This document shows positions 1 through 64,000 of a stretch of DNA of 64,000 nucleotides, piece after piece. Source of the stretch: Alphaproteobacteria bacterium. GTDB lineage: Bacteria > Pseudomonadota > Alphaproteobacteria > GCA-2731375. Numbering within the stretch: the first letter of the stretch is position 1; each line of letters starts with the position of its first letter. The position numbers and the translations under genes were made by a program. Below the pieces are notes generated by a model. It was not told the DNA's origin, searched no databases, and was given only the letters and a program-made list of their open reading frames with translations. The stretch is from the NCBI GenBank assembly GCA_965232515.1, contig CBDDPY010000002.1, positions 6,048,001 to 6,112,000 on the forward strand. The letters run 5' to 3'.

Positions 1-149
1 AGGCCTATATCCACGGCTTCAACCTGGTGGTCGAGGGCGTGCGGCAGCTGCGCGGCGAATCGACCAGTCAGGTGCCGGACGCCAGGCTGTGCCTGGTCTC
101 GGGCGGGGAAAGCGTGACGCCGACCAGCGCCGCGATCCTGGGGGTCTGA
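1..149 (+). CDS. C-terminal fragment of thiolase-like / lipid-transfer (Ltp2/SCP-x-like) protein, truncated by window edge
   Basis: Frame from nt 3 reads AYIHGFNLVVEGVRQLRGESTSQVPDARLCLVSGG...*, typical of this family's C-terminus; immediately followed by a DUF35 gene. Confidence 0.8.
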   Translation, partial: AYIHGFNLVVEGVRQLRGESTSQVPDARLCLVSGGESVTPTSAAILGV

Positions 150-152
150 GCC

Positions 153-575
153 ATGCCGTATCTGCCCGACAGCCTGCCCTTTCCCGAGCCCGACCTAGAC
201 GCGGCGGAGTTCTGGGCGCATTGCCGGGATCGCCGGCTGATGTTCCAGGCTTGCGGCGATTGCGGCGTGGCGCAACACCCGCCGCTTCCGGTCTGCCCCG
301 CCTGCCAGTCGGCGAACCGAACCTGGGTGCCGGCGCCGGCCGAGGCGCGGGTGTTCAGCTATACTTTCGCGCACTATGCCTCGCACGCGGCCGTGCGCGA
401 CCGGCTGCCCTACAATGTCGCGGTGATCGCGTTTCCCGCGCTGCCGGGCGTGAAGCTGATTAGCAACGTGATCGACGCCGCGCCCGGCGCGCTGGCTGTG
501 GGTTCGGCCGTCGAGCTTGCCTGGGACGAGGGCCCGGACGGCCAATGGCTGCCGCGGTTTCGGTTGCTGACGTAG
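153..575 (+). CDS. DUF35 Zn-ribbon/OB-fold protein (thiolase partner)
   Basis: AEFWAHC...CGDCG...PPLPVCPAC rubredoxin-like Zn ribbon plus OB-fold (PYNVAVI); adjacent to thiolase-like gene. Confidence 0.9.
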   Translation: MPYLPDSLPFPEPDLDAAEFWAHCRDRRLMFQACGDCGVAQHPPLPVCPACQSANRTWVPAPAEARVFSYTFAHYASHAAVRDRLPYNVAVIAFPALPGVKLISNVIDAAPGALAVGSAVELAWDEGPDGQWLPRFRLLT

Positions 576-594
576 CGCCTTTTCCCGCGGCGCG

Positions 595-688
595 CTTCGA
601 GACGCGCCCTATGGGCGCTCCTCAGCGTGAGGCTGTGCAGTAGGAGCCACGGCCTCAGCCTGAGGAAGGCCGAAGGCCTGTCTCGAAG
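595..688. repeat. Inverted REP dimer, family A (CTTCGAGAC...CCTCAGCGTGAGG / CCTCAGCCTGAGG...GTCTCGAAG)
   Basis: Arms 595-632 and 653-688 are inverted copies with internal hairpins; related copies at 18605 and 21025. Confidence 0.85.
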
Positions 689-704
689 GCGGATATTGTG
701 GCTC

Positions 705-732
705 TTGACAACGCGGCGGCTAGATGCAGTCT
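705..732 (+). promoter_or_regulatory. Putative sigma70 promoter for small transcription unit
   Basis: Perfect TTGACA at 705-710; weak -10 candidate (CAGTCT, 727-732). Confidence 0.5.
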
Positions 733-769
733 TTCCGCATCGGTGCAACAGCAGAAAGGAGGTGATCCA

Positions 770-868
770 ATGTCTGACGTTTTGGTGACGGTGAGTACTG
801 CGCCCGCGTTCGGTGGCGGATCCAACACGATGACTTGGACGACGCCTTCTCGAACGGGGATTGCATAG
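770..868 (+). CDS. Putative 32-aa small protein MSDVLVTVSTAPAFGGGSNTMTWTTPSRTGIA (or sORF within an sRNA)
   Basis: ATG directly after AGAAAGGAGGTGATCCA; candidate promoter upstream and terminator downstream; below ORF-track cutoff. Confidence 0.55.
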   Translation: MSDVLVTVSTAPAFGGGSNTMTWTTPSRTGIA

Positions 869-934
869 GCAGCACTCACTGCCGACCGGCGGTCGCCAAG
901 AACGGCCCCGGCTTCACCTAACGTGAAAAACTGC

Positions 935-968
935 GACGCCGCGCCTCCCGGTGCGGCGTTTTTCTTTT
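935..968 (+). terminator. Rho-independent terminator, possibly bidirectional
   Basis: GACGCCGCGCC-TCCC-GGTGCGGCGTT stem followed by TTTCTTTT; A5 tract at 926-930 gives a U-tract on the minus strand. Confidence 0.8.
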
Positions 969-983
969 GCGTCGATCGGCGCC

Positions 984-1313
984 TCAGACGACCAGCGCGG
1001 CGAGCGTCGGGACCTTCTTGGCGATCTCCATGGCCACCGCGCCGAGGCGTTCGACGCGGGCCTTGAGTTGCGCCTGCGACCAGTTTCGCGCCGAGGCGAG
1101 CTCGACCGTCTTGATCAGCTTGGCGTAGGCCGCCTCGTCCGCGGTGTCCGGCGTGATGCCCTTGATCACGTCGCCGGTGAGGTTCTTCAGGTCCGCCAAC
1201 TGGTCCTTGTAGCGGCCGTTCACCGCCGCCACCGAGACCTCGAATAACTCGTCGAGATAGGCGTCGATATCGGCGTCGTCGCCGAAGGTGGGATTGCCGC
1301 CGGTGTCGCTCAT
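984..1313 (-). CDS. Hypothetical all-helical protein (109 aa, acidic N-terminus)
   Basis: Clean ORF with GAGGGA RBS; last gene of a 3-gene operon. Confidence 0.8.
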   Translation of the reverse strand: MSDTGGNPTFGDDADIDAYLDELFEVSVAAVNGRYKDQLADLKNLTGDVIKGITPDTADEAAYAKLIKTVELASARNWSQAQLKARVERLGAVAMEIAKKVPTLAALVV

Positions 1314-1332
1314 GACGTTGTCCCTCGCGTCG

Positions 1333-2052
1333 TCATTCGTTCGTGATGCGCTGCTTCAGCTTGTCCAGGCCCTCGCGCAGGGCCTGGACCTTGGCCACCG
1401 CGTCGCCGACGCTGTCGGCTTTGGATTCCGCCTCGCTGGTGATCTTGGCGATGTCATCCGACAGCCGTGTCAGCGTCGAGGTAACCCTCTCGCGCAAACC
1501 ATCGGCGCCGACATCGGCCAGGATCTCGTCTTGCGCGACTTGCACCTGTCGGATCGAGGCGAGATGGCCGGCGACCACGGAATAACCGCGCTGCATGCGC
1601 TGGTAGGAGGCGTCGATCGCGGCCATGTAGTCGCGCCGCTGCTGCTCCAGCGGATCCAGCAGCTCGCGGCGCTTGGCCTCGGTCTCGCGCTGCTGCCGGC
1701 GGATGAAGCCCTGCATCAGCCGGAGCGCCGTGTTGTCGGGAACGGCGGCCGAATCTCGAAGGTGCTCGACGAAGGTCTTGTTGCCGAAGGCCGGGATGCG
1801 GCGGGTCAGCGCTTCCTGGGTCAGGGCCGGGCTGTAGGTGTTGTCGATGAAGTTGTTGATGGTCTGCCGGTTCTGATCGAAATAGACCGTGGCCAGATCG
1901 CGGTGCGCCCGCTGCATCTCGGCCATGTCTTGCGAGACCAGGTCGGACAGCTCGACAGCCTCCTGGGGCACGTCGGCGCAGGCCGCAAGGCCGAGCGCGG
2001 CGGCGGCACAGAGGGCGATCCAGGCTCGGACGGGCTTCGAGATACGCTGCAT
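1333..2052 (-). CDS. Hypothetical helical/coiled-coil lipoprotein
   Basis: Signal peptide ending in lipobox LAA-C; long amphipathic helices. Confidence 0.85.
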   Translation of the reverse strand: MQRISKPVRAWIALCAAAALGLAACADVPQEAVELSDLVSQDMAEMQRAHRDLATVYFDQNRQTINNFIDNTYSPALTQEALTRRIPAFGNKTFVEHLRDSAAVPDNTALRLMQGFIRRQQRETEAKRRELLDPLEQQRRDYMAAIDASYQRMQRGYSVVAGHLASIRQVQVAQDEILADVGADGLRERVTSTLTRLSDDIAKITSEAESKADSVGDAVAKVQALREGLDKLKQRITNE

Positions 2053-2084
2053 GACGCTTTACCGTTGGTTGTTGGTCTTGGTTG

Positions 2085-2555
2085 TCAGGCCTGCATGATC
2101 TCGCCGGGGAAGCCCGGCGAATAGTGCTGGCCGTCATAGGTCAGGACCTCGCGGCGGTTCTGGTCGGGGCCGACATAGCTGCAATGCACCCAGCCGGCGG
2201 TGGGGTTGCCGTCGACCCAGAACTCCAGGATCAGCTGGTCGAAATCCAGATTGTCGGCGATGTGCCGGGCCAGCTCGATGTTCGAGATGCCGGGGATCTC
2301 GAAATCGACGGCCTGGCCCTTCACGTGCTGAGAGCGGTTGGACGAGCCGATGGCCCGGTTCAGCTCGGGCCCGCGGTACCAGGAGCTGGGCGAGAACGGC
2401 CGGGCGAAATGGTTCCGGCAGGGCTCGAGGATATGCTCGGCGACCAGCTTCAGCGCCTTGAGCGCTTCGTCGTCGGGCTTGTTGTCGATACCCTTGCGCA
2501 GCGCAGTCTGCGACTTGATGGCTTCCGCCAGCGTGAAGTGCGGCGAAATATTCAT
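2085..2555 (-). CDS. Peptidase M15A family (D-Ala-D-Ala carboxypeptidase/endolysin-like Zn peptidase)
   Basis: SPHFTLAE N-terminus; WYRGPELNRAIG, SQHVKGQAVD (H-x6-D) and WVHCSY Zn motifs; no signal peptide. Confidence 0.9.
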   Translation of the reverse strand: MNISPHFTLAEAIKSQTALRKGIDNKPDDEALKALKLVAEHILEPCRNHFARPFSPSSWYRGPELNRAIGSSNRSQHVKGQAVDFEIPGISNIELARHIADNLDFDQLILEFWVDGNPTAGWVHCSYVGPDQNRREVLTYDGQHYSPGFPGEIMQA

Positions 2556-2608
2556 GGCAGCCCCCAACAGATCAGTTGTTTTTGTCTTTGTGCTTTGTCG
2601 GTCGGATT

Positions 2609-2636
2609 AGCCTATCCCGCCGCCGTTCCTTATCAA
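2609..2636 (-). promoter_or_regulatory. Putative sigma70 promoter of the M15A operon
   Basis: Minus strand TTGATA-N16-TAGGCT. Confidence 0.45.
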
Positions 2637-2655
2637 AGTGTCGCGGTTCACATGC

Positions 2656-3678
2656 CTATGCGCCGACGATGTCGGTGACGAGGTGGGCGATGCAGTCACC
2701 ACGCTCGACCCGGGCGAAGTGGCGCTTGCAGATCAACATACCGCCGGCCTTGAAGCTGACGGTGACGGGCTCGCGGCCGGGATCGTCGACGAAATGGATG
2801 CAGCCGGCGGGCGCGCCCGCCTCGACCTCCGCGCCGAGCTCATGGAACGGCTCGAACAGCCCGGCGTCGGGTGCATAGACGAAGTAGTCGCGGGTCGCGA
2901 TCTCGACCAGGCGGATCTTCTCGGGCGGGCCGACGTCGGGAAAGCGGTCGCGGTTCTTCAGCACGCCGAAATAGTCGAGCGCCCGGACGGCGCCGTTGCG
3001 GGTCAGCTGCACGCCGGCCGGGCTGACGCGGCCGCCGCCGCCGGCTTCGGTGCCGAGGTAGATGACGTTGTTGTCCTGCGCCGTGCTGCGGGCCAGGCGC
3101 TTGTCGTCGAAATAGTCCCAGATCACGCTGATCGGCGCGCCGAACGCCATCAGGGCCTCGCGGGCCCGCGCGTTGTAGTCGGCGTCCTCGGTCAGATAGC
3201 ACATGGCCATGGGCACGTAGTCGAGTGATGAGCCGCCGGAATGCAGGTCGATCCAGCCGTCGCACATGGGCGCCAGGACGGTATGGATGTAGTGTGCGAT
3301 TTCCTGCGTCGGACCGCGACTGGGGTCGCCGGGGAACGAGCGGTTCAGGTTGCCGCCGTCGAGCGGGGAGACGCGGGCGCCGGCCATGGCGGCGGGATAG
3401 TTCGCGGCCGGCATGACGATGACGCGGCCGGAAATGTCCTCGGGTTGCAACTCGCGGATCAAGCGGCAGAGCGTGACCTGGCCTTCATATTCGTCGCCGT
3501 GGTTGCCCGACATCAGCAGCACCGTCGGGCCCTCGCCGTTGCGGATCACCGTTAGCGGGATTGAGATGTTGCCGTAGGCCGAACGCGTGACCGAATAGGG
3601 CATTTGCAGATAGCCGTTCTGCTTGCCGTCGGCCTCGAAGTCGAGCTCGGTCCAGATCCGGGATGGTGTCGTTGTCAT
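2656..3678 (-). CDS. Succinylglutamate desuccinylase/aspartoacylase family deacylase (DoeB-like)
   Basis: GNHGDEYEG, NLNRSFPG, DLHSGG, TEAGGG motifs; start reassigned to MTTTPS. Confidence 0.9.
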   Translation of the reverse strand: MTTTPSRIWTELDFEADGKQNGYLQMPYSVTRSAYGNISIPLTVIRNGEGPTVLLMSGNHGDEYEGQVTLCRLIRELQPEDISGRVIVMPAANYPAAMAGARVSPLDGGNLNRSFPGDPSRGPTQEIAHYIHTVLAPMCDGWIDLHSGGSSLDYVPMAMCYLTEDADYNARAREALMAFGAPISVIWDYFDDKRLARSTAQDNNVIYLGTEAGGGGRVSPAGVQLTRNGAVRALDYFGVLKNRDRFPDVGPPEKIRLVEIATRDYFVYAPDAGLFEPFHELGAEVEAGAPAGCIHFVDDPGREPVTVSFKAGGMLICKRHFARVERGDCIAHLVTDIVGA

Positions 3679-3701
3679 TCTTGTTCCCCACTCGTTACGG
3701 A

Positions 3702-5042
3702 TTATTGGTTCTTCAGCGCGGCCTCGACGGTGGCGGCGATCGACAGCACGCGATGGTCGGCGCCGTGCTCGCCCATGATCATCAGGCCCACGGGGAGGTC
3801 GCCTGGCGCCTGGCAAGGCAGCGAGGCGGCGCAGCGGTCGAGGAAGTTGCCGACGGTGCAGTTGCGCAGGCTCAACAGGTTCAGGCGGTAATAGTCGTCG
3901 TCGACCTCCAGATCCGCCATGCGCGGGGCCAGGATCGCCACGGTCGGCATCAGCACCGCGTCGAACGGCGCGGTCAGCTTGTGGACCCGGGCGATCAGGT
4001 CGGCGCGCGCGTTCACCAGATCGATATAGTCGGCGGCGCTCATCTCGGCGCCGCGGCGGATGCGGCTGCCGACGCGCGGGTCGTAACGATCGCCGGCGCG
4101 GTCGAGCAGGTCGCGGTGCCAGGCATAGGCCTCGGCGGCCGGGAAGCCGCCGTTGACGCTGAGCTGCGGGATCTCATGCAGCTCGGCCAGCGGAATGTCC
4201 GTGATCGTCGCGCCGGCGGTCGACAGCCGCGACAAGGTCGCGTCGAAAGCACCGGCGACGGCGTCGTCGAGATCGTCCAGGACATATTGTTGCGGCACGG
4301 CGAAACGCAGGCCGGTGAGCGGTGCCTCGTCGGGTAGGCGGATCGGCACACCGGCCAGCACGGCGTCGAGAATGGCGCAACAGGCGACGCTGGCCGCGAG
4401 CGGGCCGATGCTGTCGAGCGAGAAGGACAGCGGCGCCGCGCCGTCGAGCGGCACGCGCGCTTGCGTCGGCTTGAAGCCGGTGATGCCGCAGAAGGCCGAC
4501 GGGATGCGCACCGAGCCGCCGGTATCGGTGCCGAGCGCCGCGACGGCCATGCCGTCGGCCACCGACACGGACGCGCCCGAGGACGAGCCGCCCGGCACGC
4601 GGGTCCGGTCGTGCGGGTTGCCGGGCGTGCCGTAATGCGGGTTGGCGCCGATGCCGGAAAAGGCGAACTCGGTCATGTTGGTGCGGCCGATCGGCACCGC
4701 GCCGGCGGCCCGGACACGGGCCACCACGGGCGCGTCGGTCGTGGCAGGGGCGGCATCCTTGAGGACCACCGAGCCGGCCGTGGTGACCTGGCCCGCGACA
4801 TCGAACAGGTCCTTGATCGAGACCGGCAGGCCGGCAAGGGGTGAGGGCGTGACGCCGTGCGCGCGCAGCCGGTCGCTCGTGTCCGCCATAGCCAAGGCCG
4901 CCTCGCGGTCGACATGCAGGAAGGCGCGCTGGCCCTCGCCGGACGGGTCCTCGATGCGGGCAAGCGCCCGTTCGGTCAGCGCCCGGCTGGTGGTGCGGCC
5001 GGCCGCGAGGTCGGCGGCGAGGTCAAGGACGGTGTCTGGCAT
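3702..5042 (-). CDS. Amidase signature family protein
   Basis: SIKDLFD, PGGSSSG, GTDTGGSVRIP (Lys-Ser-Ser triad). Confidence 0.93.
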   Translation of the reverse strand: MPDTVLDLAADLAAGRTTSRALTERALARIEDPSGEGQRAFLHVDREAALAMADTSDRLRAHGVTPSPLAGLPVSIKDLFDVAGQVTTAGSVVLKDAAPATTDAPVVARVRAAGAVPIGRTNMTEFAFSGIGANPHYGTPGNPHDRTRVPGGSSSGASVSVADGMAVAALGTDTGGSVRIPSAFCGITGFKPTQARVPLDGAAPLSFSLDSIGPLAASVACCAILDAVLAGVPIRLPDEAPLTGLRFAVPQQYVLDDLDDAVAGAFDATLSRLSTAGATITDIPLAELHEIPQLSVNGGFPAAEAYAWHRDLLDRAGDRYDPRVGSRIRRGAEMSAADYIDLVNARADLIARVHKLTAPFDAVLMPTVAILAPRMADLEVDDDYYRLNLLSLRNCTVGNFLDRCAASLPCQAPGDLPVGLMIMGEHGADHRVLSIAATVEAALKNQ

Positions 5043-5129
5043 GCGAAAAGGTTCCCTGGCGGATTTTCGGACGGCGCGGGCATGCTATCATGGCCGAGCG
5101 TCGGAAATAGAGTTGGAAGGAGAGGCGGC

Positions 5130-6062
5130 ATGAGCGCCGTGCAGATCGTCGAGGTGGGGCCGCGGGACGGCCTGCAATCGGTCCCGACCTGGGTGCCGAC
5201 CGAGGACAAGGTCGCGTTCATCCGGGCTCTGCTGCGCGCGGGCGTCAGCCGCTTCGAGATGGGCTCGTTCGTCAGCCCCAAGGCGATCCCGCAGATGAAG
5301 GACATCCGCGACGTGATCGCCGGCCTGGGCCCGCTGGGCGATGTGCGGCCGATGGTGCTGGTACCGAACACGCGCGGCGCGCGGGATGCGGTCGAGGCCG
5401 GCATGAACGAGATCATCTACGTGGTCTCGATGTCGGAATCCCACAACCAGAGCAACGTGCGCCGGCCGGTGCAGCAATCGATCGACGATCTCGGCGTGCT
5501 CTGCCGCGAGGTCGACCCCGACGGCAAGCTGCGGCTGCGCATTGGCCTCGCGACCTCGTTCGACTGCCCGTTCGAGGGCCGCACGCCCGAGGCCAACGTG
5601 CTGCGTAATATCGAGCAGATCCTAGCCATCCGCGAGGATGTCGAGCTGGTGCTGAGCGACACGACCGGCTTTGCCATGCCGGATCATGTCGGCGGTCTCG
5701 CCAGGCAATGCATCGCGCAGTTCGGCGACGGGATCACCTGGGGCTTCCACGGCCACGACACGCTGGGTTTTGCCGTCGCGAACGTGCTGGCGGGCCACGA
5801 GGCCGGGCTGACGGTGTTCGACGGCTCGGCGGCGGGACTGGGCGGCTGCCCGTTCGCGCCGGGCGCCACCGGCAACGTCGCGACCGAGGACCTGATCTAC
5901 CTGTTCCACCGCATGGGCGTCGATACCGGCATCGATCTTGACCTGTTCCTGGAGGCGGCCGACATGGCGGCCAAGATCCCGAACGGCGTCACCGGCGGCC
6001 ATGTCCGACAGATCCCGCGCGAGCGGCTGAAGCTGGAGGGCCCGCGTTACGCTGCCGAATAG
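5130..6062 (+). CDS. Hydroxymethylglutaryl-CoA lyase family (DRE-TIM)
   Basis: VEVGPRDGLQ, HGHDT, GLGGCPFAPGATGNVATED; AAGGAGAGG RBS before ATG 5130. Confidence 0.9.
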   Translation: MSAVQIVEVGPRDGLQSVPTWVPTEDKVAFIRALLRAGVSRFEMGSFVSPKAIPQMKDIRDVIAGLGPLGDVRPMVLVPNTRGARDAVEAGMNEIIYVVSMSESHNQSNVRRPVQQSIDDLGVLCREVDPDGKLRLRIGLATSFDCPFEGRTPEANVLRNIEQILAIREDVELVLSDTTGFAMPDHVGGLARQCIAQFGDGITWGFHGHDTLGFAVANVLAGHEAGLTVFDGSAAGLGGCPFAPGATGNVATEDLIYLFHRMGVDTGIDLDLFLEAADMAAKIPNGVTGGHVRQIPRERLKLEGPRYAAE

Positions 6063-6123
6063 CGGAACGTACGGCTGACCGCGTTGTCGGGCGCGGGCGG
6101 TCGATGCAACGAGAGGGGTCATC

Positions 6124-7257
6124 GTGGCTGAGATTGGCATCGGTCTGATCGGCGCCGGCTGGATGGGCAGGGTGCACGCCACGGCTTACCGCAACGTGCC
6201 GATGGCCTTCGGTCCGGCGCCAGCCGTGCCGCGGCTGGAGGTCATCGCCGACATCGACGAAGACGGGGCCCGCGCCGTCGCCGAGAGCTTCGGCTTCGCG
6301 CGCTGGACCACGGACTGGCGCGAGGTGGTGGCCGATCCGCGGGTCGACGCCGTCGACATCACGGCGCCGAACGACCTGCACCCGGAGATCGCCATCGCCG
6401 CCTGCCGGGCCGGCAAGGCGGTCTATTGCGAGAAGCCGCTGGCGCTGACCGCGGCGGGCTCGCGGGAGATGGCCGAGGCCGCGCGCGAGGCTGATGTCGC
6501 GACCATGGTGGGGTTCAATTATCTCAAGAATCCGGCCCAGGGTTTCGCCCGGCAGCTGATCGAGGCCGGCGAGATCGGCGACGTCATCCAGTTCCGCGGC
6601 ACCTTCGATGTCGATCACATGACCGATCCCAACATGCCTTTTACCTGGCGCACGGAAAAGGCGCTCGCCGGTTCCGGTGCGCTGGGCGATCAGGCCTCGC
6701 ACACCATGAGCTTCTCGCAGTATCTCGTCGGCGATATCGAGGAAGTCTGCGGCATGACCGGCACGTTCGTTGCCGAGCGACCGGTCGGCGCGGGCGCCGA
6801 GATGCGGCAAGTCGAGAACGACGATGTCGTGATGGTGCTGGTACGCTATGCCAATGGCGGCATGGGCTGCATCGAGGCGAGCCGCGTGGCCACCGGTCGC
6901 AAGCTCTGGGCGAGCTATGAGATCCAGGGCACGAAGGGCGCGCTGTTCTTCACCCAGGAACGCATGAACGAGCTGCAGCTTTATCGCCACGGCGATCCGC
7001 CGGCCGAGCGCGGCTACAAGACCATCTATACCGGGCCCGAGCATCCGAACTACGCCGCGTTCCAGCCGTTGCCGGGCGTCGGCCTCGGCTATAACGAACA
7101 GAAGATCATCGAGGCGCATGATTTCATCGTCGCCGTGGCGGAAGGCGGGCGGGCCGAGCCCGACTTCGACTTCGGCCACCGGATCTCCCGCGTGATCGAC
7201 GCGGTTCTGCTGTCGGTCGATGAACGGCGCTGGGTGCGCATCGACGAAATCGAATAG
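6124..7257 (+). CDS. Gfo/Idh/MocA family oxidoreductase
   Basis: GLIGAGWMG Rossmann fold, CEKP, GALGDQASH. Confidence 0.92.
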   Translation: MAEIGIGLIGAGWMGRVHATAYRNVPMAFGPAPAVPRLEVIADIDEDGARAVAESFGFARWTTDWREVVADPRVDAVDITAPNDLHPEIAIAACRAGKAVYCEKPLALTAAGSREMAEAAREADVATMVGFNYLKNPAQGFARQLIEAGEIGDVIQFRGTFDVDHMTDPNMPFTWRTEKALAGSGALGDQASHTMSFSQYLVGDIEEVCGMTGTFVAERPVGAGAEMRQVENDDVVMVLVRYANGGMGCIEASRVATGRKLWASYEIQGTKGALFFTQERMNELQLYRHGDPPAERGYKTIYTGPEHPNYAAFQPLPGVGLGYNEQKIIEAHDFIVAVAEGGRAEPDFDFGHRISRVIDAVLLSVDERRWVRIDEIE

Positions 7258-7263
7258 CGGCGT

Positions 7264-9083
<1,820 letters not shown>

Positions 9084-9087
<4 letters not shown>

Positions 9088-9422
9088 AGCCGTTCGTTCG
9101 GTGGGGCGATTTCGGTGACGAGGTCGCGGATGAGCGGCTTGTTCGCGAGCGGTTCGAGGGTCATTTCGCTGGCCTGCAATTTCGTCGTGCAGGCATAGGC
9201 GACTTTGCCGTCGATGCGCATCATGCATTCCTTGCAGGCGTTGGCGTTGATGCAGGAATAGCGCACGCCGATGGTCGGATCGGCGTGGATGCGCAGCCAG
9301 CGCAGGCCGTCCAGCACCGACTGGCCCGGCTCGAACGGCGCCTCGAAACGGTCGTAGCGCGGTTGCTCGTCCGGGCCGCCACGCCGGATCTTCAGAACGG
9401 TGGTTTCGGTCGGTGCGGTCAT
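9084..9422 (-). CDS. 2Fe-2S protein resembling only the N-terminal domain of SdhB/FrdB
   Basis: SVLDGL...[12 protein letters not shown]...AC...LEPL...LIRDLV; 112 aa; overlaps upstream flavoprotein by ATGA. Confidence 0.85.
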
Positions 9423-11107
9423 GCCATTGCTCGCTCCGGCTCTCCAACGGCCTGTCGCCGCACGTTTAGTTGCCCCTCATGCAGGGACACGACCTGGTTC
9501 ACTTGCCAGGCCGGATCGCTGTCGGGGAAGTCTTCGCGCTGGTGCGCGCCGCGGCTCTCGCGACGTTGCAGGGCCGGCAGCGCGACGGCTTCGGCCGTGA
9601 GCGCCATGTTGCGCAGTTCCAGCCAGTCCATGAAGGCGGCGTCGTAGCCGGTGACGCGCGGCGGCTTGCGCTCGGCGATTGCCGCCCGTAGTTCGCGGAT
9701 ACGTTCGAGCGCGGCGGTCAGCCGGCTCTCGTCACGGAACGGACCGACATTGTCCGCCATCAGCGCCTGCAGGTCGGCGATATCGGCCGTGGCGTTGCCC
9801 GTATCGTTCGCCGGCCCAGATGCCTGCAGCACGTCGCGCATGGGCGCGGCGGCGGCATCGGTCCAGGCCTGCGGGCGGCCGCTTGCGGCCCGCGCGGCGG
9901 CGCGGCCGGCACGCTCGCCGAAGACCAACGCTTCGGTGATGGCGTTGCCGGAGAGGCGGTTGGCGCCGTTCGGGCCGCCGATGGCCTCGCCGGCGGCGAA
10001 CAGGTTGGCGACGCCGGTCTGCATGTCCGTGTCCACGCGGATGCCGCCCATGTGGTAGTGGGCGATGGGCGCGACCTCGACCGGCATTTTCGTGAGATCG
10101 ATGCCGTTGGCGGCCAGCCGGTCGATGACGGGCCCGAAGGCGGCGCGCAGATCGGCTTCGGCCACGTGCTCGAAGCTGAGATAGGCGCCGCCGTGCGGGC
10201 TGCCGCGGCCGGCTTCGGCCTCCTTGACGATGGCATAGGTGGCGAGATCGCGGGTGGCGACATACTTGCCGTCCTCGGCGACGCCATAGGCGTCCAGGAA
10301 CTCGGCGCCGTCGGCGTTCAGCAGCCGGCCGCCGAGCTTGTAGCGAAACGGGTCCCACATGATCGGGTCCATGCCGATCAGCCGGGGCGCCAGATGGCCG
10401 ATGGGGAAGAACTGCGGGAACTCCATATCGACCAACTCGGCACCGGCGCGGAGCGCCAGCGCATAGCCGTCGCCGCCCATGTTGACGGACGCGCTGTTGC
10501 GGCGGTAGAGCCGGGTCAGGCCGCCGGTGGCGATGACGACCGCCTTGGCCGCGATGGTTACGGTCTCGCCGGTCGTGTTGTGCAGCGCCATCGCGCCGAC
10601 CGCCGCGCCGTCGCGGGTGACGATGTCGGTGACGCAGAGGTCGCCGACGCGGCGGATGCCGTCGCTTCGGTTGAGCCGGCCGCGCAGCGTCTTAGAGACG
10701 GCCGGGCCGGTGTTGAGGAAATCCACATAGACGCAGCGGCTGACGGAATGGCCTGGCGCCATGACCTGACGGATGCGGTCGCCGTCGCGGGCCCAGCCGA
10801 CCTTCCAGTCGTCCATCTCGAGGATGCGCGTCGGACCCTCCCGGCAGAGAATTTCGGCGAGCGCCGGATCGCAGAGGCCGCGGCCGGCCGCGATGGTGTC
10901 GTCGAGGTGGCGTTGCCAGTCGTCGGGTTCGGCATGGCCGATGGCCGCCGCCACCGTCATCTGTGCCATCACCGTGGCGCCGCCGCGGCCGATCAGGCTC
11001 TTGTCCAGCAGCAGCACGTCGGCGCCGGACCGGGCGGCCGAGATGGCGGCATACATACCGGCGGCGCCGGCGCCGACGATCAGGACATCGGTCTCAAGAT
11101 GGGTCAT
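9419..11107 (-). CDS. SdhA/FrdA/NadB-superfamily FAD-dependent oxidoreductase
   Basis: GAGAAG, HYHMGGI, GANRLSGNA, RRESRGAH; start at MTHLETD. Confidence 0.9.
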   Translation of the reverse strand: MTHLETDVLIVGAGAAGMYAAISAARSGADVLLLDKSLIGRGGATVMAQMTVAAAIGHAEPDDWQRHLDDTIAAGRGLCDPALAEILCREGPTRILEMDDWKVGWARDGDRIRQVMAPGHSVSRCVYVDFLNTGPAVSKTLRGRLNRSDGIRRVGDLCVTDIVTRDGAAVGAMALHNTTGETVTIAAKAVVIATGGLTRLYRRNSASVNMGGDGYALALRAGAELVDMEFPQFFPIGHLAPRLIGMDPIMWDPFRYKLGGRLLNADGAEFLDAYGVAEDGKYVATRDLATYAIVKEAEAGRGSPHGGAYLSFEHVAEADLRAAFGPVIDRLAANGIDLTKMPVEVAPIAHYHMGGIRVDTDMQTGVANLFAAGEAIGGPNGANRLSGNAITEALVFGERAGRAAARAASGRPQAWTDAAAAPMRDVLQASGPANDTGNATADIADLQALMADNVGPFRDESRLTAALERIRELRAAIAERKPPRVTGYDAAFMDWLELRNMALTAEAVALPALQRRESRGAHQREDFPDSDPAWQVNQVVSLHEGQLNVRRQAVGEPERAMA

Positions 11108-11160
11108 GATGCGGATTATAGGCGGATTGCCGCCGACCGGGCAGATCAAGAGGCCGCCAC

Positions 11161-12003
11161 ATGCTCGACCCCAATCTTTCCGTCACGCTCGGCGCGCACC
11201 GCTATGCGGTGAACCGGCGCTGGGGCACGCCGCCGTCCGGTGTCTCGCCGGAGCTGTTGTCGGCGATCGGCGTCGATGGCCAGGGCCGTGTGCATGCGGT
11301 CCGGCGGCTCGATCCGCCGGTGCTGGTGTTCGCGACCGACGGAACATTCGTGCGGACCTGGGGGCAGGGGCAGATCGCCGATCCGCACGGCCTGCACATG
11401 GCGACGGATGGGCGTATTTTGATCGTCGACCGGGATGCGCATCAGGTGCTGGCCTTCGACGCCGACGGCGGGCTGCAGTCGGCTTTGGGAGAGCGGCACG
11501 TGGCGGCGTTCCAGGCGCCGTTCAATCATCCGACCGGCGTCGCCGTGGCGCCGGACGGCGAGGTTTACGTGTCGGACGGCTACGGTAATTCCTGCGTGCA
11601 CCGCTTCTCGGCCGACGGCCGGCATTTGCAGAGTTGGGGCCGGCCGGGCGCGGGGCCGGGGGAGTTCACGACGCCGCACGCGGTCTGGGTCGACCGGCAG
11701 AACCGCGTGCTGGTGCTGGACCGGGAGAACAACCGGGTGCAGGTGTTCGACCGCGACGGCGCATATCTGGACGAATGGCCGGACCTCTACCATCCGATGG
11801 ACGTCTACGAGGATGCCGACGGCTTCGTCTATGTGACCGACCAGATCCCGCGGCTGTCCATGTTCGCGCCCGATGGTACGCTCGTTGGCCGCTGCCGGCC
11901 GGTCTTCAATGGCGCGCACGGCATCGCCGGCGACGCCGACGGCAATCTCTACATGACCGAGATGTCGCCGCCCGGCATCACCAAGCTGACACGGCTGGAC
12001 TGA
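11161..12003 (+). CDS. NHL-repeat beta-propeller, peptidyl-alpha-hydroxyglycine amidating lyase (PAL)-like
   Basis: PHGL, FNHPTGVAV, VSDGYGNS, PHAV, DRENNRVQVF, AHGI. Confidence 0.88.
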   Translation: MLDPNLSVTLGAHRYAVNRRWGTPPSGVSPELLSAIGVDGQGRVHAVRRLDPPVLVFATDGTFVRTWGQGQIADPHGLHMATDGRILIVDRDAHQVLAFDADGGLQSALGERHVAAFQAPFNHPTGVAVAPDGEVYVSDGYGNSCVHRFSADGRHLQSWGRPGAGPGEFTTPHAVWVDRQNRVLVLDRENNRVQVFDRDGAYLDEWPDLYHPMDVYEDADGFVYVTDQIPRLSMFAPDGTLVGRCRPVFNGAHGIAGDADGNLYMTEMSPPGITKLTRLD

Positions 12004-12040
12004 CGGTCAGGTCTCAGCACACGTTTGCAGGAGCAGCTTC

Positions 12041-12334
12041 ATGACGATCTATGTCATCCTCGACAACGAGATTCACGATGCCGAGGCCTACGACCGCTAC
12101 AAGGCCGCGGTGCCGGCGCTGGTCGCCAAGCACGGCGGGGAGTATCTGGCGCGCGACGGCGCTTTCGACGTCATGGTCGGGGACTGGAAGCCCAACCGCA
12201 TCGTCATCTTCAAATGGCCGAGCCGAGAGGCGCTGAACAACCTGATGAGCGATCCCGAATATCTGCCGTGGAAGGAACTGCGGGAGTCGGTAACCACGAC
12301 CAACAATCTGATGATCGTGGACGGGATCGACTGA
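12041..12334 (+). CDS. DUF1330 family protein
   Basis: D-x3-Y-x2-Y...KHGGEYLAR...GDW...IVIFKWPS...PEY pattern. Confidence 0.88.
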   Translation: MTIYVILDNEIHDAEAYDRYKAAVPALVAKHGGEYLARDGAFDVMVGDWKPNRIVIFKWPSREALNNLMSDPEYLPWKELRESVTTTNNLMIVDGID

Positions 12335-12335
12335 G

Positions 12336-13349
12336 CTAACCGGCGGCCGTCGTTTCGCTGTTCAGACCGGCGCCGGCGGCGAAGCGGTCGGTGCGGTAGT
12401 CGTGCACGCTGACCGGCGCATACTTCGCCGGGCGTTCAGCGCTCTGGCAGGTCGGCAGGCATTCGACCATGGCGTCGTAGTTGGGGCCGACGAAAAAGCC
12501 GATGGACAACCGTTCACTGCCGGCTTTCAGGTCGTCCGGCGGCAGCGCGACCCGGTGCGGCGTCGAGACCCAGCGGTCGTTGGTCCAGCGCATCATCAGG
12601 TCGCCGAGATTGACCACGTAGGTCTCCGGGATCGCCGGCGCGTCGATCCAGACGCCGTCGCGGCGGCGCACCTGCAGGCCGCCGGGCGCGGCTTCGTTGC
12701 GCAGCAGTGTCATCATGCCGAGGTCGGTGTGCACGCCGCAGCGCAGCTGGTCCGGCAGCACCTCGCCCGCGATCGGCGGGTAGTGCAGCAGGCGGAGCTG
12801 GCTGGTGTGCCGGTTGAGCCGGCTTTGGAAGTAGTCGTCCGGCAGGTCGAGTGAACGGGCGAAGGCCCGCGCGATGAGCTCGACCAGGTGCTCCATTTCG
12901 GTCCAATAGGCCAGCATCGCCGGGCGCAAGCCGTCGGGCGCATCCGGCCAGAGGTTGGGCGCAAAGCTGGGATAGGCGCTGGGACCGGTGTAGTAGGGCG
13001 TGTCCGGCACGTCGTCCGGGCCGATGGCGAAGACCTCCTTGACGTCGGGCGGCGTGTCGCCGCCGTGCATCCGCGCCAGCGTCTCCTCGCCATAGGGGAT
13101 GTAGCCGCGGTTCTGATCGTCGCGCGGCCGCCGCACCGTCATCTTCTGGTCGAGCGAAAGGTCGAAGAAGGCCATGGCCCGGTCGTAGAGCCGCTCGGCG
13201 GTCGTTTCCGGCACGCCGTGGCCGGCGACGACGAAGAAGCCGATCTGCTCGCAGATCAGGCCGAGCTGCCCGGCGACGGCGTCCTGCGCTGTGCGGTCGT
13301 CGCCGCGGAATGGCGACAGGTCGACGATGGGAACGCGATCGAGATCCAT
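12336..13349 (-). CDS. Isopenicillin N synthase family 2OG-Fe(II) dioxygenase
   Basis: VPIVDLS, GFF, HTD...H facial triad (STPHRV), R-x-S. Confidence 0.92.
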   Translation of the reverse strand: MDLDRVPIVDLSPFRGDDRTAQDAVAGQLGLICEQIGFFVVAGHGVPETTAERLYDRAMAFFDLSLDQKMTVRRPRDDQNRGYIPYGEETLARMHGGDTPPDVKEVFAIGPDDVPDTPYYTGPSAYPSFAPNLWPDAPDGLRPAMLAYWTEMEHLVELIARAFARSLDLPDDYFQSRLNRHTSQLRLLHYPPIAGEVLPDQLRCGVHTDLGMMTLLRNEAAPGGLQVRRRDGVWIDAPAIPETYVVNLGDLMMRWTNDRWVSTPHRVALPPDDLKAGSERLSIGFFVGPNYDAMVECLPTCQSAERPAKYAPVSVHDYRTDRFAAGAGLNSETTAAG

Positions 13350-13415
13350 GACGACACCCCTCGGCTGCCCAATGCCCGAATAGCCTTGAAGTATCCGGGG
13401 CGGCGTTGCCGGGCG

Positions 13416-14792
13416 TCAACCGTCGGCGAGCGGGGCCTGCGGTTTGTAGCCGGTCCAGGCGAACCAGTAGGCGATGTGGCCGCCGAGGCGGACGAGGCGC
13501 GTGCCGTCCGCGCCGATCAGGCCTTCCTCGTCGATCTGCCAAATGCTGCCGTCGCCGGCGTCGCGCAGGCTGCCCTCGCCGGCGGCCTCGAAATCGCGGC
13601 CGCCGGCGTCGTAAGCGCGCACCGTGCGGGTGGCGGCGTTGCCGATCAGGACCACGTCGATTTCGCCGACGCTGTCGTTCAGCACCTTGCCGCCCTCGAA
13701 GTCGGTGAGACGCCATGCCTTCTCGGCCAGGCCGACGCGGAGCGCGAAGACGTAGTCCTTGGGATTGAGCGCCTGGTCCAGGACCACGGCGGGGAACATC
13801 AGGTCGGGACTGGCGAAGTATTCGCCGTAGGGCCGGCCCGGCTCGTAGACGCGGTTGAAGCCGGTGTTGAGCGACAGCACCTTGGTGTCGGGATGCCGCG
13901 TCAGCCAGTCACGCCAGCTCGTGATCGTCACGGGGCGGATCTTCAGCTCGATGCCGGAACCGGTTAGCTCTCCGACCACTGGCCGGCCGGTGAACTGGTT
14001 CCAGAGCGACTTGGTTTCGTGGTCGTACATCAGCTTGTTGGATCGGTAGAGGAAGCCGGAGGAGCCGAAGACGAACGGCAGCTGGCGCGGCGGCACGGTG
14101 GTCTCGTAGAGAATGCCCGAGCCGCAGAGCGTGCAGTAGGCGAGCGCCACCGGCACGCCGCCGATGATGTCGTTGAACATCTCGTGCCAGTCGAGCATCC
14201 GCAGGGGATAGGCGCGGGCGTCCCCGTTGATCTCGACGCCGAACACCAGCTCGTCGTCGGTGATGTAGCTGGCCTCGGCCGGCGAAATCAGTTCCGGATT
14301 GTTCAGTGCGGGGATGCCGTCCTTGACCACGCCGCCCCAGGCAATTTCCTCGAGCCGGATCTCATGCTCGACGCCGCGCCAGAGGAACTCGCGGAAATGC
14401 GGGTCGATCCGCGCCATCAGGTCGGCCTTGAAGCCGTCGAAGCCCTCGAACGGCTTGATCTCCGGATGCGCCTGCTGCCACAGCATCCATTGATGCCAGT
14501 CGCCTTCGAGATATTCGCCGGTCAACGCCGAGAGCGCGCGGCTGAGCGCGCCATCGTCGGGCACGAAGCGGAGCGCCTGGATCAGCGCCGGCACCACGTC
14601 TTTCTCGCCGCGGCGGACCAGCAGGCCCAGCGCCAGATCGCGTTCGCCGGGGTTCGGCGAGAAGACCTGCCGGACGAGGATCTCGACCTGCTCCGGCGTG
14701 ACCTTGGGCTTGCCTTCTTCCGCCGTCGCGGCGACGACGGGTGTCGCCAGAATGACCGTCGCGGCCAGGCCGGCACGAATCGCTCGGAGCAT
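13416..14792 (-). CDS. Exported DUF3179 family protein
   Basis: Signal peptide; WGGVVKDGIPAL, RAYP, WHEMFND, YCTLCGS, SGFLYRSNKLMYD, YWFAW. Confidence 0.88.
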   Translation of the reverse strand: MLRAIRAGLAATVILATPVVAATAEEGKPKVTPEQVEILVRQVFSPNPGERDLALGLLVRRGEKDVVPALIQALRFVPDDGALSRALSALTGEYLEGDWHQWMLWQQAHPEIKPFEGFDGFKADLMARIDPHFREFLWRGVEHEIRLEEIAWGGVVKDGIPALNNPELISPAEASYITDDELVFGVEINGDARAYPLRMLDWHEMFNDIIGGVPVALAYCTLCGSGILYETTVPPRQLPFVFGSSGFLYRSNKLMYDHETKSLWNQFTGRPVVGELTGSGIELKIRPVTITSWRDWLTRHPDTKVLSLNTGFNRVYEPGRPYGEYFASPDLMFPAVVLDQALNPKDYVFALRVGLAEKAWRLTDFEGGKVLNDSVGEIDVVLIGNAATRTVRAYDAGGRDFEAAGEGSLRDAGDGSIWQIDEEGLIGADGTRLVRLGGHIAYWFAWTGYKPQAPLADG

Positions 14793-14868
14793 GTCTACGC
14801 CTCCGCTGTTTGCGCTCTAACCTAGGCGCGGGCGCGGCGGTTGCCAAACACGACCGTTCACATCGCCA

Positions 14869-15615
14869 TCAGTCCGCCGGCGCGCGGTGGTCGGCGAGCT
14901 CGGTCTTCGGCAAGCCGGTCGGGCGTTCGTCGGCGATTTCTTCGATCATCTTGGCCAGGATCGCCTCGGCGAAGTTCGCCCGCGTTTCGGCGACCATGAC
15001 GAAAGCGCCCTGACCGCCGATGACGTCACGATCGTAGTGGGCGTCGAGCGGCATGCCGCCGGGGCCGGGATAGCCGCCGCCCGGCGATTTGATGACGAGC
15101 GCGTTGATGGTGATGCCGTCGGCCAGCGCCTCGGCCCGCGAAATCGGCAGCGGCCGGCCGCCGATCTGCGGCCCGTCGCCGGATATGTCGATTACCAGGC
15201 GCGCGCCGTCGATGCCGTTGCCGCGGATCAGATCGGCGGCATGGTCGATGGCGCCGCTGATCGAATTGTAGCCCTGGGCCACGCGCGGCGCCGCCATCAG
15301 CTTGTCGGCGAAGGCCTGGGCCGAGGCGGCATCGCTGATCACCATCCAATCGACAATGGTGTGCTGCGAGAACGGGCCGCCCCATTCCACATGTGCCAGC
15401 GCAATGCGGCCGTGATAGCCGGACTGGATCGCGGCGAGCACGCCCGGACTGGTGATGGCGGCGGCGTAGCCGGCGCGCTGGAGCTGGAATTCCTGGTCAT
15501 CGATCGAGCCGGAGCCATCGGCGGCCAGCACCAGCTCCAGGTCGACGCGTTCGGCGACGGCCGGGCCGGCCAGCAGGCAAAAACTAGCGAACAGGGCGGC
15601 AAGAGATGTTTTCAT
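14869..15615 (-). CDS. DUF1194 family exported protein (vWA-like)
   Basis: Signal peptide, VDLELVLAADGSGS, VIDISGDG, ITINAL, VIGG. Confidence 0.9.
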   Translation of the reverse strand: MKTSLAALFASFCLLAGPAVAERVDLELVLAADGSGSIDDQEFQLQRAGYAAAITSPGVLAAIQSGYHGRIALAHVEWGGPFSQHTIVDWMVISDAASAQAFADKLMAAPRVAQGYNSISGAIDHAADLIRGNGIDGARLVIDISGDGPQIGGRPLPISRAEALADGITINALVIKSPGGGYPGPGGMPLDAHYDRDVIGGQGAFVMVAETRANFAEAILAKMIEEIADERPTGLPKTELADHRAPAD

Positions 15616-15692
15616 CGTCTACGGCTCCGAAGGGATTACGATGGTCGCAAGGTTATGTTGCGATGCGCGCGTGACAAAGAAAGGGGTCGGAT

Positions 15693-16151
15693 ATGTCCGA
15701 GATCAAGACCGAGCTGCTGTTCACCATCACGCTGACGGTGGAAGGGCCGACGCCGCTCGGCGATACGCCGTTCGGCGATCGCCGCATCGCGCTGGTCACG
15801 GGCGGGACGTTCGAGGGACCGAAACTGCAAGGCACCGTGCAGCACGGCGGCGGCGACTGGCTGCTGTTCCGCAACGACGGCGCGACGCAGCTCGATGTCC
15901 GGGTCACGCTGGAGACCGATGACAATCACCTGATCTACATGACCTATCGCGGCATCCGGCACGGTCCGGACGCGGTCATGGCGCGGCTGAACCGGGGCGA
16001 GGCCGTGGATCCGTCGGAATACTATTTCCGCACCGCGCCGTTCTTCGAGACCTCGTCCGGCAAATACGGCTGGCTGAACCGCATCGTCGCCGTCGGCACC
16101 GGCGAGCGCCGGCCCGAGGGGCCGGTCTACAGGGTCTACGAAGTGCTTTGA
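15693..16151 (+). CDS. DUF3237 family protein
   Basis: GDRRIALVTGGTFEGP, GGGDW, YYFRTAPFFET, YGWLN. Confidence 0.9.
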   Translation: MSEIKTELLFTITLTVEGPTPLGDTPFGDRRIALVTGGTFEGPKLQGTVQHGGGDWLLFRNDGATQLDVRVTLETDDNHLIYMTYRGIRHGPDAVMARLNRGEAVDPSEYYFRTAPFFETSSGKYGWLNRIVAVGTGERRPEGPVYRVYEVL

Positions 16152-16309
16152 GCCTCGGCCGCCGGCGCGTCGCCGCCCTCGGCTTCTGACTGGGCCGCAT
16201 CATGCTTCCGCCGTTTGCAGGCGGACATGGCGGCGACGGCAAGCAGGCCGACGCCGATGCCGGCGGCGAGATGTGCGGCGGCGTTAAGACCGAGCCTGAC
16301 AAGCATCAT
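16136..16309 (-). CDS. Putative 57-aa single-helix membrane peptide
   Basis: MMLVRLGLNAAAHLAAGIGVGLLAVAAMSACKRRK...; ATG overlaps upstream stop (ATGA); GGGGAGA RBS. Confidence 0.6.
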   Translation of the reverse strand: MMLVRLGLNAAAHLAAGIGVGLLAVAAMSACKRRKHDAAQSEAEGGDAPAAEAQSTS

Positions 16310-16422
16310 TTGTCTCCCCGTTTGCGGGCTTTTCGGGCCCGACAGGCGGCGCAACCGAGCGCCACGCCGACGGCCGCGCCCTTCACGAACGCGGATGTGG
16401 CGACGAGATACGACAGGATCAT
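16306..16422 (-). CDS. Putative 38-aa single-helix membrane peptide
   Basis: MILSYLVATSAFVKGAAVGVALGCAACRARKARKRGDK; AAGGGAGG RBS. Confidence 0.6.
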   Translation of the reverse strand: MILSYLVATSAFVKGAAVGVALGCAACRARKARKRGDK

Positions 16423-16501
16423 GGGCCGACCCTCCCTTTGGACCAATCCTGATGTGATAGGTAAGGGGATGCGCGCGAAAGTGAAGGAGGCGAGGCGCCC
16501 G

Positions 16502-16792
16502 ATGTTGGAACTACGACCGAACTGCGAGCATTGCGACAAGGACCTGCCGCCGGACAGCACGGCGGCGCGCATCTGCACCTTCGAATGCACCTTCTGCGCC
16601 GATTGCGTCGAAAGCGAGCTGCACAATGTCTGCCCGAACTGCGGCGGCGGTCTGGTGGCGCGGCCGATCCGGCCGAAGGCGATGCTTGCGAAGGCGCCGG
16701 CATCGACCAAACGCGTGCACAAGCCCATCGACGCGGCCAAACACCACGACTTCTTGCAACGCTACCGCGATATGCCGCCGGAGCAGCGGTAA
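16502..16792 (+). CDS. DUF1272 family Cys-rich protein
   Basis: MLELRPNCEHCD...ICTFECTFCADC...CPNCGG...RPIRP; AAGGAGG RBS. Confidence 0.92.
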   Translation: MLELRPNCEHCDKDLPPDSTAARICTFECTFCADCVESELHNVCPNCGGGLVARPIRPKAMLAKAPASTKRVHKPIDAAKHHDFLQRYRDMPPEQR

Positions 16793-16820
16793 TCGATCGA
16801 CGCACCGATTCCAGCTGCCG

Positions 16821-16906
16821 CTGGATGCCCGGATCAAGTCCGGGCATGACGGATAGGGGCAAATCGGAACAACATCGTCATTGCCGGGCTTGACCCGGCA
16901 ATCCAG
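16821..16906. repeat. Inverted REP dimer, family B (CGTC-tagged palindromes)
   Basis: CTGGATGCCCGGATCAAGTCCGGGCATGACG - 24 nt - CGTCATTGCCGGGCTTGACCCGGCAATCCAG. Confidence 0.85.
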
Positions 16907-16927
16907 GGACGGACTTGTGGCGGCCGC

Positions 16928-18517
16928 CTATTGCACCTGTTCCTTGGTGGCCAGGAGCTTGATATCGGGCCAGTCCTTGGCGGTGCTGTCGAGGTGCCAG
17001 CCGTTGCGGGCGAGGAAGACCATCTCGCCGGCGTGATCTTCCGCTAGAGCGGCACGGTTGGCGTCGCTGAATTTCTTGAGCGCCACTTTGTCCGGCGCCT
17101 CGACCCAACGGGCGGTGTGCAGCGAGGTCGGCTCGAAGCGGACGGGGATGTCGTATTCCGTGCGGATGCGGTCGGCGAGCACGTCGAACTGGAGCGCGCC
17201 GACGACGCCGACGATCCAGTCCGTGCCGATCGTCGGTTTGAACACCGACGCCGCGCCCTCCTCGGCCAGTTGCTGTAGCGCGCGGCCGAGATGCTTTGCC
17301 CGCATCGGGTCTTCCGGCCGGACGTTCTGCAGCAGCTCGGGCGCGAAGCTGGGGATGCCGGTGAAGCGGATCTCCTGGCCCTCGGTCAGCGTGTCGCCGA
17401 TGCTGAGATTGCCGTGGTTCGGGATGCCGATGATGTCGCCGGCCCAGGCTTCCTCGGCGATTTCACGGTCCTGAGCCAGGAACAGCACGGGATTGTGCAC
17501 GTTCAGCATCTTGCCGCTGCGCACGTGGCGCATCTTCATGCCGCGCTTGAAATGGCCCGAGCAGAGCCGCATGAAGGCGATACGGTCGCGGTGCTTGGGG
17601 TCCATGTTCGCCTGGATCTTGAAGATAAAGCCGCTGACCTTGCCGTCGCCCGGCTCGATCGCGCCGTTGAGCGTCGGCTGCGGCCTGGGCGGCGGGGCCA
17701 GCTCGGCGAGGCCCATGAGCAATTCGCGCACGCCGAAGTTGTTCAACGCGCTGCCGAAATAGACCGGCGTCAGGTGGCCTTCGCGGTAGGACTGGAGATC
17801 GAATTCGGGACAGAGGCCGCGCGCCATCTCGACCTCCTCGCGAAGCTGCGCCACGGCATGCTCGGGCAGCAGCTCGTCGAGCTTGGGATCGTCCAGGCCG
17901 CGGCATTCGATGCCCTCGTCGACGGCGCCGTTCTTGCCGCGTTCGACCAGGATCAGCCGGTCGCGGAACAGGTCGTAGCAGCCGAGGAAATTCCGGCCCA
18001 TGCCGATGGGCCAGCTCGCCGGCGTGACGTCCAGCGCCAGCGACTGCTCGATCTCGTCCAGCAGGTCGAAGGGATCGCGCGCCTCGCGGTCGAGCTTGTT
18101 GACGAAGGTGATGATCGGCACGTCCCGGAGGCGGCAGACCTCGAACAGCTTGCGGGTCTGGCTCTGGATGCCGCGGGCGGCGTCCAGCACCATCACCGCC
18201 GAGTCGACGGCGGTCAGCGTGCGGTAGGTGTCCTCGCTGAAATCCTCGTGGCCCGGTGTGTCCAGCAGATTGAAGGTGCGGCCGGCATAGTCGTAGGTCA
18301 TGACCGAGGAGGCGACGGAAATGCCGCGCTCGCGCTCGACCTTCATCCAGTCGGAATGCGCGCGCCGCTGCTCGCCGCGGGCCTTGACGGCGCCGGCAGC
18401 CTGAATGGCGCCGCCGAACAGCAGCAGCTTCTCGGTCAGCGTCGTCTTGCCGGCATCCGGGTGCGAGATGATCGCGAAGGTGCGCCGGCGCGCGACGGCG
18501 TTGGTCAAATCAGACAT
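16928..18517 (-). CDS. prfC: Peptide chain release factor 3
   Basis: RRRTFAIISHPDAGKTTLTEKLLLFGGAI, DTPGHEDFSEDTYRTL, NKLD. Confidence 0.98.
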   Translation of the reverse strand: MSDLTNAVARRRTFAIISHPDAGKTTLTEKLLLFGGAIQAAGAVKARGEQRRAHSDWMKVERERGISVASSVMTYDYAGRTFNLLDTPGHEDFSEDTYRTLTAVDSAVMVLDAARGIQSQTRKLFEVCRLRDVPIITFVNKLDREARDPFDLLDEIEQSLALDVTPASWPIGMGRNFLGCYDLFRDRLILVERGKNGAVDEGIECRGLDDPKLDELLPEHAVAQLREEVEMARGLCPEFDLQSYREGHLTPVYFGSALNNFGVRELLMGLAELAPPPRPQPTLNGAIEPGDGKVSGFIFKIQANMDPKHRDRIAFMRLCSGHFKRGMKMRHVRSGKMLNVHNPVLFLAQDREIAEEAWAGDIIGIPNHGNLSIGDTLTEGQEIRFTGIPSFAPELLQNVRPEDPMRAKHLGRALQQLAEEGAASVFKPTIGTDWIVGVVGALQFDVLADRIRTEYDIPVRFEPTSLHTARWVEAPDKVALKKFSDANRAALAEDHAGEMVFLARNGWHLDSTAKDWPDIKLLATKEQVQ

Positions 18518-18604
18518 CGTTCAGGTCTGTTACGTTGGCCGGCCGCAACCTAGCGGCTTTTACGGCTTATACCAATCGGTGATGCCGTACACCGACATCG
18601 CATG

Positions 18605-18704
18605 TTTCGAGACGGGCCCTTCGGGCCCTCCTCAACATGAGGTAAGAGACTGATATTGAACACAAACCTCACCCTGAGGAGGCCGCGCAGCGGCCGTCTC
18701 GAAG
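18605..18704. repeat. Inverted REP dimer, family A
   Basis: Arms 18605-18642 and 18667-18704; 24-nt AT-rich spacer. Confidence 0.85.
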
Positions 18705-18711
18705 GGGCGGC

Positions 18712-19815
18712 TTAATCAAGCGCCGCCATGACCCGGGTCAGCAGGCCGGCGATGGCGGCGTCCTGGATCCAGCGGGCGACCACGACCAGCCTGGACGGCG
18801 CGTGCAGCCAGACGATGCTATTGCCGGCGCCGACGGCGGAGACGCTGTCGGCCGGCACGCGCGCCCAGTTCGCCTGATCGGTGTTCAACCACCAGAGATA
18901 GCCGTAGATGGGGTTGGTCTCGGCCGGCGTCAACATCTCGTCGATCCAGGCCGGATCCAGGATCTGCCGGTCGCCCCAGCGGCCGCCGTCGGCGATCAGC
19001 AGGCCCATGCGCGCATGGTCGCGCGAGCCGATCCACATGCCGCCGCCCCAATGCGCGCCGCCGGAGACCGACTGCATGCGCCTGCCGTCGATCTCGACCC
19101 AGGAGTTGCGGTAGCCGTGCCATTCCCAGGCGTCGGACGCGCCGATCAGGTCCATGACGCGGTCCTTCAGGACCTCGGGCAGCGGCCGGCGGAAGACCTG
19201 CATCAGCGACAGGCTGAGCCGGTTCACGCGGACGTCGTTGTATTCCCAGTAGGTGCCCGGCGGTTGCAGATCGCGGTGCGTGCCCTTCTGGGCGTTGGAT
19301 TTGCCGGGGCCGACCTGGCGGTGACGGTCGACCTGGTCGGGCTTGTCCCAGAGCGTGCCTTCCCACTCGCTGGTCTGCTGCAGCAAGTGCCGCCAGGTGA
19401 TGGCGCCGTTGTGTTCGCTGTCGAAACCGTCATCGAGCGCATAGTCGCGGACCGGGTCGTCGACGCTGCGGATCAGGCCGTCGGCCACCGCAATGCCGGC
19501 CAGGATCGCGAGATAGCTCTTCGTGACCGAGAACGTCAGGTCAGTGCGGGCCGTATCGCCCCATTCGGCGACGATGCAGCCGTCGCGCAGGATCAGGCCG
19601 TTCGGTCCGCCGCGCGGCTTGGTGGGGCCGAGGATCTCGTTCCACGGCGCCGGCTCGAAGGCGCCCTTGGCGATCTGCTCGGCGAGGTCGCGCGACCATT
19701 CGGTCTCGTGGTCCTCGGCGAATTTAGTGGCCTCGGCCAGCCGGTTGGCGTCCATGCCGGCGGCGGCCGGCGTCATGCGTTCCCAATCGTTGCCGGGCGG
19801 CGGCACGTAGGTCAT
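18712..19815 (-). CDS. Serine hydrolase, beta-lactamase/NylB-like family
   Basis: FSVTKS (SxxK), PGTYWEYND, YGYLWWLN. Confidence 0.9.
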   Translation of the reverse strand: MTYVPPPGNDWERMTPAAAGMDANRLAEATKFAEDHETEWSRDLAEQIAKGAFEPAPWNEILGPTKPRGGPNGLILRDGCIVAEWGDTARTDLTFSVTKSYLAILAGIAVADGLIRSVDDPVRDYALDDGFDSEHNGAITWRHLLQQTSEWEGTLWDKPDQVDRHRQVGPGKSNAQKGTHRDLQPPGTYWEYNDVRVNRLSLSLMQVFRRPLPEVLKDRVMDLIGASDAWEWHGYRNSWVEIDGRRMQSVSGGAHWGGGMWIGSRDHARMGLLIADGGRWGDRQILDPAWIDEMLTPAETNPIYGYLWWLNTDQANWARVPADSVSAVGAGNSIVWLHAPSRLVVVARWIQDAAIAGLLTRVMAALD

Positions 19816-19824
19816 CGGACAATC

Positions 19825-20937
19825 CTATTCCGCGGCCCGGCGGTGCGCGAAGGCCTGGGGCCAGCGCGCGGGATGGCAGCGGGCGTATTGCGGCGCGTAT
19901 TCGGTATCGGCGCCCAACGCCTCGGCCGCGTGCCAGGCCCAACGCGGATTCCACATCATGCCGCGCGCCAGCATGACGAAATCGGCCTGACCTTCGGCGA
20001 TGATCTCGTTAGCCTGCTGCGGCTCGGTGATCATGCCGACCGCCATGGTGGTGATCTCGGCTTCGGCCTTGACCTTGGCGGCGAACGGCACCTGATAGCC
20101 CGGTCCGATCGGGATCTGCTGGCGTGGATCGAGGCCGCTGGTGGTGAGGTCCATGAAGTCACAGCCGAGCTTCTTCAGCTCCCGGGCGAACATCACCGTC
20201 TCCTCGGGCGTCCAGCCGCCGTCCACCCAGTCGGTCGCCGAGACGCGGACACCGAGCGGCTTGTCCGCCGGCCAGGCGGCGCGCACGGCGGCGAAGCATT
20301 CGAGCGGAAAGCGCATGCGGTTTTCCAGGCTGCCGCCGTAGTCGTCCTCGCGCCGGTTGCTGATCGGCGACAGGAACTGGTGCAGCAGGTAGCCGTGGCC
20401 CGCATGGAACTCGATCAGATCGAAGCCGATGCGGATGGCGCGTGTCGTGGCGTCGACGAACTGCTGCTTGACCTCGTCCAGACCGTCGCGGTCGAGCGCC
20501 TTGGGCGTGTGCCAGCCGTCTGCATACGGCAGCGCGGAGGGCGCCACGGTCTCCCAGGGGTCTTCGCCCGGACCCAGCGGCTTTCCCCCGGCGCCCGGCG
20601 GATGGGTCGATCCCTTGCGGCCGGCATGCGCCAACTGGATGCCCATGGCGGCGACGCCGTGGGTCTTGCAGAAGTCGATCACCCGCTTGAGCGTCGATTC
20701 ATTCTCGTCGGAATAGAGGCCGAGGCATTTGTGCGTGATCCGGCCAACGGGCGAGACGTGCGTCGCCTCGGTGATCACCAGGCCGGCGGCACCCATGGCG
20801 AACTGGCCGAGATGCATCAGGTGCCAGTCGTTGGCCGAGCCGTGTTCGCTGATGTACTGGCACATGGGCGAGACGACGACGCGGTTCGGCAGGCCGAGCC
20901 CGCGCATTTCGTAGGACGTGAACAACGGTACGCTCAT
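19825..20937 (-). CDS. NADH:flavin oxidoreductase (old yellow enzyme, YqjM/XenA-like)
   Basis: NRVVVSPMCQY, QLAHAGRK, HAGHGYLLHQFLSP; start at MSVPLF. Confidence 0.93.
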   Translation of the reverse strand: MSVPLFTSYEMRGLGLPNRVVVSPMCQYISEHGSANDWHLMHLGQFAMGAAGLVITEATHVSPVGRITHKCLGLYSDENESTLKRVIDFCKTHGVAAMGIQLAHAGRKGSTHPPGAGGKPLGPGEDPWETVAPSALPYADGWHTPKALDRDGLDEVKQQFVDATTRAIRIGFDLIEFHAGHGYLLHQFLSPISNRREDDYGGSLENRMRFPLECFAAVRAAWPADKPLGVRVSATDWVDGGWTPEETVMFARELKKLGCDFMDLTTSGLDPRQQIPIGPGYQVPFAAKVKAEAEITTMAVGMITEPQQANEIIAEGQADFVMLARGMMWNPRWAWHAAEALGADTEYAPQYARCHPARWPQAFAHRRAAE

Positions 20938-21024
20938 GGCGCGGATATCCCTGGTGCGGTTCGGGAAAACGGCGGAAGTGGCGATCTTATAGCAAACGGT
21001 AGACGCGGAAACCGATATCGCATG

Positions 21025-21120
21025 CTTCGAGACGCGGCTTCGCCGCTCCTCAGCATGAGGTAAGGTATTGATATCAATATATAACCTCATCCTGAGGAGG
21101 CCCGCAGGGCCGTCTCGAAG
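21025..21120. repeat. Inverted REP dimer, family A
   Basis: Arms 21025-21060 and 21085-21120; 24-nt AT-rich spacer with palindrome TATTGATATCAATA. Confidence 0.85.
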
Positions 21121-21137
21121 GATTGGCCATCATGTGC

Positions 21138-22133
21138 CTAGTCGCGGCCGGTGGTGAGCACCACCTTGCCGACGACCTGGCCCTGTTTGATGACGTCGAG
21201 GGCGTCGGCGAAGCGTTCGAGCGGGTAGGTCGCCATCACGTGCGGGCGGATCTTGCCCTGTTCGTAAAGGTCGAACATCTCGGCCTGGGCCCGCGCCACG
21301 GCCTCGGGCGTGCGCTCGCGGTAGTCGGACCAGTGGCAGCCGGTGGCGGTCAGGTTCTTGACCAGGAGATAGTTTGCCTTGACCTCGGGGATGCGGCCGG
21401 CGGCGAAGCCGATGATGACGATCCGGCCGGACCAGGCCAGCGCACGTAGCGCCGCGTCGAAGACGTCGCCGCCGACGGGATCGATGACGATGTCGGCGCC
21501 GTGGCCGTCCGTGGCCTCGCGGACCTGCCGGCGCAGGGAGTCGCGCAGATCGTCGGCGGCGAGGTCGATGATGTGGTCGGCGCCGGCCTGGCGCACGGCG
21601 TCCGCCTTGGCCGGGTTGGTGATGCCGGCGAGCGCGACGCCGCCGAGCGCCTTCACCAGACTGATGGCGGCGATGCCGACGCCGCCGCTGGCGCCGGTCA
21701 CCAGCACGCTCTCGCCCGGTTGGAAGCGGCCGCGCTCGATGAGCGCGAAGTGCGCGGTCTGGTAGGTCAGGCCCATGGCTGCGGCATCCACAAAGCTGAT
21801 GGACGGCGTCATGGGATAGGTGTGCGCCGCCGGCGCGACGATCTGCTCGGCATAGCCGCCGTATTCGAGCTGCGCGGTGACGCGGTCACCGGGCTTGAAG
21901 TTGTCGACGTCGCTCCCGACCGCGGCAATCACGCCGGCGACTTGCTTGCCCGGCGAGAACGGTGCCGGCGGCAGGATCTGGTAAGTGCCGCCGATCACCA
22001 GCAGATCCGGATAGTTCACGTCGATGGCGTGCACGTCGATCAGCACCTCCCGGGCGCCCGGTTCCGGCGTCGGCAGGTCCTTGATGACACAGCTTTCGGG
22101 CGGGCCGTGCCGCTCGACAACGACAGCGCGCAT
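21138..22133 (-). CDS. NADPH:quinone oxidoreductase family (Zn-independent MDR)
   Basis: VNYPD, GASGGVG, DPVGG, GKVVL; start at MRAVVV. Confidence 0.92.
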   Translation of the reverse strand: MRAVVVERHGPPESCVIKDLPTPEPGAREVLIDVHAIDVNYPDLLVIGGTYQILPPAPFSPGKQVAGVIAAVGSDVDNFKPGDRVTAQLEYGGYAEQIVAPAAHTYPMTPSISFVDAAAMGLTYQTAHFALIERGRFQPGESVLVTGASGGVGIAAISLVKALGGVALAGITNPAKADAVRQAGADHIIDLAADDLRDSLRRQVREATDGHGADIVIDPVGGDVFDAALRALAWSGRIVIIGFAAGRIPEVKANYLLVKNLTATGCHWSDYRERTPEAVARAQAEMFDLYEQGKIRPHVMATYPLERFADALDVIKQGQVVGKVVLTTGRD

Positions 22134-22138
22134 GCCGG

Positions 22139-23305
22139 CTAGCGCTCGATGAAGCTGCGGCCGATGAGCTGGCGGTGCACCTGGTTGGTGCCTTCCCAGA
22201 TCTGGCAGATCTTGGCGTCGCGCATCAGCCGCTCGACCCGGTAGTCCGCGCAGTAGCCATAGCCGCCGTGGAGCTGCACGGCGTCGGTGGCGATACGCAT
22301 GGCGAGGTCCGCCGCACGCATCTTCAGCATCGAGGCCTCGATGTTCACGTCTGTTTCGCCGCCGTCGATCATGCCGGCGACGCGCCAGAGCCAGCTTTCG
22401 CACATGGCGAGGTCCGTCGCCATGTCGGCGAGCATGAACTGGATGCCCTGGAACTCGATGATCGTACGGCCGGACTGCCGGCGCTCGTTGATATAGCCGA
22501 CGGCGTCCTCGAAGGCGGCGCGTGCAATGCCGAGCGCCTGGGCCGCGACGGACGGACGCGACTTGTTGAGCGCCGCGAAAAGGATCTTCAGGCCGTCGCC
22601 CGGCGCGCCGATCAGGTTCGCGCGCGGCACCCGGCAATTGTCGAATGAGAGCGCGGCGGTCGACGAGGCGCGCACGCCCATCTTTTCCTCTTTGCGCAGC
22701 ACATTCAGGCCCTCGGTGCCTTTCTCCATGGCCAGCACCGAGATCGCGCCGCGGTCGTCGTCGATCTCGGACCACTTGCCGAAGACCAGCAAAACGTCGG
22801 CGACGTCGCCGTTGGTGATGAAGGTCTTGCCGCCCGTAACGACGATCCCGTCGCCATCGGGGGTGAACTTGGTCTTCATGCCGGTGGCGTCCGAGCCGGC
22901 GGACGGCTCGGTGATGCAGAGCGAGGCGAGGCCGCCCTCGGCGATGACGGGCAGCAGGCGCCGCTTCTGTTCCTCGCTGCCGAAGTCGATCACCGGCTTG
23001 ATGCCGTGAAACGTCGTCGACCAGATGATGCCGGTTGCTGCGCAGGCCTTGGAGATCTCGCGCACGCATTCGAGATAGACGGCGTAGGACAGGCCGACGC
23101 CGCCATAGTCCTCGGGGATGAACAGGCTGTTCAGCGCCAGTTCGTTAATGTCGTTGACATTGTCCCAGGGGAATTCGGCCGAGCGATCGTAGGCCTCGGC
23201 CCGGGGCGCGATCCGGTCCCGGCACATCGCCCGCACGGCGTCCAGCAGCAGACTTTCCTCGTCATCGAACGGCGGCGAGGCGTCGAGGCGGTGAAACACT
23301 TTCAT
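22139..23305 (-). CDS. Acyl-CoA dehydrogenase
   Basis: ITEPSAGSDA, KTFITNG, QLHGGYGY, IWEGT. Confidence 0.94.
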   Translation of the reverse strand: MKVFHRLDASPPFDDEESLLLDAVRAMCRDRIAPRAEAYDRSAEFPWDNVNDINELALNSLFIPEDYGGVGLSYAVYLECVREISKACAATGIIWSTTFHGIKPVIDFGSEEQKRRLLPVIAEGGLASLCITEPSAGSDATGMKTKFTPDGDGIVVTGGKTFITNGDVADVLLVFGKWSEIDDDRGAISVLAMEKGTEGLNVLRKEEKMGVRASSTAALSFDNCRVPRANLIGAPGDGLKILFAALNKSRPSVAAQALGIARAAFEDAVGYINERRQSGRTIIEFQGIQFMLADMATDLAMCESWLWRVAGMIDGGETDVNIEASMLKMRAADLAMRIATDAVQLHGGYGYCADYRVERLMRDAKICQIWEGTNQVHRQLIGRSFIER

Positions 23306-23315
23306 GTACGGCTCC

Positions 23316-24062
23316 TCAGTGCGCGATGCCCTGTCCGCCATCGATATAGATCGTTTCGCCGGTCAGGAACGGCAGATCTTCCGACAACAGCATGGCGATC
23401 AGGCGGGCGATCTCTTCCGGTTCGCAGGGGCCGCCGGTCGGAATGCGCTGTTCCAGAAACGTCCGCATCTTGTCCTGCGCCAGATGTTCCTTGTTCAGGT
23501 CGGTGGCGACGAAGCCGGGCGCGACGCAGAGCACGCGGATGCGTTTTTTCGCCCATTCGACGGCGAGGCTACGGGTGAGGGCGTCGATCGCCGCCTTGGA
23601 GGCCGTGTAGGCGAGCGCGGACTTGGTGCCGAGCTTGCCGAAAAACGAGCCCAGGTTGACGATGGTGCCGCCGCCGGCGGCAACTAGGTGCGGGTAGGCC
23701 TCGCGGCACATGACGAACGGGCCGGTGACGTTCGTCGCCAGCACGCGCTCGAAGTCGGCGGTGGCGACCTCGTGGCTCCGGCCCTCGAGGTAGAGGCCGG
23801 CATTGTTGACGAGGCCGTCGATGCGGCCGGCCTTGTCGGCGAGCGTTTGCAGCGCGGTTCTGACCTGGGTCTCGTCGGTGACGTCGCAAGCAATGTCGAT
23901 GCAGCGCGCCGCCAGCGCCGACGGCAGGGTCTTGTTTTCCGGCCCGACGCCCTTGCGGCTGAAGCAGCCGACCGTGAAGCCGCGCCGCGCCAGTTCCACG
24001 ACGATGCACGAGCCGATGCCCCGGCTGGCGCCGGTGACGGCGATGACGGCTTCCTCGGCCAC
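23316..24062 (-). CDS. SDR family oxidoreductase
   Basis: TGASRGIG, VNNAG, YTASK. Confidence 0.93.
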   Translation of the reverse strand: MAEEAVIAVTGASRGIGSCIVVELARRGFTVGCFSRKGVGPENKTLPSALAARCIDIACDVTDETQVRTALQTLADKAGRIDGLVNNAGLYLEGRSHEVATADFERVLATNVTGPFVMCREAYPHLVAAGGGTIVNLGSFFGKLGTKSALAYTASKAAIDALTRSLAVEWAKKRIRVLCVAPGFVATDLNKEHLAQDKMRTFLEQRIPTGGPCEPEEIARLIAMLLSEDLPFLTGETIYIDGGQGIAH

Positions 24063-24063
24063 C

Positions 24064-24831
24064 TCAGCGGTCCTTGAACGCGGGCTTGCGCTTCTCCAGG
24101 AAGGCCGACGTGCCTTCCATGGCGTCCTCGGTGCGGAACGACAGCGTGTTGAGGTCGGCCTCGACGCGCAGGCCTTCGGTCAGCGTCGTTGTCGCGGCGC
24201 GCTGCACGGCCTCGCGGGCGAGGCGCAGCGCCGGCAGGCCGAAGCCCGAGAATTCGCGCGCGTAGGCGATGCCGGCCTGCACCGGATCGCCCTCGACGAC
24301 GCGGTTGATCAGGCCGATCTGCAGGGCTTCCTCGGTATCGACCATGCGGCCGGTCATGACCATGTCCAGGGCCCGGCCTTCGCCGACGAGACGCGGCAGG
24401 CGCTGGGTGCCGCCATAACCCGGGATCAGGCCGAGCTTGATCTCCGGCAGCCCGAGCCTGGCGTTGGGCGTGGCGATGCGGAAGGTGCAGGCGAGCGCCA
24501 GCTCGAGACCGCCGCCCAGCGCATAGCCGTTGATCACGGCGACGGACGGGATCGCCAGGCGGTCGAGCTTGGCAAACGTTGCCTGGCCACGCTCGGCGCC
24601 GGCCTTCTCCTCGATGATGGTGCGGCCCATCAGCTCGCTGATATCGGCGCCGGCGCAGAACGCCTTTTCGCCGGCGCCGGTGAACAGCAGCGCGCGGGCG
24701 TCGCTTGCCTCGGCCTCGTCGATGGCGGCGCCGATCTCGCGCACAATCTCGAAGCTGAGCGCGTTCAGCGCTTCCGGCCGGTTCAGCGTGATGAGGGCGA
24801 ATTCCTCGACGCGGGTCAGTTCGACGGGCAC
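24064..24831 (-). CDS. Enoyl-CoA hydratase (crotonase)
   Basis: FCAGADI, GGGLELAL, PEIKLGLIPGYGGTQRL with both catalytic Glu. Confidence 0.93.
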   Translation of the reverse strand: MPVELTRVEEFALITLNRPEALNALSFEIVREIGAAIDEAEASDARALLFTGAGEKAFCAGADISELMGRTIIEEKAGAERGQATFAKLDRLAIPSVAVINGYALGGGLELALACTFRIATPNARLGLPEIKLGLIPGYGGTQRLPRLVGEGRALDMVMTGRMVDTEEALQIGLINRVVEGDPVQAGIAYAREFSGFGLPALRLAREAVQRAATTTLTEGLRVEADLNTLSFRTEDAMEGTSAFLEKRKPAFKDR

Positions 24832-24847
24832 GGGTGTCTCCTTAGCA

Positions 24848-26509
24848 TCAGGCCTGCTTGGCGGGGTCGACGAAGCGCACCGGTTCCGGCGCGATGCGGC
24901 CGGACCGGGCCCAGTCGGCGAGCTCGCGCTTCAGGATCTTGCCGCTGGCTGTGAGCGGAAATTCGGGCAGGGCGATGAAGTATTCCGGCATATCGTATTT
25001 CGACAGGCCGGCCGCGAACAGGTGCCGCAGCACGTCGTCGGCCGCCGGCGCCGCCGGCGTATTGGCGATGATGGCGAGGCAGACCCGCTCGCCCAGCCGC
25101 TCGTCCGCCACGGCGAACGCGGCCGACTTGTCGATCTGAGGATGCGTCACGGCCAGGTCCTCGATGCGCGCCGGGTGGATGTTGTGGCCGCCACGGATGA
25201 TCAGGTCTTTCAGCCGTCCGACGATCTGCAGGCAGCCGTTCTCGTCGATACGGCCGAGATCGCCGCTCATGAACCATCCGCCGCGGTTAAAGGACTGCTC
25301 GGTGGCCGTCTGATTGTCGAAATAGCCCAGCATCAGGCAGGCCCCACGGCCGCCGATCTGGCCGACCTCGCCCGGCGGCAGTTCGACGTCGGGATCGGCC
25401 TGATCGAAGATCCGCACCTTGTAGTGACGGCCCGAGCGGCCGCAGGTGTTGACGATGGTCGCGGCGTCGTCGCTCGGCAGCGTGTACTGGTGCGAGGAGT
25501 TCTCGGTCATGCCATAGATGTTCTGCGGCGTGATGCCCTGGCGCAGGAACGCTTCCGCCGTGCTGGGCGGGATCGGCGCGCCGGCCATGTAGAAGATCTT
25601 GCATTCGCCGATGCGGTCTAGGCCGCGCGCGGACTGCTCGGCCAGCACGTCCATGGCGTGCGTCGGCACGCCCATAACATAGGTCGCGCCGGTCTCGATG
25701 ATCCAGTCGATCGGCTTCATGCCGGCCGGTGGATCGTTGACCACCAGCTCGCAGCCCGCGACCAGCCACTGGCCGACCGCGACCCAGGCGATATGGTGGC
25801 TGAGCGGGCTCAGGCTCAACAGCACGGTTTCGTGGTCGTGCCCCCAGTCTTCGACCATGGCGCGCGGATTGGCCAGCAGCGTGTTGTCGGAATGCATCAC
25901 GCCCTTGGGTAGGCCGGTGGTGCCGGAGGTGAAGGCGAGGTAGCAGACCTTGTCGGGATTGGCATCTACGGCCGCGTGAGGGGTGGCGGCGGTGTCCCCG
26001 TTCGGGAAATTTGCGCCGGCGTCACGTTCGCTCGGCAGTCGGAACACGCGGCGCATGGCGGGCAGACCGTCGGCCGGACCGAAGATGTCGCGGCTGCGGC
26101 CGTCGGCGCCATGACCGTCCTCGGCGATGAACGCCGTCGCGCCGATGCGGTCCAGCAGGCCGAGGATCTCGTCGACGGTGTAGTTCACGTGCAGCGATGG
26201 GTTGCAGACATAGCCGTTGCGGGCGCAGGCGAGGAAGGCGATCACCGCCTCGGCCCGGTTCGACAGCCAGATCGAAACCCTCTCGCCCTTGTCGACGCCG
26301 GCCGTGTGCAGCTCGGCGGCGACGGCGTCGGTCCAGCGTTTCACTTGTCCCCAGGTCAGCCGGCGCTCGCGGTCGTGCAGCGCCAGGGCGTTGGGCCGGG
26401 CTGCGGCCTGATCCGCCATGAGCGTATAGAACGTGTCGTCCCGCCAGAGACCGGCGTCGTAGTAGGCGCGGGCGGTCGCCGGATCGTGCGTCGTCAGCAG
26501 CGGCTTCAT
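24848..26509 (-). CDS. Acyl-CoA synthetase (AliA/cyclohexanecarboxylate-CoA ligase-like)
   Basis: FTSGTTGLPKGVMHS, YGMTE, GRLKDLIIRGG, SGKILK. Confidence 0.9.
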   Translation of the reverse strand: MKPLLTTHDPATARAYYDAGLWRDDTFYTLMADQAAARPNALALHDRERRLTWGQVKRWTDAVAAELHTAGVDKGERVSIWLSNRAEAVIAFLACARNGYVCNPSLHVNYTVDEILGLLDRIGATAFIAEDGHGADGRSRDIFGPADGLPAMRRVFRLPSERDAGANFPNGDTAATPHAAVDANPDKVCYLAFTSGTTGLPKGVMHSDNTLLANPRAMVEDWGHDHETVLLSLSPLSHHIAWVAVGQWLVAGCELVVNDPPAGMKPIDWIIETGATYVMGVPTHAMDVLAEQSARGLDRIGECKIFYMAGAPIPPSTAEAFLRQGITPQNIYGMTENSSHQYTLPSDDAATIVNTCGRSGRHYKVRIFDQADPDVELPPGEVGQIGGRGACLMLGYFDNQTATEQSFNRGGWFMSGDLGRIDENGCLQIVGRLKDLIIRGGHNIHPARIEDLAVTHPQIDKSAAFAVADERLGERVCLAIIANTPAAPAADDVLRHLFAAGLSKYDMPEYFIALPEFPLTASGKILKRELADWARSGRIAPEPVRFVDPAKQA

Positions 26510-26524
26510 TGGTACCGGCGGGAT

Positions 26525-27304
26525 CTAGTGGCCGAAGGACGAAGGGTCCGGCTTGCGTCGTTCGCCGAAGGCCTCGCGCAATTCCTTCGATTCGTCGCTG
26601 TCGAGATAGGTGCGGAGCAGCATGTCGTGCGTCACGCGCGAGAGGCCGCCGACGCCGCCGTGGCGGGCGTTGAAGGCGCCCTTGATGGCGGCGAGCGCGA
26701 ACGAACCGCGCTCGGCGATCTCGAGCGCCCAGGTCCGGGTTTCCTCGGCCAGCTTGTCGTCCGGCACCACGCGGTTGATCAGGCCGATGCGCTCGGCCTC
26801 GGCGGCGGGCAGGCGCGGATTGCCGTACCACATCTCCTTGGCCTTCTTCTTGCCGATCAGGTCTTCGAGATACCAGGTGCCGTAGCCGGCATCGAAGCTG
26901 CCCATCATCGGCCCGACCTGGCGGAACACGGCGCTTTCCTTGGCGATGGTCAGGTCGCAGACGACCTGCAGCACGTTGCCGCCGCCGACGGCGAAGCCGT
27001 TAACCGACGCGATCACCGGTTTCTGCAGCTTGTCGATGGCCTCGTACATCTCCAGCGTCGGCAGCACGCCGGCATACATCAGCGTGTCGTCCAGGCCCTC
27101 CTTGCGGCCGCCTATGCAGAAGAAGCGGTCGCCGGCGCCGGTCAGCACGACGACTCGGGTGCGCGTCTCCTGCCGGATCGCCTCGATGCAGTCGCGGATC
27201 TCCAGGCACATCTTGGCCGTGAACATGTTGCCGTCGTCGGGCCGGTTCAGCGTGATGGTGCCGATGGGGCCGTCTTCTTCGTAAAGGATCTGCTCGTAGC
27301 TCAC
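26525..27304 (-). CDS. BadI/MenB-like crotonase (putative ring-cleaving beta-ketoacyl-CoA hydrolase)
   Basis: GGGNVLQVVCDLTI, QVGPMMGSFDAGYG, EAFGERRKP. Confidence 0.85.
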   Translation of the reverse strand: MSYEQILYEEDGPIGTITLNRPDDGNMFTAKMCLEIRDCIEAIRQETRTRVVVLTGAGDRFFCIGGRKEGLDDTLMYAGVLPTLEMYEAIDKLQKPVIASVNGFAVGGGNVLQVVCDLTIAKESAVFRQVGPMMGSFDAGYGTWYLEDLIGKKKAKEMWYGNPRLPAAEAERIGLINRVVPDDKLAEETRTWALEIAERGSFALAAIKGAFNARHGGVGGLSRVTHDMLLRTYLDSDESKELREAFGERRKPDPSSFGH

Positions 27305-27355
27305 CGGAAAGGCACTCCCGTCGGAAATAGGATCTGACCCAAAGCTAACATGGCC

Positions 27356-28033
27356 TTAGTCGGTCAGGGTGTACATCAGGCGATAGAGGCCCGACCGGGC
27401 ACCCGGCGCCGCGCCGCGCGACCGCAGCTTCGCCACGCCCAAGTGCTTGGCGCAGGCCGCGCGCACCTGCTTGGCATCCGTGCCCTCGACCAGCACCACC
27501 CAGTCGACGAGGTTGTCGGCGCCGCCGCGCAGCTCGCGCTGCTCGGTGGTGCCGCCGCCGGTCGCCGCCAGGTCGGCGATCCAGAACTGGCCGCCGACGA
27601 TGCCGCGCTCCTTCGCCACCGCCGGCAGAGCTGTTTTGGCGAGCCAGGTCTCGAGCTCGCGCCGGCGTCCGTCGGCCGGCGACAGCCGGATCGTCGCGGC
27701 GAACGCGCCCCGGCCCCGGCTTTCCCGGTGCCGCAACCGGCAGACCGTGCGCGTGACGTCGCGCATCTTCGGCATGACCTTGCGGGTCCAGTCGGTGGGG
27801 TTGTTCAGCCGGCGCTTATAGGCGCGGGACTGAAACGTGCCAACCTCGTCGGCCTCGTAGAAGGTGAAGTATCTCGGCTTGCCGCCGACGGACTGATAGC
27901 GGGCGCCGCTGCGAAAGCCGGGCACGTCGACCCGCTCGAGCAGATGCTGGCGGTTGTACCACTCGTTGAAGTCGTTCTCGGCCCTGGGCACGATATCCGT
28001 CCAGAAGGCCATGATCCCTTTTGCCATCGGCAT
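27356..28033 (-). CDS. DUF4286/EthD-like dimeric alpha-beta barrel protein
   Basis: DFNEWYNRQHLLERVDVPGF..RY, YFTFYE. Confidence 0.75.
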   Translation of the reverse strand: MPMAKGIMAFWTDIVPRAENDFNEWYNRQHLLERVDVPGFRSGARYQSVGGKPRYFTFYEADEVGTFQSRAYKRRLNNPTDWTRKVMPKMRDVTRTVCRLRHRESRGRGAFAATIRLSPADGRRRELETWLAKTALPAVAKERGIVGGQFWIADLAATGGGTTEQRELRGGADNLVDWVVLVEGTDAKQVRAACAKHLGVAKLRSRGAAPGARSGLYRLMYTLTD

Positions 28034-28098
28034 TCCCTCCCACTGTCCCGCGCGCGTTGGCGCGGCGGGAGATGGTAGGAGATCGGACGCCGGGAAAT

Positions 28099-29688
28099 CT
28101 AGGGCGCGATGGCGGTCTGTTGGGATTGGCCGGCTTCGCGGACGCGGACCCGGTTGGCCGGGAAGGTCAGCGTCACGGCGGTGCCGACGTCAAGCTCGCT
28201 GTTGAGTTCAAGGTTGCCGCCGTGCAGCTCGATCAGCGATTTCACCAACGGCAGCCCAAGTCCGGTGCCGGCTTCCAGACTGCTGCGTTCGGCGCCGGCG
28301 GCCTGCCCGAACGGCTCCATCACGGTTTCCAGGCAATCCGGCGCGATGCCGATGCCGGTGTCGCGGATCGAGATGCGCAGCGATCCGGCAGGGCTGACCA
28401 GGAATTCAACCGAGATCCGGCCGTCGCCGGGCGTGAATTTTACGGCATTGGACAGCAGGTTCAGGAACATCTGCCGCAGGGAACGGCTGTCGGCAAACAG
28501 ATGCGGCAGGTCGGCGGGCAGGTCGATATCGATGGGCGCGCATTCGGTGTCGCGCCGGGCCCGGGTCAGGCGCACGGCCTCTTCCAATACCGGCTGGATG
28601 TCGATTTCTTCCTCGGACAGCTCGAAACGATTGGCTTCGATCTTCGCCAGATCCAGAAGCCCATTGATCAGGTCCAACAGGTGATCGGCGCTGCTGTAGA
28701 TCAACTCGGCATATTCCTGATAGCGCGGCTCCAGCTCGCCGAACATGCCGAGTTTCATGGTTTCCGAAAAGCCCATGACGGCGTTGAGCGGCGTCCGCAA
28801 CTCGTGGCTCATATGGGTCAGAAATTCCGACTTCGCCTGGCTTGCTGCCTCCGATTCCATCATCGCGTCATAAAGCGCGCCCTCGGCCCGCTTGATGGCG
28901 CTGATATCCTCCGTCAGGGAATAGAAACCGGTCACCGCGCCGTCGTCGCTCAATTTCGGGATGAACGACGTCCGCACGAAGCGTGGACCCGCCGTCTTGT
29001 AGCGCAGCTCTTTTTCGAATTCCGTCGACTTGCCGCTCAGCACGCTCTGAACGTGCGGCCGCAATTCCATATAGGCGTCGTAGCCGACGACCTCGTGCAT
29101 CGCCTTGCCGACAATATCTTCACGGCTGGCCTCGAACCATTCCTCGTGCTGGCGGTTGACCAGCAGATAGCGCTGATCCGCGTCCATGTCCGCCAGCAGA
29201 ACGGGCACCGCATCGGCCACGGCTTGAAGCTCGCCGTTCGTCGATTGCGCGGCCGGTTTGTCGGCGGCGCTTGCCGTCAACACGGCGGCCCAGCAAACTT
29301 CGCCACTCTGCGGGTCTGTCAGACAGAAAGCCTGCACCCTGACCGGGCATTCGCTGCCGTCCTTGCGTTGGAGGATCAGTTCCCCGGCAAACCGCTCGCC
29401 CTTTGTCAGGACAGCCCGCAGACGGGCAAGCGCCGCGCGGGACGTTTTTGCGTCCTGCAGCAACGATGTCGGCTTGCCGACGGCTTCGTTGGCCGCATAG
29501 CCCGTGAGCGCTTCGAACGCGGGGTTCACGTAGACGATTTCCGGCTGCGACGAACCGGTACCGGCCGTGGTGACAACAAGCGCGTCGCTGAGCGCAGCCG
29601 AAAGGGTCTGGACAATGTCCAGCATATGGCTTCCCGGCGGTGCGGCCTCCGCGGAGAGCATTTCAGGTTTCCTCACAGCGTGAGACAC
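28099..29688 (-). CDS. Soluble PAS-PAS histidine kinase (PleC/DivJ/PdhS-like)
   Basis: Two PAS domains, MSHELRTPLNAVMGFSE H-box, NLLSNAVKFT, DTGIG, GTGLGL; start uncertain. Confidence 0.9.
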   Translation of the reverse strand: MSHAVRKPEMLSAEAAPPGSHMLDIVQTLSAALSDALVVTTAGTGSSQPEIVYVNPAFEALTGYAANEAVGKPTSLLQDAKTSRAALARLRAVLTKGERFAGELILQRKDGSECPVRVQAFCLTDPQSGEVCWAAVLTASAADKPAAQSTNGELQAVADAVPVLLADMDADQRYLLVNRQHEEWFEASREDIVGKAMHEVVGYDAYMELRPHVQSVLSGKSTEFEKELRYKTAGPRFVRTSFIPKLSDDGAVTGFYSLTEDISAIKRAEGALYDAMMESEAASQAKSEFLTHMSHELRTPLNAVMGFSETMKLGMFGELEPRYQEYAELIYSSADHLLDLINGLLDLAKIEANRFELSEEEIDIQPVLEEAVRLTRARRDTECAPIDIDLPADLPHLFADSRSLRQMFLNLLSNAVKFTPGDGRISVEFLVSPAGSLRISIRDTGIGIAPDCLETVMEPFGQAAGAERSSLEAGTGLGLPLVKSLIELHGGNLELNSELDVGTAVTLTFPANRVRVREAGQSQQTAIAP

Positions 29689-29793
29689 GCCGCTATTGTT
29701 AGGCTGGAGTGCAGAAAGAAACGTTAAAGACTGGGGTTTTGTTGCCGCGGTTATGTCCGCGCAAGTCGTGTCTTGCTCATATTTTAGGAAACA

Positions 29794-30408
29794 TTATGTG
29801 TTGTGTTTCTCGCGCACCGCCGCGATTTCGGCTTCAAGTTCGGCAATTCGGGCGTGCAGCCTGCCGATCGGCTCGGCGAGGTCGGCCTCGGTAAACCGCG
29901 GCGTGATGTGCTGCGGGCAATTGATGTCCCACATTTCTACCTGGAAGAGGATTGCTCGTTGGGGGACCGCCTGGTCCGCCTCGGGCGCGAGGCTGTGCAG
30001 CAATGCCGGATCGTCCTCCACCACCCGCAGGCGTCCCCACAGCTTGACCCGGCGGCGGTTGGCGTAATCCATGAAGAATATGAAGGCCTTGTCGTTCTCG
30101 GACGCATTGCCGATGGTGATGTATTGCTGGTTGCCGGCGAAATCGGCGAAACCCAGCGTTCGATTGTCCAGGACCTTGATGAACCCGGTCGGGCCGCCGC
30201 GGTGCTGGATGTAGGGCTGGCCGTCGGCGCTGGCGGTGGCGAGATAGAAGGAGTCACGAGCCGCGATAAAGGCCGCGAGATCGCCGTCGATCCGGGTCCG
30301 CCATGAGCCTTTGTCGTCCCGACCGGCATAGGCGGCGCGGGAGCCCAGCCGCTCCTGCACGGCTTTCACGGCGGGACTGAAGGCGACGTCGCTGACGTTT
30401 TCGGGCAT
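29794..30408 (-). CDS. Pyridoxamine 5'-phosphate oxidase-like FMN-binding family protein
   Basis: FYLATA, PYIQHRGG, FADFAGNQQY, WDINCPQHITPR. Confidence 0.88.
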   Translation of the reverse strand: MPENVSDVAFSPAVKAVQERLGSRAAYAGRDDKGSWRTRIDGDLAAFIAARDSFYLATASADGQPYIQHRGGPTGFIKVLDNRTLGFADFAGNQQYITIGNASENDKAFIFFMDYANRRRVKLWGRLRVVEDDPALLHSLAPEADQAVPQRAILFQVEMWDINCPQHITPRFTEADLAEPIGRLHARIAELEAEIAAVREKHNT

Positions 30409-30434
30409 AAGGAAATCCTTTTATCGACAATGGC

Positions 30435-31892
30435 TTACAGGTCTTTGAACGGCGGCAGTTCCGGCAGCACCTTGCCCGGATTCATCAGATCGTCGGGATC
30501 GAGCGTCCGCTTGAGCCGCCGCATCAGCTCGAGTTCCGTCGCCGACTTGTAGCGGCCGATGGTCTCCCGCTTCAGTTGGCCAAGACCGTGCTCGGCGCTG
30601 ATCGAGCCGCCGAGCACGACGGCAGTCTCTTCCACCGCGTCAATCAAAGCCGGCCAGTGCGCCATGAAGGCGTCCGGCGGCATGGCCAGCGGGCGGCTGA
30701 GATTGAAGTGGATGTTGCCGTCGCCGATATGGCCGAACGGGATCGGCCGGACGCCCGGCACCAGGCCGGCAACGACGGCGCTGGCCCGGTCGATGAAGTC
30801 GGGAATTGCGCCGACGGGCACCGAGGTGTCGTTCTTCAGGTTGCCGGGGTCTTCGACCTGCGCGACGGCCAGACCCTCGCGATAGCGCCAGAGCGCCGCC
30901 GTCTGCCGGGCCGACTGCGCGATCACCGCATTCAGCACGAGGCCGTCATCGATGGCGGCGGCGAGCGCGGCTTCGAGATCCCGAGGCAGGCCGGCCTGCG
31001 CGGCCGCGCCCTAGGCTTCGAGCAGCACCTGCCAGTCATGGCGTTGCCCGAACGGCTCGTGCACCGCGCCGATATGGTCGAAATGCAGGTCCAGCCCGCT
31101 GCGCGGGATCAGCTCGAACGCCGTCACCGTCTCGCCGACGGCGCTTTGCAGCCGGCGCAGCAGCCGAATCGCGTCGGCCGGGTTGGCGACGGCGGCGAGC
31201 GCCGCGGCTTCCACGCCGGGCCGGCGTTGCAGCCGAAGGACGGCGGCCGTGACGATGCCCAGCGTGCCCTCGGCGCCGATGAAGAGCTGCTTCAGATCGT
31301 AGCCCGTATTGTCCTTGCGCAACCCCCTGAGGCCATCCCAGACGCGGCCGTCCGGCAGCACGACCTCGAGGCCCAGCACCTGCTCGCGCATGTTGCCGTG
31401 GCGCAGCACGGCATTGCCGCCGGCATTGGTGGCGATATTGCCGCCGATCTGGCTGCTGCCTTCGCCGCCATGGCTGACCGGAAACAGGCGGTCATGCTCG
31501 GCCGCGGCGGTCTGTGTCTGGACCAGCGTGCAGCCGGCCTCGACAGTGATCGTGTCGTTCGCCAGATCGATGTCGCGGATGCGGTTCAGGCCGGCGAGCG
31601 CGACGACCACCTGGTCCCCGCTTTCGTCGGGAATGGCGCCGCCGCAGAATCCGGTATTGCCGCCCTGCGGTACCAGGGCCACGCCCGCATCCCGGCAGGC
31701 CCGGACGACGGCGGCGACCTGTTCGGTGGTCTTCGGCCGGGCGACAGCGGCCGGTCGGCCCTGATGCAGGCCGATGACATCGCGGCCGAAGCCGGCTAGG
31801 TCTTCCGGCGCGCGCAGCAGGCCGCCCGGTCCCAGAATGGCGTCGATCCGGTCGAGGGCGATCTCCAGATCGGGCTTGGCGGTGCGTCGCAT
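30435..31892 (-). pseudogene. FAD-linked oxidase (D-2-hydroxyacid dehydrogenase/GlcD-like) interrupted by one in-frame TAG at 31011-31013
   Basis: N-part PQGGNTG, GGNIATNAGG, RKDNTGYDL, GAEGTLG; C-part GHIGDGNIH, SAEHGLG, MNPGK in the same frame. Confidence 0.85.
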
Positions 31893-31979
31893 GGGCGCAT
31901 TAGAGGCGGGCCGACGCCTGTCGGCAAGCGTGCTAAGTTCCCGCCAACGTGGAATTCGCGGGGAAAGAGACGGCGAGAC

Positions 31980-32585
31980 ATGACCTGGATAAAGACGGTG
32001 CCATACGGCGAGGCGAGCGGTCGGCTGAAGACGCTCTACGATCGGATCAAGGGGCCGGACGACAACGTCGACAACATCATGATGGCGCACAGCCTCAGGC
32101 CGCACACCATGGAAGGGCACATGTACATCTACAAGTACGTGCTGCACCATTCCGGCAACCGGCTGTCGAAGTGGCTGCTGGAGGCGCTCGGCGTCTACAC
32201 CAGCCTGCTGAACGGCTGCAGCTACTGCGTCGAGCATCATTTCCAGGGTATGCGGCGCCTGCTGGCGGACGATGCGCGCGCCGACGGGATACGCGCGGCC
32301 TTCGAAGCCGGTGCGCCGGAGCGTGCTTTCGACGGCCGCGAGCTGGCGATGATGCACTACGCCGCGGCCCTGACCACGTCGCCGCAAAGCATCGATGCCG
32401 GGACGATCGATCGTCTGCGCGCCGCCGGTCTGGACGACGGCGAGATCCTGGAGGTCAATCAGGTCGTCAGCTACTTCGCCTACGCCAACCGCACCGTGTT
32501 GGGACTCGGCGTCAACACCGACGGCGATGTCCTGGGCCTGTCGCCGAACGATTCCGACGATCCCGGCAACTGGTCGCACAATTGA
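31980..32585 (+). CDS. AhpD/carboxymuconolactone decarboxylase family peroxidase-related protein
   Basis: NGCSYCVEHH, YFAYANR. Confidence 0.9.
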   Translation: MTWIKTVPYGEASGRLKTLYDRIKGPDDNVDNIMMAHSLRPHTMEGHMYIYKYVLHHSGNRLSKWLLEALGVYTSLLNGCSYCVEHHFQGMRRLLADDARADGIRAAFEAGAPERAFDGRELAMMHYAAALTTSPQSIDAGTIDRLRAAGLDDGEILEVNQVVSYFAYANRTVLGLGVNTDGDVLGLSPNDSDDPGNWSHN

Positions 32586-32633
32586 TGCCGTTCGGTTCGC
32601 GGAAGCGACCATTTGAAGGTTAGGGGCTCAAGC

Positions 32634-33632
32634 ATGGCGCAGTCGGTATTGGTGACGGGGGGCGCGGGCTACATCGGCTCGCATATCGTCCTGGCGCTGC
32701 TGGACGCGGGCCACGGGGTCGTGGTCCTGGACGATCTGTCGTCCGGCCGGCGCGAGCTCGTGCCGGCCGATGCCGCTTTTATCGAGGCCGATGTCGGCGA
32801 TGGGGCGGCGCTCGACGCCTGTTTCGACGCGCATGACATCGACGCCGTCATCCATACGGCCGGCTCGATCATCGTATCGGAATCGGTCGAACAACCGCTG
32901 CGCTACTACGACAACAACACGGCCAAAAGCGGCGTGCTGATCGACGCCTGCATTCGGGCCGGCGTCGGCCGGTTCATTTTCTCCTCGACCGCCGCCGTCT
33001 ACGGCGAGCCGGCGGTGCTGCCGATCCCGGAGACCGCGCCGCTGCAGCCCATCAACCCCTATGGCCGAAGCAAGCTGGCGGTCGAGTGGATGCTGCGGGA
33101 CGCCGGCACGGCGCACGGTCTGCGATCCGGCATCCTGCGCTACTTCAACGCGGCCGGCGCCGATCCGGCGGGACGTAGCGGCCAGTCCACGCCGTTCGCG
33201 ACGCATCTGATCAAGATCGCGAGCCAGCTCGTTGCCGGCGCGCGCGACCACATGACGATTTTCGGCGACGATTATCCGACCGCGGACGGCACCTGCGTCC
33301 GCGACTATATCCACGTCAGCGATCTGGCCGCCGCGCACCTCGCGGCGCTCACCGACCTCGAGGCCGGCGGCGACAGTTTCGCGCTCAATTGCGGCTATGG
33401 CCGCGGTCATTCGGTGCGCGAGGTGTTGGACGCGGTGACGGCGGCCGCCGGCCGGCCGCTCGATATCCGTACCGGCCCGCGCCGCGCCGGCGATCCGCCG
33501 GCACTGGTGGCCGACGTGTCGGCGCTCGGCGCGCGATTGCGCTGGCAGCCGCGGCACGACAACCTGGCGGATATCGTCGGCTCGGCGCTGGCGTGGGAAA
33601 CCCGTCTGGTCGACAGCGAGCGCGCGGGTTAG
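32634..33632 (+). CDS. galE: UDP-glucose 4-epimerase
   Basis: TGGAGYIGSH, FSSTAAVYG, YGRSK, RYFNAAGA, DGTCVRDYIHV. Confidence 0.95.
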   Translation: MAQSVLVTGGAGYIGSHIVLALLDAGHGVVVLDDLSSGRRELVPADAAFIEADVGDGAALDACFDAHDIDAVIHTAGSIIVSESVEQPLRYYDNNTAKSGVLIDACIRAGVGRFIFSSTAAVYGEPAVLPIPETAPLQPINPYGRSKLAVEWMLRDAGTAHGLRSGILRYFNAAGADPAGRSGQSTPFATHLIKIASQLVAGARDHMTIFGDDYPTADGTCVRDYIHVSDLAAAHLAALTDLEAGGDSFALNCGYGRGHSVREVLDAVTAAAGRPLDIRTGPRRAGDPPALVADVSALGARLRWQPRHDNLADIVGSALAWETRLVDSERAG

Positions 33633-33666
33633 GCTCGGACCGATCGCAAGGGATGGAGTGGCGCGT

Positions 33667-34659
33667 ATGCGCGCAATCGTCTGCCGGCAGTGGGGTGGAC
33701 CGGAAGACCTGACGCTTGAAGACGTGCCGCCGCCGTCGCCGGGTCCAGATGAAATTCTGATCGGCGTGCGCCGCGCCGCCGTCAACTATGCCGACACGAT
33801 CATGGTGCGCGGCGACTATCAGACCAAGCCTGAGCTGCCGTTCAGCCCGGGCATCGAGGCGGTCGGCGAGGTGCTGGCCTGCGGCGACAAGGTCACGGAC
33901 TTCACGCCCGGCGACCGGGTCATGGCGCTGGTCTGGCACGGCGGCTTCGCCGAGCAGGTCGTGGCGAACCCGGTCGAGACCTTCAAGCTGCCGGACGGCA
34001 TGGACATGGACATCGCCGCCGCGATGCTGGGCGCCTATGTCTCGAGCCATGTGGCGCTGCGCTGGCAGGGGCGGCTCGAGGCCGGCGAGACGTTGCTGGT
34101 GCTGGGCGCGGGCGGCGGTGTCGGGCTCGCCGCGGTCGAGATCGGCAAGGCGATGGGCGCCAGGGTCATTGCCGCGGCCAGCGCGGACGAGCGGCTGGCG
34201 CTGGCGCGCACGCATGGCGCCGATGAGGTCGTGAACTATGCCGACGGCGACCTGCGCGCCGAGGTCGCGGCGCTCACCGACAAACACGGCGTCGATATTT
34301 GTTTCGATCCGGTGGGCGGGCCGCTGTTCGATCAGGCCCTGTCGTCGCTGGCCTGGGGCGGTCGCATTCTGCTGATCGGGTTCGTCGGCGGGATTCAGCA
34401 GATCCCGGCGAACCGCCTGCTGGTCAAGCACCGCTCGGCCCTGGGCTCGTCGCTGCGTTATTTCCGCAACCAGCGCCCGGACTTACTGCGCCGAAGTGTC
34501 GAGGAACTGTGCCGTTGGCAGGCCGATGGCAAGGTGCGGCCGACGGTGTCGGCCGTCTATCCCCTGGACCAGGTGCCGGCGGCAATGCAGGCGTTGGTCG
34601 ATCGGCAGGTCGTCGGCCGGGTGATTGCCGCGATTGACGATGGAGACCGGCAACCGTGA
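33667..34659 (+). CDS. NADPH:quinone oxidoreductase family (MDR)
   Basis: VNYAD, GAGGGVG, DPVGG. Confidence 0.92.
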   Translation: MRAIVCRQWGGPEDLTLEDVPPPSPGPDEILIGVRRAAVNYADTIMVRGDYQTKPELPFSPGIEAVGEVLACGDKVTDFTPGDRVMALVWHGGFAEQVVANPVETFKLPDGMDMDIAAAMLGAYVSSHVALRWQGRLEAGETLLVLGAGGGVGLAAVEIGKAMGARVIAAASADERLALARTHGADEVVNYADGDLRAEVAALTDKHGVDICFDPVGGPLFDQALSSLAWGGRILLIGFVGGIQQIPANRLLVKHRSALGSSLRYFRNQRPDLLRRSVEELCRWQADGKVRPTVSAVYPLDQVPAAMQALVDRQVVGRVIAAIDDGDRQP

Positions 34660-35351
34660 TGCGCCGCCGCGGGATTTTGGCCGTGCTGGCGCTGGCCGCC
34701 GTCTGCCTGTTCGGCGGGCCGGCGGTGAATGCCGGCCGACCGGTGGATCTGGCCCTGATCCTGGCGGTCGACTGTTCCTACAGCGTCAGCGCCGACGAGT
34801 TCCGCAAGCAGGTGATCGGTCTGTCGCTGGCGCTTCGCGACCCGGAGGTGATTGCGGCGATCCAGGGCGGCCGTCACGGCGCGATCTCGGTGGCGGTGGT
34901 GCAATGGTCGTCGTCCGGCGCGCAGGTCGCCGCCGTGCCCTGGACGCTGGTCGATGGACCGGACGCGGCCGATCAGCTCGCCGACCGCATCGCCGCGACA
35001 CAACGGCTGACCCGCGAAGGCGGCACGTCGATCTCGCATGCGCTCGAATTCTCGGCCGCGCTGTTCGCCGTCAATCCCTTCAACAGCGACCGTCATGTAA
35101 TCGACGTCTCGGGCGACGGCCGCAACAACAACGGCGTCAAGCTGCGGCCCGTGCGCGACCGGCTTGTCGCCGACGGCATCACGATCAACGGCCTGGTCAT
35201 CCTGAACGAGGATCAGACCCTCGACCGATATTTCGAATCGGATGTGATCGGCGGCGCCGGCGCATTCATCGTGCGCGCGGACGACTACGACGATTATCTC
35301 GAGGCGATCCGTCGTAAGCTGTTGCGCGAGATCAACAACTTCGTTTCCTGA
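34656..35351 (+). CDS. DUF1194 family exported protein (second paralog)
   Basis: Signal peptide, VDLALILAVDCSYS, VIDVSGDG, ITINGL. Confidence 0.9.
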   Translation: MMRRRGILAVLALAAVCLFGGPAVNAGRPVDLALILAVDCSYSVSADEFRKQVIGLSLALRDPEVIAAIQGGRHGAISVAVVQWSSSGAQVAAVPWTLVDGPDAADQLADRIAATQRLTREGGTSISHALEFSAALFAVNPFNSDRHVIDVSGDGRNNNGVKLRPVRDRLVADGITINGLVILNEDQTLDRYFESDVIGGAGAFIVRADDYDDYLEAIRRKLLREINNFVS

Positions 35352-35444
35352 CGCCGGCGCGCCGGACCCGGTTTATCCGTATTGTCATGCAAGCTACACT
35401 CGCCGCCGGGGGAGAGAGCGGCCGCTCGGGAGACAATCAACGGA

Positions 35445-36671
35445 ATGAACAACAGTCTTGCGGGACTGCGGCTGGTCGAGGGATCGGCCTTCGTCGCGGC
35501 GCCATTCGCCGGCATGACCCTTGCGCAGCAGGGTGTCGATGTCATCCGGTTCGACCCGATCGGCGGCGGCCTCGACTATCATCGCTGGCCGGTGACCGAT
35601 GACGGCAGCAGTCTCTACTGGGCCAGCTTGAACAAGGGCAAGCGGTCGATCGCGGTGGACCTCAGAAGCGAAGAGGGCCGCGATCTCGTGATCATGCTGA
35701 TCACCGCGGCGGGCGTCGACGCCGGCCTTTTCCTGACCAATTTCCCAGCCGTCGGCTGGCTCGACTACAAGGAATTGAAGAAGCGCCGGTCCGATCTGAT
35801 CATGCTCAACATCATGGGCAACTCGGACGGTACATCGGAAGTCGACTACACCGTCAACTGCGCGACCGGCCTGCCTTTCATGACCGGACCGTCGGAGCAT
35901 CCGGGGCCCGTGAACCACGTGCTGCCGGCCTGGGATCTGCTGACTGGCCTGACCGCCGTGAATGGGCTGCTGACGGCGGAGCGGCATCGGCGACTGAGCG
36001 GCGAGGGACAACTGATCAAGCTGGCGCTGTCGGATGTCGCCTTCGCCACCATGGGCAACCTGGGTTTCATCTCCGAATACCAGATCAGCGGCACGGAACG
36101 CGGCAGCACCAGCAACGACCTTTACGGCGCCTTCGGCCGCGATTTCGAGACCCGCGACGGCCGTCGGGTGATGATCGCGGCGATCAGTCCGCGGCAGTGG
36201 CAGGCTTTGGTGAAGGCGACGGGCATCGCGGATGCGGTCAAGCGCATCGAGGAATCCGAGGACGTGGACCTGAACCAGCAGGGCGACCGCTATCGGGCGC
36301 GCGAGGCGATCGCCGCATTGCTGGCGCCCTGGTGCGCGGCGCGTAGCATGGCGGAGGTGGCCGATGCCTTGAATCTCGCGCGGGTGAGCTGGGGGCCCTA
36401 TCAGACGGTGCGGCAGATGCTCGAGGAGGACCGCCGCTGCTCCACGGCAAATCCCATGTTCGCGGAGGTCGAGCAGCCGGGCATCGGCCGGCACCTGATG
36501 CCGGGCTCGCCACTGGAGTTCAAGGCCGCGGATCGTCATCCGGCCCGGCCGGCGCCGCTTTTGGGCCAGCACACGGACGAGATCCTGTACGATCTCTTGG
36601 ATCTGAGCGATGTCCAGATCGGCCGCCTGCACGATCGGGGATTGGTCGCCGGCCCGACGCCGAAGGAGTAG
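35445..36671 (+). CDS. mct: Mesaconyl-C1-CoA:C4-CoA transferase (2-methylfumaryl-CoA isomerase), family III CoA transferase
   Basis: EGSAFVAAP.GMTLAQ.G.DVIRFDPIGGGLDY.RWP, NKGKRS, SEVDYTVN match Chloroflexus Mct as recalled. Confidence 0.85.
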   Translation: MNNSLAGLRLVEGSAFVAAPFAGMTLAQQGVDVIRFDPIGGGLDYHRWPVTDDGSSLYWASLNKGKRSIAVDLRSEEGRDLVIMLITAAGVDAGLFLTNFPAVGWLDYKELKKRRSDLIMLNIMGNSDGTSEVDYTVNCATGLPFMTGPSEHPGPVNHVLPAWDLLTGLTAVNGLLTAERHRRLSGEGQLIKLALSDVAFATMGNLGFISEYQISGTERGSTSNDLYGAFGRDFETRDGRRVMIAAISPRQWQALVKATGIADAVKRIEESEDVDLNQQGDRYRAREAIAALLAPWCAARSMAEVADALNLARVSWGPYQTVRQMLEEDRRCSTANPMFAEVEQPGIGRHLMPGSPLEFKAADRHPARPAPLLGQHTDEILYDLLDLSDVQIGRLHDRGLVAGPTPKE

Positions 36672-36679
36672 ACGCAAGC

Positions 36680-37549
36680 ATGTCAGAAGTCCAATCGCCG
36701 GCCGGCGGCGCCTACGCGGACTGGGTCGGCCGCCGGGAGACGACGGTGGATCGTATCGCGCTGGCGCCAGCCCGCGGCCTGCTGGCAACGCTGAACGATG
36801 CCGCGACGGTTCTGACCGAAGGCGACGAGCTGCCGCCGCTCTGGCATTGGCTGTACTTTCTGGCGCAGGCCCCGCAATCGGCCATCGACGTCGACGGCCA
36901 TCCGGTTCGGGGCGGGTTTCTGCCGCCGGTCGACTTGCCGCGGCGGATGTTCGCCGGCGCCCGGATGACGTTCGAGGCGCCGCTCAGGATCGGCGTCGAG
37001 GTGCGGCGGGAGAGCGAGATCCTCGACGTCGTCGAGAAGTCCGGCCGCAGCGGCCGGCTGGTCTTCGTGACCGTGCGCAACCGGATCTATGACGGCGACC
37101 GGCTCTGCATCGAGGAGACCCGCAACATCGTCTATCGCGAGGCCGGCGGCCCGACGCCCGCGCCGGTGCCGTTGTCCGAATTGCCGGCCGCGCCGGCCGG
37201 CGCCTGGGTCGAGACGGTGTCGCCCGATCCGGTGCTGCTGTTCCGTTATTCGGCGCTGACCTTCAACGGCCATCGCATTCACTACGACTATCCCTATGTC
37301 ACCGGCGAGGAAGGTTATCCGGGACTGGTCGTGCACGGGCCGCTGATCGCGACCTTGCTGATCGATCTTGTGCGCCGGCATGCCGACCGTCCGGTGCGCG
37401 CGTTCCAATTCCGGGCCAACGCGCCGTTGTTCGCCGGCGCACCGTTCCGGGTGATCGGTCAGACGACGGGCGAAGGCATCGAGCTGACGGCCGAGCGCTG
37501 TGACGGCGCGGCCGCGATGACCGCGACGGCCGAACTACTTGCTGGTTAG
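36680..37549 (+). CDS. meh: Mesaconyl-C4-CoA hydratase (double hot-dog fold)
   Basis: LPPLWHWLYFL, DGHP.RGGF, PRRMFAG, HRIHYD.PY, EGYPGLVVHGPL; directly after mct. Confidence 0.8.
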   Translation: MSEVQSPAGGAYADWVGRRETTVDRIALAPARGLLATLNDAATVLTEGDELPPLWHWLYFLAQAPQSAIDVDGHPVRGGFLPPVDLPRRMFAGARMTFEAPLRIGVEVRRESEILDVVEKSGRSGRLVFVTVRNRIYDGDRLCIEETRNIVYREAGGPTPAPVPLSELPAAPAGAWVETVSPDPVLLFRYSALTFNGHRIHYDYPYVTGEEGYPGLVVHGPLIATLLIDLVRRHADRPVRAFQFRANAPLFAGAPFRVIGQTTGEGIELTAERCDGAAAMTATAELLAG

Positions 37550-39646
37550 CACCAGCACGCCGTCCCAATCCTCGGGTGGCGGTTGGTCGAGATACTCGCG
37601 GCAGCGCTTCGCCATCACGGCGGCGGGCCCATCGTCAGCCAGTTTGTCGAAAGCGGTGGCGGCTTCGTCGAAGCGGCGTGACCGGTAGAGCGTCAGAGCC
37701 GCGGCGTAATCCTCGACCAGACGATGCTGGGCCTCGCTCGCGGTCATCGGCGGCGCGATGACCTCGTAGATGCCGACGGGCTGGGCGCGGCCTTTGACCG
37801 CCACGCGGTCCAGCTCGCGCATCAGGAACCACCCGGCAACGGCGGCTGCCGTGGTATCGCTGATCACGATCTCGCAGCCATAAACGCCCGGCAGGCCCTC
37901 GAGGCGCGAGGCCACATTCACGGTTTCGCCCACGGCCGTATAATTGAAGCGCTTCTGCGATCCGACGTTGCCGACGATTGCGTCGCCGGTATGCGCACCG
38001 ATCTTCACGCCAAAACTGTGCCCGCCGCCCGTGGTCTCGGCCCGCGCCTGGTGGATCAAGTCGGTGATGCGCAGGGCGGCGCCGACGGCGTTGGCGGCGT
38101 GATCCGGATCGTCGGCCGGCGCGCCCCAGATGCCCATGACGGCATCGCCGATGAACTTGTCGACATAGCCGCCGCTATCGTCGATGGCGTCCGCGATCAG
38201 CGCCAGATAGCGGTTGGTGATCTGCATCAGCTCGTCGGCCGAGACCTTGGTCGACAGGGCCGTGAAGCCGGAGAGGTCGGCGAACATGATCGTCACCGGC
38301 CGGGTGTCGCCGCCCAGCCGCAGGGCGTCCGGGTTCTCGGCCAGGCGCTCCACCAGGGCCGGCGCCAGGTAGTGGTCGAATGCCTTGGTCACCAGAAGCT
38401 GACGCCGCTCGACCGCGAGATACCGAACCGTGTAGGCAAGTATGACGGAAACCAAAAGAACGGCGATCGCCGGACCGGCGGGGAACCAGTAGGCCGCCTC
38501 CAACAGAACGACTTCGCCGGCCCAGGCAGCGATACCCGCGAGCAGCGTGGCGCCAGCCGCCATCCAGGGCATCAGCGTCAGGCCGATCACCGCGCCGATG
38601 CCGCCGGACAGGACGCCGGCGGCGACACGCCAGGCGATCGGCAGCACCTCGGTCAGGTCATCGTTCAGCACCGCCTCGGCCGCGGTCGCATGCAGAAACA
38701 CGCCCGGAACGGTGCTGGCGGCCTGCTCGGCGTCGGACGCCGACACCGAAACGCCTTTTGGAATCAAACTACAGGTTGCCTTGTCGGGCTCGCTCGCCGC
38801 GGCAACCGGTTCTGGTTCGGGCAGGAACCTGCCGGCGGACCGCTTGCGGTCCTCGTCCGGCAGGGTCGTGCCGACAAATGCCATCCGGTCCGCGAACACG
38901 TCCGCCAGCCGGGCGGGCTCGCTCTCGGCGCAGTTCAGCACGTCGATTAGCGAATAGGTCGGCATGGCTTCCAGATGTCGGCGGGGCGCGAGCAGGACCT
39001 CGGGCGGCATGGCCGGGCCGCCGCTGCGGTTGAGCGTGGCCGCAGTGAGGCCCGGCAACGGTTCGCCATCGATGATGACCGGCATCGCCTGGACACGACG
39101 ATAGATGCCGTCCTCGTCAGGGACGATCTCCAGTAAGCCGAAAGCGCCGGGGTCTTCTCGTAGCGCGGCGCGGTATTGCTGCGCCGGCAAGGTTGCGGCG
39201 GAGCGTCCGAGTACGATCCGATCCCGGTTTCGCGACAGCGCGATCATGAAAGGACGGTCGAATCCGTCTTTTAACTCGTTACCGCTGTAGGCCAGCAACA
39301 GGTCGAACGCGATTGCCTTGGCCTGGGCTTCGACCAGTGCAAGGATCAGCCGTTCCCAGATCTCGCCAAACATCGCGCGCGGATAGGTGGCCAGACGGGG
39401 ATCGGTAAGGCTGCGCTCGTCGACGGCGATCACCACGACGGGGGCGAAACGCGTCTCGACCGGCGCCGGCATGACGGCCGCGCGGGCGGCGATGGCGGCG
39501 TCGTAGAGAAACCCATCGACACGGCCGACGCCGTCGGCAAATTGCGCGACGATGCCGCCGGCGATGGCGCAGACAGCGATGGTGATGGCGGCGGCGCGTT
39601 TGCTCAGGTTCACCCGTCGTCCCCCCCAACGGCGGGTTGCCGTCAC
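37535..39646 (-). CDS. CHASE2-domain class III adenylate cyclase
   Basis: N-terminal TM, CHASE2 (VIAVDE, PGVFLHA), 3 TM, FADLSGFT, DKFIGDA, TAVGETVNVASRLE, C-terminal DWDGV. Confidence 0.92.
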   Translation of the reverse strand: MTATRRWGGRRVNLSKRAAAITIAVCAIAGGIVAQFADGVGRVDGFLYDAAIAARAAVMPAPVETRFAPVVVIAVDERSLTDPRLATYPRAMFGEIWERLILALVEAQAKAIAFDLLLAYSGNELKDGFDRPFMIALSRNRDRIVLGRSAATLPAQQYRAALREDPGAFGLLEIVPDEDGIYRRVQAMPVIIDGEPLPGLTAATLNRSGGPAMPPEVLLAPRRHLEAMPTYSLIDVLNCAESEPARLADVFADRMAFVGTTLPDEDRKRSAGRFLPEPEPVAAASEPDKATCSLIPKGVSVSASDAEQAASTVPGVFLHATAAEAVLNDDLTEVLPIAWRVAAGVLSGGIGAVIGLTLMPWMAAGATLLAGIAAWAGEVVLLEAAYWFPAGPAIAVLLVSVILAYTVRYLAVERRQLLVTKAFDHYLAPALVERLAENPDALRLGGDTRPVTIMFADLSGFTALSTKVSADELMQITNRYLALIADAIDDSGGYVDKFIGDAVMGIWGAPADDPDHAANAVGAALRITDLIHQARAETTGGGHSFGVKIGAHTGDAIVGNVGSQKRFNYTAVGETVNVASRLEGLPGVYGCEIVISDTTAAAVAGWFLMRELDRVAVKGRAQPVGIYEVIAPPMTASEAQHRLVEDYAAALTLYRSRRFDEAATAFDKLADDGPAAVMAKRCREYLDQPPPEDWDGVLVLTSK

Positions 39647-40293
39647 TCGACGCGGATCAAGGTGAGCGGCGTACTGCCGCGCTGCTCGGCAATCGTCACC
39701 TTCAGGCTGTGCTGACCCTTGCCGTCGTCGGTCAGCAGGTCGATGTCGTAGGCCGACCCGGCCTTCAATGGCGCCGTGCCTTCAGGCCAGGTGAAGCGCC
39801 AGCCGTCGATGCGGCCTTCGAAAACGGTCGTCTCGCCGTCGCGGACGCGTAGCCGCGCCACCCGCGCACGATTCGCGCCGACCAGCACGAAACTCGGCTT
39901 GGTCGTCAGACGCAGACCGCCTGGCACGACGTTGCGCAGCTGAACGCCGCTGACTTCCATGCCGACGGCCACGGTCTTGGGACACTTGCTGCGCCGGACG
40001 TCCAGGATCTTGCCTTTCTGGGTCGTATAGGTCTGACGCGAGAAGTTAACGCGCCCGCCTTCGACGACGACCGTTTCGCAACGCTGGTAGTGCTGGAATT
40101 CCAACCGGCCGCCGTTGCCCAGGTCGATCGACTTTCCGGCGGAGATTTCGTCGAACGGACCGACGTCGGTGGTCACGGCGCCGACGATATCGGTAATTAA
40201 CGCCACCGGCCGTTGTGCGGCAGCGGTATCTGCCCATCCCATGGTCGCGGTCAGCGCGACGACAAAAAGGGCCGTAAGGCTCGATCGTCTCAT
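39643..40293 (-). CDS. Exported beta-rich hypothetical protein coupled to the cyclase
   Basis: Signal peptide MRRSS...AAA; stop overlaps cyclase start (GTGA). Confidence 0.8.
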   Translation of the reverse strand: MRRSSLTALFVVALTATMGWADTAAAQRPVALITDIVGAVTTDVGPFDEISAGKSIDLGNGGRLEFQHYQRCETVVVEGGRVNFSRQTYTTQKGKILDVRRSKCPKTVAVGMEVSGVQLRNVVPGGLRLTTKPSFVLVGANRARVARLRVRDGETTVFEGRIDGWRFTWPEGTAPLKAGSAYDIDLLTDDGKGQHSLKVTIAEQRGSTPLTLIRVE

Positions 40294-40409
40294 AGCCCTG
40301 CTCCACTGGTTCGATCGATGAATGTTAGGCGTGAGTATGGCATATCGGAGCGATTGAAGTCTGTGACGGCGGCCACTTTTTCGCACGTCCGACGGTCGGC
40401 GTCGATGTT

Positions 40410-40424
40410 GCGACACAACGTCGC
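40410..40424. promoter_or_regulatory. RegA/RegR/PrrA-type binding site
   Basis: GCGAC-N5-GTCGC inverted repeat upstream of ccoN. Confidence 0.65.
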
Positions 40425-40438
40425 GTGACGCCAAGCCT

Positions 40439-40452
40439 TTGATCGAAATCAA
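40439..40452. promoter_or_regulatory. FNR/FixK (anaerobox) site
   Basis: Perfect TTGAT-CGAA-ATCAA upstream of ccoN. Confidence 0.9.
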
Positions 40453-40570
40453 TGTTGCGGCGCAACACGACAATCAGTCTGCCTCGCGAAGAGCGGCCCG
40501 TGCGGTATACTCGCGTGCATCAAACATGTGCGCCCGCAACGGCGCCGAAAGGGCGTTAGAGGTGACAGCG

Positions 40571-42208
40571 ATGAACATGCTCGCAGGCATTCTTTTGGCC
40601 ATTGGGTCGTTGCTAGGTGCGCTGCTGGCATCGAAGTCGGTGGATGCGGCGTTCTACTGGCACGGACTGCTGCTGTGCGTCGTGAGCGTTGCCGGCCTGA
40701 TCGTCCTGGTCAAGCGTCATTATGACGCCGCAGCCGTGGCGTCGACTGGACAAGTCGCGGTCACCACCAGCGGCACCGGCGTGGTCTACAACGACGCCGT
40801 CGTGCGGGCCGGCGTTATCGCCTCAATGTTCTGGGGCATCGTCGGCTTCCTGGCCGGTCTGGTGATCGCGCTGCAGCTGGCGTTCCCGATTCTGAACCTG
40901 GATCTGCCCTGGACCACCTTCGGCCGTCTGCGGCCGGTGCACACGTCGGCGGTGATCTTCGCCTTCGGCGGCAACGTGCTGATCGCCACCTCGTTTCATG
41001 TCGTGCAGCGGACCTGCCGCGCGCGGCTCGCCGGCGAGCTGGCGCCTTGGTTCGTATTCTGGGGCTATCAGTTCTTCATCGTGCTGGCGGCGACCGGCTA
41101 CATCTTCGGCATCACGCAGTCGAAGGAGTATGCCGAGCCGGAATGGTATGTCGATCTGTGGCTGACCATCGTCTGGGTCGTCTACCTGCTGGTCTTCCTG
41201 GGCACGCTGTGGCGTCGGCAGGAGCCGCACATCTATGTGGCGAACTGGTTCTACCTGGCGTTCATCGTCACCATCGCCATGCTGCACATCGTCAACAACC
41301 TGGCGGTGCCGGTCTCGCCGTTCGGCGCCAAGAGCTATGTGCTGTTCGCCGGCGTGCAGGATGCGCTGACGCAGTGGTGGTACGGGCATAACGCCGTCGG
41401 CTTCTTCCTGACAGCGGGCTTCCTCGGCATCATGTACTACTTCGTGCCGAAGCAGGCCGAGCGGCCGGTCTATTCCTACCGGCTGTCGATCATCCACTTC
41501 TGGGCGCTGATCTTTCTCTACATCTGGGCCGGTCCACACCACCTGCACTACACGGCGCTGCCGGACTGGGCGCAAACGCTGGGAATGACCTTCTCGATCA
41601 TGCTGTGGATGCCGTCCTGGGGCGGCATGATCAACGGCTTGATGACGTTGTCCGGCGCCTGGGACAAGCTGCGCACCGATCCGGTGCTGCGCATGCTGGT
41701 GGTGTCGGTCGCGTTCTACGGCATGAGCACCTTCGAGGGCCCGCTGATGTCGGTGAAGGCCGTGAACGCGCTCAGCCACTATACGGACTGGACCGTCGGC
41801 CACGTGCATTCCGGCGCGCTCGGCTGGGTCGGCTTCGTCAGCTTCGGCGCGCTCTACCACCTGGTACCGGTGCTGTGGCGGCGGCAACAGCTTTACTCGC
41901 TGCGCCTGGTCAGCCTGCACTTCTGGATCGCGACGCTCGGCATCGTCCTCTACATCACCGCGATGTGGGTCTCGGGCATCATGCAGGGCCTGATGTGGCG
42001 GGCCTACGACTCGCTCGGCTTCCTGGAATACTCCTTTGTCGAGACGGTCGAAGCGATGCATCCGTTCTACGTGATCCGCGCGCTCGGCGGTCTGCTGTTC
42101 GTGCTGGGCTCGCTGGTCATGGCCTACAACCTCTGGCGCACCGTGCGCGGCGACGTGCGTGAAGAAAAGCCGATGGCGGCGGCCCCCGTGGCTGCCCCGG
42201 CGGAATAG
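40571..42208 (+). CDS. ccoN: cbb3-type cytochrome c oxidase subunit I
   Basis: [27 protein letters not shown]. Confidence 0.98.
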
Positions 42209-42220
42209 GAGTACGGCGAC

Positions 42221-42946
42221 ATGTTCCGTCACGCGACCATCGAAAAGAACTCGATCCTCCTCACCGTGCTGACGCTGATCGTCGTGTCGATCGGCGGCAT
42301 CGTCGAGATCTCGCCGCTGTTCTACCTCGAGAGCACGATTGAGAAGGTGAAGGGGGTGCGGCCCTACTCGCCGCTCGAGCTGGCCGGCCGCAACATTTAC
42401 ATCCGTGAGGGTTGCTATACCTGCCACTCGCAGATGATCCGTTCGTTGCGCGACGAGGTCGAGCGCTACGGCCACTACAGCCTGGCGGCCGAGAGCATGT
42501 ACGACCATCCCTTCCAGTGGGGCTCGAAGCGGACCGGGCCGGATCTGGCGCGGGTCGGCGGCCGCTATTCCGATGCCTGGCACGTACAGCACATGATCAA
42601 TCCGCGCTCGGTGGTGCCGGAATCGATCATGCCGGGCTATCCGTTCCTGGCCACCAAGGCGCTCAATTTCGACCGCATCGCCGATGACCTGAAGGCCAAT
42701 CGCGCGGTTGGCGTGCCCTACGACGACACCATGATCGAAGTGGCGGTCAGCGACGTGCGCACGCAGGTCGATCCCGACGCCGACGATTTCGATGCCTTCA
42801 TGGAGCGCTATCCCGGCGCCCAGGTGCGCGATTTCGACGGCAACCCGCAGATGATCACCGAGCTCGACGCGCTCATCGCCTATCTGCAGGTGCTGGGCAC
42901 GATGGTCGATTTCAGCGCCTACGAGGCGCAGGAAAACCTTCGCTAG
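42221..42946 (+). CDS. ccoO: cbb3-type cytochrome c oxidase subunit II
   Basis: [23 protein letters not shown]. Confidence 0.98.
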
Positions 42947-42957
42947 GGGAGGGCGGC

Positions 42958-43107
42958 ATGGACTACGAAGCGGTTTCCAGGTTCGCCCAGACCTATGGCC
43001 TGGTCTATCTGTTCATTCTGTTCCTCGGTGTCGTGGTTTATGCGCTGTGGCCGAGCAACCGGCGGAAGTTCAAGGACGCCGCCGAGATCCCGCTGAAGGA
43101 GGATTGA
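42958..43107 (+). CDS. ccoQ: cbb3-type oxidase small subunit
   Basis: MDYEAVSRFAQTYGLVYLFILFLGVVVYALWPSNRRKFKDAAEIPLKED; position between ccoO and ccoP. Confidence 0.93.
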   Translation: MDYEAVSRFAQTYGLVYLFILFLGVVVYALWPSNRRKFKDAAEIPLKED

Positions 43108-43111
43108 GGTC

Positions 43112-43981
43112 ATGGCGGAGAATCGCGAGGTCGACCAGCTCAGCGGAATCGAGACGACCGGACACGAATGGGACGGTATCCGTGAGCTGAACAATCCGCT
43201 GCCGCGTTGGTGGGTCTGGACGTTCTACGTCACCATCGTCTGGTCCATCGGCTATTGGATCGTCATGCCGGCCTGGCCGCTGGTGACGGACTATACGGCC
43301 GGCGTGCTGGGTTATTCGCAGCGCGGCGTGGTCGCGCAACAGCTGGCCGAGCGGCAGGCGGCCCAGCAGGTCTACACCGACCGCATCGCCGGCGCCTCGC
43401 TCGACGAGATCCGCAGCGATCCGGAACTGCTGGCCTTCGCGCTCGCCGGCGGTGGGTCGGCCTTCGCCGTCAACTGCTCGCAGTGCCATGGTTCCGGCGC
43501 CGCCGGATCGGTCGGCTATCCGAACCTGAACGACGACGAATGGATCTGGGGCGGCACGCTCGACGCCATCCAGCACACGATCAACTTCGGTATCCGCTCG
43601 GATCACGAGGAGACCCGACTGAACGACATGCCGGCATTCCTGGTCGACGAGCTGCTGACCCGAGAGGAGGTCGCGGACGTCGCTGAGTATGTCCTGTCGC
43701 TGAGCGGTCGGGCCGAGGACCAGGAGGCGGTCGCCCGCGGCCAGGAGATCTACGTCGAGCAGTGCGCGGCCTGCCACCAGGACGACGGCAGGGGCGATCA
43801 GGAACTGGGCGCACCTGATCTGACGGACGCGATCTGGCTCTATGGCGGCGACCGCGAGACCGTGGTCGAGAGCATCGCCTATAGCCGTCGCGGCGTGATG
43901 CCGCCGTGGGTCGACCGGCTGAGCCCGGCGGCGATCAAGCAGTTGGCCGTCTATGTGCACACACTGGGGGGCGGCGAATAA
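43112..43981 (+). CDS. ccoP: cbb3-type cytochrome c oxidase subunit III (diheme)
   Basis: TTGHEWDGIRELNNPLPRWW, CSQCH, CAACH. Confidence 0.98.
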   Translation: MAENREVDQLSGIETTGHEWDGIRELNNPLPRWWVWTFYVTIVWSIGYWIVMPAWPLVTDYTAGVLGYSQRGVVAQQLAERQAAQQVYTDRIAGASLDEIRSDPELLAFALAGGGSAFAVNCSQCHGSGAAGSVGYPNLNDDEWIWGGTLDAIQHTINFGIRSDHEETRLNDMPAFLVDELLTREEVADVAEYVLSLSGRAEDQEAVARGQEIYVEQCAACHQDDGRGDQELGAPDLTDAIWLYGGDRETVVESIAYSRRGVMPPWVDRLSPAAIKQLAVYVHTLGGGE

Positions 43982-44027
43982 CTCGCCGTAATTGGCGCCG
44001 GCAACGGCGACAGGGGATAGAGTGGTG

Positions 44028-45515
44028 ATGAACCAGGTCTCGGTTGCCAGGGGGACAGCCGCGGGACCCGGCGTCGACCGCGTCGATGTCGAGCCCGTCA
44101 ACAAGGCCGAGCACCGTCAGCTCTACAAGAAGCGGGAGAAGATCCACCCGCGCCTGGCGCGCGGCAATTTCCGCAAGCTGAAATGGGTCATCATGGCGGT
44201 GACCCTGTCGGTCTATTACCTGGCGCCCTGGATCCGTTGGGACCGCGGGCCGAACACGCCAGACCAGGCCATCCTGATCGATTTTCCGGCCCGGCGGTTC
44301 TATTTCTTCTTCATCGAGATCTGGCCGCAGGAGGTCTACTACCTCACCGGTCTCCTGATCCTGGCCGCATTGAGTCTGTTCCTGATCACCAGCCTCGCCG
44401 GCCGGGTCTGGTGCGGCTACACCTGTCCGCAGACCGTCTGGACCGACCTGTTCATCGCCGTCGAACGCCTTGTCGAGGGCGATCGCGGCGCCCGCATCCG
44501 CCTCGACAAGCAGTCGTTCAGCGTTGGGAAAATGACCAAGCGTGTGGTCAAGCACGCGATCTGGCTGCTGATCGCGGTCTGCACCGGCGGCGCCTGGGTG
44601 TTCTACTTCGCCGACGCGCCGACGCTGGCCGCCGACCTGTTGACCTTCCAGGCGCCGCAGGTCGCCTATATCTCGATCGGCGTGCTGACGGCGACGACCT
44701 ACATGTTCGGCGGCCTCGCCCGCGAGCAGGTCTGTACCTACATGTGCCCCTGGCCGCGCATCCAGGCCGCGATGGTCGACGACGACACGCTGATCGTCAC
44801 CTACCAGCGCGAACGCGGCGAACCGCGCGGTCCGCATCGCAAGGGCGAGAGCTGGGAAGGCCGCGGCCATTGTATTGACTGCAATCAGTGTGTCGCCGTC
44901 TGTCCCATGGGGATCGACATCCGCGACGGCATGCAGCTGGAGTGCATCTCCTGCGCGCTCTGCATCGACGCCTGCAACGATGTCATGGACCGGATCGACC
45001 TGCCGCGCGGTCTGATCGGCTACGACACCACGTCGAACATGGTCCGCCGGGCGCGCGGCGAGCCGACGCAGTCGCACATCTTCCGTCCGCGCACGCTGAT
45101 CTATGCCAGCGTGATCGTCGCCGTTGGCCTGATCATGCTCGGCGTGCTGCTGACCCGACCGTCGCTCGACGTCAACGTGCTGCGGGACCGCAACCCGTTG
45201 TTCGTGACCCTCTCGGACGGCAGCCTGCGCAATGGCTATACGCTGAAGATCCTCAACAAGCAGCATGAGACGCGCACGTTCGGCCTGGCGGTCGATGGCG
45301 TGCCGCAGGCGGAGATCAAGGTGGTTGGCGCTGGCAACGAGAGCGGCTCGTCTCTCTCGGTCGGATCGGACCGGCTGGGCGCATTCCGAATTTTCGTAAC
45401 GCTGCCGGCGAGCGCCGTGAACGCCGAGTCGACGCCGATCGGCTTCGTCGTCACCGACAACACGGACGGCACGACGGCGCGGTACGACAGCGTCTTCCTG
45501 GGGCCGGGCGCATGA
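44028..45515 (+). CDS. ccoG: Cytochrome c oxidase accessory protein CcoG/FixG
   Basis: GRVWCGYTCPQT, CIDCNQC, CISCALCIDAC. Confidence 0.96.
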   Translation: MNQVSVARGTAAGPGVDRVDVEPVNKAEHRQLYKKREKIHPRLARGNFRKLKWVIMAVTLSVYYLAPWIRWDRGPNTPDQAILIDFPARRFYFFFIEIWPQEVYYLTGLLILAALSLFLITSLAGRVWCGYTCPQTVWTDLFIAVERLVEGDRGARIRLDKQSFSVGKMTKRVVKHAIWLLIAVCTGGAWVFYFADAPTLAADLLTFQAPQVAYISIGVLTATTYMFGGLAREQVCTYMCPWPRIQAAMVDDDTLIVTYQRERGEPRGPHRKGESWEGRGHCIDCNQCVAVCPMGIDIRDGMQLECISCALCIDACNDVMDRIDLPRGLIGYDTTSNMVRRARGEPTQSHIFRPRTLIYASVIVAVGLIMLGVLLTRPSLDVNVLRDRNPLFVTLSDGSLRNGYTLKILNKQHETRTFGLAVDGVPQAEIKVVGAGNESGSSLSVGSDRLGAFRIFVTLPASAVNAESTPIGFVVTDNTDGTTARYDSVFLGPGA

Positions 45516-46003
45516 TCGGCGTTGGCGCAAAAACCCTGACCGGCCGCCGCGTGCTGGCCTATCTGCTCGGATTCTTCGGGCTGATCTTCGCCGTGAATGG
45601 CGTCTTCGTTTATTTCGCGCTGAGCAGCTTCAACGGCGTGCATACGGAGAATGCCTACATCAAAGGGCTGAACTACAACGCGATGATCGAGGCCGCCGAG
45701 CAGCAGGCGGCGCTCGGCTGGCGGATGGAGACCGTCCTGACCCCGACCGAACGGGGCGGCATCTTGACCGTGACCATGCGCACCGCCGACGGCGAGCCGG
45801 TCGACGGACTGGGGATTAACGGTATGTTCTGGCGGCCGGCGCAGGATGGCATGGACCGGCCGGTGGTTCTGCACCAGGTCGGCGCCGGCCGCTACGACGC
45901 CCAGGTCGACCTGCCGGTGCGCGGACAATGGGATCTGAGACTGGTGGCGACAGCACGCGACGGCGCCACCTATCGCAGCGCGGAGCGGGTATGGCTGAAG
46001 TAG
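45512..46003 (+). CDS. ccoH: FixH/CcoH
   Basis: LTGRRVL..LLGFFGLIFAVN, N-terminal TM, GQWDL; operon position. Confidence 0.92.
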   Translation: MIGVGAKTLTGRRVLAYLLGFFGLIFAVNGVFVYFALSSFNGVHTENAYIKGLNYNAMIEAAEQQAALGWRMETVLTPTERGGILTVTMRTADGEPVDGLGINGMFWRPAQDGMDRPVVLHQVGAGRYDAQVDLPVRGQWDLRLVATARDGATYRSAERVWLK

Positions 46004-48231
46004 CGGCGATCCCGACCAGCCGCGGACCGGCCGACGACGTCGTCGGTCCGGAGGCCTACGTGCGCGTCGACGCCAAGGGCATGGCGCACCTGCATCTTCT
46101 GGTCGAGAACCTGCATTGCGGCAAATGCGTGCAGGCGATCGAGGGCGCGTTGCGGCCACAGCCGGCGGTGACCGAAGCGCGCGTGAACATGACGACCCGC
46201 CGCCTGGCGTTGAGCTGGCGCGTCGACGGCGCCGGCGCCGGTGAGTTGCTCGCGCCGGTGACGGCGCTCGGTTACCGGCTGGTGCCGTTCAATCCCGCCG
46301 CGCTGGAAAGCAACGCCGCCGAGCAGGATCGCATGTTGCTGCGTTGCGTCGCCGTCGCCGGCTTTGCCGCGGCGAACGTGATGCTGCTGTCGGTCTCGGT
46401 CTGGGCCGGCGCCTTCTCCGACGATATGGGGCCGGCGACGCGCGATTTCCTGCACTGGATATCGGCCCTGATTGCGATGCCGGCCGTGGCCTACGCGGGC
46501 CGGCCGTTCTTCCGCTCGGCGGCCGCCGTGTTGCGCAACGGCGCCACAAACATGGACGTGCCGATCTCGCTCGCCGTCCTGCTCGCCACCGGCATGAGCC
46601 TGCAGCAAACCATTGTCAGCGGTCCGCACGCCTATTTCGACGCCTCGGTCACGCTGCTGTTCTTCCTGTTGATCGGCCGCTACCTCGACCGGCGTGCCCG
46701 CAGCCGCGCGCGCGATGCGGCCGAGCAGCTGATGCTGCTGGGCGCGGTCGCGGCGACGGTCATCGAGCCGGACGGCCAGCGTCGGGCGCGTCCGGTGGGC
46801 GCTGTCAGGCCCGGCATGGCCGTCGCGGTGGCGCCTGGCGACCGGCTGCCGGTCGACGGGCGTGTCCGCGCCGGTCAATCGACGGTCGATACCAGTCTGG
46901 TCACTGGCGAGACGATGCCGCTGTCGGTGGCGCCGGGCACGGACGTTTTTGCCGGCACCCTCAATCTCGATGCGCCGCTGGAGGTGACGGTGACGGCGGC
47001 CGGCGAGGGCACGCTGCTGGCCGAGATCGTGCGCCTGATCGAGGCCGCGGCGCAGGGGCGCGATCGCTACGTGCGTCTCGCCGACCGGTTCTCCCGGGTT
47101 TATGCGCCGGCCGTGCATCTGCTTGCGGGTGGCGCATTTGTCGGCTGGCTGCTGCTGGGCGGGCTCGCCTGGCAGCCGGCGCTGATGATCGCCGTCGCCG
47201 TGCTGATCATCACCTGTCCTTGCGCGTTGGGTCTGGCCGTGCCGGCGGTGCAGGTCGTGGCCAGTGGCCGTCTGATGCGCCGCGGCGTGCTGGTCAAGGC
47301 GGCCGACGGCCTGGAGCGCTTGGCGGACGCCGATACGGTGGTGTTCGACAAAACCGGCACGCTGACGGTCGGCCGGCCGGAACTGACCAACCGTCAGGAC
47401 GTGTCGAACGAGGATTTGACGATCGCGGCCTCGCTGGCGGCGGCCAGTCGGCACCCGCTCGCCCGCGCGCTCAGCCGCGCCGCCGGTCCGACGCCGCTGC
47501 GCGATGGTGTGCGCGAAACCGCCGGTATGGGACTGGCCGCGCCCGTCGACGGTGGCGAAGCGCGGCTTGGCAATGCCGCCTGGTGCGAGGTGACCGCGAC
47601 GGACGAGACGGCGCCCGGCTCGGAGCTCTGGCTGCGGCGGCCCGGCGCCGAACCGGTCCGGTTCGCCTTCGAGGATCGGCTGCGCGACGACGCCGAGCAT
47701 GTCGTGGCGGAGCTGCGGCGGCGCGGGCTGGCGGTGGAGCTGTTGTCCGGCGACCGCGCACCCGTTGTCGCAGCCGTGGCCGAGCGTCTCGGTATCGAAC
47801 GCTGGTCGGCCGGCTGCCGGCCGGCGGGCAAGGTGGCGCGGCTGGAGGCACTGGCGAACGAGGGACGCAAGGTGCTGATGGTCGGCGACGGTCTGAACGA
47901 TGCGCCGGCGCTGGCGGCGGCCCACGCCTCGATGTCGCCCGCCGAGGCCGCCGATATCAGCCGCACGGCCGCCGATTTCGTGTTTCAGGGCCGGCGCCTG
48001 ACGCCGATCGTCGGCACGCTGGACCTGTCCCGGCGGGCGCGCCATCTGGTGCTGCAGAACTTCGCGCTGGCGCTGGCCTACAACGTGATCGCCGTGCCGA
48101 TCGCGCTCGCCGGCCTGGTGACGCCGCTGATCGCGGCGGTGGCGATGTCGTCTTCGTCGCTGATCGTCACGCTGAACGCCTTGCGGCTGCGGCGCGGCGG
48201 CATCGCGGCCGGAACGGATGCGGGCCGATGA
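45991..48231 (+). CDS. ccoI: Cu-translocating P1B-type ATPase CcoI/FixI
   Basis: HCGKC HMA, TGE, CPC, DKTGT, GDGLND. Confidence 0.96.
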   Translation: MAEVAAIPTSRGPADDVVGPEAYVRVDAKGMAHLHLLVENLHCGKCVQAIEGALRPQPAVTEARVNMTTRRLALSWRVDGAGAGELLAPVTALGYRLVPFNPAALESNAAEQDRMLLRCVAVAGFAAANVMLLSVSVWAGAFSDDMGPATRDFLHWISALIAMPAVAYAGRPFFRSAAAVLRNGATNMDVPISLAVLLATGMSLQQTIVSGPHAYFDASVTLLFFLLIGRYLDRRARSRARDAAEQLMLLGAVAATVIEPDGQRRARPVGAVRPGMAVAVAPGDRLPVDGRVRAGQSTVDTSLVTGETMPLSVAPGTDVFAGTLNLDAPLEVTVTAAGEGTLLAEIVRLIEAAAQGRDRYVRLADRFSRVYAPAVHLLAGGAFVGWLLLGGLAWQPALMIAVAVLIITCPCALGLAVPAVQVVASGRLMRRGVLVKAADGLERLADADTVVFDKTGTLTVGRPELTNRQDVSNEDLTIAASLAAASRHPLARALSRAAGPTPLRDGVRETAGMGLAAPVDGGEARLGNAAWCEVTATDETAPGSELWLRRPGAEPVRFAFEDRLRDDAEHVVAELRRRGLAVELLSGDRAPVVAAVAERLGIERWSAGCRPAGKVARLEALANEGRKVLMVGDGLNDAPALAAAHASMSPAEAADISRTAADFVFQGRRLTPIVGTLDLSRRARHLVLQNFALALAYNVIAVPIALAGLVTPLIAAVAMSSSSLIVTLNALRLRRGGIAAGTDAGR

Positions 48232-48395
48232 CCGGTCTGGTCTATCTCATACCGGTGGCGCTGTTTCTGGGACTGCTGGGCCTCGCCGCCTTTCTCTGGA
48301 CGCTGCGGTCCGGGCAATACGACGACCTCGACGGCGCCGCCCATCGCATCCTGTTCGACGACGACAATCCATCGGACGACCAGCGGCCGAAATAG
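48228..48395 (+). CDS. ccoS: cbb3 oxidase maturation protein CcoS/FixS
   Basis: LIPVAL...FLW..RSGQYDDLDGAAHRILFDD. Confidence 0.95.
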   Translation: MTGLVYLIPVALFLGLLGLAAFLWTLRSGQYDDLDGAAHRILFDDDNPSDDQRPK

Positions 48396-48399
48396 AGCG

Positions 48400-49179
48400 T
48401 CAGGCCGGCGGCTCGATCATCGCACGGTAGGCGTGCCAGGTGGCGTGGCCAACCAGCGGGAACGTGACAATCAGGCCAAGATAGCCGAAGGCGATGCCGA
48501 AGCCGGTGATCAGCGCGATCAGCCAGGCCCAGAGCAGCATGACCTTGAAGTTCTGGCGCACGACCTGAACGCTGGTGAGCATCGCGGTGATGGCGTCGAG
48601 GTCGCGGACCATCAGCATCGGCACCGAGATCGCCGACACGGCAAAGGCGATGAAGGCCAGGACGCCGCCCGCGGCGGAACCGATGGCGAGGAAGATCAGC
48701 CCCCTTGGCGTGAACAGGAGCGTCGGCACGAATTCCGACAGCGGCGGATAGTCCGCGCCGTAGAACACGGCGAACAGCAGCGTCGCGACGCGGATCCAGG
48801 CGAGGATGAAGAAGGTTAGCAGGGCGCCGATAAAGGCAAGCTGAGTTGGCGAGGCGGTGGCGACGAAAATCACGTCGCGGGCCAGGATCGGCTGATTGGC
48901 CTCAAGCCGGCGGCTTTTTTCGTAGAGGCCGACCGCCAGCATCGGGCCGATCAGCATGAAGCCCGCCGCCATCGGCAGCACCAGGGGGAACAGATCGAAT
49001 GCCAACAACGCGCCGGTCATGGCGAAGCTGGCGACCGTGACGGCGAGGCCGTAAAGCAGACTGATGCCCGGCGAGCGCCACAGGTCGCGCCAGCCGGCGG
49101 CGAGCCATGTCCAGGGCTGCTCCATATCCACCTTGCGCACGACAGGCGGCGCAGGCGGCGTATAGGTGTCTGTCGTCAC
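48400..49179 (-). CDS. DUF2189 family integral membrane protein
   Basis: PWTWLAAGWRD, GLYEKSRR, PLVGHATWHAY. Confidence 0.9.
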   Translation of the reverse strand: MTTDTYTPPAPPVVRKVDMEQPWTWLAAGWRDLWRSPGISLLYGLAVTVASFAMTGALLAFDLFPLVLPMAAGFMLIGPMLAVGLYEKSRRLEANQPILARDVIFVATASPTQLAFIGALLTFFILAWIRVATLLFAVFYGADYPPLSEFVPTLLFTPRGLIFLAIGSAAGGVLAFIAFAVSAISVPMLMVRDLDAITAMLTSVQVVRQNFKVMLLWAWLIALITGFGIAFGYLGLIVTFPLVGHATWHAYRAMIEPPA

Positions 49180-49255
49180 AGCATGCGTTCCTTTCCCGAT
49201 GCCGAATACCGCTCCAGGTTATGTGCAATCATACGTGATCAGGTCAATCATGGGC

Positions 49256-49269
49256 TTGATTTCACGCAA
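49256..49269. promoter_or_regulatory. Imperfect FNR/FixK site upstream of DUF2189 gene
   Basis: TTGAT-TTCA-CGCAA. Confidence 0.55.
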
Positions 49270-49322
49270 TCCGGGCCAAGGTCTAGCCGGAGACCGAAAT
49301 TGCCCGCACGAGGTGTCCGATC

Positions 49323-49862
49323 ATGCGCCGTCTGCTCCTCGCCATGGCCTTGCTTATCGTCTCTGCGCCGGCGTTCGCCGGTGCGAAATCGGCGCATGAC
49401 TTCAGTTTTACCAGTATCGACGGCGCGCCGCTGCCGCTCGATCGACTATCGGGAAAAGCCGTGCTGGTCGTCAATACCGCGTCATTTTGCGGCTTCACCC
49501 ACCAGTACGCCGACTTGCAGGCCCTTTGGCAGCGGTATCGTGACAAGGGTCTAGTGGTTCTGGGCGTGCCGTCGAACGATTTCGGCGGCCAGGAGCCGGG
49601 AACCGAGGCCGAAATCAAGGAATTCTGCGAGGTCAACTTCGACGTGGACTTCCCGCTGACCGAGAAGGTCAGCGTTCGCGGCGCCAAGGCGCACCCGTTT
49701 TATCAATGGGCCAAGGCCGAGCTGGGGGATGCCGCCGCGCCGCGCTGGAATTTCCACAAATATCTGGTCGCGCCCGATGGCCGGCTCGCCGGATGGTTTT
49801 CGACCCGCGAGCGGCCGGACAGTGAGCGACTGACGTCCGCCATCGACGCCGTGCTGCCTTGA
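49323..49862 (+). CDS. Exported glutathione peroxidase family protein (Cys type)
   Basis: Signal peptide, VNTASFCGFT, PSNDFGGQEPG, WNFHKYLV. Confidence 0.94.
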   Translation: MRRLLLAMALLIVSAPAFAGAKSAHDFSFTSIDGAPLPLDRLSGKAVLVVNTASFCGFTHQYADLQALWQRYRDKGLVVLGVPSNDFGGQEPGTEAEIKEFCEVNFDVDFPLTEKVSVRGAKAHPFYQWAKAELGDAAAPRWNFHKYLVAPDGRLAGWFSTRERPDSERLTSAIDAVLP

Positions 49863-49908
49863 CGTCGCCATTCGTGGACGACAGCTGGCGGCGATCGCCG
49901 GCATGGCC

Positions 49909-49934
49909 TTAAGACAACCTTAACGCGGTTTAAC
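49909..49934 (+). promoter_or_regulatory. CtrA binding site (full site plus extra half-site)
   Basis: TTAA-GACAACC-TTAAC (49909-49924), then a further TTAAC at 49930. Confidence 0.75.
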
Positions 49935-50087
49935 AATAATTGTGATCACCATTTAGGCGTACCCATGTCTGGAGCCGGTCTCGGTGATATTCGCCGCACG
50001 GCACCTGATCGGCTGACAGACCGGGCGCGAGGGCATAGGTATGGTGATGTGCATTCCGCAGTCTGACGAGCTGTCCGGAGCGGTGGA

Positions 50088-51161
50088 TTGACGGCCGCCC
50101 GCGGCGACATAACCGGCGGCCAGGGCTTCACGTCGGTCCGGTTCACGCAGGAACTGCTCGAGCGCGTGCAAAGGCTGCACGAACGCTATCTGAAGGGCAT
50201 TCCGAATGGCCGTCGTTGCGTGCTCTGTATGTGCGATCTCAGCGATCTGGATTTCCGCCAACTCGACTTTTCGGACGCCGAGTTCATTGCCTGCGATTTT
50301 TCCGGCTCGGACTTTCGCGGCGCGACCTTCCGCTCGGCGACGATCTATAGCGCCAAGTTCGACGGGGCCAATCTGGGCGGGGCCGATTTCGAGCGCGCCA
50401 ACCTGCGCGGCGCGACCTTTCAGGACACCAACCTGACGCAGACCTCGTTTGTCGGCGCCGACCTGCGCCGGGCCGGCCAGATCAACCTGGAAGAACTGGT
50501 GCTGACCGACGAAGCGCCGTCCACCTTTCGCGGCGCCCGGCTACGGAAGACGAAACTCGCCGGGGCCAAGCTCAAGGCCGCGGACTTCACGGCGGCGACA
50601 TTGGACTGCACGGACTTCAAGGGCGCCGACCTGCGCGGCACGCAGTTCAAACACGCCGCGTTCGTCGATGCCGAGCTGCGGGGCGCCTATCTGACGGACG
50701 CCGATCTTCGCGGCGCGTCGTTCGAGGGCGTCGACCTCGGCGATGTCGACCTGACCCTGGTGCAAACAAACCCCAAGGCGCCCGAGCCGGCGGAACTGGG
50801 GCGCATGCTGGATGCGCATCAGCAATGGCTTGCCAGCAACGGCCAGGAGGGCGCGCGCGGCGACTTCTCGTCGCTGGATTTGAGCGGCCACATATTCCGG
50901 GGCGCGATGCTGGCGGCGGCGAACCTCGCCGATGCCATTCTGGCGAAGGCGAACCTGCAAAGCGCCAATCTGGCCGCGGCCGATCTGCGTGGCGCCAACC
51001 TGAACGGCGCCGAGCTCGATGACGCGGATCTGCGCGGCGCGGATCTGCGCGACGCTTTCATCTCCGACGAACAGCTCGCCTCGGCGAAGACCGGTCAGTT
51101 GCCTGGTGTCAGCAAGCTGACGCAGACCGACACCGACGAGGGCGCGGCGGGCGGCGATTGA
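50088..51161 (+). CDS. Pentapeptide repeat protein
   Basis: Tandem A(D/N)LxG repeats in two blocks, each preceded by an H-x2-(Y/W)L...G helical cap; TTG start uncertain. Confidence 0.9.
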   Translation: MTAARGDITGGQGFTSVRFTQELLERVQRLHERYLKGIPNGRRCVLCMCDLSDLDFRQLDFSDAEFIACDFSGSDFRGATFRSATIYSAKFDGANLGGADFERANLRGATFQDTNLTQTSFVGADLRRAGQINLEELVLTDEAPSTFRGARLRKTKLAGAKLKAADFTAATLDCTDFKGADLRGTQFKHAAFVDAELRGAYLTDADLRGASFEGVDLGDVDLTLVQTNPKAPEPAELGRMLDAHQQWLASNGQEGARGDFSSLDLSGHIFRGAMLAAANLADAILAKANLQSANLAAADLRGANLNGAELDDADLRGADLRDAFISDEQLASAKTGQLPGVSKLTQTDTDEGAAGGD

Positions 51162-51172
51162 CAGCGACGCGA

Positions 51173-51793
51173 TCAGGGATTTTGCCGGGCGAGCAGCGCC
51201 TTCAGTCGTTTTTCGGCGAGAGAAATTTCCGCCGCGGTCATCCGGGTTTCGAGTTCGGCAACGGCGACCGCGCCATCGCTGCGTCCCAGCAGGCCGGCAT
51301 AGGTCAGCAGGAAATGCGCTTCGACCCGGTCTTCCGGCACCAGCCAACCACGCGCGTACAGCAGCCCCATCTGAATGGCGCAGACCGCGGCCTGGGCCTT
51401 GCCGTGGTCGTCGGCCGATAATCCCTGGGCGGTGACGGCGCGGCCCCAATACAGGCGCGCCGCCAACGCGTCCTCGTCGGCTTCGCTGCCGGCGGAGTAG
51501 TGGAGATAGAGCTCGTACTGAGCGCCGATATGGCCTTGCTCGGCCGCGTGTCGCAGCCAGACGAGGGCCGCCGCCGCGTTCTTGGCGATGCCGTGGCCGC
51601 CCTCTTTTTGCATCACGCCGAGATAGAACTGGGCCCGGGCATCGCCCTGGTCGGCGAGCGGCGTGAATTCGTCGACCGCCCGCAGCCAATTGCCCCGCAA
51701 ATAGGTGTCATAGCCTACATCGAAGTCGGCCAGCGCCGCCGGTGCCTGGATCATCGTCGCAACGGCGGCGCAGAAACCGAGAATTCTGAACAT
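51173..51793 (-). CDS. Exported Sel1/TPR-like repeat protein
   Basis: Signal peptide ALA-D; LADQGDARAQFYLG, AAEQGHIGAQYEL. Confidence 0.88.
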   Translation of the reverse strand: MFRILGFCAAVATMIQAPAALADFDVGYDTYLRGNWLRAVDEFTPLADQGDARAQFYLGVMQKEGGHGIAKNAAAALVWLRHAAEQGHIGAQYELYLHYSAGSEADEDALAARLYWGRAVTAQGLSADDHGKAQAAVCAIQMGLLYARGWLVPEDRVEAHFLLTYAGLLGRSDGAVAVAELETRMTAAEISLAEKRLKALLARQNP

Positions 51794-51870
51794 GACGGCT
51801 CCATGATACCGGGCGATCGCGCGGGCCGGTTGACGCTGGACGTTGCCTGCCGCAGGTTCGCATCTGAGAC

Positions 51871-54828
51871 ATGAGCGGATCAAGAATGCCGACCTCGCCG
51901 TTTATCGACGCCATCGCCACCTGCCCGCCGCCGCACGACCGGGAACGGGTGGCGCGCGCCAGCGAAGATCTGTCGACGGCCGCCGCCGAGGCCGACGGCG
52001 CCGTTGCCGACGCGGTCGCATTGATGCGTGGCGACGCGGCCGGCGAGGCGCTGCTGGCCGCCGTGTTCGGCAACAGCCCGTTTCTGACCCGCACACTGCT
52101 GCGCGAGACCGCGTTTTTTCCGACGCTGCTGTCGGCGTCCGCGGCCGAGACCTTCGCGGCGGTGCTGGCCGAAGTCGACGCGACGCCGGCCGAGGCGGCG
52201 TCGCAGGCCGAGATGACGCGGCGGCTGCGCCTGGCGCGGCGGCGCGTGGCGCTGCTGGTCGCCATGGCCGATATCGCCGGTATGTGGCAGGCGCCTCAGG
52301 TCGTCGAGGCCCTGACGGCATTCGCGGATGCGACCGTGCAGGCCGGGGTGCGCTGGCTCTTGCGGCAGCTTCACGAGAAAGGCGACCTGGCGCTTCCCGA
52401 TCCGGCGGCGGCGGACGTCGGCAGCGGCCTTGCGATCATCGCGATGGGCAAGTTCGGCGCGCACGAGCTGAACTATTCCAGCGATATCGACTTCGTGATG
52501 GTGTTCGACCAGGACGTGACGCCCTATCAGGGCAAGGACACGCCGCAAGCGAGCTTCATCCGGCTCAGCCAGGCCCTCGTCAAGCTGCTGCAGGAGGCCA
52601 CCGCCGACGGCTACGTGTTCCGCACCGACCTCCGGCTGCGGCCGGATCCCGGCGTGACGCCGACGGTGATCTCGATGATGGCGGCGGAGCAGTATTACGA
52701 GAGCATGGGCCAGAACTGGGAGCGGGCGGCGATGATCAAGGCCCGCGCCGCGGCTGGCGACATCCCGGCCGGCGAGGCGTATCTCGCCCGGCTGGCGCCC
52801 TTCATCTGGCGCAAAAACCTGGATTTCGCCGCCATCGAGGACGTGCATTCCATCAAGTCGCAGATCCATGCCCACCGGGGCCTGGGCAAGATCGTCGTGC
52901 CGGGCCAGAACATCAAGCTGGGGCCGGGCGGCATTCGCGATATCGAGTTCTTTGCCCAGACCCAGCAGCTGATCGCCGGCGGCCGCGATCCCGATCTGCG
53001 CCAGCGCGCGACCTGCGGCGCGCTGCGTGCTCTGGCCGAAGCCGGCTGGATCGACGACGGCGTCGCCGACGCCCTGACCGCATGCTATTGGTATCACCGC
53101 CAGGTCGAGCATCGACTGCAGATGGTTGGCGACGAGCAGACCCATTCGCTGCCCGACAGCGACGATGGTCTGACGCATATCGCCCGGTTCATGGGCTATG
53201 ACGACCGGGGCGCGTTCGAGAAAGACCTGCTCGAGCGCCTCAACACCGTTCGTGGCCACTATGCGGCGCTGTTCCAGAAATCGGCGCCGCTGGCCGCCGG
53301 CGGCAATCTGGTCTTCACCGGCACCGAGGACGATCCGGAAACGCTGGAAACGCTGAGCGGCATGGGCTTCGAACGGCCGGACAGCGTGTCGGCCGAGATC
53401 CGGGGCTGGCATCACGGCCGCTATCGCGCCACTCGTAGCACGCGCAGCCGCGAGTTGTTGACCAAGCTGATGCCCGCGTTGCTTGCGACCATGGCGAAGA
53501 CGGCGGATCCGGACGCCACGTTCGGCCGCTTCGGCCGCTTTCTCGAGGGCCTGCCGTCGGGCGTGCAGCTGTTCTCGCTGCTGTTCGCGCACCCCAATCT
53601 GCTCGATCTGATGGCCGCCATCATGGGCGCGGCGCCGCGGCTGGCGAACTATCTGAGCCGCAGCGCGACGGTACTCGACGCCGTGCTGGAGCCGGATTTC
53701 TTCAATCACCTGCCGCCGTGCGAGATCCTCTGCGAGGATCTGCAGGAAGCGTTGCGCACGACGCGCGACTTCGAGGATGTGCTCGATGTCTCGCGTCGCT
53801 GGACGCGCGAACGGCGGTTCCAGCTCGGCGTGCAAGTGCTCAACAACACGACCGACGCGGACACGGCCGGCCGCAATTACGCCGATGTCGCCGAGGCCGT
53901 GATCACGGACCTCTGTCCGCGCGTCGAGGCCGACTTCGCGGCGCGTCATGGCCGGGTGCCAGGCGGTGGCATGGCCGTGCTGGCCATGGGCAAGCTGGGC
54001 GGCCGGGAGATGAGCGCGACGTCCGACCTGGACCTGATCTTCATCTATGACTACGACGCGTCCGCGGCCGAGTCGGATGGCGCCAGGCCGCTTGCCGCAG
54101 GGCACTATTTCACCCGGTTGAGCCAGCGCTTGCTGAACGCGCTGACGGTGCAGACCTCGGAAGGCGCGCTCTATGAGGTCGATATGCGCTTGCGGCCGTC
54201 GGGCAACGCCGGGCCGGTGGCGACGCAACTGGAGACGTTCCAGACCTATCAGCGCGAGCAGGCCTGGACCTGGGAGCATATGGCGTTGACCCGGGCGCGT
54301 GTGGTCGCCGGCCCGCCGGCATTGACGGCGGAAATCGCCGCCACGGTCGACGAGGTGCTGCGGCAGCCGCGCGAGCCGGCGCAGATCGCGACCGATGTTG
54401 TCGACATGCGGACACGCCTTGCCCGGGAGAAGCCGAGCGAGGACCCCTGGGAGCTGAAGCAGGTCCGCGGCGGCCTGATCGATCTCGAATTCATCGCTCA
54501 GTATCTTCAGCTCGTGAACGCCGCGAGCCATCCCGATTGCCTCGACCGCAACACCGGCGAAGCCCTGGCAAAGCTGGGCAAGGTGGGCGTGCTGGAGGCG
54601 GACGTCGCCGGCGAGTTGGTTTCGGCCGTGACCCTGATCCGCGGCCTCACCGGCGTGCTGCGGATCGCCATGGAAGGCCCGTTCGATCCGGAGAAGTCGC
54701 CGCAGGGCCTGCGCGACGTTTTGGCGAAGGTGGCCGGCGAGGCCGACTTCGCCGCCCTCGATCGGCGCTTAAGGGCGACCCAGGCTTTGGTGCACCAGCG
54801 GTTCCGGGAGATCGTCGGGGCAGGCTAA
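51871..54828 (+). CDS. glnE: Bifunctional glutamine synthetase adenylyltransferase/deadenylyltransferase
   Basis: Two NT domains: MGKFGAHELNYSSDID and MGKLGGREMSATSDLD; DLRLRP, DMRLRP. Confidence 0.97.
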   Translation: MSGSRMPTSPFIDAIATCPPPHDRERVARASEDLSTAAAEADGAVADAVALMRGDAAGEALLAAVFGNSPFLTRTLLRETAFFPTLLSASAAETFAAVLAEVDATPAEAASQAEMTRRLRLARRRVALLVAMADIAGMWQAPQVVEALTAFADATVQAGVRWLLRQLHEKGDLALPDPAAADVGSGLAIIAMGKFGAHELNYSSDIDFVMVFDQDVTPYQGKDTPQASFIRLSQALVKLLQEATADGYVFRTDLRLRPDPGVTPTVISMMAAEQYYESMGQNWERAAMIKARAAAGDIPAGEAYLARLAPFIWRKNLDFAAIEDVHSIKSQIHAHRGLGKIVVPGQNIKLGPGGIRDIEFFAQTQQLIAGGRDPDLRQRATCGALRALAEAGWIDDGVADALTACYWYHRQVEHRLQMVGDEQTHSLPDSDDGLTHIARFMGYDDRGAFEKDLLERLNTVRGHYAALFQKSAPLAAGGNLVFTGTEDDPETLETLSGMGFERPDSVSAEIRGWHHGRYRATRSTRSRELLTKLMPALLATMAKTADPDATFGRFGRFLEGLPSGVQLFSLLFAHPNLLDLMAAIMGAAPRLANYLSRSATVLDAVLEPDFFNHLPPCEILCEDLQEALRTTRDFEDVLDVSRRWTRERRFQLGVQVLNNTTDADTAGRNYADVAEAVITDLCPRVEADFAARHGRVPGGGMAVLAMGKLGGREMSATSDLDLIFIYDYDASAAESDGARPLAAGHYFTRLSQRLLNALTVQTSEGALYEVDMRLRPSGNAGPVATQLETFQTYQREQAWTWEHMALTRARVVAGPPALTAEIAATVDEVLRQPREPAQIATDVVDMRTRLAREKPSEDPWELKQVRGGLIDLEFIAQYLQLVNAASHPDCLDRNTGEALAKLGKVGVLEADVAGELVSAVTLIRGLTGVLRIAMEGPFDPEKSPQGLRDVLAKVAGEADFAALDRRLRATQALVHQRFREIVGAG

Positions 54829-56264
54829 GGCTTTTCGCCCTCGCGGCCGTACTGGTCCTCGAAGCGGACGATGTCGTCCTCGCCGAGATAGCTGCCGGAC
54901 TGCACCTCGATCAGCTTCAGCTCGATCATGCCCGGATTGGCGAGGCGGTGCTTGACGCCGATCGGGATATACGTGCTCTCGTTCTCGTGCAGCAGCACGG
55001 TTTCCTCGCCGCGCGTCACGGTGGCCGTGCCCTGGACGACGATCCAGTGCTCGGCGCGATGGTGATGCATCTGCAGCGAGAGCTGGGCGCCCGGCTTGAC
55101 CGCGATATGCTTGACCTGGAAGCGGTCGCCGAAATCGATGCTTTCGTAATAGCCCCAGGGCCGGTAGACCCGGTTATGCACGTCCGTCTCGCTGCGGCCG
55201 TTGGTTTTCAGGTCGTCGACGATGGCGCGCACGTCCTGCACCTTTTCGCGGTCGGCCACCAGGACGGCGTCGTCGGTCTCGACCACCACGACGTTCGACA
55301 GGCCCAGGGCCGCGACCAGACGCTTGTCGGACCTGAGATAGGAGTTCTCGACGTCGTGCGTGACTACGTCGCCAACGGTGACGTTGCCGGCATCGTCCCG
55401 ATCGCCGATCTGCCACAATGCCGACCAGGAGCCGACATCGCTCCAGCCGATATCGGCGGCGACCACGGCGGCATCGGACGTATGCTCCATCACCGCGTAG
55501 TCGATCGAGATCGACGGCGACTTGCCGAAGGCGTCGGCGTCGAGCCGGGTGAACGACAGGTCCTCGGCGCCGCCCGCGAGGGCCGCCCGACAGGCCGAGA
55601 CGATTTCGGGCTGCAGGCGTTCCAGCTCGTCCAGGTATTTAGCGGCCTTGAACACGAACATGCCGCTGTTCCAATAGTAGCCGCCGTCATCCAGGAAGGC
55701 CTGGGCCTTGGCGGCATCGGGCTTCTCGAGGAAGGCCTCGACGGCATAGCAGTCGTCGGCGCTCCCTTTGCCGGCGCCACGCTTGATGTAGCCGTAGCCG
55801 GTCTCGGGTGCGTCCGGCATGATGCCGAAGGTGACCAGCGCGCCGTCATCGGCCAGCGGCACCGTTTTGTCGACGGCCGCGATGAAGGCGTCCTGCTGCA
55901 GAATGGTGTGGTCCGACGGCAGCAGCATCATCAGCGCGTCGGGGTCCCGTTCGCTCAAGGTCAGCGCGGCGACGGCCGCGGCAGGCGCGGTGTTGCGGCC
56001 GACAGGTTCGAGCACGATGGCCGACGGCTCGATCTCGATGGCGCGTAGCTGCTCGGCGATGATGAAGCGGTGGTCGTTGTTGCAGATCACCATCGGCGCG
56101 GCGAACCGGTCGGGATCGGAGACCCGGTCCGCCGTCTCCTGCAACATGGTGCGTTCGCCCGCCAGCGACAGCAATTGCTTCGGGTAGACCTGGCGCGACA
56201 GCGGCCATAGCCGGGTGCCGGACCCGCCGGAGAGGATAACGGGATGGATCTTGCTCGCGGCCAT
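54825..56264 (-). CDS. manC: Mannose-1-phosphate guanylyltransferase/mannose-6-phosphate isomerase
   Basis: GGSGTRLWPLSR, EPVGRNTAPA, WSDVGSW, C-terminal cupin RPWG...HHHRAEHW. Confidence 0.95.
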   Translation of the reverse strand: MAASKIHPVILSGGSGTRLWPLSRQVYPKQLLSLAGERTMLQETADRVSDPDRFAAPMVICNNDHRFIIAEQLRAIEIEPSAIVLEPVGRNTAPAAAVAALTLSERDPDALMMLLPSDHTILQQDAFIAAVDKTVPLADDGALVTFGIMPDAPETGYGYIKRGAGKGSADDCYAVEAFLEKPDAAKAQAFLDDGGYYWNSGMFVFKAAKYLDELERLQPEIVSACRAALAGGAEDLSFTRLDADAFGKSPSISIDYAVMEHTSDAAVVAADIGWSDVGSWSALWQIGDRDDAGNVTVGDVVTHDVENSYLRSDKRLVAALGLSNVVVVETDDAVLVADREKVQDVRAIVDDLKTNGRSETDVHNRVYRPWGYYESIDFGDRFQVKHIAVKPGAQLSLQMHHHRAEHWIVVQGTATVTRGEETVLLHENESTYIPIGVKHRLANPGMIELKLIEVQSGSYLGEDDIVRFEDQYGREGEKP

Positions 56265-56283
56265 CGGAACGCCCCTTCAGGAT

Positions 56284-57870
56284 CTACTCACGCCCCGCTC
56301 GTATATCACATGCGCCTTGCCGGTCCAGTGACATCCAGGCAATCACGGCGCTGCCGATGGCAAGCAGGGTGCTCAGCACCATGACTGCCCGAAAACCGTT
56401 GATAAATGCTTCATTAATCGCGTTTCTGAGGGCATCGGCCAGGTCCGGATCGAGCCCCGCGGGCAATGCCGCGGCGGCCAGCTTGATGCGTTCGGCGTCC
56501 AGCGTCGACAGCACGTCCGGCGGCGGCGCGATGGCCGCGAGACCGGCATCGAGCGCCTGATTGAAAAAGGCGGCCAGGATAATGCCGAACAGGGCGACGG
56601 CGATCAGGCCGCCGACCCGGGCGACGGTATTGTTGATGGCCGAGGCGACGCCGGCCCGGTCGGGACCGGCGGCGTTGAGCGCCACCGTGGTCACGGGCGC
56701 GACGCAGACCCCCATGCCGAGGCCCAGAACCAGGGCGGCGGGGAAGTAGCCGGTCCAGTAGCTGTCGCCGATGCCGGGCACGGCGAACAGCGCGAACCCG
56801 GCGGCCGTGATCAGCGTGCCCGTGACCAGCGGCGGGCGCGGCCCGTATCGGTCGACCAGGCCTCCGGCCCAGCGCGACAGCAGCGAGATCATGGCGACGA
56901 ACGGCAGCATGGCCGCGCCGGCGGCAAACGCGCTGTAGCCTTGCACCTGGATCAAATTGAAGGGCAGAAAGAACAGCGCGCCCTGCAGTCCGGCATAGAG
57001 CGTGAAGGTGAGCGCGTTGACGCCACTAAAGGTGGCCGAGCGAAACATGTCGAGGGGCAGCATCGGCGCGTTCGATACGGCCTCCACCCAGAGGAAGGCG
57101 ACGACGGCGACGAGTCCGAGCAGGAGCGCGCCCCAGACGAGCGGGTGGCCGAACCCGAGACGCACCGAATCCAACAGACCGAAGGTAATGGCGGCGAGCG
57201 CCAGCGTGCCGAGTGCGGCGCCGATCCAGTCCGGCGGCTGACATTCGGCCCGGCTCTCCGGTACCCGCCAGTGGCTGATCGCGAGCGCCAATATCGCCAG
57301 CGGCGGGTTGATGAAGAAAATCCAGCGCCAGGACAGCGCGTCGACGGCCCAGCCGCCGAACACCGGGCCGAGGGAAACGGTGATCGCGGTCGCCGCGGAC
57401 CAGGTGCCGATCGCCCGGCCGCGCCGCTGTTCGGGAAAGCAGGCCGAGATGATAGCGAGGCTGCCGGGGATCATTAGGGCGGCGCCGATGCCCTGTACGG
57501 CCCGCGCCAGGTTCAATTGCAGCGGCGTCATGGCGAGGCCGCAGAGCAGGGACGCGACGGCGAAGATGACGATGCCGAGATTGAAGATACGGCGGCGGCC
57601 ATGCCGGTCGCCGAGCGCGCCGCCGACCATGATCAGCGAGGCCATGAACAGGATGTAGCCCTCGACCACCCATTGCGACTGGGTGATATCGGCGCCGAGA
57701 TCGCGCTGCAACACCGGCAGGGCGACATTGACCACGGTGCTGTCGAGGAAACCCATGCTGGAGGCGATGATCGTCGCCGCCAGCACCCAACGGCCATCCG
57801 GAGCGGTGGCAGTTTCGGGCTCGCGTTGACGGGCCGTCAGTTCGGCCCGGCCGCGAAACCCAAATGCCAT
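56284..57870 (-). CDS. MFS transporter, DHA2 (14-TM) family
   Basis: LDSTVVNVALP, GALGDRHGRR, WRWIFFINPP. Confidence 0.92.
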   Translation of the reverse strand: MAFGFRGRAELTARQREPETATAPDGRWVLAATIIASSMGFLDSTVVNVALPVLQRDLGADITQSQWVVEGYILFMASLIMVGGALGDRHGRRRIFNLGIVIFAVASLLCGLAMTPLQLNLARAVQGIGAALMIPGSLAIISACFPEQRRGRAIGTWSAATAITVSLGPVFGGWAVDALSWRWIFFINPPLAILALAISHWRVPESRAECQPPDWIGAALGTLALAAITFGLLDSVRLGFGHPLVWGALLLGLVAVVAFLWVEAVSNAPMLPLDMFRSATFSGVNALTFTLYAGLQGALFFLPFNLIQVQGYSAFAAGAAMLPFVAMISLLSRWAGGLVDRYGPRPPLVTGTLITAAGFALFAVPGIGDSYWTGYFPAALVLGLGMGVCVAPVTTVALNAAGPDRAGVASAINNTVARVGGLIAVALFGIILAAFFNQALDAGLAAIAPPPDVLSTLDAERIKLAAAALPAGLDPDLADALRNAINEAFINGFRAVMVLSTLLAIGSAVIAWMSLDRQGACDIRAGRE

Positions 57871-57876
57871 GATTGA

Positions 57877-59082
57877 TTAGTAGGAGCGTGGTAGGCCGAG
57901 CACGTGCTGGGCCACATAGGCCAGCACGAGGTTGGTCGAGATCGGCGCCGTCTTCATCAGCCGGCATTCACGCCATTTACGCTCGATGTCGTATTCGCGG
58001 GCGAAGGCGAAGCCGCCGAAAGTCTGCATGCAGGTCTCGGCCGCTTCCCAGGCGGCTTCGGACGCCAGCATCTTGGCGATGTTCGCGTCCTCGCCGCAGT
58101 CCTTGCCGTCGTCGAACAGTGCCGCGGCGCGGCGCACCATCATGTCGGCGGCGCGCACCTGGGCATAGGCGCGGGCGATAGGGAATTGGATGCCCTGGTT
58201 CTTGCCGATCGGTGCGCCGAATACCTCGCGTTCGTTGGCGTAGGCCACCGCCTTGTCGATGAACCAGCGGCCGTCGCCGAGCGCTTCCGAGGCGACCAGC
58301 ACGCGTTCGGCGTTCATGCCGTCGAGGATGTAGCGGAAGCCCTTGCCTTCCTCGCCGATCAGGTTCTCGGCCGGCACCCGCAGATTGTCGAAGAACACCT
58401 CGTTGGTGTTGTGGTTGATCATGGTCGGGATCGGGCGGATCTCGAGGCCGTTGTCCTTGCCCGCGTTGAGGTCGACAATGAACGTGGAGATGCCGTCGGT
58501 GCGGCGCTTGACCTGGTCGGCCGGCGTGGTGCGGGCGAGCAGCAGCATCAAGTCCGATTGCCTTGCCCGCGAGGTCCAGATCTTCTGGCCGTTGACCACG
58601 TAATGGTCGCCGTCGCGCACAGCCCGGGTCTTGAGCTGGGTGGTGTCGGTGCCGGTCGTGGGCTCGGAGACGCCGAATGCCTGGAGCCGGATCTCTCCGG
58701 AGGCGATGCCGGGCAGGTATTTGCGCTTCTGCGCGTCGCTGCCGTGCCTGAGCAGCGTCCCCATGATGTACATCTGGGCGTGGCAGGCGCCGGCGTTGCA
58801 GCCGTTGGCGTGGATCTCCTCCAGGATCACTGAGCCGGCGCGGATCGGCAGGCCGGAGCCGCCATATTCCTCCGGGATCAGGGCGCCGAGGTAGCCGGAC
58901 TGGGTCAGGGCCTGGACGAACTCCTCGGGATATTCCGACTTTTCGTCCTTCTCGCGCCAGTATTCGCCGGGGAATCCTTCGCAGATCCGGCGCACGCTGT
59001 CGCGGATATCGGCATAGTCCTCATCGACCGGGACCACCGTGACACTATCGGCGCCGTGCCCCGCATCCAATTCAGCAACCAT
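57877..59082 (-). CDS. Acyl-CoA dehydrogenase
   Basis: FGVSEPTTGTD, NGQKIWTS, QTFGGFAF, APISTN; start at MVAELD after GGAGGAAA. Confidence 0.92.
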   Translation of the reverse strand: MVAELDAGHGADSVTVVPVDEDYADIRDSVRRICEGFPGEYWREKDEKSEYPEEFVQALTQSGYLGALIPEEYGGSGLPIRAGSVILEEIHANGCNAGACHAQMYIMGTLLRHGSDAQKRKYLPGIASGEIRLQAFGVSEPTTGTDTTQLKTRAVRDGDHYVVNGQKIWTSRARQSDLMLLLARTTPADQVKRRTDGISTFIVDLNAGKDNGLEIRPIPTMINHNTNEVFFDNLRVPAENLIGEEGKGFRYILDGMNAERVLVASEALGDGRWFIDKAVAYANEREVFGAPIGKNQGIQFPIARAYAQVRAADMMVRRAAALFDDGKDCGEDANIAKMLASEAAWEAAETCMQTFGGFAFAREYDIERKWRECRLMKTAPISTNLVLAYVAQHVLGLPRSY

Positions 59083-59095
59083 CAGCTTTCCTCCC

Positions 59096-59890
59096 TCAGC
59101 GTCCGACGAAGCGGGGCTTGCGTTTCTCGTTGAAGGCGCGCACGCCCTCCATGCGGTCTTCCGTCGGCACCAGACGGTTATAGGCTTCGATCTCAATGCC
59201 GAGCGCCGTCGTCAGGTCCGTGCCCATGCCCAGGTTCATCGCGCGCTTGGCCTGGCGCACGGCCAGCGGCGCGTTGGCGCAGATCCGGCGGGCCACCTCC
59301 AGCACGCCGCCCATCAACGCATCCGGCGCATGGATCTCGTTCACCATGCCCCAGTCGTAGGCCTCCTGGGCGCTGAACGGACGGCCGGACAGGATCAGCT
59401 CCTTGGCGCGGCGGATGCCGACGGCGCGCGGTAGGTTTTGGGTACCGCCACTGCCGGGAATGATGCCGAGGGTGATTTCCGTCAGCGCGAAGCGCGCGGT
59501 TTCGGACGCGTGAATGAAGTCGCAGCCCAGCGCGAACTCGCAGCCGCCGCCGAAAGCGGCGCCGTTCACCGCGGCGATGATCGGCACCGGACAGTCCAGC
59601 ATGGTGTAGAAGGCCTGCTCGAACAGCACATGCTGCAGGCGCCAGGCCTCGTCGGTCATGCCGTCGCGTTCCTTCAGGTCGCCGCCGGCGCAGAACGCGC
59701 GGTCGCCGCTGCCGGTCAGGACGATGCAGCGCACGTCGCCGGGATCCAGCACCAGGCCGGTGAACAGGTCGTGCAGGTCGCGACCCATTTGCGTGTTGAG
59801 CGCATTGGCCGCCTGCGGCCGGTTGAAGGTAACGCGCAGCAGATGCGCTTCCGGCGTCTCGACCGTCAGTGTCTCGTAAGACTTAGTCAT
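59096..59890 (-). CDS. Enoyl-CoA hydratase/isomerase
   Basis: FCAGGDL, GGGCEFAL, TEITLGIIPG.GGTQ. Confidence 0.93.
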   Translation of the reverse strand: MTKSYETLTVETPEAHLLRVTFNRPQAANALNTQMGRDLHDLFTGLVLDPGDVRCIVLTGSGDRAFCAGGDLKERDGMTDEAWRLQHVLFEQAFYTMLDCPVPIIAAVNGAAFGGGCEFALGCDFIHASETARFALTEITLGIIPGSGGTQNLPRAVGIRRAKELILSGRPFSAQEAYDWGMVNEIHAPDALMGGVLEVARRICANAPLAVRQAKRAMNLGMGTDLTTALGIEIEAYNRLVPTEDRMEGVRAFNEKRKPRFVGR

Positions 59891-60896
59891 TGGTCAGCGG
59901 CACCCGGCCTTCGAGTGGATACGCAGGGTCATTGTAGCCGGGTGTCGAGGGATGACCGGCGGTGACCAGCTCGTCGACCAGCGCTTCGTCCTCGGCTGTG
60001 AATGCATAGTCGAGCGCGCCGACATAGTCGTCCCAGTGCGCTTCGGTGCGCGGGCCGACGATCGGCGCCGTAACGAGCGCATTGTTCAACACCCAGCAGA
60101 CGGCGAACTGGCCGGGCGTGACGCCACGGGCTTCGGCATGCTTGGCAATGGTCTGGGCGATCTCTAGCGATTCCTTGCGCCATTCGGTCTGCATCATGCG
60201 GGTGTCGCTACGGCCGGCGCGGGTGTCGTCGGGCGGCGGCGCGTCGGGATCGTATTTGCCGGTCAGCACGCCGCGCGCCAGCGGGCTGTAGGGCACGACG
60301 CCGAGGCCGTAGTAGGCGCAGGCCGGTAGCTGCTCGACCTCGGGCATGCGGTTCATGGCGTTGTAGTAGGGCTGACTGACCACCGGCCGGTCGATGCCCA
60401 ACCGGTCGCAGATGTTGCAGATCTCGGCGATGCGCCAGGAGCGGTAGTTGGAGACGCCGAAATAGCGGATCTTGCCCTGGCGGATCAGCTCGGCGAGCGC
60501 GCCGACGGTCTCCTCCAGCGGCGTGTCATGGTCTTCCTTATGCAGGTAGTAGATGTCGATATAGTCGGTGCCGAGCCGGCGCAAGCTGGCGTCACAGGCC
60601 TCGATCACCCATTTGCGCGACAGGCCGCCCTGATTGGGGCCATCGCCCATGGCGTTCGCCAGCTTGGTCGCCAGCACCCACCAGTCCCGTTGGTTGCCGA
60701 TCGCCCGGCCGGTAACTTCCTCCGAGCCGCCGCGGCTGTAGGCGTCGGCCGTGTCGATGAAGTTCACGCCGGCGTCGCGCGCCCTGGCGATGATGCGGCC
60801 ACTGGTCGGCTCGTCGGTCTGGCCGCCGAACATCATCGTGCCGAGGCAGAGCGGCGAGACCTTCAGCCCGCTGGCGCCGAGTTTGCGATACTCCAT
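59883..60896 (-). CDS. Aldo/keto reductase
   Basis: LGTMMFG, DTADAY, SLRRLGTDYIDIYYLH, YSPLARG. Confidence 0.94.
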   Translation of the reverse strand: MEYRKLGASGLKVSPLCLGTMMFGGQTDEPTSGRIIARARDAGVNFIDTADAYSRGGSEEVTGRAIGNQRDWWVLATKLANAMGDGPNQGGLSRKWVIEACDASLRRLGTDYIDIYYLHKEDHDTPLEETVGALAELIRQGKIRYFGVSNYRSWRIAEICNICDRLGIDRPVVSQPYYNAMNRMPEVEQLPACAYYGLGVVPYSPLARGVLTGKYDPDAPPPDDTRAGRSDTRMMQTEWRKESLEIAQTIAKHAEARGVTPGQFAVCWVLNNALVTAPIVGPRTEAHWDDYVGALDYAFTAEDEALVDELVTAGHPSTPGYNDPAYPLEGRVPLTND

Positions 60897-60945
60897 CCGT
60901 AATTCCTCCCTGACTTCGCCGCACAGCTTATACCAACGGCCAGGG

Positions 60946-62265
60946 CTAGAAATAGCTCGTGAACCCCAAGGCGGTTGGCAGCCAGAGGATGAGTTGTGGG
61001 AACAGGATCAGGAGCGCCAGGCGGAACAGGTCGGCCAGCAGAAACGGCACGATGCCGCGGAAGATGGTGCCGAGCGGCACCTGCGGCGCCATGCCGTGCA
61101 GCACGAAGACGTTCAGGCCGATCGGCGGCGTGATCATGCCGACCTCGATCAGCACGATCATCACCAGACCCCACCAGATCGGATCGTAGCCAAGGCCGAT
61201 GATCAGCGGGTAGACGAAGGGCAGTGTGATGACCATGCCGGCCGTTGTGTCGAAGACGCTGCCGAGGATGATGAACATCACCGCCAGGATGCCGATCACC
61301 ACGATGCCCGGCAGGTTCTGGGACTGGATCCACCCGACCAGCTCGCCCGGCGCGCCCGAGATGGTGACGAAATAGGACATGGTCGAGGCGCCGATGATGA
61401 TCAGGAAGATCATGCCGGTGGTGCCGGCGGTATCGCCTAGCACCTCGGTCAGCGTCTTGGCGCTGGTATGGCCGCCGAACAGGTAGAACAGGAAGGCCAG
61501 TCCGGCGCCGACGGCGGCGGCCTCCGACACCGTGAAGATGCCGCCATAGATGCCGCCGCTGACCGCGAAGGCCAGCGCGACGACGCGCCAGCTCTGGCGC
61601 GTGGCGGTGGCGCGCTGGCGCCATGCCGTCCGTTCCGCGGCCGGGCCGGCTTCCGGATTGATGCGCACATAGACCGAGATGGCGACCATGTAGACGGCGA
61701 CCGTCAGCACGCCCGGTACGATGGCGCCGGCGAACATCGCCAGCACCGACTGTTCGGTCAGCACGGCATAGAGCACCATCAGGATCGACGGTGGGATCAG
61801 CATGCCGAGCGAGCCGCCGCCGGCGATCGAGCCGGTCGCCAGCTGCGCGCTGTAGCGGCGCTGCAGCATCTCGGGCAGGGCGACGCGGGTCATCGTGGCC
61901 GCGGTGGCGATGGACGAGCCGCTGACCGCGCCGAAGCCGGCGCAGGCGCCGATGGTCGCCAGCGCCAGGCCGCCGCGGAAATGGCCGATAAAGGCCTGGG
62001 CCAATCGGTAGATATCGGTCGACATGCCGCTCGCCGTGGCGAAACCGCCCATCAGCAGGAACAGCGGAATCACGGCCAGTTCCAGGCTCGACAGCGCGCT
62101 GGTGGCCTCGGTCTTCAGGATGCTGAAGGCGAGGCCCATGTCGCCTTCCAGCAGGCCGAAGCAGATCAGACCGGTCGCCGTCATGGCGACGCCGACCGGC
62201 ACGTGGAGCGCAATCAGCGCGAACATGCCGACCAGCCCCAGGACGACGATCAGGATCGGATCCAT
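60946..62265 (-). CDS. dctM: TRAP transporter large permease
   Basis: IPLFLLMG, SGSS, LIPPS, GMITPPIGLNVF. Confidence 0.95.
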   Translation of the reverse strand: MDPILIVVLGLVGMFALIALHVPVGVAMTATGLICFGLLEGDMGLAFSILKTEATSALSSLELAVIPLFLLMGGFATASGMSTDIYRLAQAFIGHFRGGLALATIGACAGFGAVSGSSIATAATMTRVALPEMLQRRYSAQLATGSIAGGGSLGMLIPPSILMVLYAVLTEQSVLAMFAGAIVPGVLTVAVYMVAISVYVRINPEAGPAAERTAWRQRATATRQSWRVVALAFAVSGGIYGGIFTVSEAAAVGAGLAFLFYLFGGHTSAKTLTEVLGDTAGTTGMIFLIIIGASTMSYFVTISGAPGELVGWIQSQNLPGIVVIGILAVMFIILGSVFDTTAGMVITLPFVYPLIIGLGYDPIWWGLVMIVLIEVGMITPPIGLNVFVLHGMAPQVPLGTIFRGIVPFLLADLFRLALLILFPQLILWLPTALGFTSYF

Positions 62266-62299
62266 CAGACCGGCGCCTGGCCGATATTGCGGTCCGTCA

Positions 62300-62833
62300 T
62301 CAAAGGATCGACGCCTTCTCGCCGCCGTCGTTCAGCGACCGGCCCGACACGGCGGCCGCGATCTGGGCCAGCAGCACCAGTGCCTGCACGACCGCCGCTG
62401 CGGATGACAGCACGGCGGCCGCCCACCAGGTCGGCTGTAACGGCAGCGCGATGATGAAGGTGACCTGATTGCCGACCTCGCTGGCATGGATCATCAGCTG
62501 CCAGGCCACCGCGGCGATGAACACGAAGGTCAGGCTGTGGCCGAAGACCTCGAGCCAGGCCGCGGCGCGGGGTCCGAGCGCCTTGCCTACGAAGCGCACC
62601 GTAATGTTGGTGCGCAAGCCGAAGCTGGAGACGAAGCAGGCGGCGATGGCGACCGTAATCGTCAGGATGACGATGTCCTCGAGACCGTGGATCGGGCTCA
62701 GGAACAGCCAGCGCAGCAGCACGTCGAGCATGATCGCGAGCGAGATCAGCAGCAAGACGCACACCGCCAGCCAGGCGATGATGCGGCTTGCCTGCATAAC
62801 CTGCCGGTTCAGGCGGAACAGCGCCTCGGTCAT
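62300..62833 (-). CDS. dctQ: TRAP transporter small permease
   Basis: 4 TM helices, DVLLRW; between dctP and dctM. Confidence 0.88.
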   Translation of the reverse strand: MTEALFRLNRQVMQASRIIAWLAVCVLLLISLAIMLDVLLRWLFLSPIHGLEDIVILTITVAIAACFVSSFGLRTNITVRFVGKALGPRAAAWLEVFGHSLTFVFIAAVAWQLMIHASEVGNQVTFIIALPLQPTWWAAAVLSSAAAVVQALVLLAQIAAAVSGRSLNDGGEKASIL

Positions 62834-62851
62834 GGCGACGCGACCGTGGGG

Positions 62852-63862
62852 CTACTGGCTGGCGCGGACCTTGGCCAGTTCCTCTTCCATGGCGGCGAAC
62901 AGCGCCGGTCCGTTCGGATGCTTCGTCTTCCAGTCGTCGATGATCGGCGTCAGCCGTTCTTCCCAGCGACCACGTTCATCCGCCGACAGTTCGACGGTGG
63001 TGTTGCGTCCCGACGCGGCCGCGGCGTCGCGGGCCTGATCGCCCACGATGTTGTAGTTCTTGGCCATGCGCTCGGCGATCCAATCACCGGAATACTTGTC
63101 GATCACGGCCTGCAGGTTGGCCGGCAGCGAGTCGTACTTCTTCTTGTTCATGCCGACCATCAGCGGCGTGAAGCCCTGCGGGACGTTGACGTGATGGGTG
63201 ACCGTCGGGGTCACGCGGAACGTATTCATCGACTCCCAGCCAAGCAGCGTGCCGTCGATGACCCCGCGGCTCAGCGACTCGGCCGTTTGCGTGACCGGAA
63301 TGCCGCCGACCGGCGTGCCGCCCAGGGCCTCGATGATCTGCGACTGGATGCCCGTGGCGACGCGGATCTTCCTGCCCTTCAGGTCGTCGAGCGAGGCGTA
63401 GTCGAAGTTCATATGCGTGTTGTAGGCCGACGTCGTGCCGAGCCCGAGCACGTGCACCTTGTCATAGCCCCTGAGCAGGCCGCGCTCGTAGAGCCGCTGG
63501 TGTACCAGCGAGGCTTCGAGCGTCGATTCCATGACCAGCGGCAGCTCCATCAGCGAGTTGTCGGGAAACTCGCCGGGCGTGTAGCTCTGCACGATGAACG
63601 AGATGTCGGTGACCCCGTCCATCAGCAACTGCAGTTGCGCGCGCGGGTTGCGGCCCAGCGAGCCGCCGGGAAAGATCTGGATGACGACCTGCCCGTCGGT
63701 CTCCTCCTTGATCTTCTCCGCCATGGGAACGAACAGATTGCTGTGCGTCAGTGACTGCACCGGCAGAAAGTGTCCGAACTTCAGGCGATAGACCTTGTCG
63801 GCGAGCGCCGGGCCGGTCATCAGACCGGTCGCGACGGCGGCAAGAACGAGTTGCTTCAACAT
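62852..63862 (-). CDS. dctP: TRAP transporter periplasmic substrate-binding protein
   Basis: Signal peptide, FPGGSLG, DLKGRKIRV, GVIDG. Confidence 0.93.
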   Translation of the reverse strand: MLKQLVLAAVATGLMTGPALADKVYRLKFGHFLPVQSLTHSNLFVPMAEKIKEETDGQVVIQIFPGGSLGRNPRAQLQLLMDGVTDISFIVQSYTPGEFPDNSLMELPLVMESTLEASLVHQRLYERGLLRGYDKVHVLGLGTTSAYNTHMNFDYASLDDLKGRKIRVATGIQSQIIEALGGTPVGGIPVTQTAESLSRGVIDGTLLGWESMNTFRVTPTVTHHVNVPQGFTPLMVGMNKKKYDSLPANLQAVIDKYSGDWIAERMAKNYNIVGDQARDAAAASGRNTTVELSADERGRWEERLTPIIDDWKTKHPNGPALFAAMEEELAKVRASQ

Positions 63863-64000
63863 TGGCGACCTCCCAAGACGTGAAAGCGCCGGCTGTCGGC
63901 CGGCGCGGCGCTGAACATAGCGCCGGATTCACCCGGTCCGGGCGAATTAGCGTTTCTGGTTGGGAGTTAAACGCCCCGTGACGCCGACGCAAGCGGTTTT

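Follow-up and report, generated by a model that had tools for sequence, protein, structure and literature searches.

Hahn et al. (2017) described rreB of Bradyrhizobium japonicum, a 165-nt small mRNA that carries a 17-nt complement of the 16S rRNA 3' end and a short open reading frame (sORF) of 14 codons with a GTG start (PMC5711450). The rreB RNA was recovered with pelleted ribosomes and co-sediments with 30S subunits; the 5' extension of the Shine-Dalgarno (SD) sequence is required for this localisation, and so are the first three bases at the 5' end of the complement (PMC5711450). A seed model with exposed 5' complement bases was proposed for this interaction (PMC5711450). Translation of the rreB sORF was weak in fusions and was suppressed by the extended SD, a change of the GUG to UAG lengthened the half-life of the RNA from 10 to 37 min, and 20-fold overexpression caused no growth phenotype (PMC5711450). 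Analogues with 16-17 nt of complementarity were reported in the Caulobacterales, Rhizobiales, Rhodobacterales (rreR, 18 aa), and Rhodospirillales, and the Azospirillum analogue starts with ATG; the function of these genes was given as unknown (PMC5711450).

A second described system is the Rfam family CC2171 (RF01867), which was first reported by Landt et al. in 2008 (via bioRxiv 10.1101/2022.01.24.477521). CC2171 gave a Northern signal in Methylorubrum extorquens, and the same preprint states that no condition is known to affect it (bioRxiv 10.1101/2022.01.24.477521). PMC5711450 mentions neither CC2171 nor Rfam. We consider CC2171 and the rre genes to be the same kind of element, and in the literature searched we found no paper that says so or links the two, and no later functional work on either.

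A more distant parallel is the STAB-SD of Bacillus thuringiensis cryIIIA, an SD-like 5' element that binds 30S subunits without necessarily driving translation. In its Gram-positive host, which has a 5' exonuclease, it stabilises the long mRNA lying downstream. The element studied here shares an SD-like sequence near the 5' end with STAB-SD, which is a resemblance and not membership. It differs in having no downstream gene, and in rreB the engagement of a ribosome at the start codon shortens the life of the RNA rather than extending it.

Here we analysed an element at ~739-968 of the window, which is the whole 64,000-nt stretch of DNA under study. The element is a divergent, ATG-start, 32-codon member of the described rre/CC2171 class; its lineage or further cases with an ATG start may already appear in Fig. 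S1 or the supplementary tables of PMC5711450.

Layout of the locus and its 16S rRNA complement

All features lie on the plus strand. The preliminary description had listed a TTGACA, a 16S-complementary motif, an adjoining ATG, a Ser/Thr-rich sORF, a trailer, and a terminator, and all of these were read in the sequence at the positions it gave. In an alignment with 27 related loci, the -35-like box CTTGACA (704-710), which contains the TTGACA (705-710), coincides with a conserved CTTGC/CTTG block ahead of the element. A weak putative -10-like box, CAGTCT (727-732), lies 16 nt past the TTGACA and under the conserved CATACT of the relatives. A consensus scan of positions 500-1400 found no full sigma-70 promoter because the -10 box is poor, and the putative promoter, the weak point of the layout, leans on the TTGACA and on the alignment with relatives. 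We dropped the idea that the conserved promoter blocks are recognised by a heat-shock sigma factor, since they fit the alphaproteobacterial housekeeping promoter consensus equally well.

Transcription would start at ~739-748, leaving a short 5' leader (739-752) with the sequence CAACA (746-750), which is invariant or almost so among relatives; the RF01867 consensus cAAcaAuc aligns from position 746. The leader is followed by the complement of the 16S tail, AGAAAGGAGGTGATCCA (753-769), an extended SD also denoted as the 17c region, and then by the ATG (770-772) of the sORF. The sORF occupies 770-868 including its stop codon TAG (866-868), and its product would be MSDVLVTVSTAPAFGGGSNTMTWTTPSRTGIA, in which 11 of the 32 residues are Ser or Thr (4 Ser and 7 Thr). 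A trailer of 66 nt (869-934) separates the stop codon from an intrinsic terminator (935-968), which was recovered by both the terminator scan and the fold and consists of an 11-pair stem with 8 G-C pairs (935-960) and the U-run TTTCTTTT (961-968). The gene downstream of the element is convergent, and a leader-peptide or attenuator reading was dropped for this reason. Synteny gave no information, as the genomic context shares only the upstream gene with a same-genus genome and nothing with other genera; likewise, the context of the rre class is not conserved according to Hahn et al. (PMC5711450).

The putative RNA 739-968 had a predicted folding energy of -95 kcal/mol (z = -2.61). Its minimum free energy (MFE) fold contained a 12-bp long-range helix, whose 5' arm (789-801) lies within sORF codons 7-11 and whose 3' arm (869-881) lies immediately past the stop codon, an inner stack (804-859), a 3'-UTR hairpin (886-911, with 886-895 paired to 903-911), and the terminator. 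The predicted probability of being unpaired was at least 0.9 at 756-757 and 0.5-0.6 at 755, and the GGA core was weakly paired, in line with a weak local pairing of the SD predicted at this locus.

Both 16S genes of the genome end in ...GCGGCTGGATCACCTCCTTTCT, followed by AAGG. Positions 753-769 are exactly complementary to the 17 3'-terminal bases of the 16S rRNA from both genes, so that the 17-nt complement that had been proposed from the conserved 16S 3' region also holds for all 17 tail bases of the organism's own rRNA. These 17 bases are those located 3' of the last 16S hairpin, and the 17-base tail of the B. japonicum 16S rRNA likewise lies past the last hairpin (PMC5711450). The match ends precisely at both borders without further flanking rRNA sequence, which bears out the earlier statement that the motif is not an rRNA remnant. 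The 17-mer occurs three times in the 7.39-Mb genome, i.e., at 753-769 and antisense to the two rRNA genes, which makes 753-769 its sole site outside the rRNA genes. By chance, ~9e-4 copies per genome are expected at equal base frequencies, and the next-longest 16S complement with a GGAGG core in the genome is 13 nt long. The predicted 17-bp duplex has an energy of -30.0 kcal/mol, compared with -9.2 kcal/mol for AGGAGG, and the ATG lies 7 nt downstream of the GGAGG.

Conservation in relatives and relation to rre and CC2171

The pattern AAAGGAGGTGATCCANTG was found in 27 of 61 related genomes, with one copy per genome, including 23 of 32 same-family genomes and 3 of 28 other families, each represented by one sampled genome. 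A reversed control pattern gave no matches in the same genome set. Alignment of the 27 loci showed a common order of parts, in which a promoter-like block (CTTG...CATACT) and a CAACA a few bases upstream of the motif are followed by the invariant core, ATG or GTG, a TCN codon, a variable interior, and a terminator of hairpin and U-run. The 14-nt core of the motif had 56 matches in the 61 genomes, comprising the 27 elements, the two rRNA copies of the genome itself, and 27 others. Among these others, 24 were antisense to rRNA (22 with the exact rRNA continuation and two with a variant of it, as judged by eye) and three were further elements with G or T ahead of ATG/GTG. Matches antisense to rRNA thus made up 26 of the 56. 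At every one of the 30 non-rRNA matches, the core is followed one base on by ATG or GTG and then by a TCN serine codon. The 14-nt core is invariant across families and the remainder of the element has diverged. The search for the motif in relatives that the preliminary description had suggested found the core kept at 30 non-rRNA sites. In a phylum-wide sample, the pattern was present in 33 of 401 genomes including the present one, with 32 of 114 same-class genomes (one of which, G442, is flagged as unpublished) versus none of the 286 genomes of other classes.

The element resembles rreB as a putative small free-standing RNA in which a 17-nt 16S complement, a few bases from the 5' end, is followed by a start codon and an sORF. 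At this locus, the complement spans 17 nt matching both 16S genes, the ATG at 770 lies directly 3' of it without overlap between complement and start codon, and single-stranded bases are predicted in silico at the 5' side of the complement. The rreB gene has a promoter and a terminator of its own; for the element, a terminator, a -35 box, and promoter blocks conserved in relatives are predicted, with no full sigma-70 match. In addition, both are single-copy in their genomes, and their context is not conserved outside the family. However, rreB starts with GTG and the element with ATG. The rreB complement takes in the G of the GTG, whereas the complement here covers the terminal U of the 16S rRNA and stops ahead of the ATG. 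Furthermore, the rreB sORF has 14 codons versus 32 here, the peptides show no similarity, and the RNA length is 165 nt in rreB versus a putative ~230 nt in the element. The rreR genes of the Rhodobacter/Roseobacter lineage have the same arrangement of extended SD and sORF, and we recovered them in named Rhodobacterales contigs as an 18-aa type with the peptide MSR..LE.GVGT. In contrast to the element, they start with GTG, have 18 codons, and encode an unrelated peptide.

At Rfam gathering scores, no match was found in the whole window. In permissive mode, the best match of the region 560-1000 (441 nt) was RF01867 (CC2171) with 24.8 bits (E = 0.0022, or 0.0086 genome-wide), which is below the gathering score of 75 bits; the element is not an RF01867 member by the threshold of that family. 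The Rfam search recommended in the preliminary description thus yielded a family in permissive mode and none at the gathering score. The 5' consensus of RF01867, cAAcaAucGAAAGGAGGUGAUCCAGUGUCU, aligned almost base for base with the 5' 30 nt of the element (746-775), and the consensus order CAACA-N-GAAAGGAGGUGAUCCA-RUG-UCU was present. The interior of RF01867 could not be aligned to the element. An analogue of its closing helix is predicted at 789-801/869-881, which the model did not align, and in the one same-genus sequence both arms are unchanged. The closing helix of RF01867 surrounds internal hairpins and is followed by a terminator, and parts of this kind are predicted in the fold of the element. 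Other sub-threshold Rfam matches (ctRNA_p42d, suhB/mmgR, ncS025, and others; 8-21 bits) fell on the terminator or the flanks and were taken as chance.

Of the 27 motif loci, 20 were scanned, and three of these exceeded the CC2171 gathering score at the motif (L025, 101.3 bits; L027, 90.5 bits; L002, 82.1 bits), all from same-family genomes. CC2171 was also the top permissive match of all six further loci (31.7-43.6 bits), with 31.7 bits for the same-genus copy, and a named Caulobacter contig scored 120.2 bits. The one rreR locus scanned (L054) did not reach the RF01867 gathering score. In the same-family genome G008, a CC2171-type copy (L025) occurs alongside an ATG-type copy (L199), so that the CC2171 and ATG types resemble two sister families more than a single one.

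It should be noted that the possibility of membership in an already catalogued sRNA family had been raised beforehand, and it proved apt, with CC2171 as the best, sub-threshold Rfam match and a paper dedicated to rre. The catalogued family and the rre paper remove most of the novelty, which the preliminary description itself had made dependent on such a match. Current Rfam thresholds miss the element. For annotation, it should be labelled as an rre/CC2171-type small RNA and not as a hypothetical micropeptide or a novel riboregulator.

Probable selection on the RNA and rival readings

Compared with the same-genus copy, the element showed no differences at 714-782, six in the ORF, and nine in the 66-nt trailer. 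The four same-genus substitutions in the stem of 886-911 (889, 893, 908, and 909) all preserve pairing, and one in the terminator stem at 952 changes a G-U pair to G-C. Among 20 same-family ATG-type elements (alignment A1), four of the ten pairs of the manually placed long-range helix were changed on both sides; 84% of the cells were paired, and the values were lower in shuffles and slid controls. In 13 of 15 folded elements (exceptions L001 and L023), the 5' GAAA of the motif was predicted to be unpaired, which matches the seed model proposed for rreB. The RNAalifold consensus of the 20 same-family elements paired the SD with an internal CCUCU box; this pairing is not claimed here, since its pairs never covary. 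When alifold was run on the interior under constraints, no usable consensus emerged.

The preliminary description had left open whether the peptide or only the motif and structure is conserved, and had offered a highly translated micropeptide as one reading. The six ORF differences from the same-genus copy fall on codon positions 1/2/3 as 2/1/3 and cause three amino acid changes, so that 29 of 32 residues are kept. We calculated pairwise differences at codon positions 1/2/3 for six sORF groups, which were defined by ORF length and first residues, a choice that could bias the result only towards a coding signal. The values were.308/.298/.300 for the rreR type (25 distinct sequences),.399/.412/.411 and.500/.542/.514 for the CC2171-like types of 25 aa and 24 aa,.064/.093/.013 for the rreB type, and.317/.302/.310 and.135/.171/.202 for the same-family ATG types of 25 aa and 26 aa, respectively. 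None of the six groups showed an excess at the third position, whereas the excess was fourfold in the neighbouring control gene (153-575) compared with the same-genus genome (.057/.050/.223). The peptides following the motif fall into unrelated groups, including 14 aa in Bradyrhizobium (MS..KRCHLAGIAR), 18 aa in the Rhodobacterales, 21-27 aa in the CC2171 type (MSHC...), 25-26 aa in the family of the window (MS.E.RAVTIG... and others), and 32 aa here. As read from the sequences, the C-termini shift by 2-nt indels between close relatives. Residues that appear conserved coincide with helix arms: HCH falls on CAUUGUC in the closing helix of CC2171 and AVTIG on the 5' arm in A1. No Pfam or NCBIfam match was found for the 32-aa peptide. 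The start codon is conserved, and the sORF groups lack a coding signature. Given the even differences among codon positions, the compensatory changes in the long-range helix and the 3'-UTR hairpin, and the invariant start codon, the RNA and the start codon appear to be under selection and the peptide sequence probably is not, although the signal of a functional peptide could be masked by overlapping RNA constraints.

Taken together, we are confident that the element is a unit of the rre/CC2171 class in which the 16S complement, the start codon, and the RNA fold are selected rather than the amino acids, and that a ribosome-linked regulatory or 30S-occupying RNA is likelier than a peptide gene. 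Positions ~739-968 would form a free-standing small transcription unit with an RNA of ~230 nt, in which 17 nt near the 5' end are complementary to the whole single-stranded 16S 3' tail, the start codon comes next, and the short ORF lies inside a long irregular hairpin ahead of the terminator. By analogy with rreB, the exposed 5' GAAA would seed the pairing with the 16S tail, and the resulting duplex of ~17 bp (-30 kcal/mol) would lock the RNA on free 30S subunits. With the spacer between SD and AUG paired to rRNA, initiation would be inefficient, and the start codon would still engage the ribosome and couple this engagement to RNA turnover. The 30S binding, weak translation, and ribosome-dependent decay assumed in this scheme are carried over from rreB of a single species, B. 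japonicum. With an ATG start and a start codon left outside the complement, this locus might permit somewhat more initiation than rreB, and its ORF of 32 codons instead of 14 is a further difference that could raise translation. The earlier idea of an RNA that captures 30S subunits agrees with the co-sedimentation of rreB with 30S subunits through its 5' SD extension, and it applies to this locus by analogy. A simple role as a 30S sponge seems unlikely, because overexpression of rreB had no phenotype in B. japonicum.

A more general form of this reading, which we put forward tentatively and regard as rather less likely than not to hold, is that the whole class consists of ribosome-docking non-coding RNAs, in which only the 16S complement, the start codon, and the fold are selected. 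A locked, initiation-like 30S complex might then gate the decay of its own RNA, or mark or hold a sub-pool of 30S subunits, and such RNAs might recur in the Planctomycetota, Gemmatimonadota, and Burkholderiales. The absent peptide signature together with the invariant start codon shifts the question from the role of the peptide to the role of ribosome docking, and the question of what the RNA is for belongs to the rre/CC2171 class and not to this locus.

The strongest rival is an ordinary, very strongly translated micropeptide gene, in which the 32-aa Ser/Thr-rich peptide is functional and the long SD maximises its synthesis. The start codon lies at an ideal distance, 7 nt past the GGAGG, ATG or GTG is kept at 30 of 30 non-rRNA motif sites, and an ORF of at most 35 codons follows the motif in 107 of 118 named contigs among the matches listed. 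The 29 residues kept in the same-genus copy and the translation, albeit weak, of the rreB sORF in fusions (PMC5711450) also speak for a peptide. However, the third-position excess seen in the neighbouring gene occurs in none of the sORF groups, the peptides of different lineages (14, 18, 21-27, and 32 aa) are unrelated, their C-terminal ends are moved by 2-nt indels among close relatives, their conserved residues overlie helix arms, and no Pfam or NCBIfam family matches. Furthermore, the extended SD lowers the translation of rreB rather than raising it (PMC5711450). With no codon-position signature and a suppressive SD in rreB, the highly translated micropeptide of the preliminary description is not supported, and we consider this reading improbable.

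Still less probable, and in our view very unlikely, is a conventional trans-acting base-pairing sRNA whose purine-rich 5' end targets CU-rich, anti-SD-like seeds and whose match to the 16S rRNA is incidental. The structured architecture, the predicted single-stranded 5' end, the terminator, and the listing of CC2171 as an sRNA gene in Rfam would fit such an RNA, and many alphaproteobacterial sRNAs have CU-rich seeds. Against it, the complement is exact over the 17 tail bases and ends at the borders of the free tail, the 14-nt core is invariant across families whose elements have otherwise diverged, and a start codon always adjoins it; rreB, moreover, is physically associated with the 30S subunit (PMC5711450). 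Finally, a chance similarity or an inverted remnant of an rRNA fragment has a negligible probability and is refuted by the conservation data, given the ~9e-4 copies expected per genome, the match that ends at the tail borders without rRNA flanks, and the single copy, with promoter-like block and terminator, in 27 of 61 related genomes.

RNA libraries and wider distribution

Parts of the stretch were found in 12 public sequencing runs, of which seven, from six studies, are recorded as RNA. The element or a close relative occurred in RNA-library contigs of three studies. A 970-nt contig (X1) spans 716-945 without differences, a 1164-nt contig (X2) ends at 748 and matches 748-959 with three differences and the neighbouring gene with 30, and a 180-nt contig (X6) shows 11 differences and a single gap over 750-927. 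Such contigs are assemblies from relatives, in which DNA may be present, and they do not establish a transcript, its ends, or its strand; with this reservation, the contig ends at 748-750 are suggestive, being compatible with a transcript start just upstream of the motif. The raw-read run X13, a PolyA library, had no reads on the element, which provides no test.

An exact-match scan of a named genome collection found the motif in at least 118 contigs, most of them alphaproteobacterial among the matches listed. In the 118 named contigs among the matches listed, the first base of the NTG start was G in 97, A in 17, T in 3, and C in 1, and the ORF after the motif had at most 35 codons in 107. The motif was also present in contigs labelled as Pirellulales/Planctomycetaceae, Phycisphaerae, Burkholderiales/Bordetella, Gemmatimonadota, Krumholzibacteriia, Methylomirabilis, and others, assignments that rest on metagenome-bin labels, which can be wrong. 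Similar units outside the Alphaproteobacteria would suggest an older origin or convergent evolution. The contigs with non-alphaproteobacterial labels carry an ORF of 9-26 codons, and those inspected have a strong terminator ~100-150 nt downstream.

Two element types in one genome

Genome G008, which belongs to the same family as the window, holds two elements of the rre/CC2171 class. One of them (L025) is GTG-started and scores 101.3 bits, above the RF01867 threshold, and the other (L199) is ATG-started and reads …GATCC-G-ATG-TCG…. Because G008 carries one of each, the two types, CC2171 and ATG, look like paralogous subfamilies, neither replacing the other.

A CU-rich box, CCUCU, is kept near the end of the small ORF in ATG-type elements (columns 88-122 of A1, the alignment of 20 same-family ATG-type elements; loci L003-L024), where it reads in the peptide as ...EQPL or QRESL.... 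RNAalifold paired this box with the Shine-Dalgarno (SD) core. The pairs are invariant throughout the alignment, and since they never vary we draw no inference from this pairing. The window element contains CCUUCUC (845-851), which is unpaired with the SD in the minimum free energy (MFE) fold of that element.

Genomic surroundings of the window element

Two short dispersed repeats (594-633 and 652-690) lie just upstream of the element. About eight and about three further copies of them, respectively, are found in the genome at 87-94% identity, and several unrelated contigs from the RNA libraries match at these repeats, which look like REP-like intergenic repeats. Downstream, two minus-strand ORFs are convergent with the element, one of 109 aa (984-1313) and one of 239 aa (1333-2052), the latter beginning much as a signal peptide or a lipoprotein would. 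Neither ORF has a counterpart adjoining the element in the same-genus genome, and the upstream gene (153-575) is the only neighbour common to both same-genus genomes.

The motif on other public contigs

The published distribution of the class comprises Alphaproteobacteria only. Among the matches listed in the scan of named public contigs, the same 15-nt complement of the 16S rRNA, followed by GTG or TTG, was seen at 12 loci (L052, L086, L066, L069, L073, L068, L078, L084, L041, L126, L139, and L141) on contigs labelled, by bin labels only, as Planctomycetota, Burkholderiales, Gemmatimonadota, Krumholzibacteriia, Lujinxingiaceae, and Methylomirabilis. The ORFs that follow have 9-26 codons, and some peptides are common to pairs of loci (e.g., two Planctomycetes, two Gemmatimonadota). 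A strong terminator was found ~100-150 nt downstream at all eight loci whose downstream sequence was inspected, the first eight in the list.

On two Flavobacteriia contigs (L051, L077), the pattern precedes a reading frame 82-83 codons long whose terminal sequence, ...KVIDGPFNGF, we take to be a NusG-like KOW motif. The pattern there is probably an internal site in an ordinary gene and probably has no relation to the rre/CC2171 class.

On two Azospirillum contigs (L083, L107) and one Geminicoccaceae contig (L105), the motif is followed by ORFs of 57-60 codons. Judging from their hydrophobic, signal-peptide-like N-termini, followed by a Cys in the Azospirillum copies, the same extended SD may here precede the gene of a genuine small protein, either secreted or a lipoprotein.
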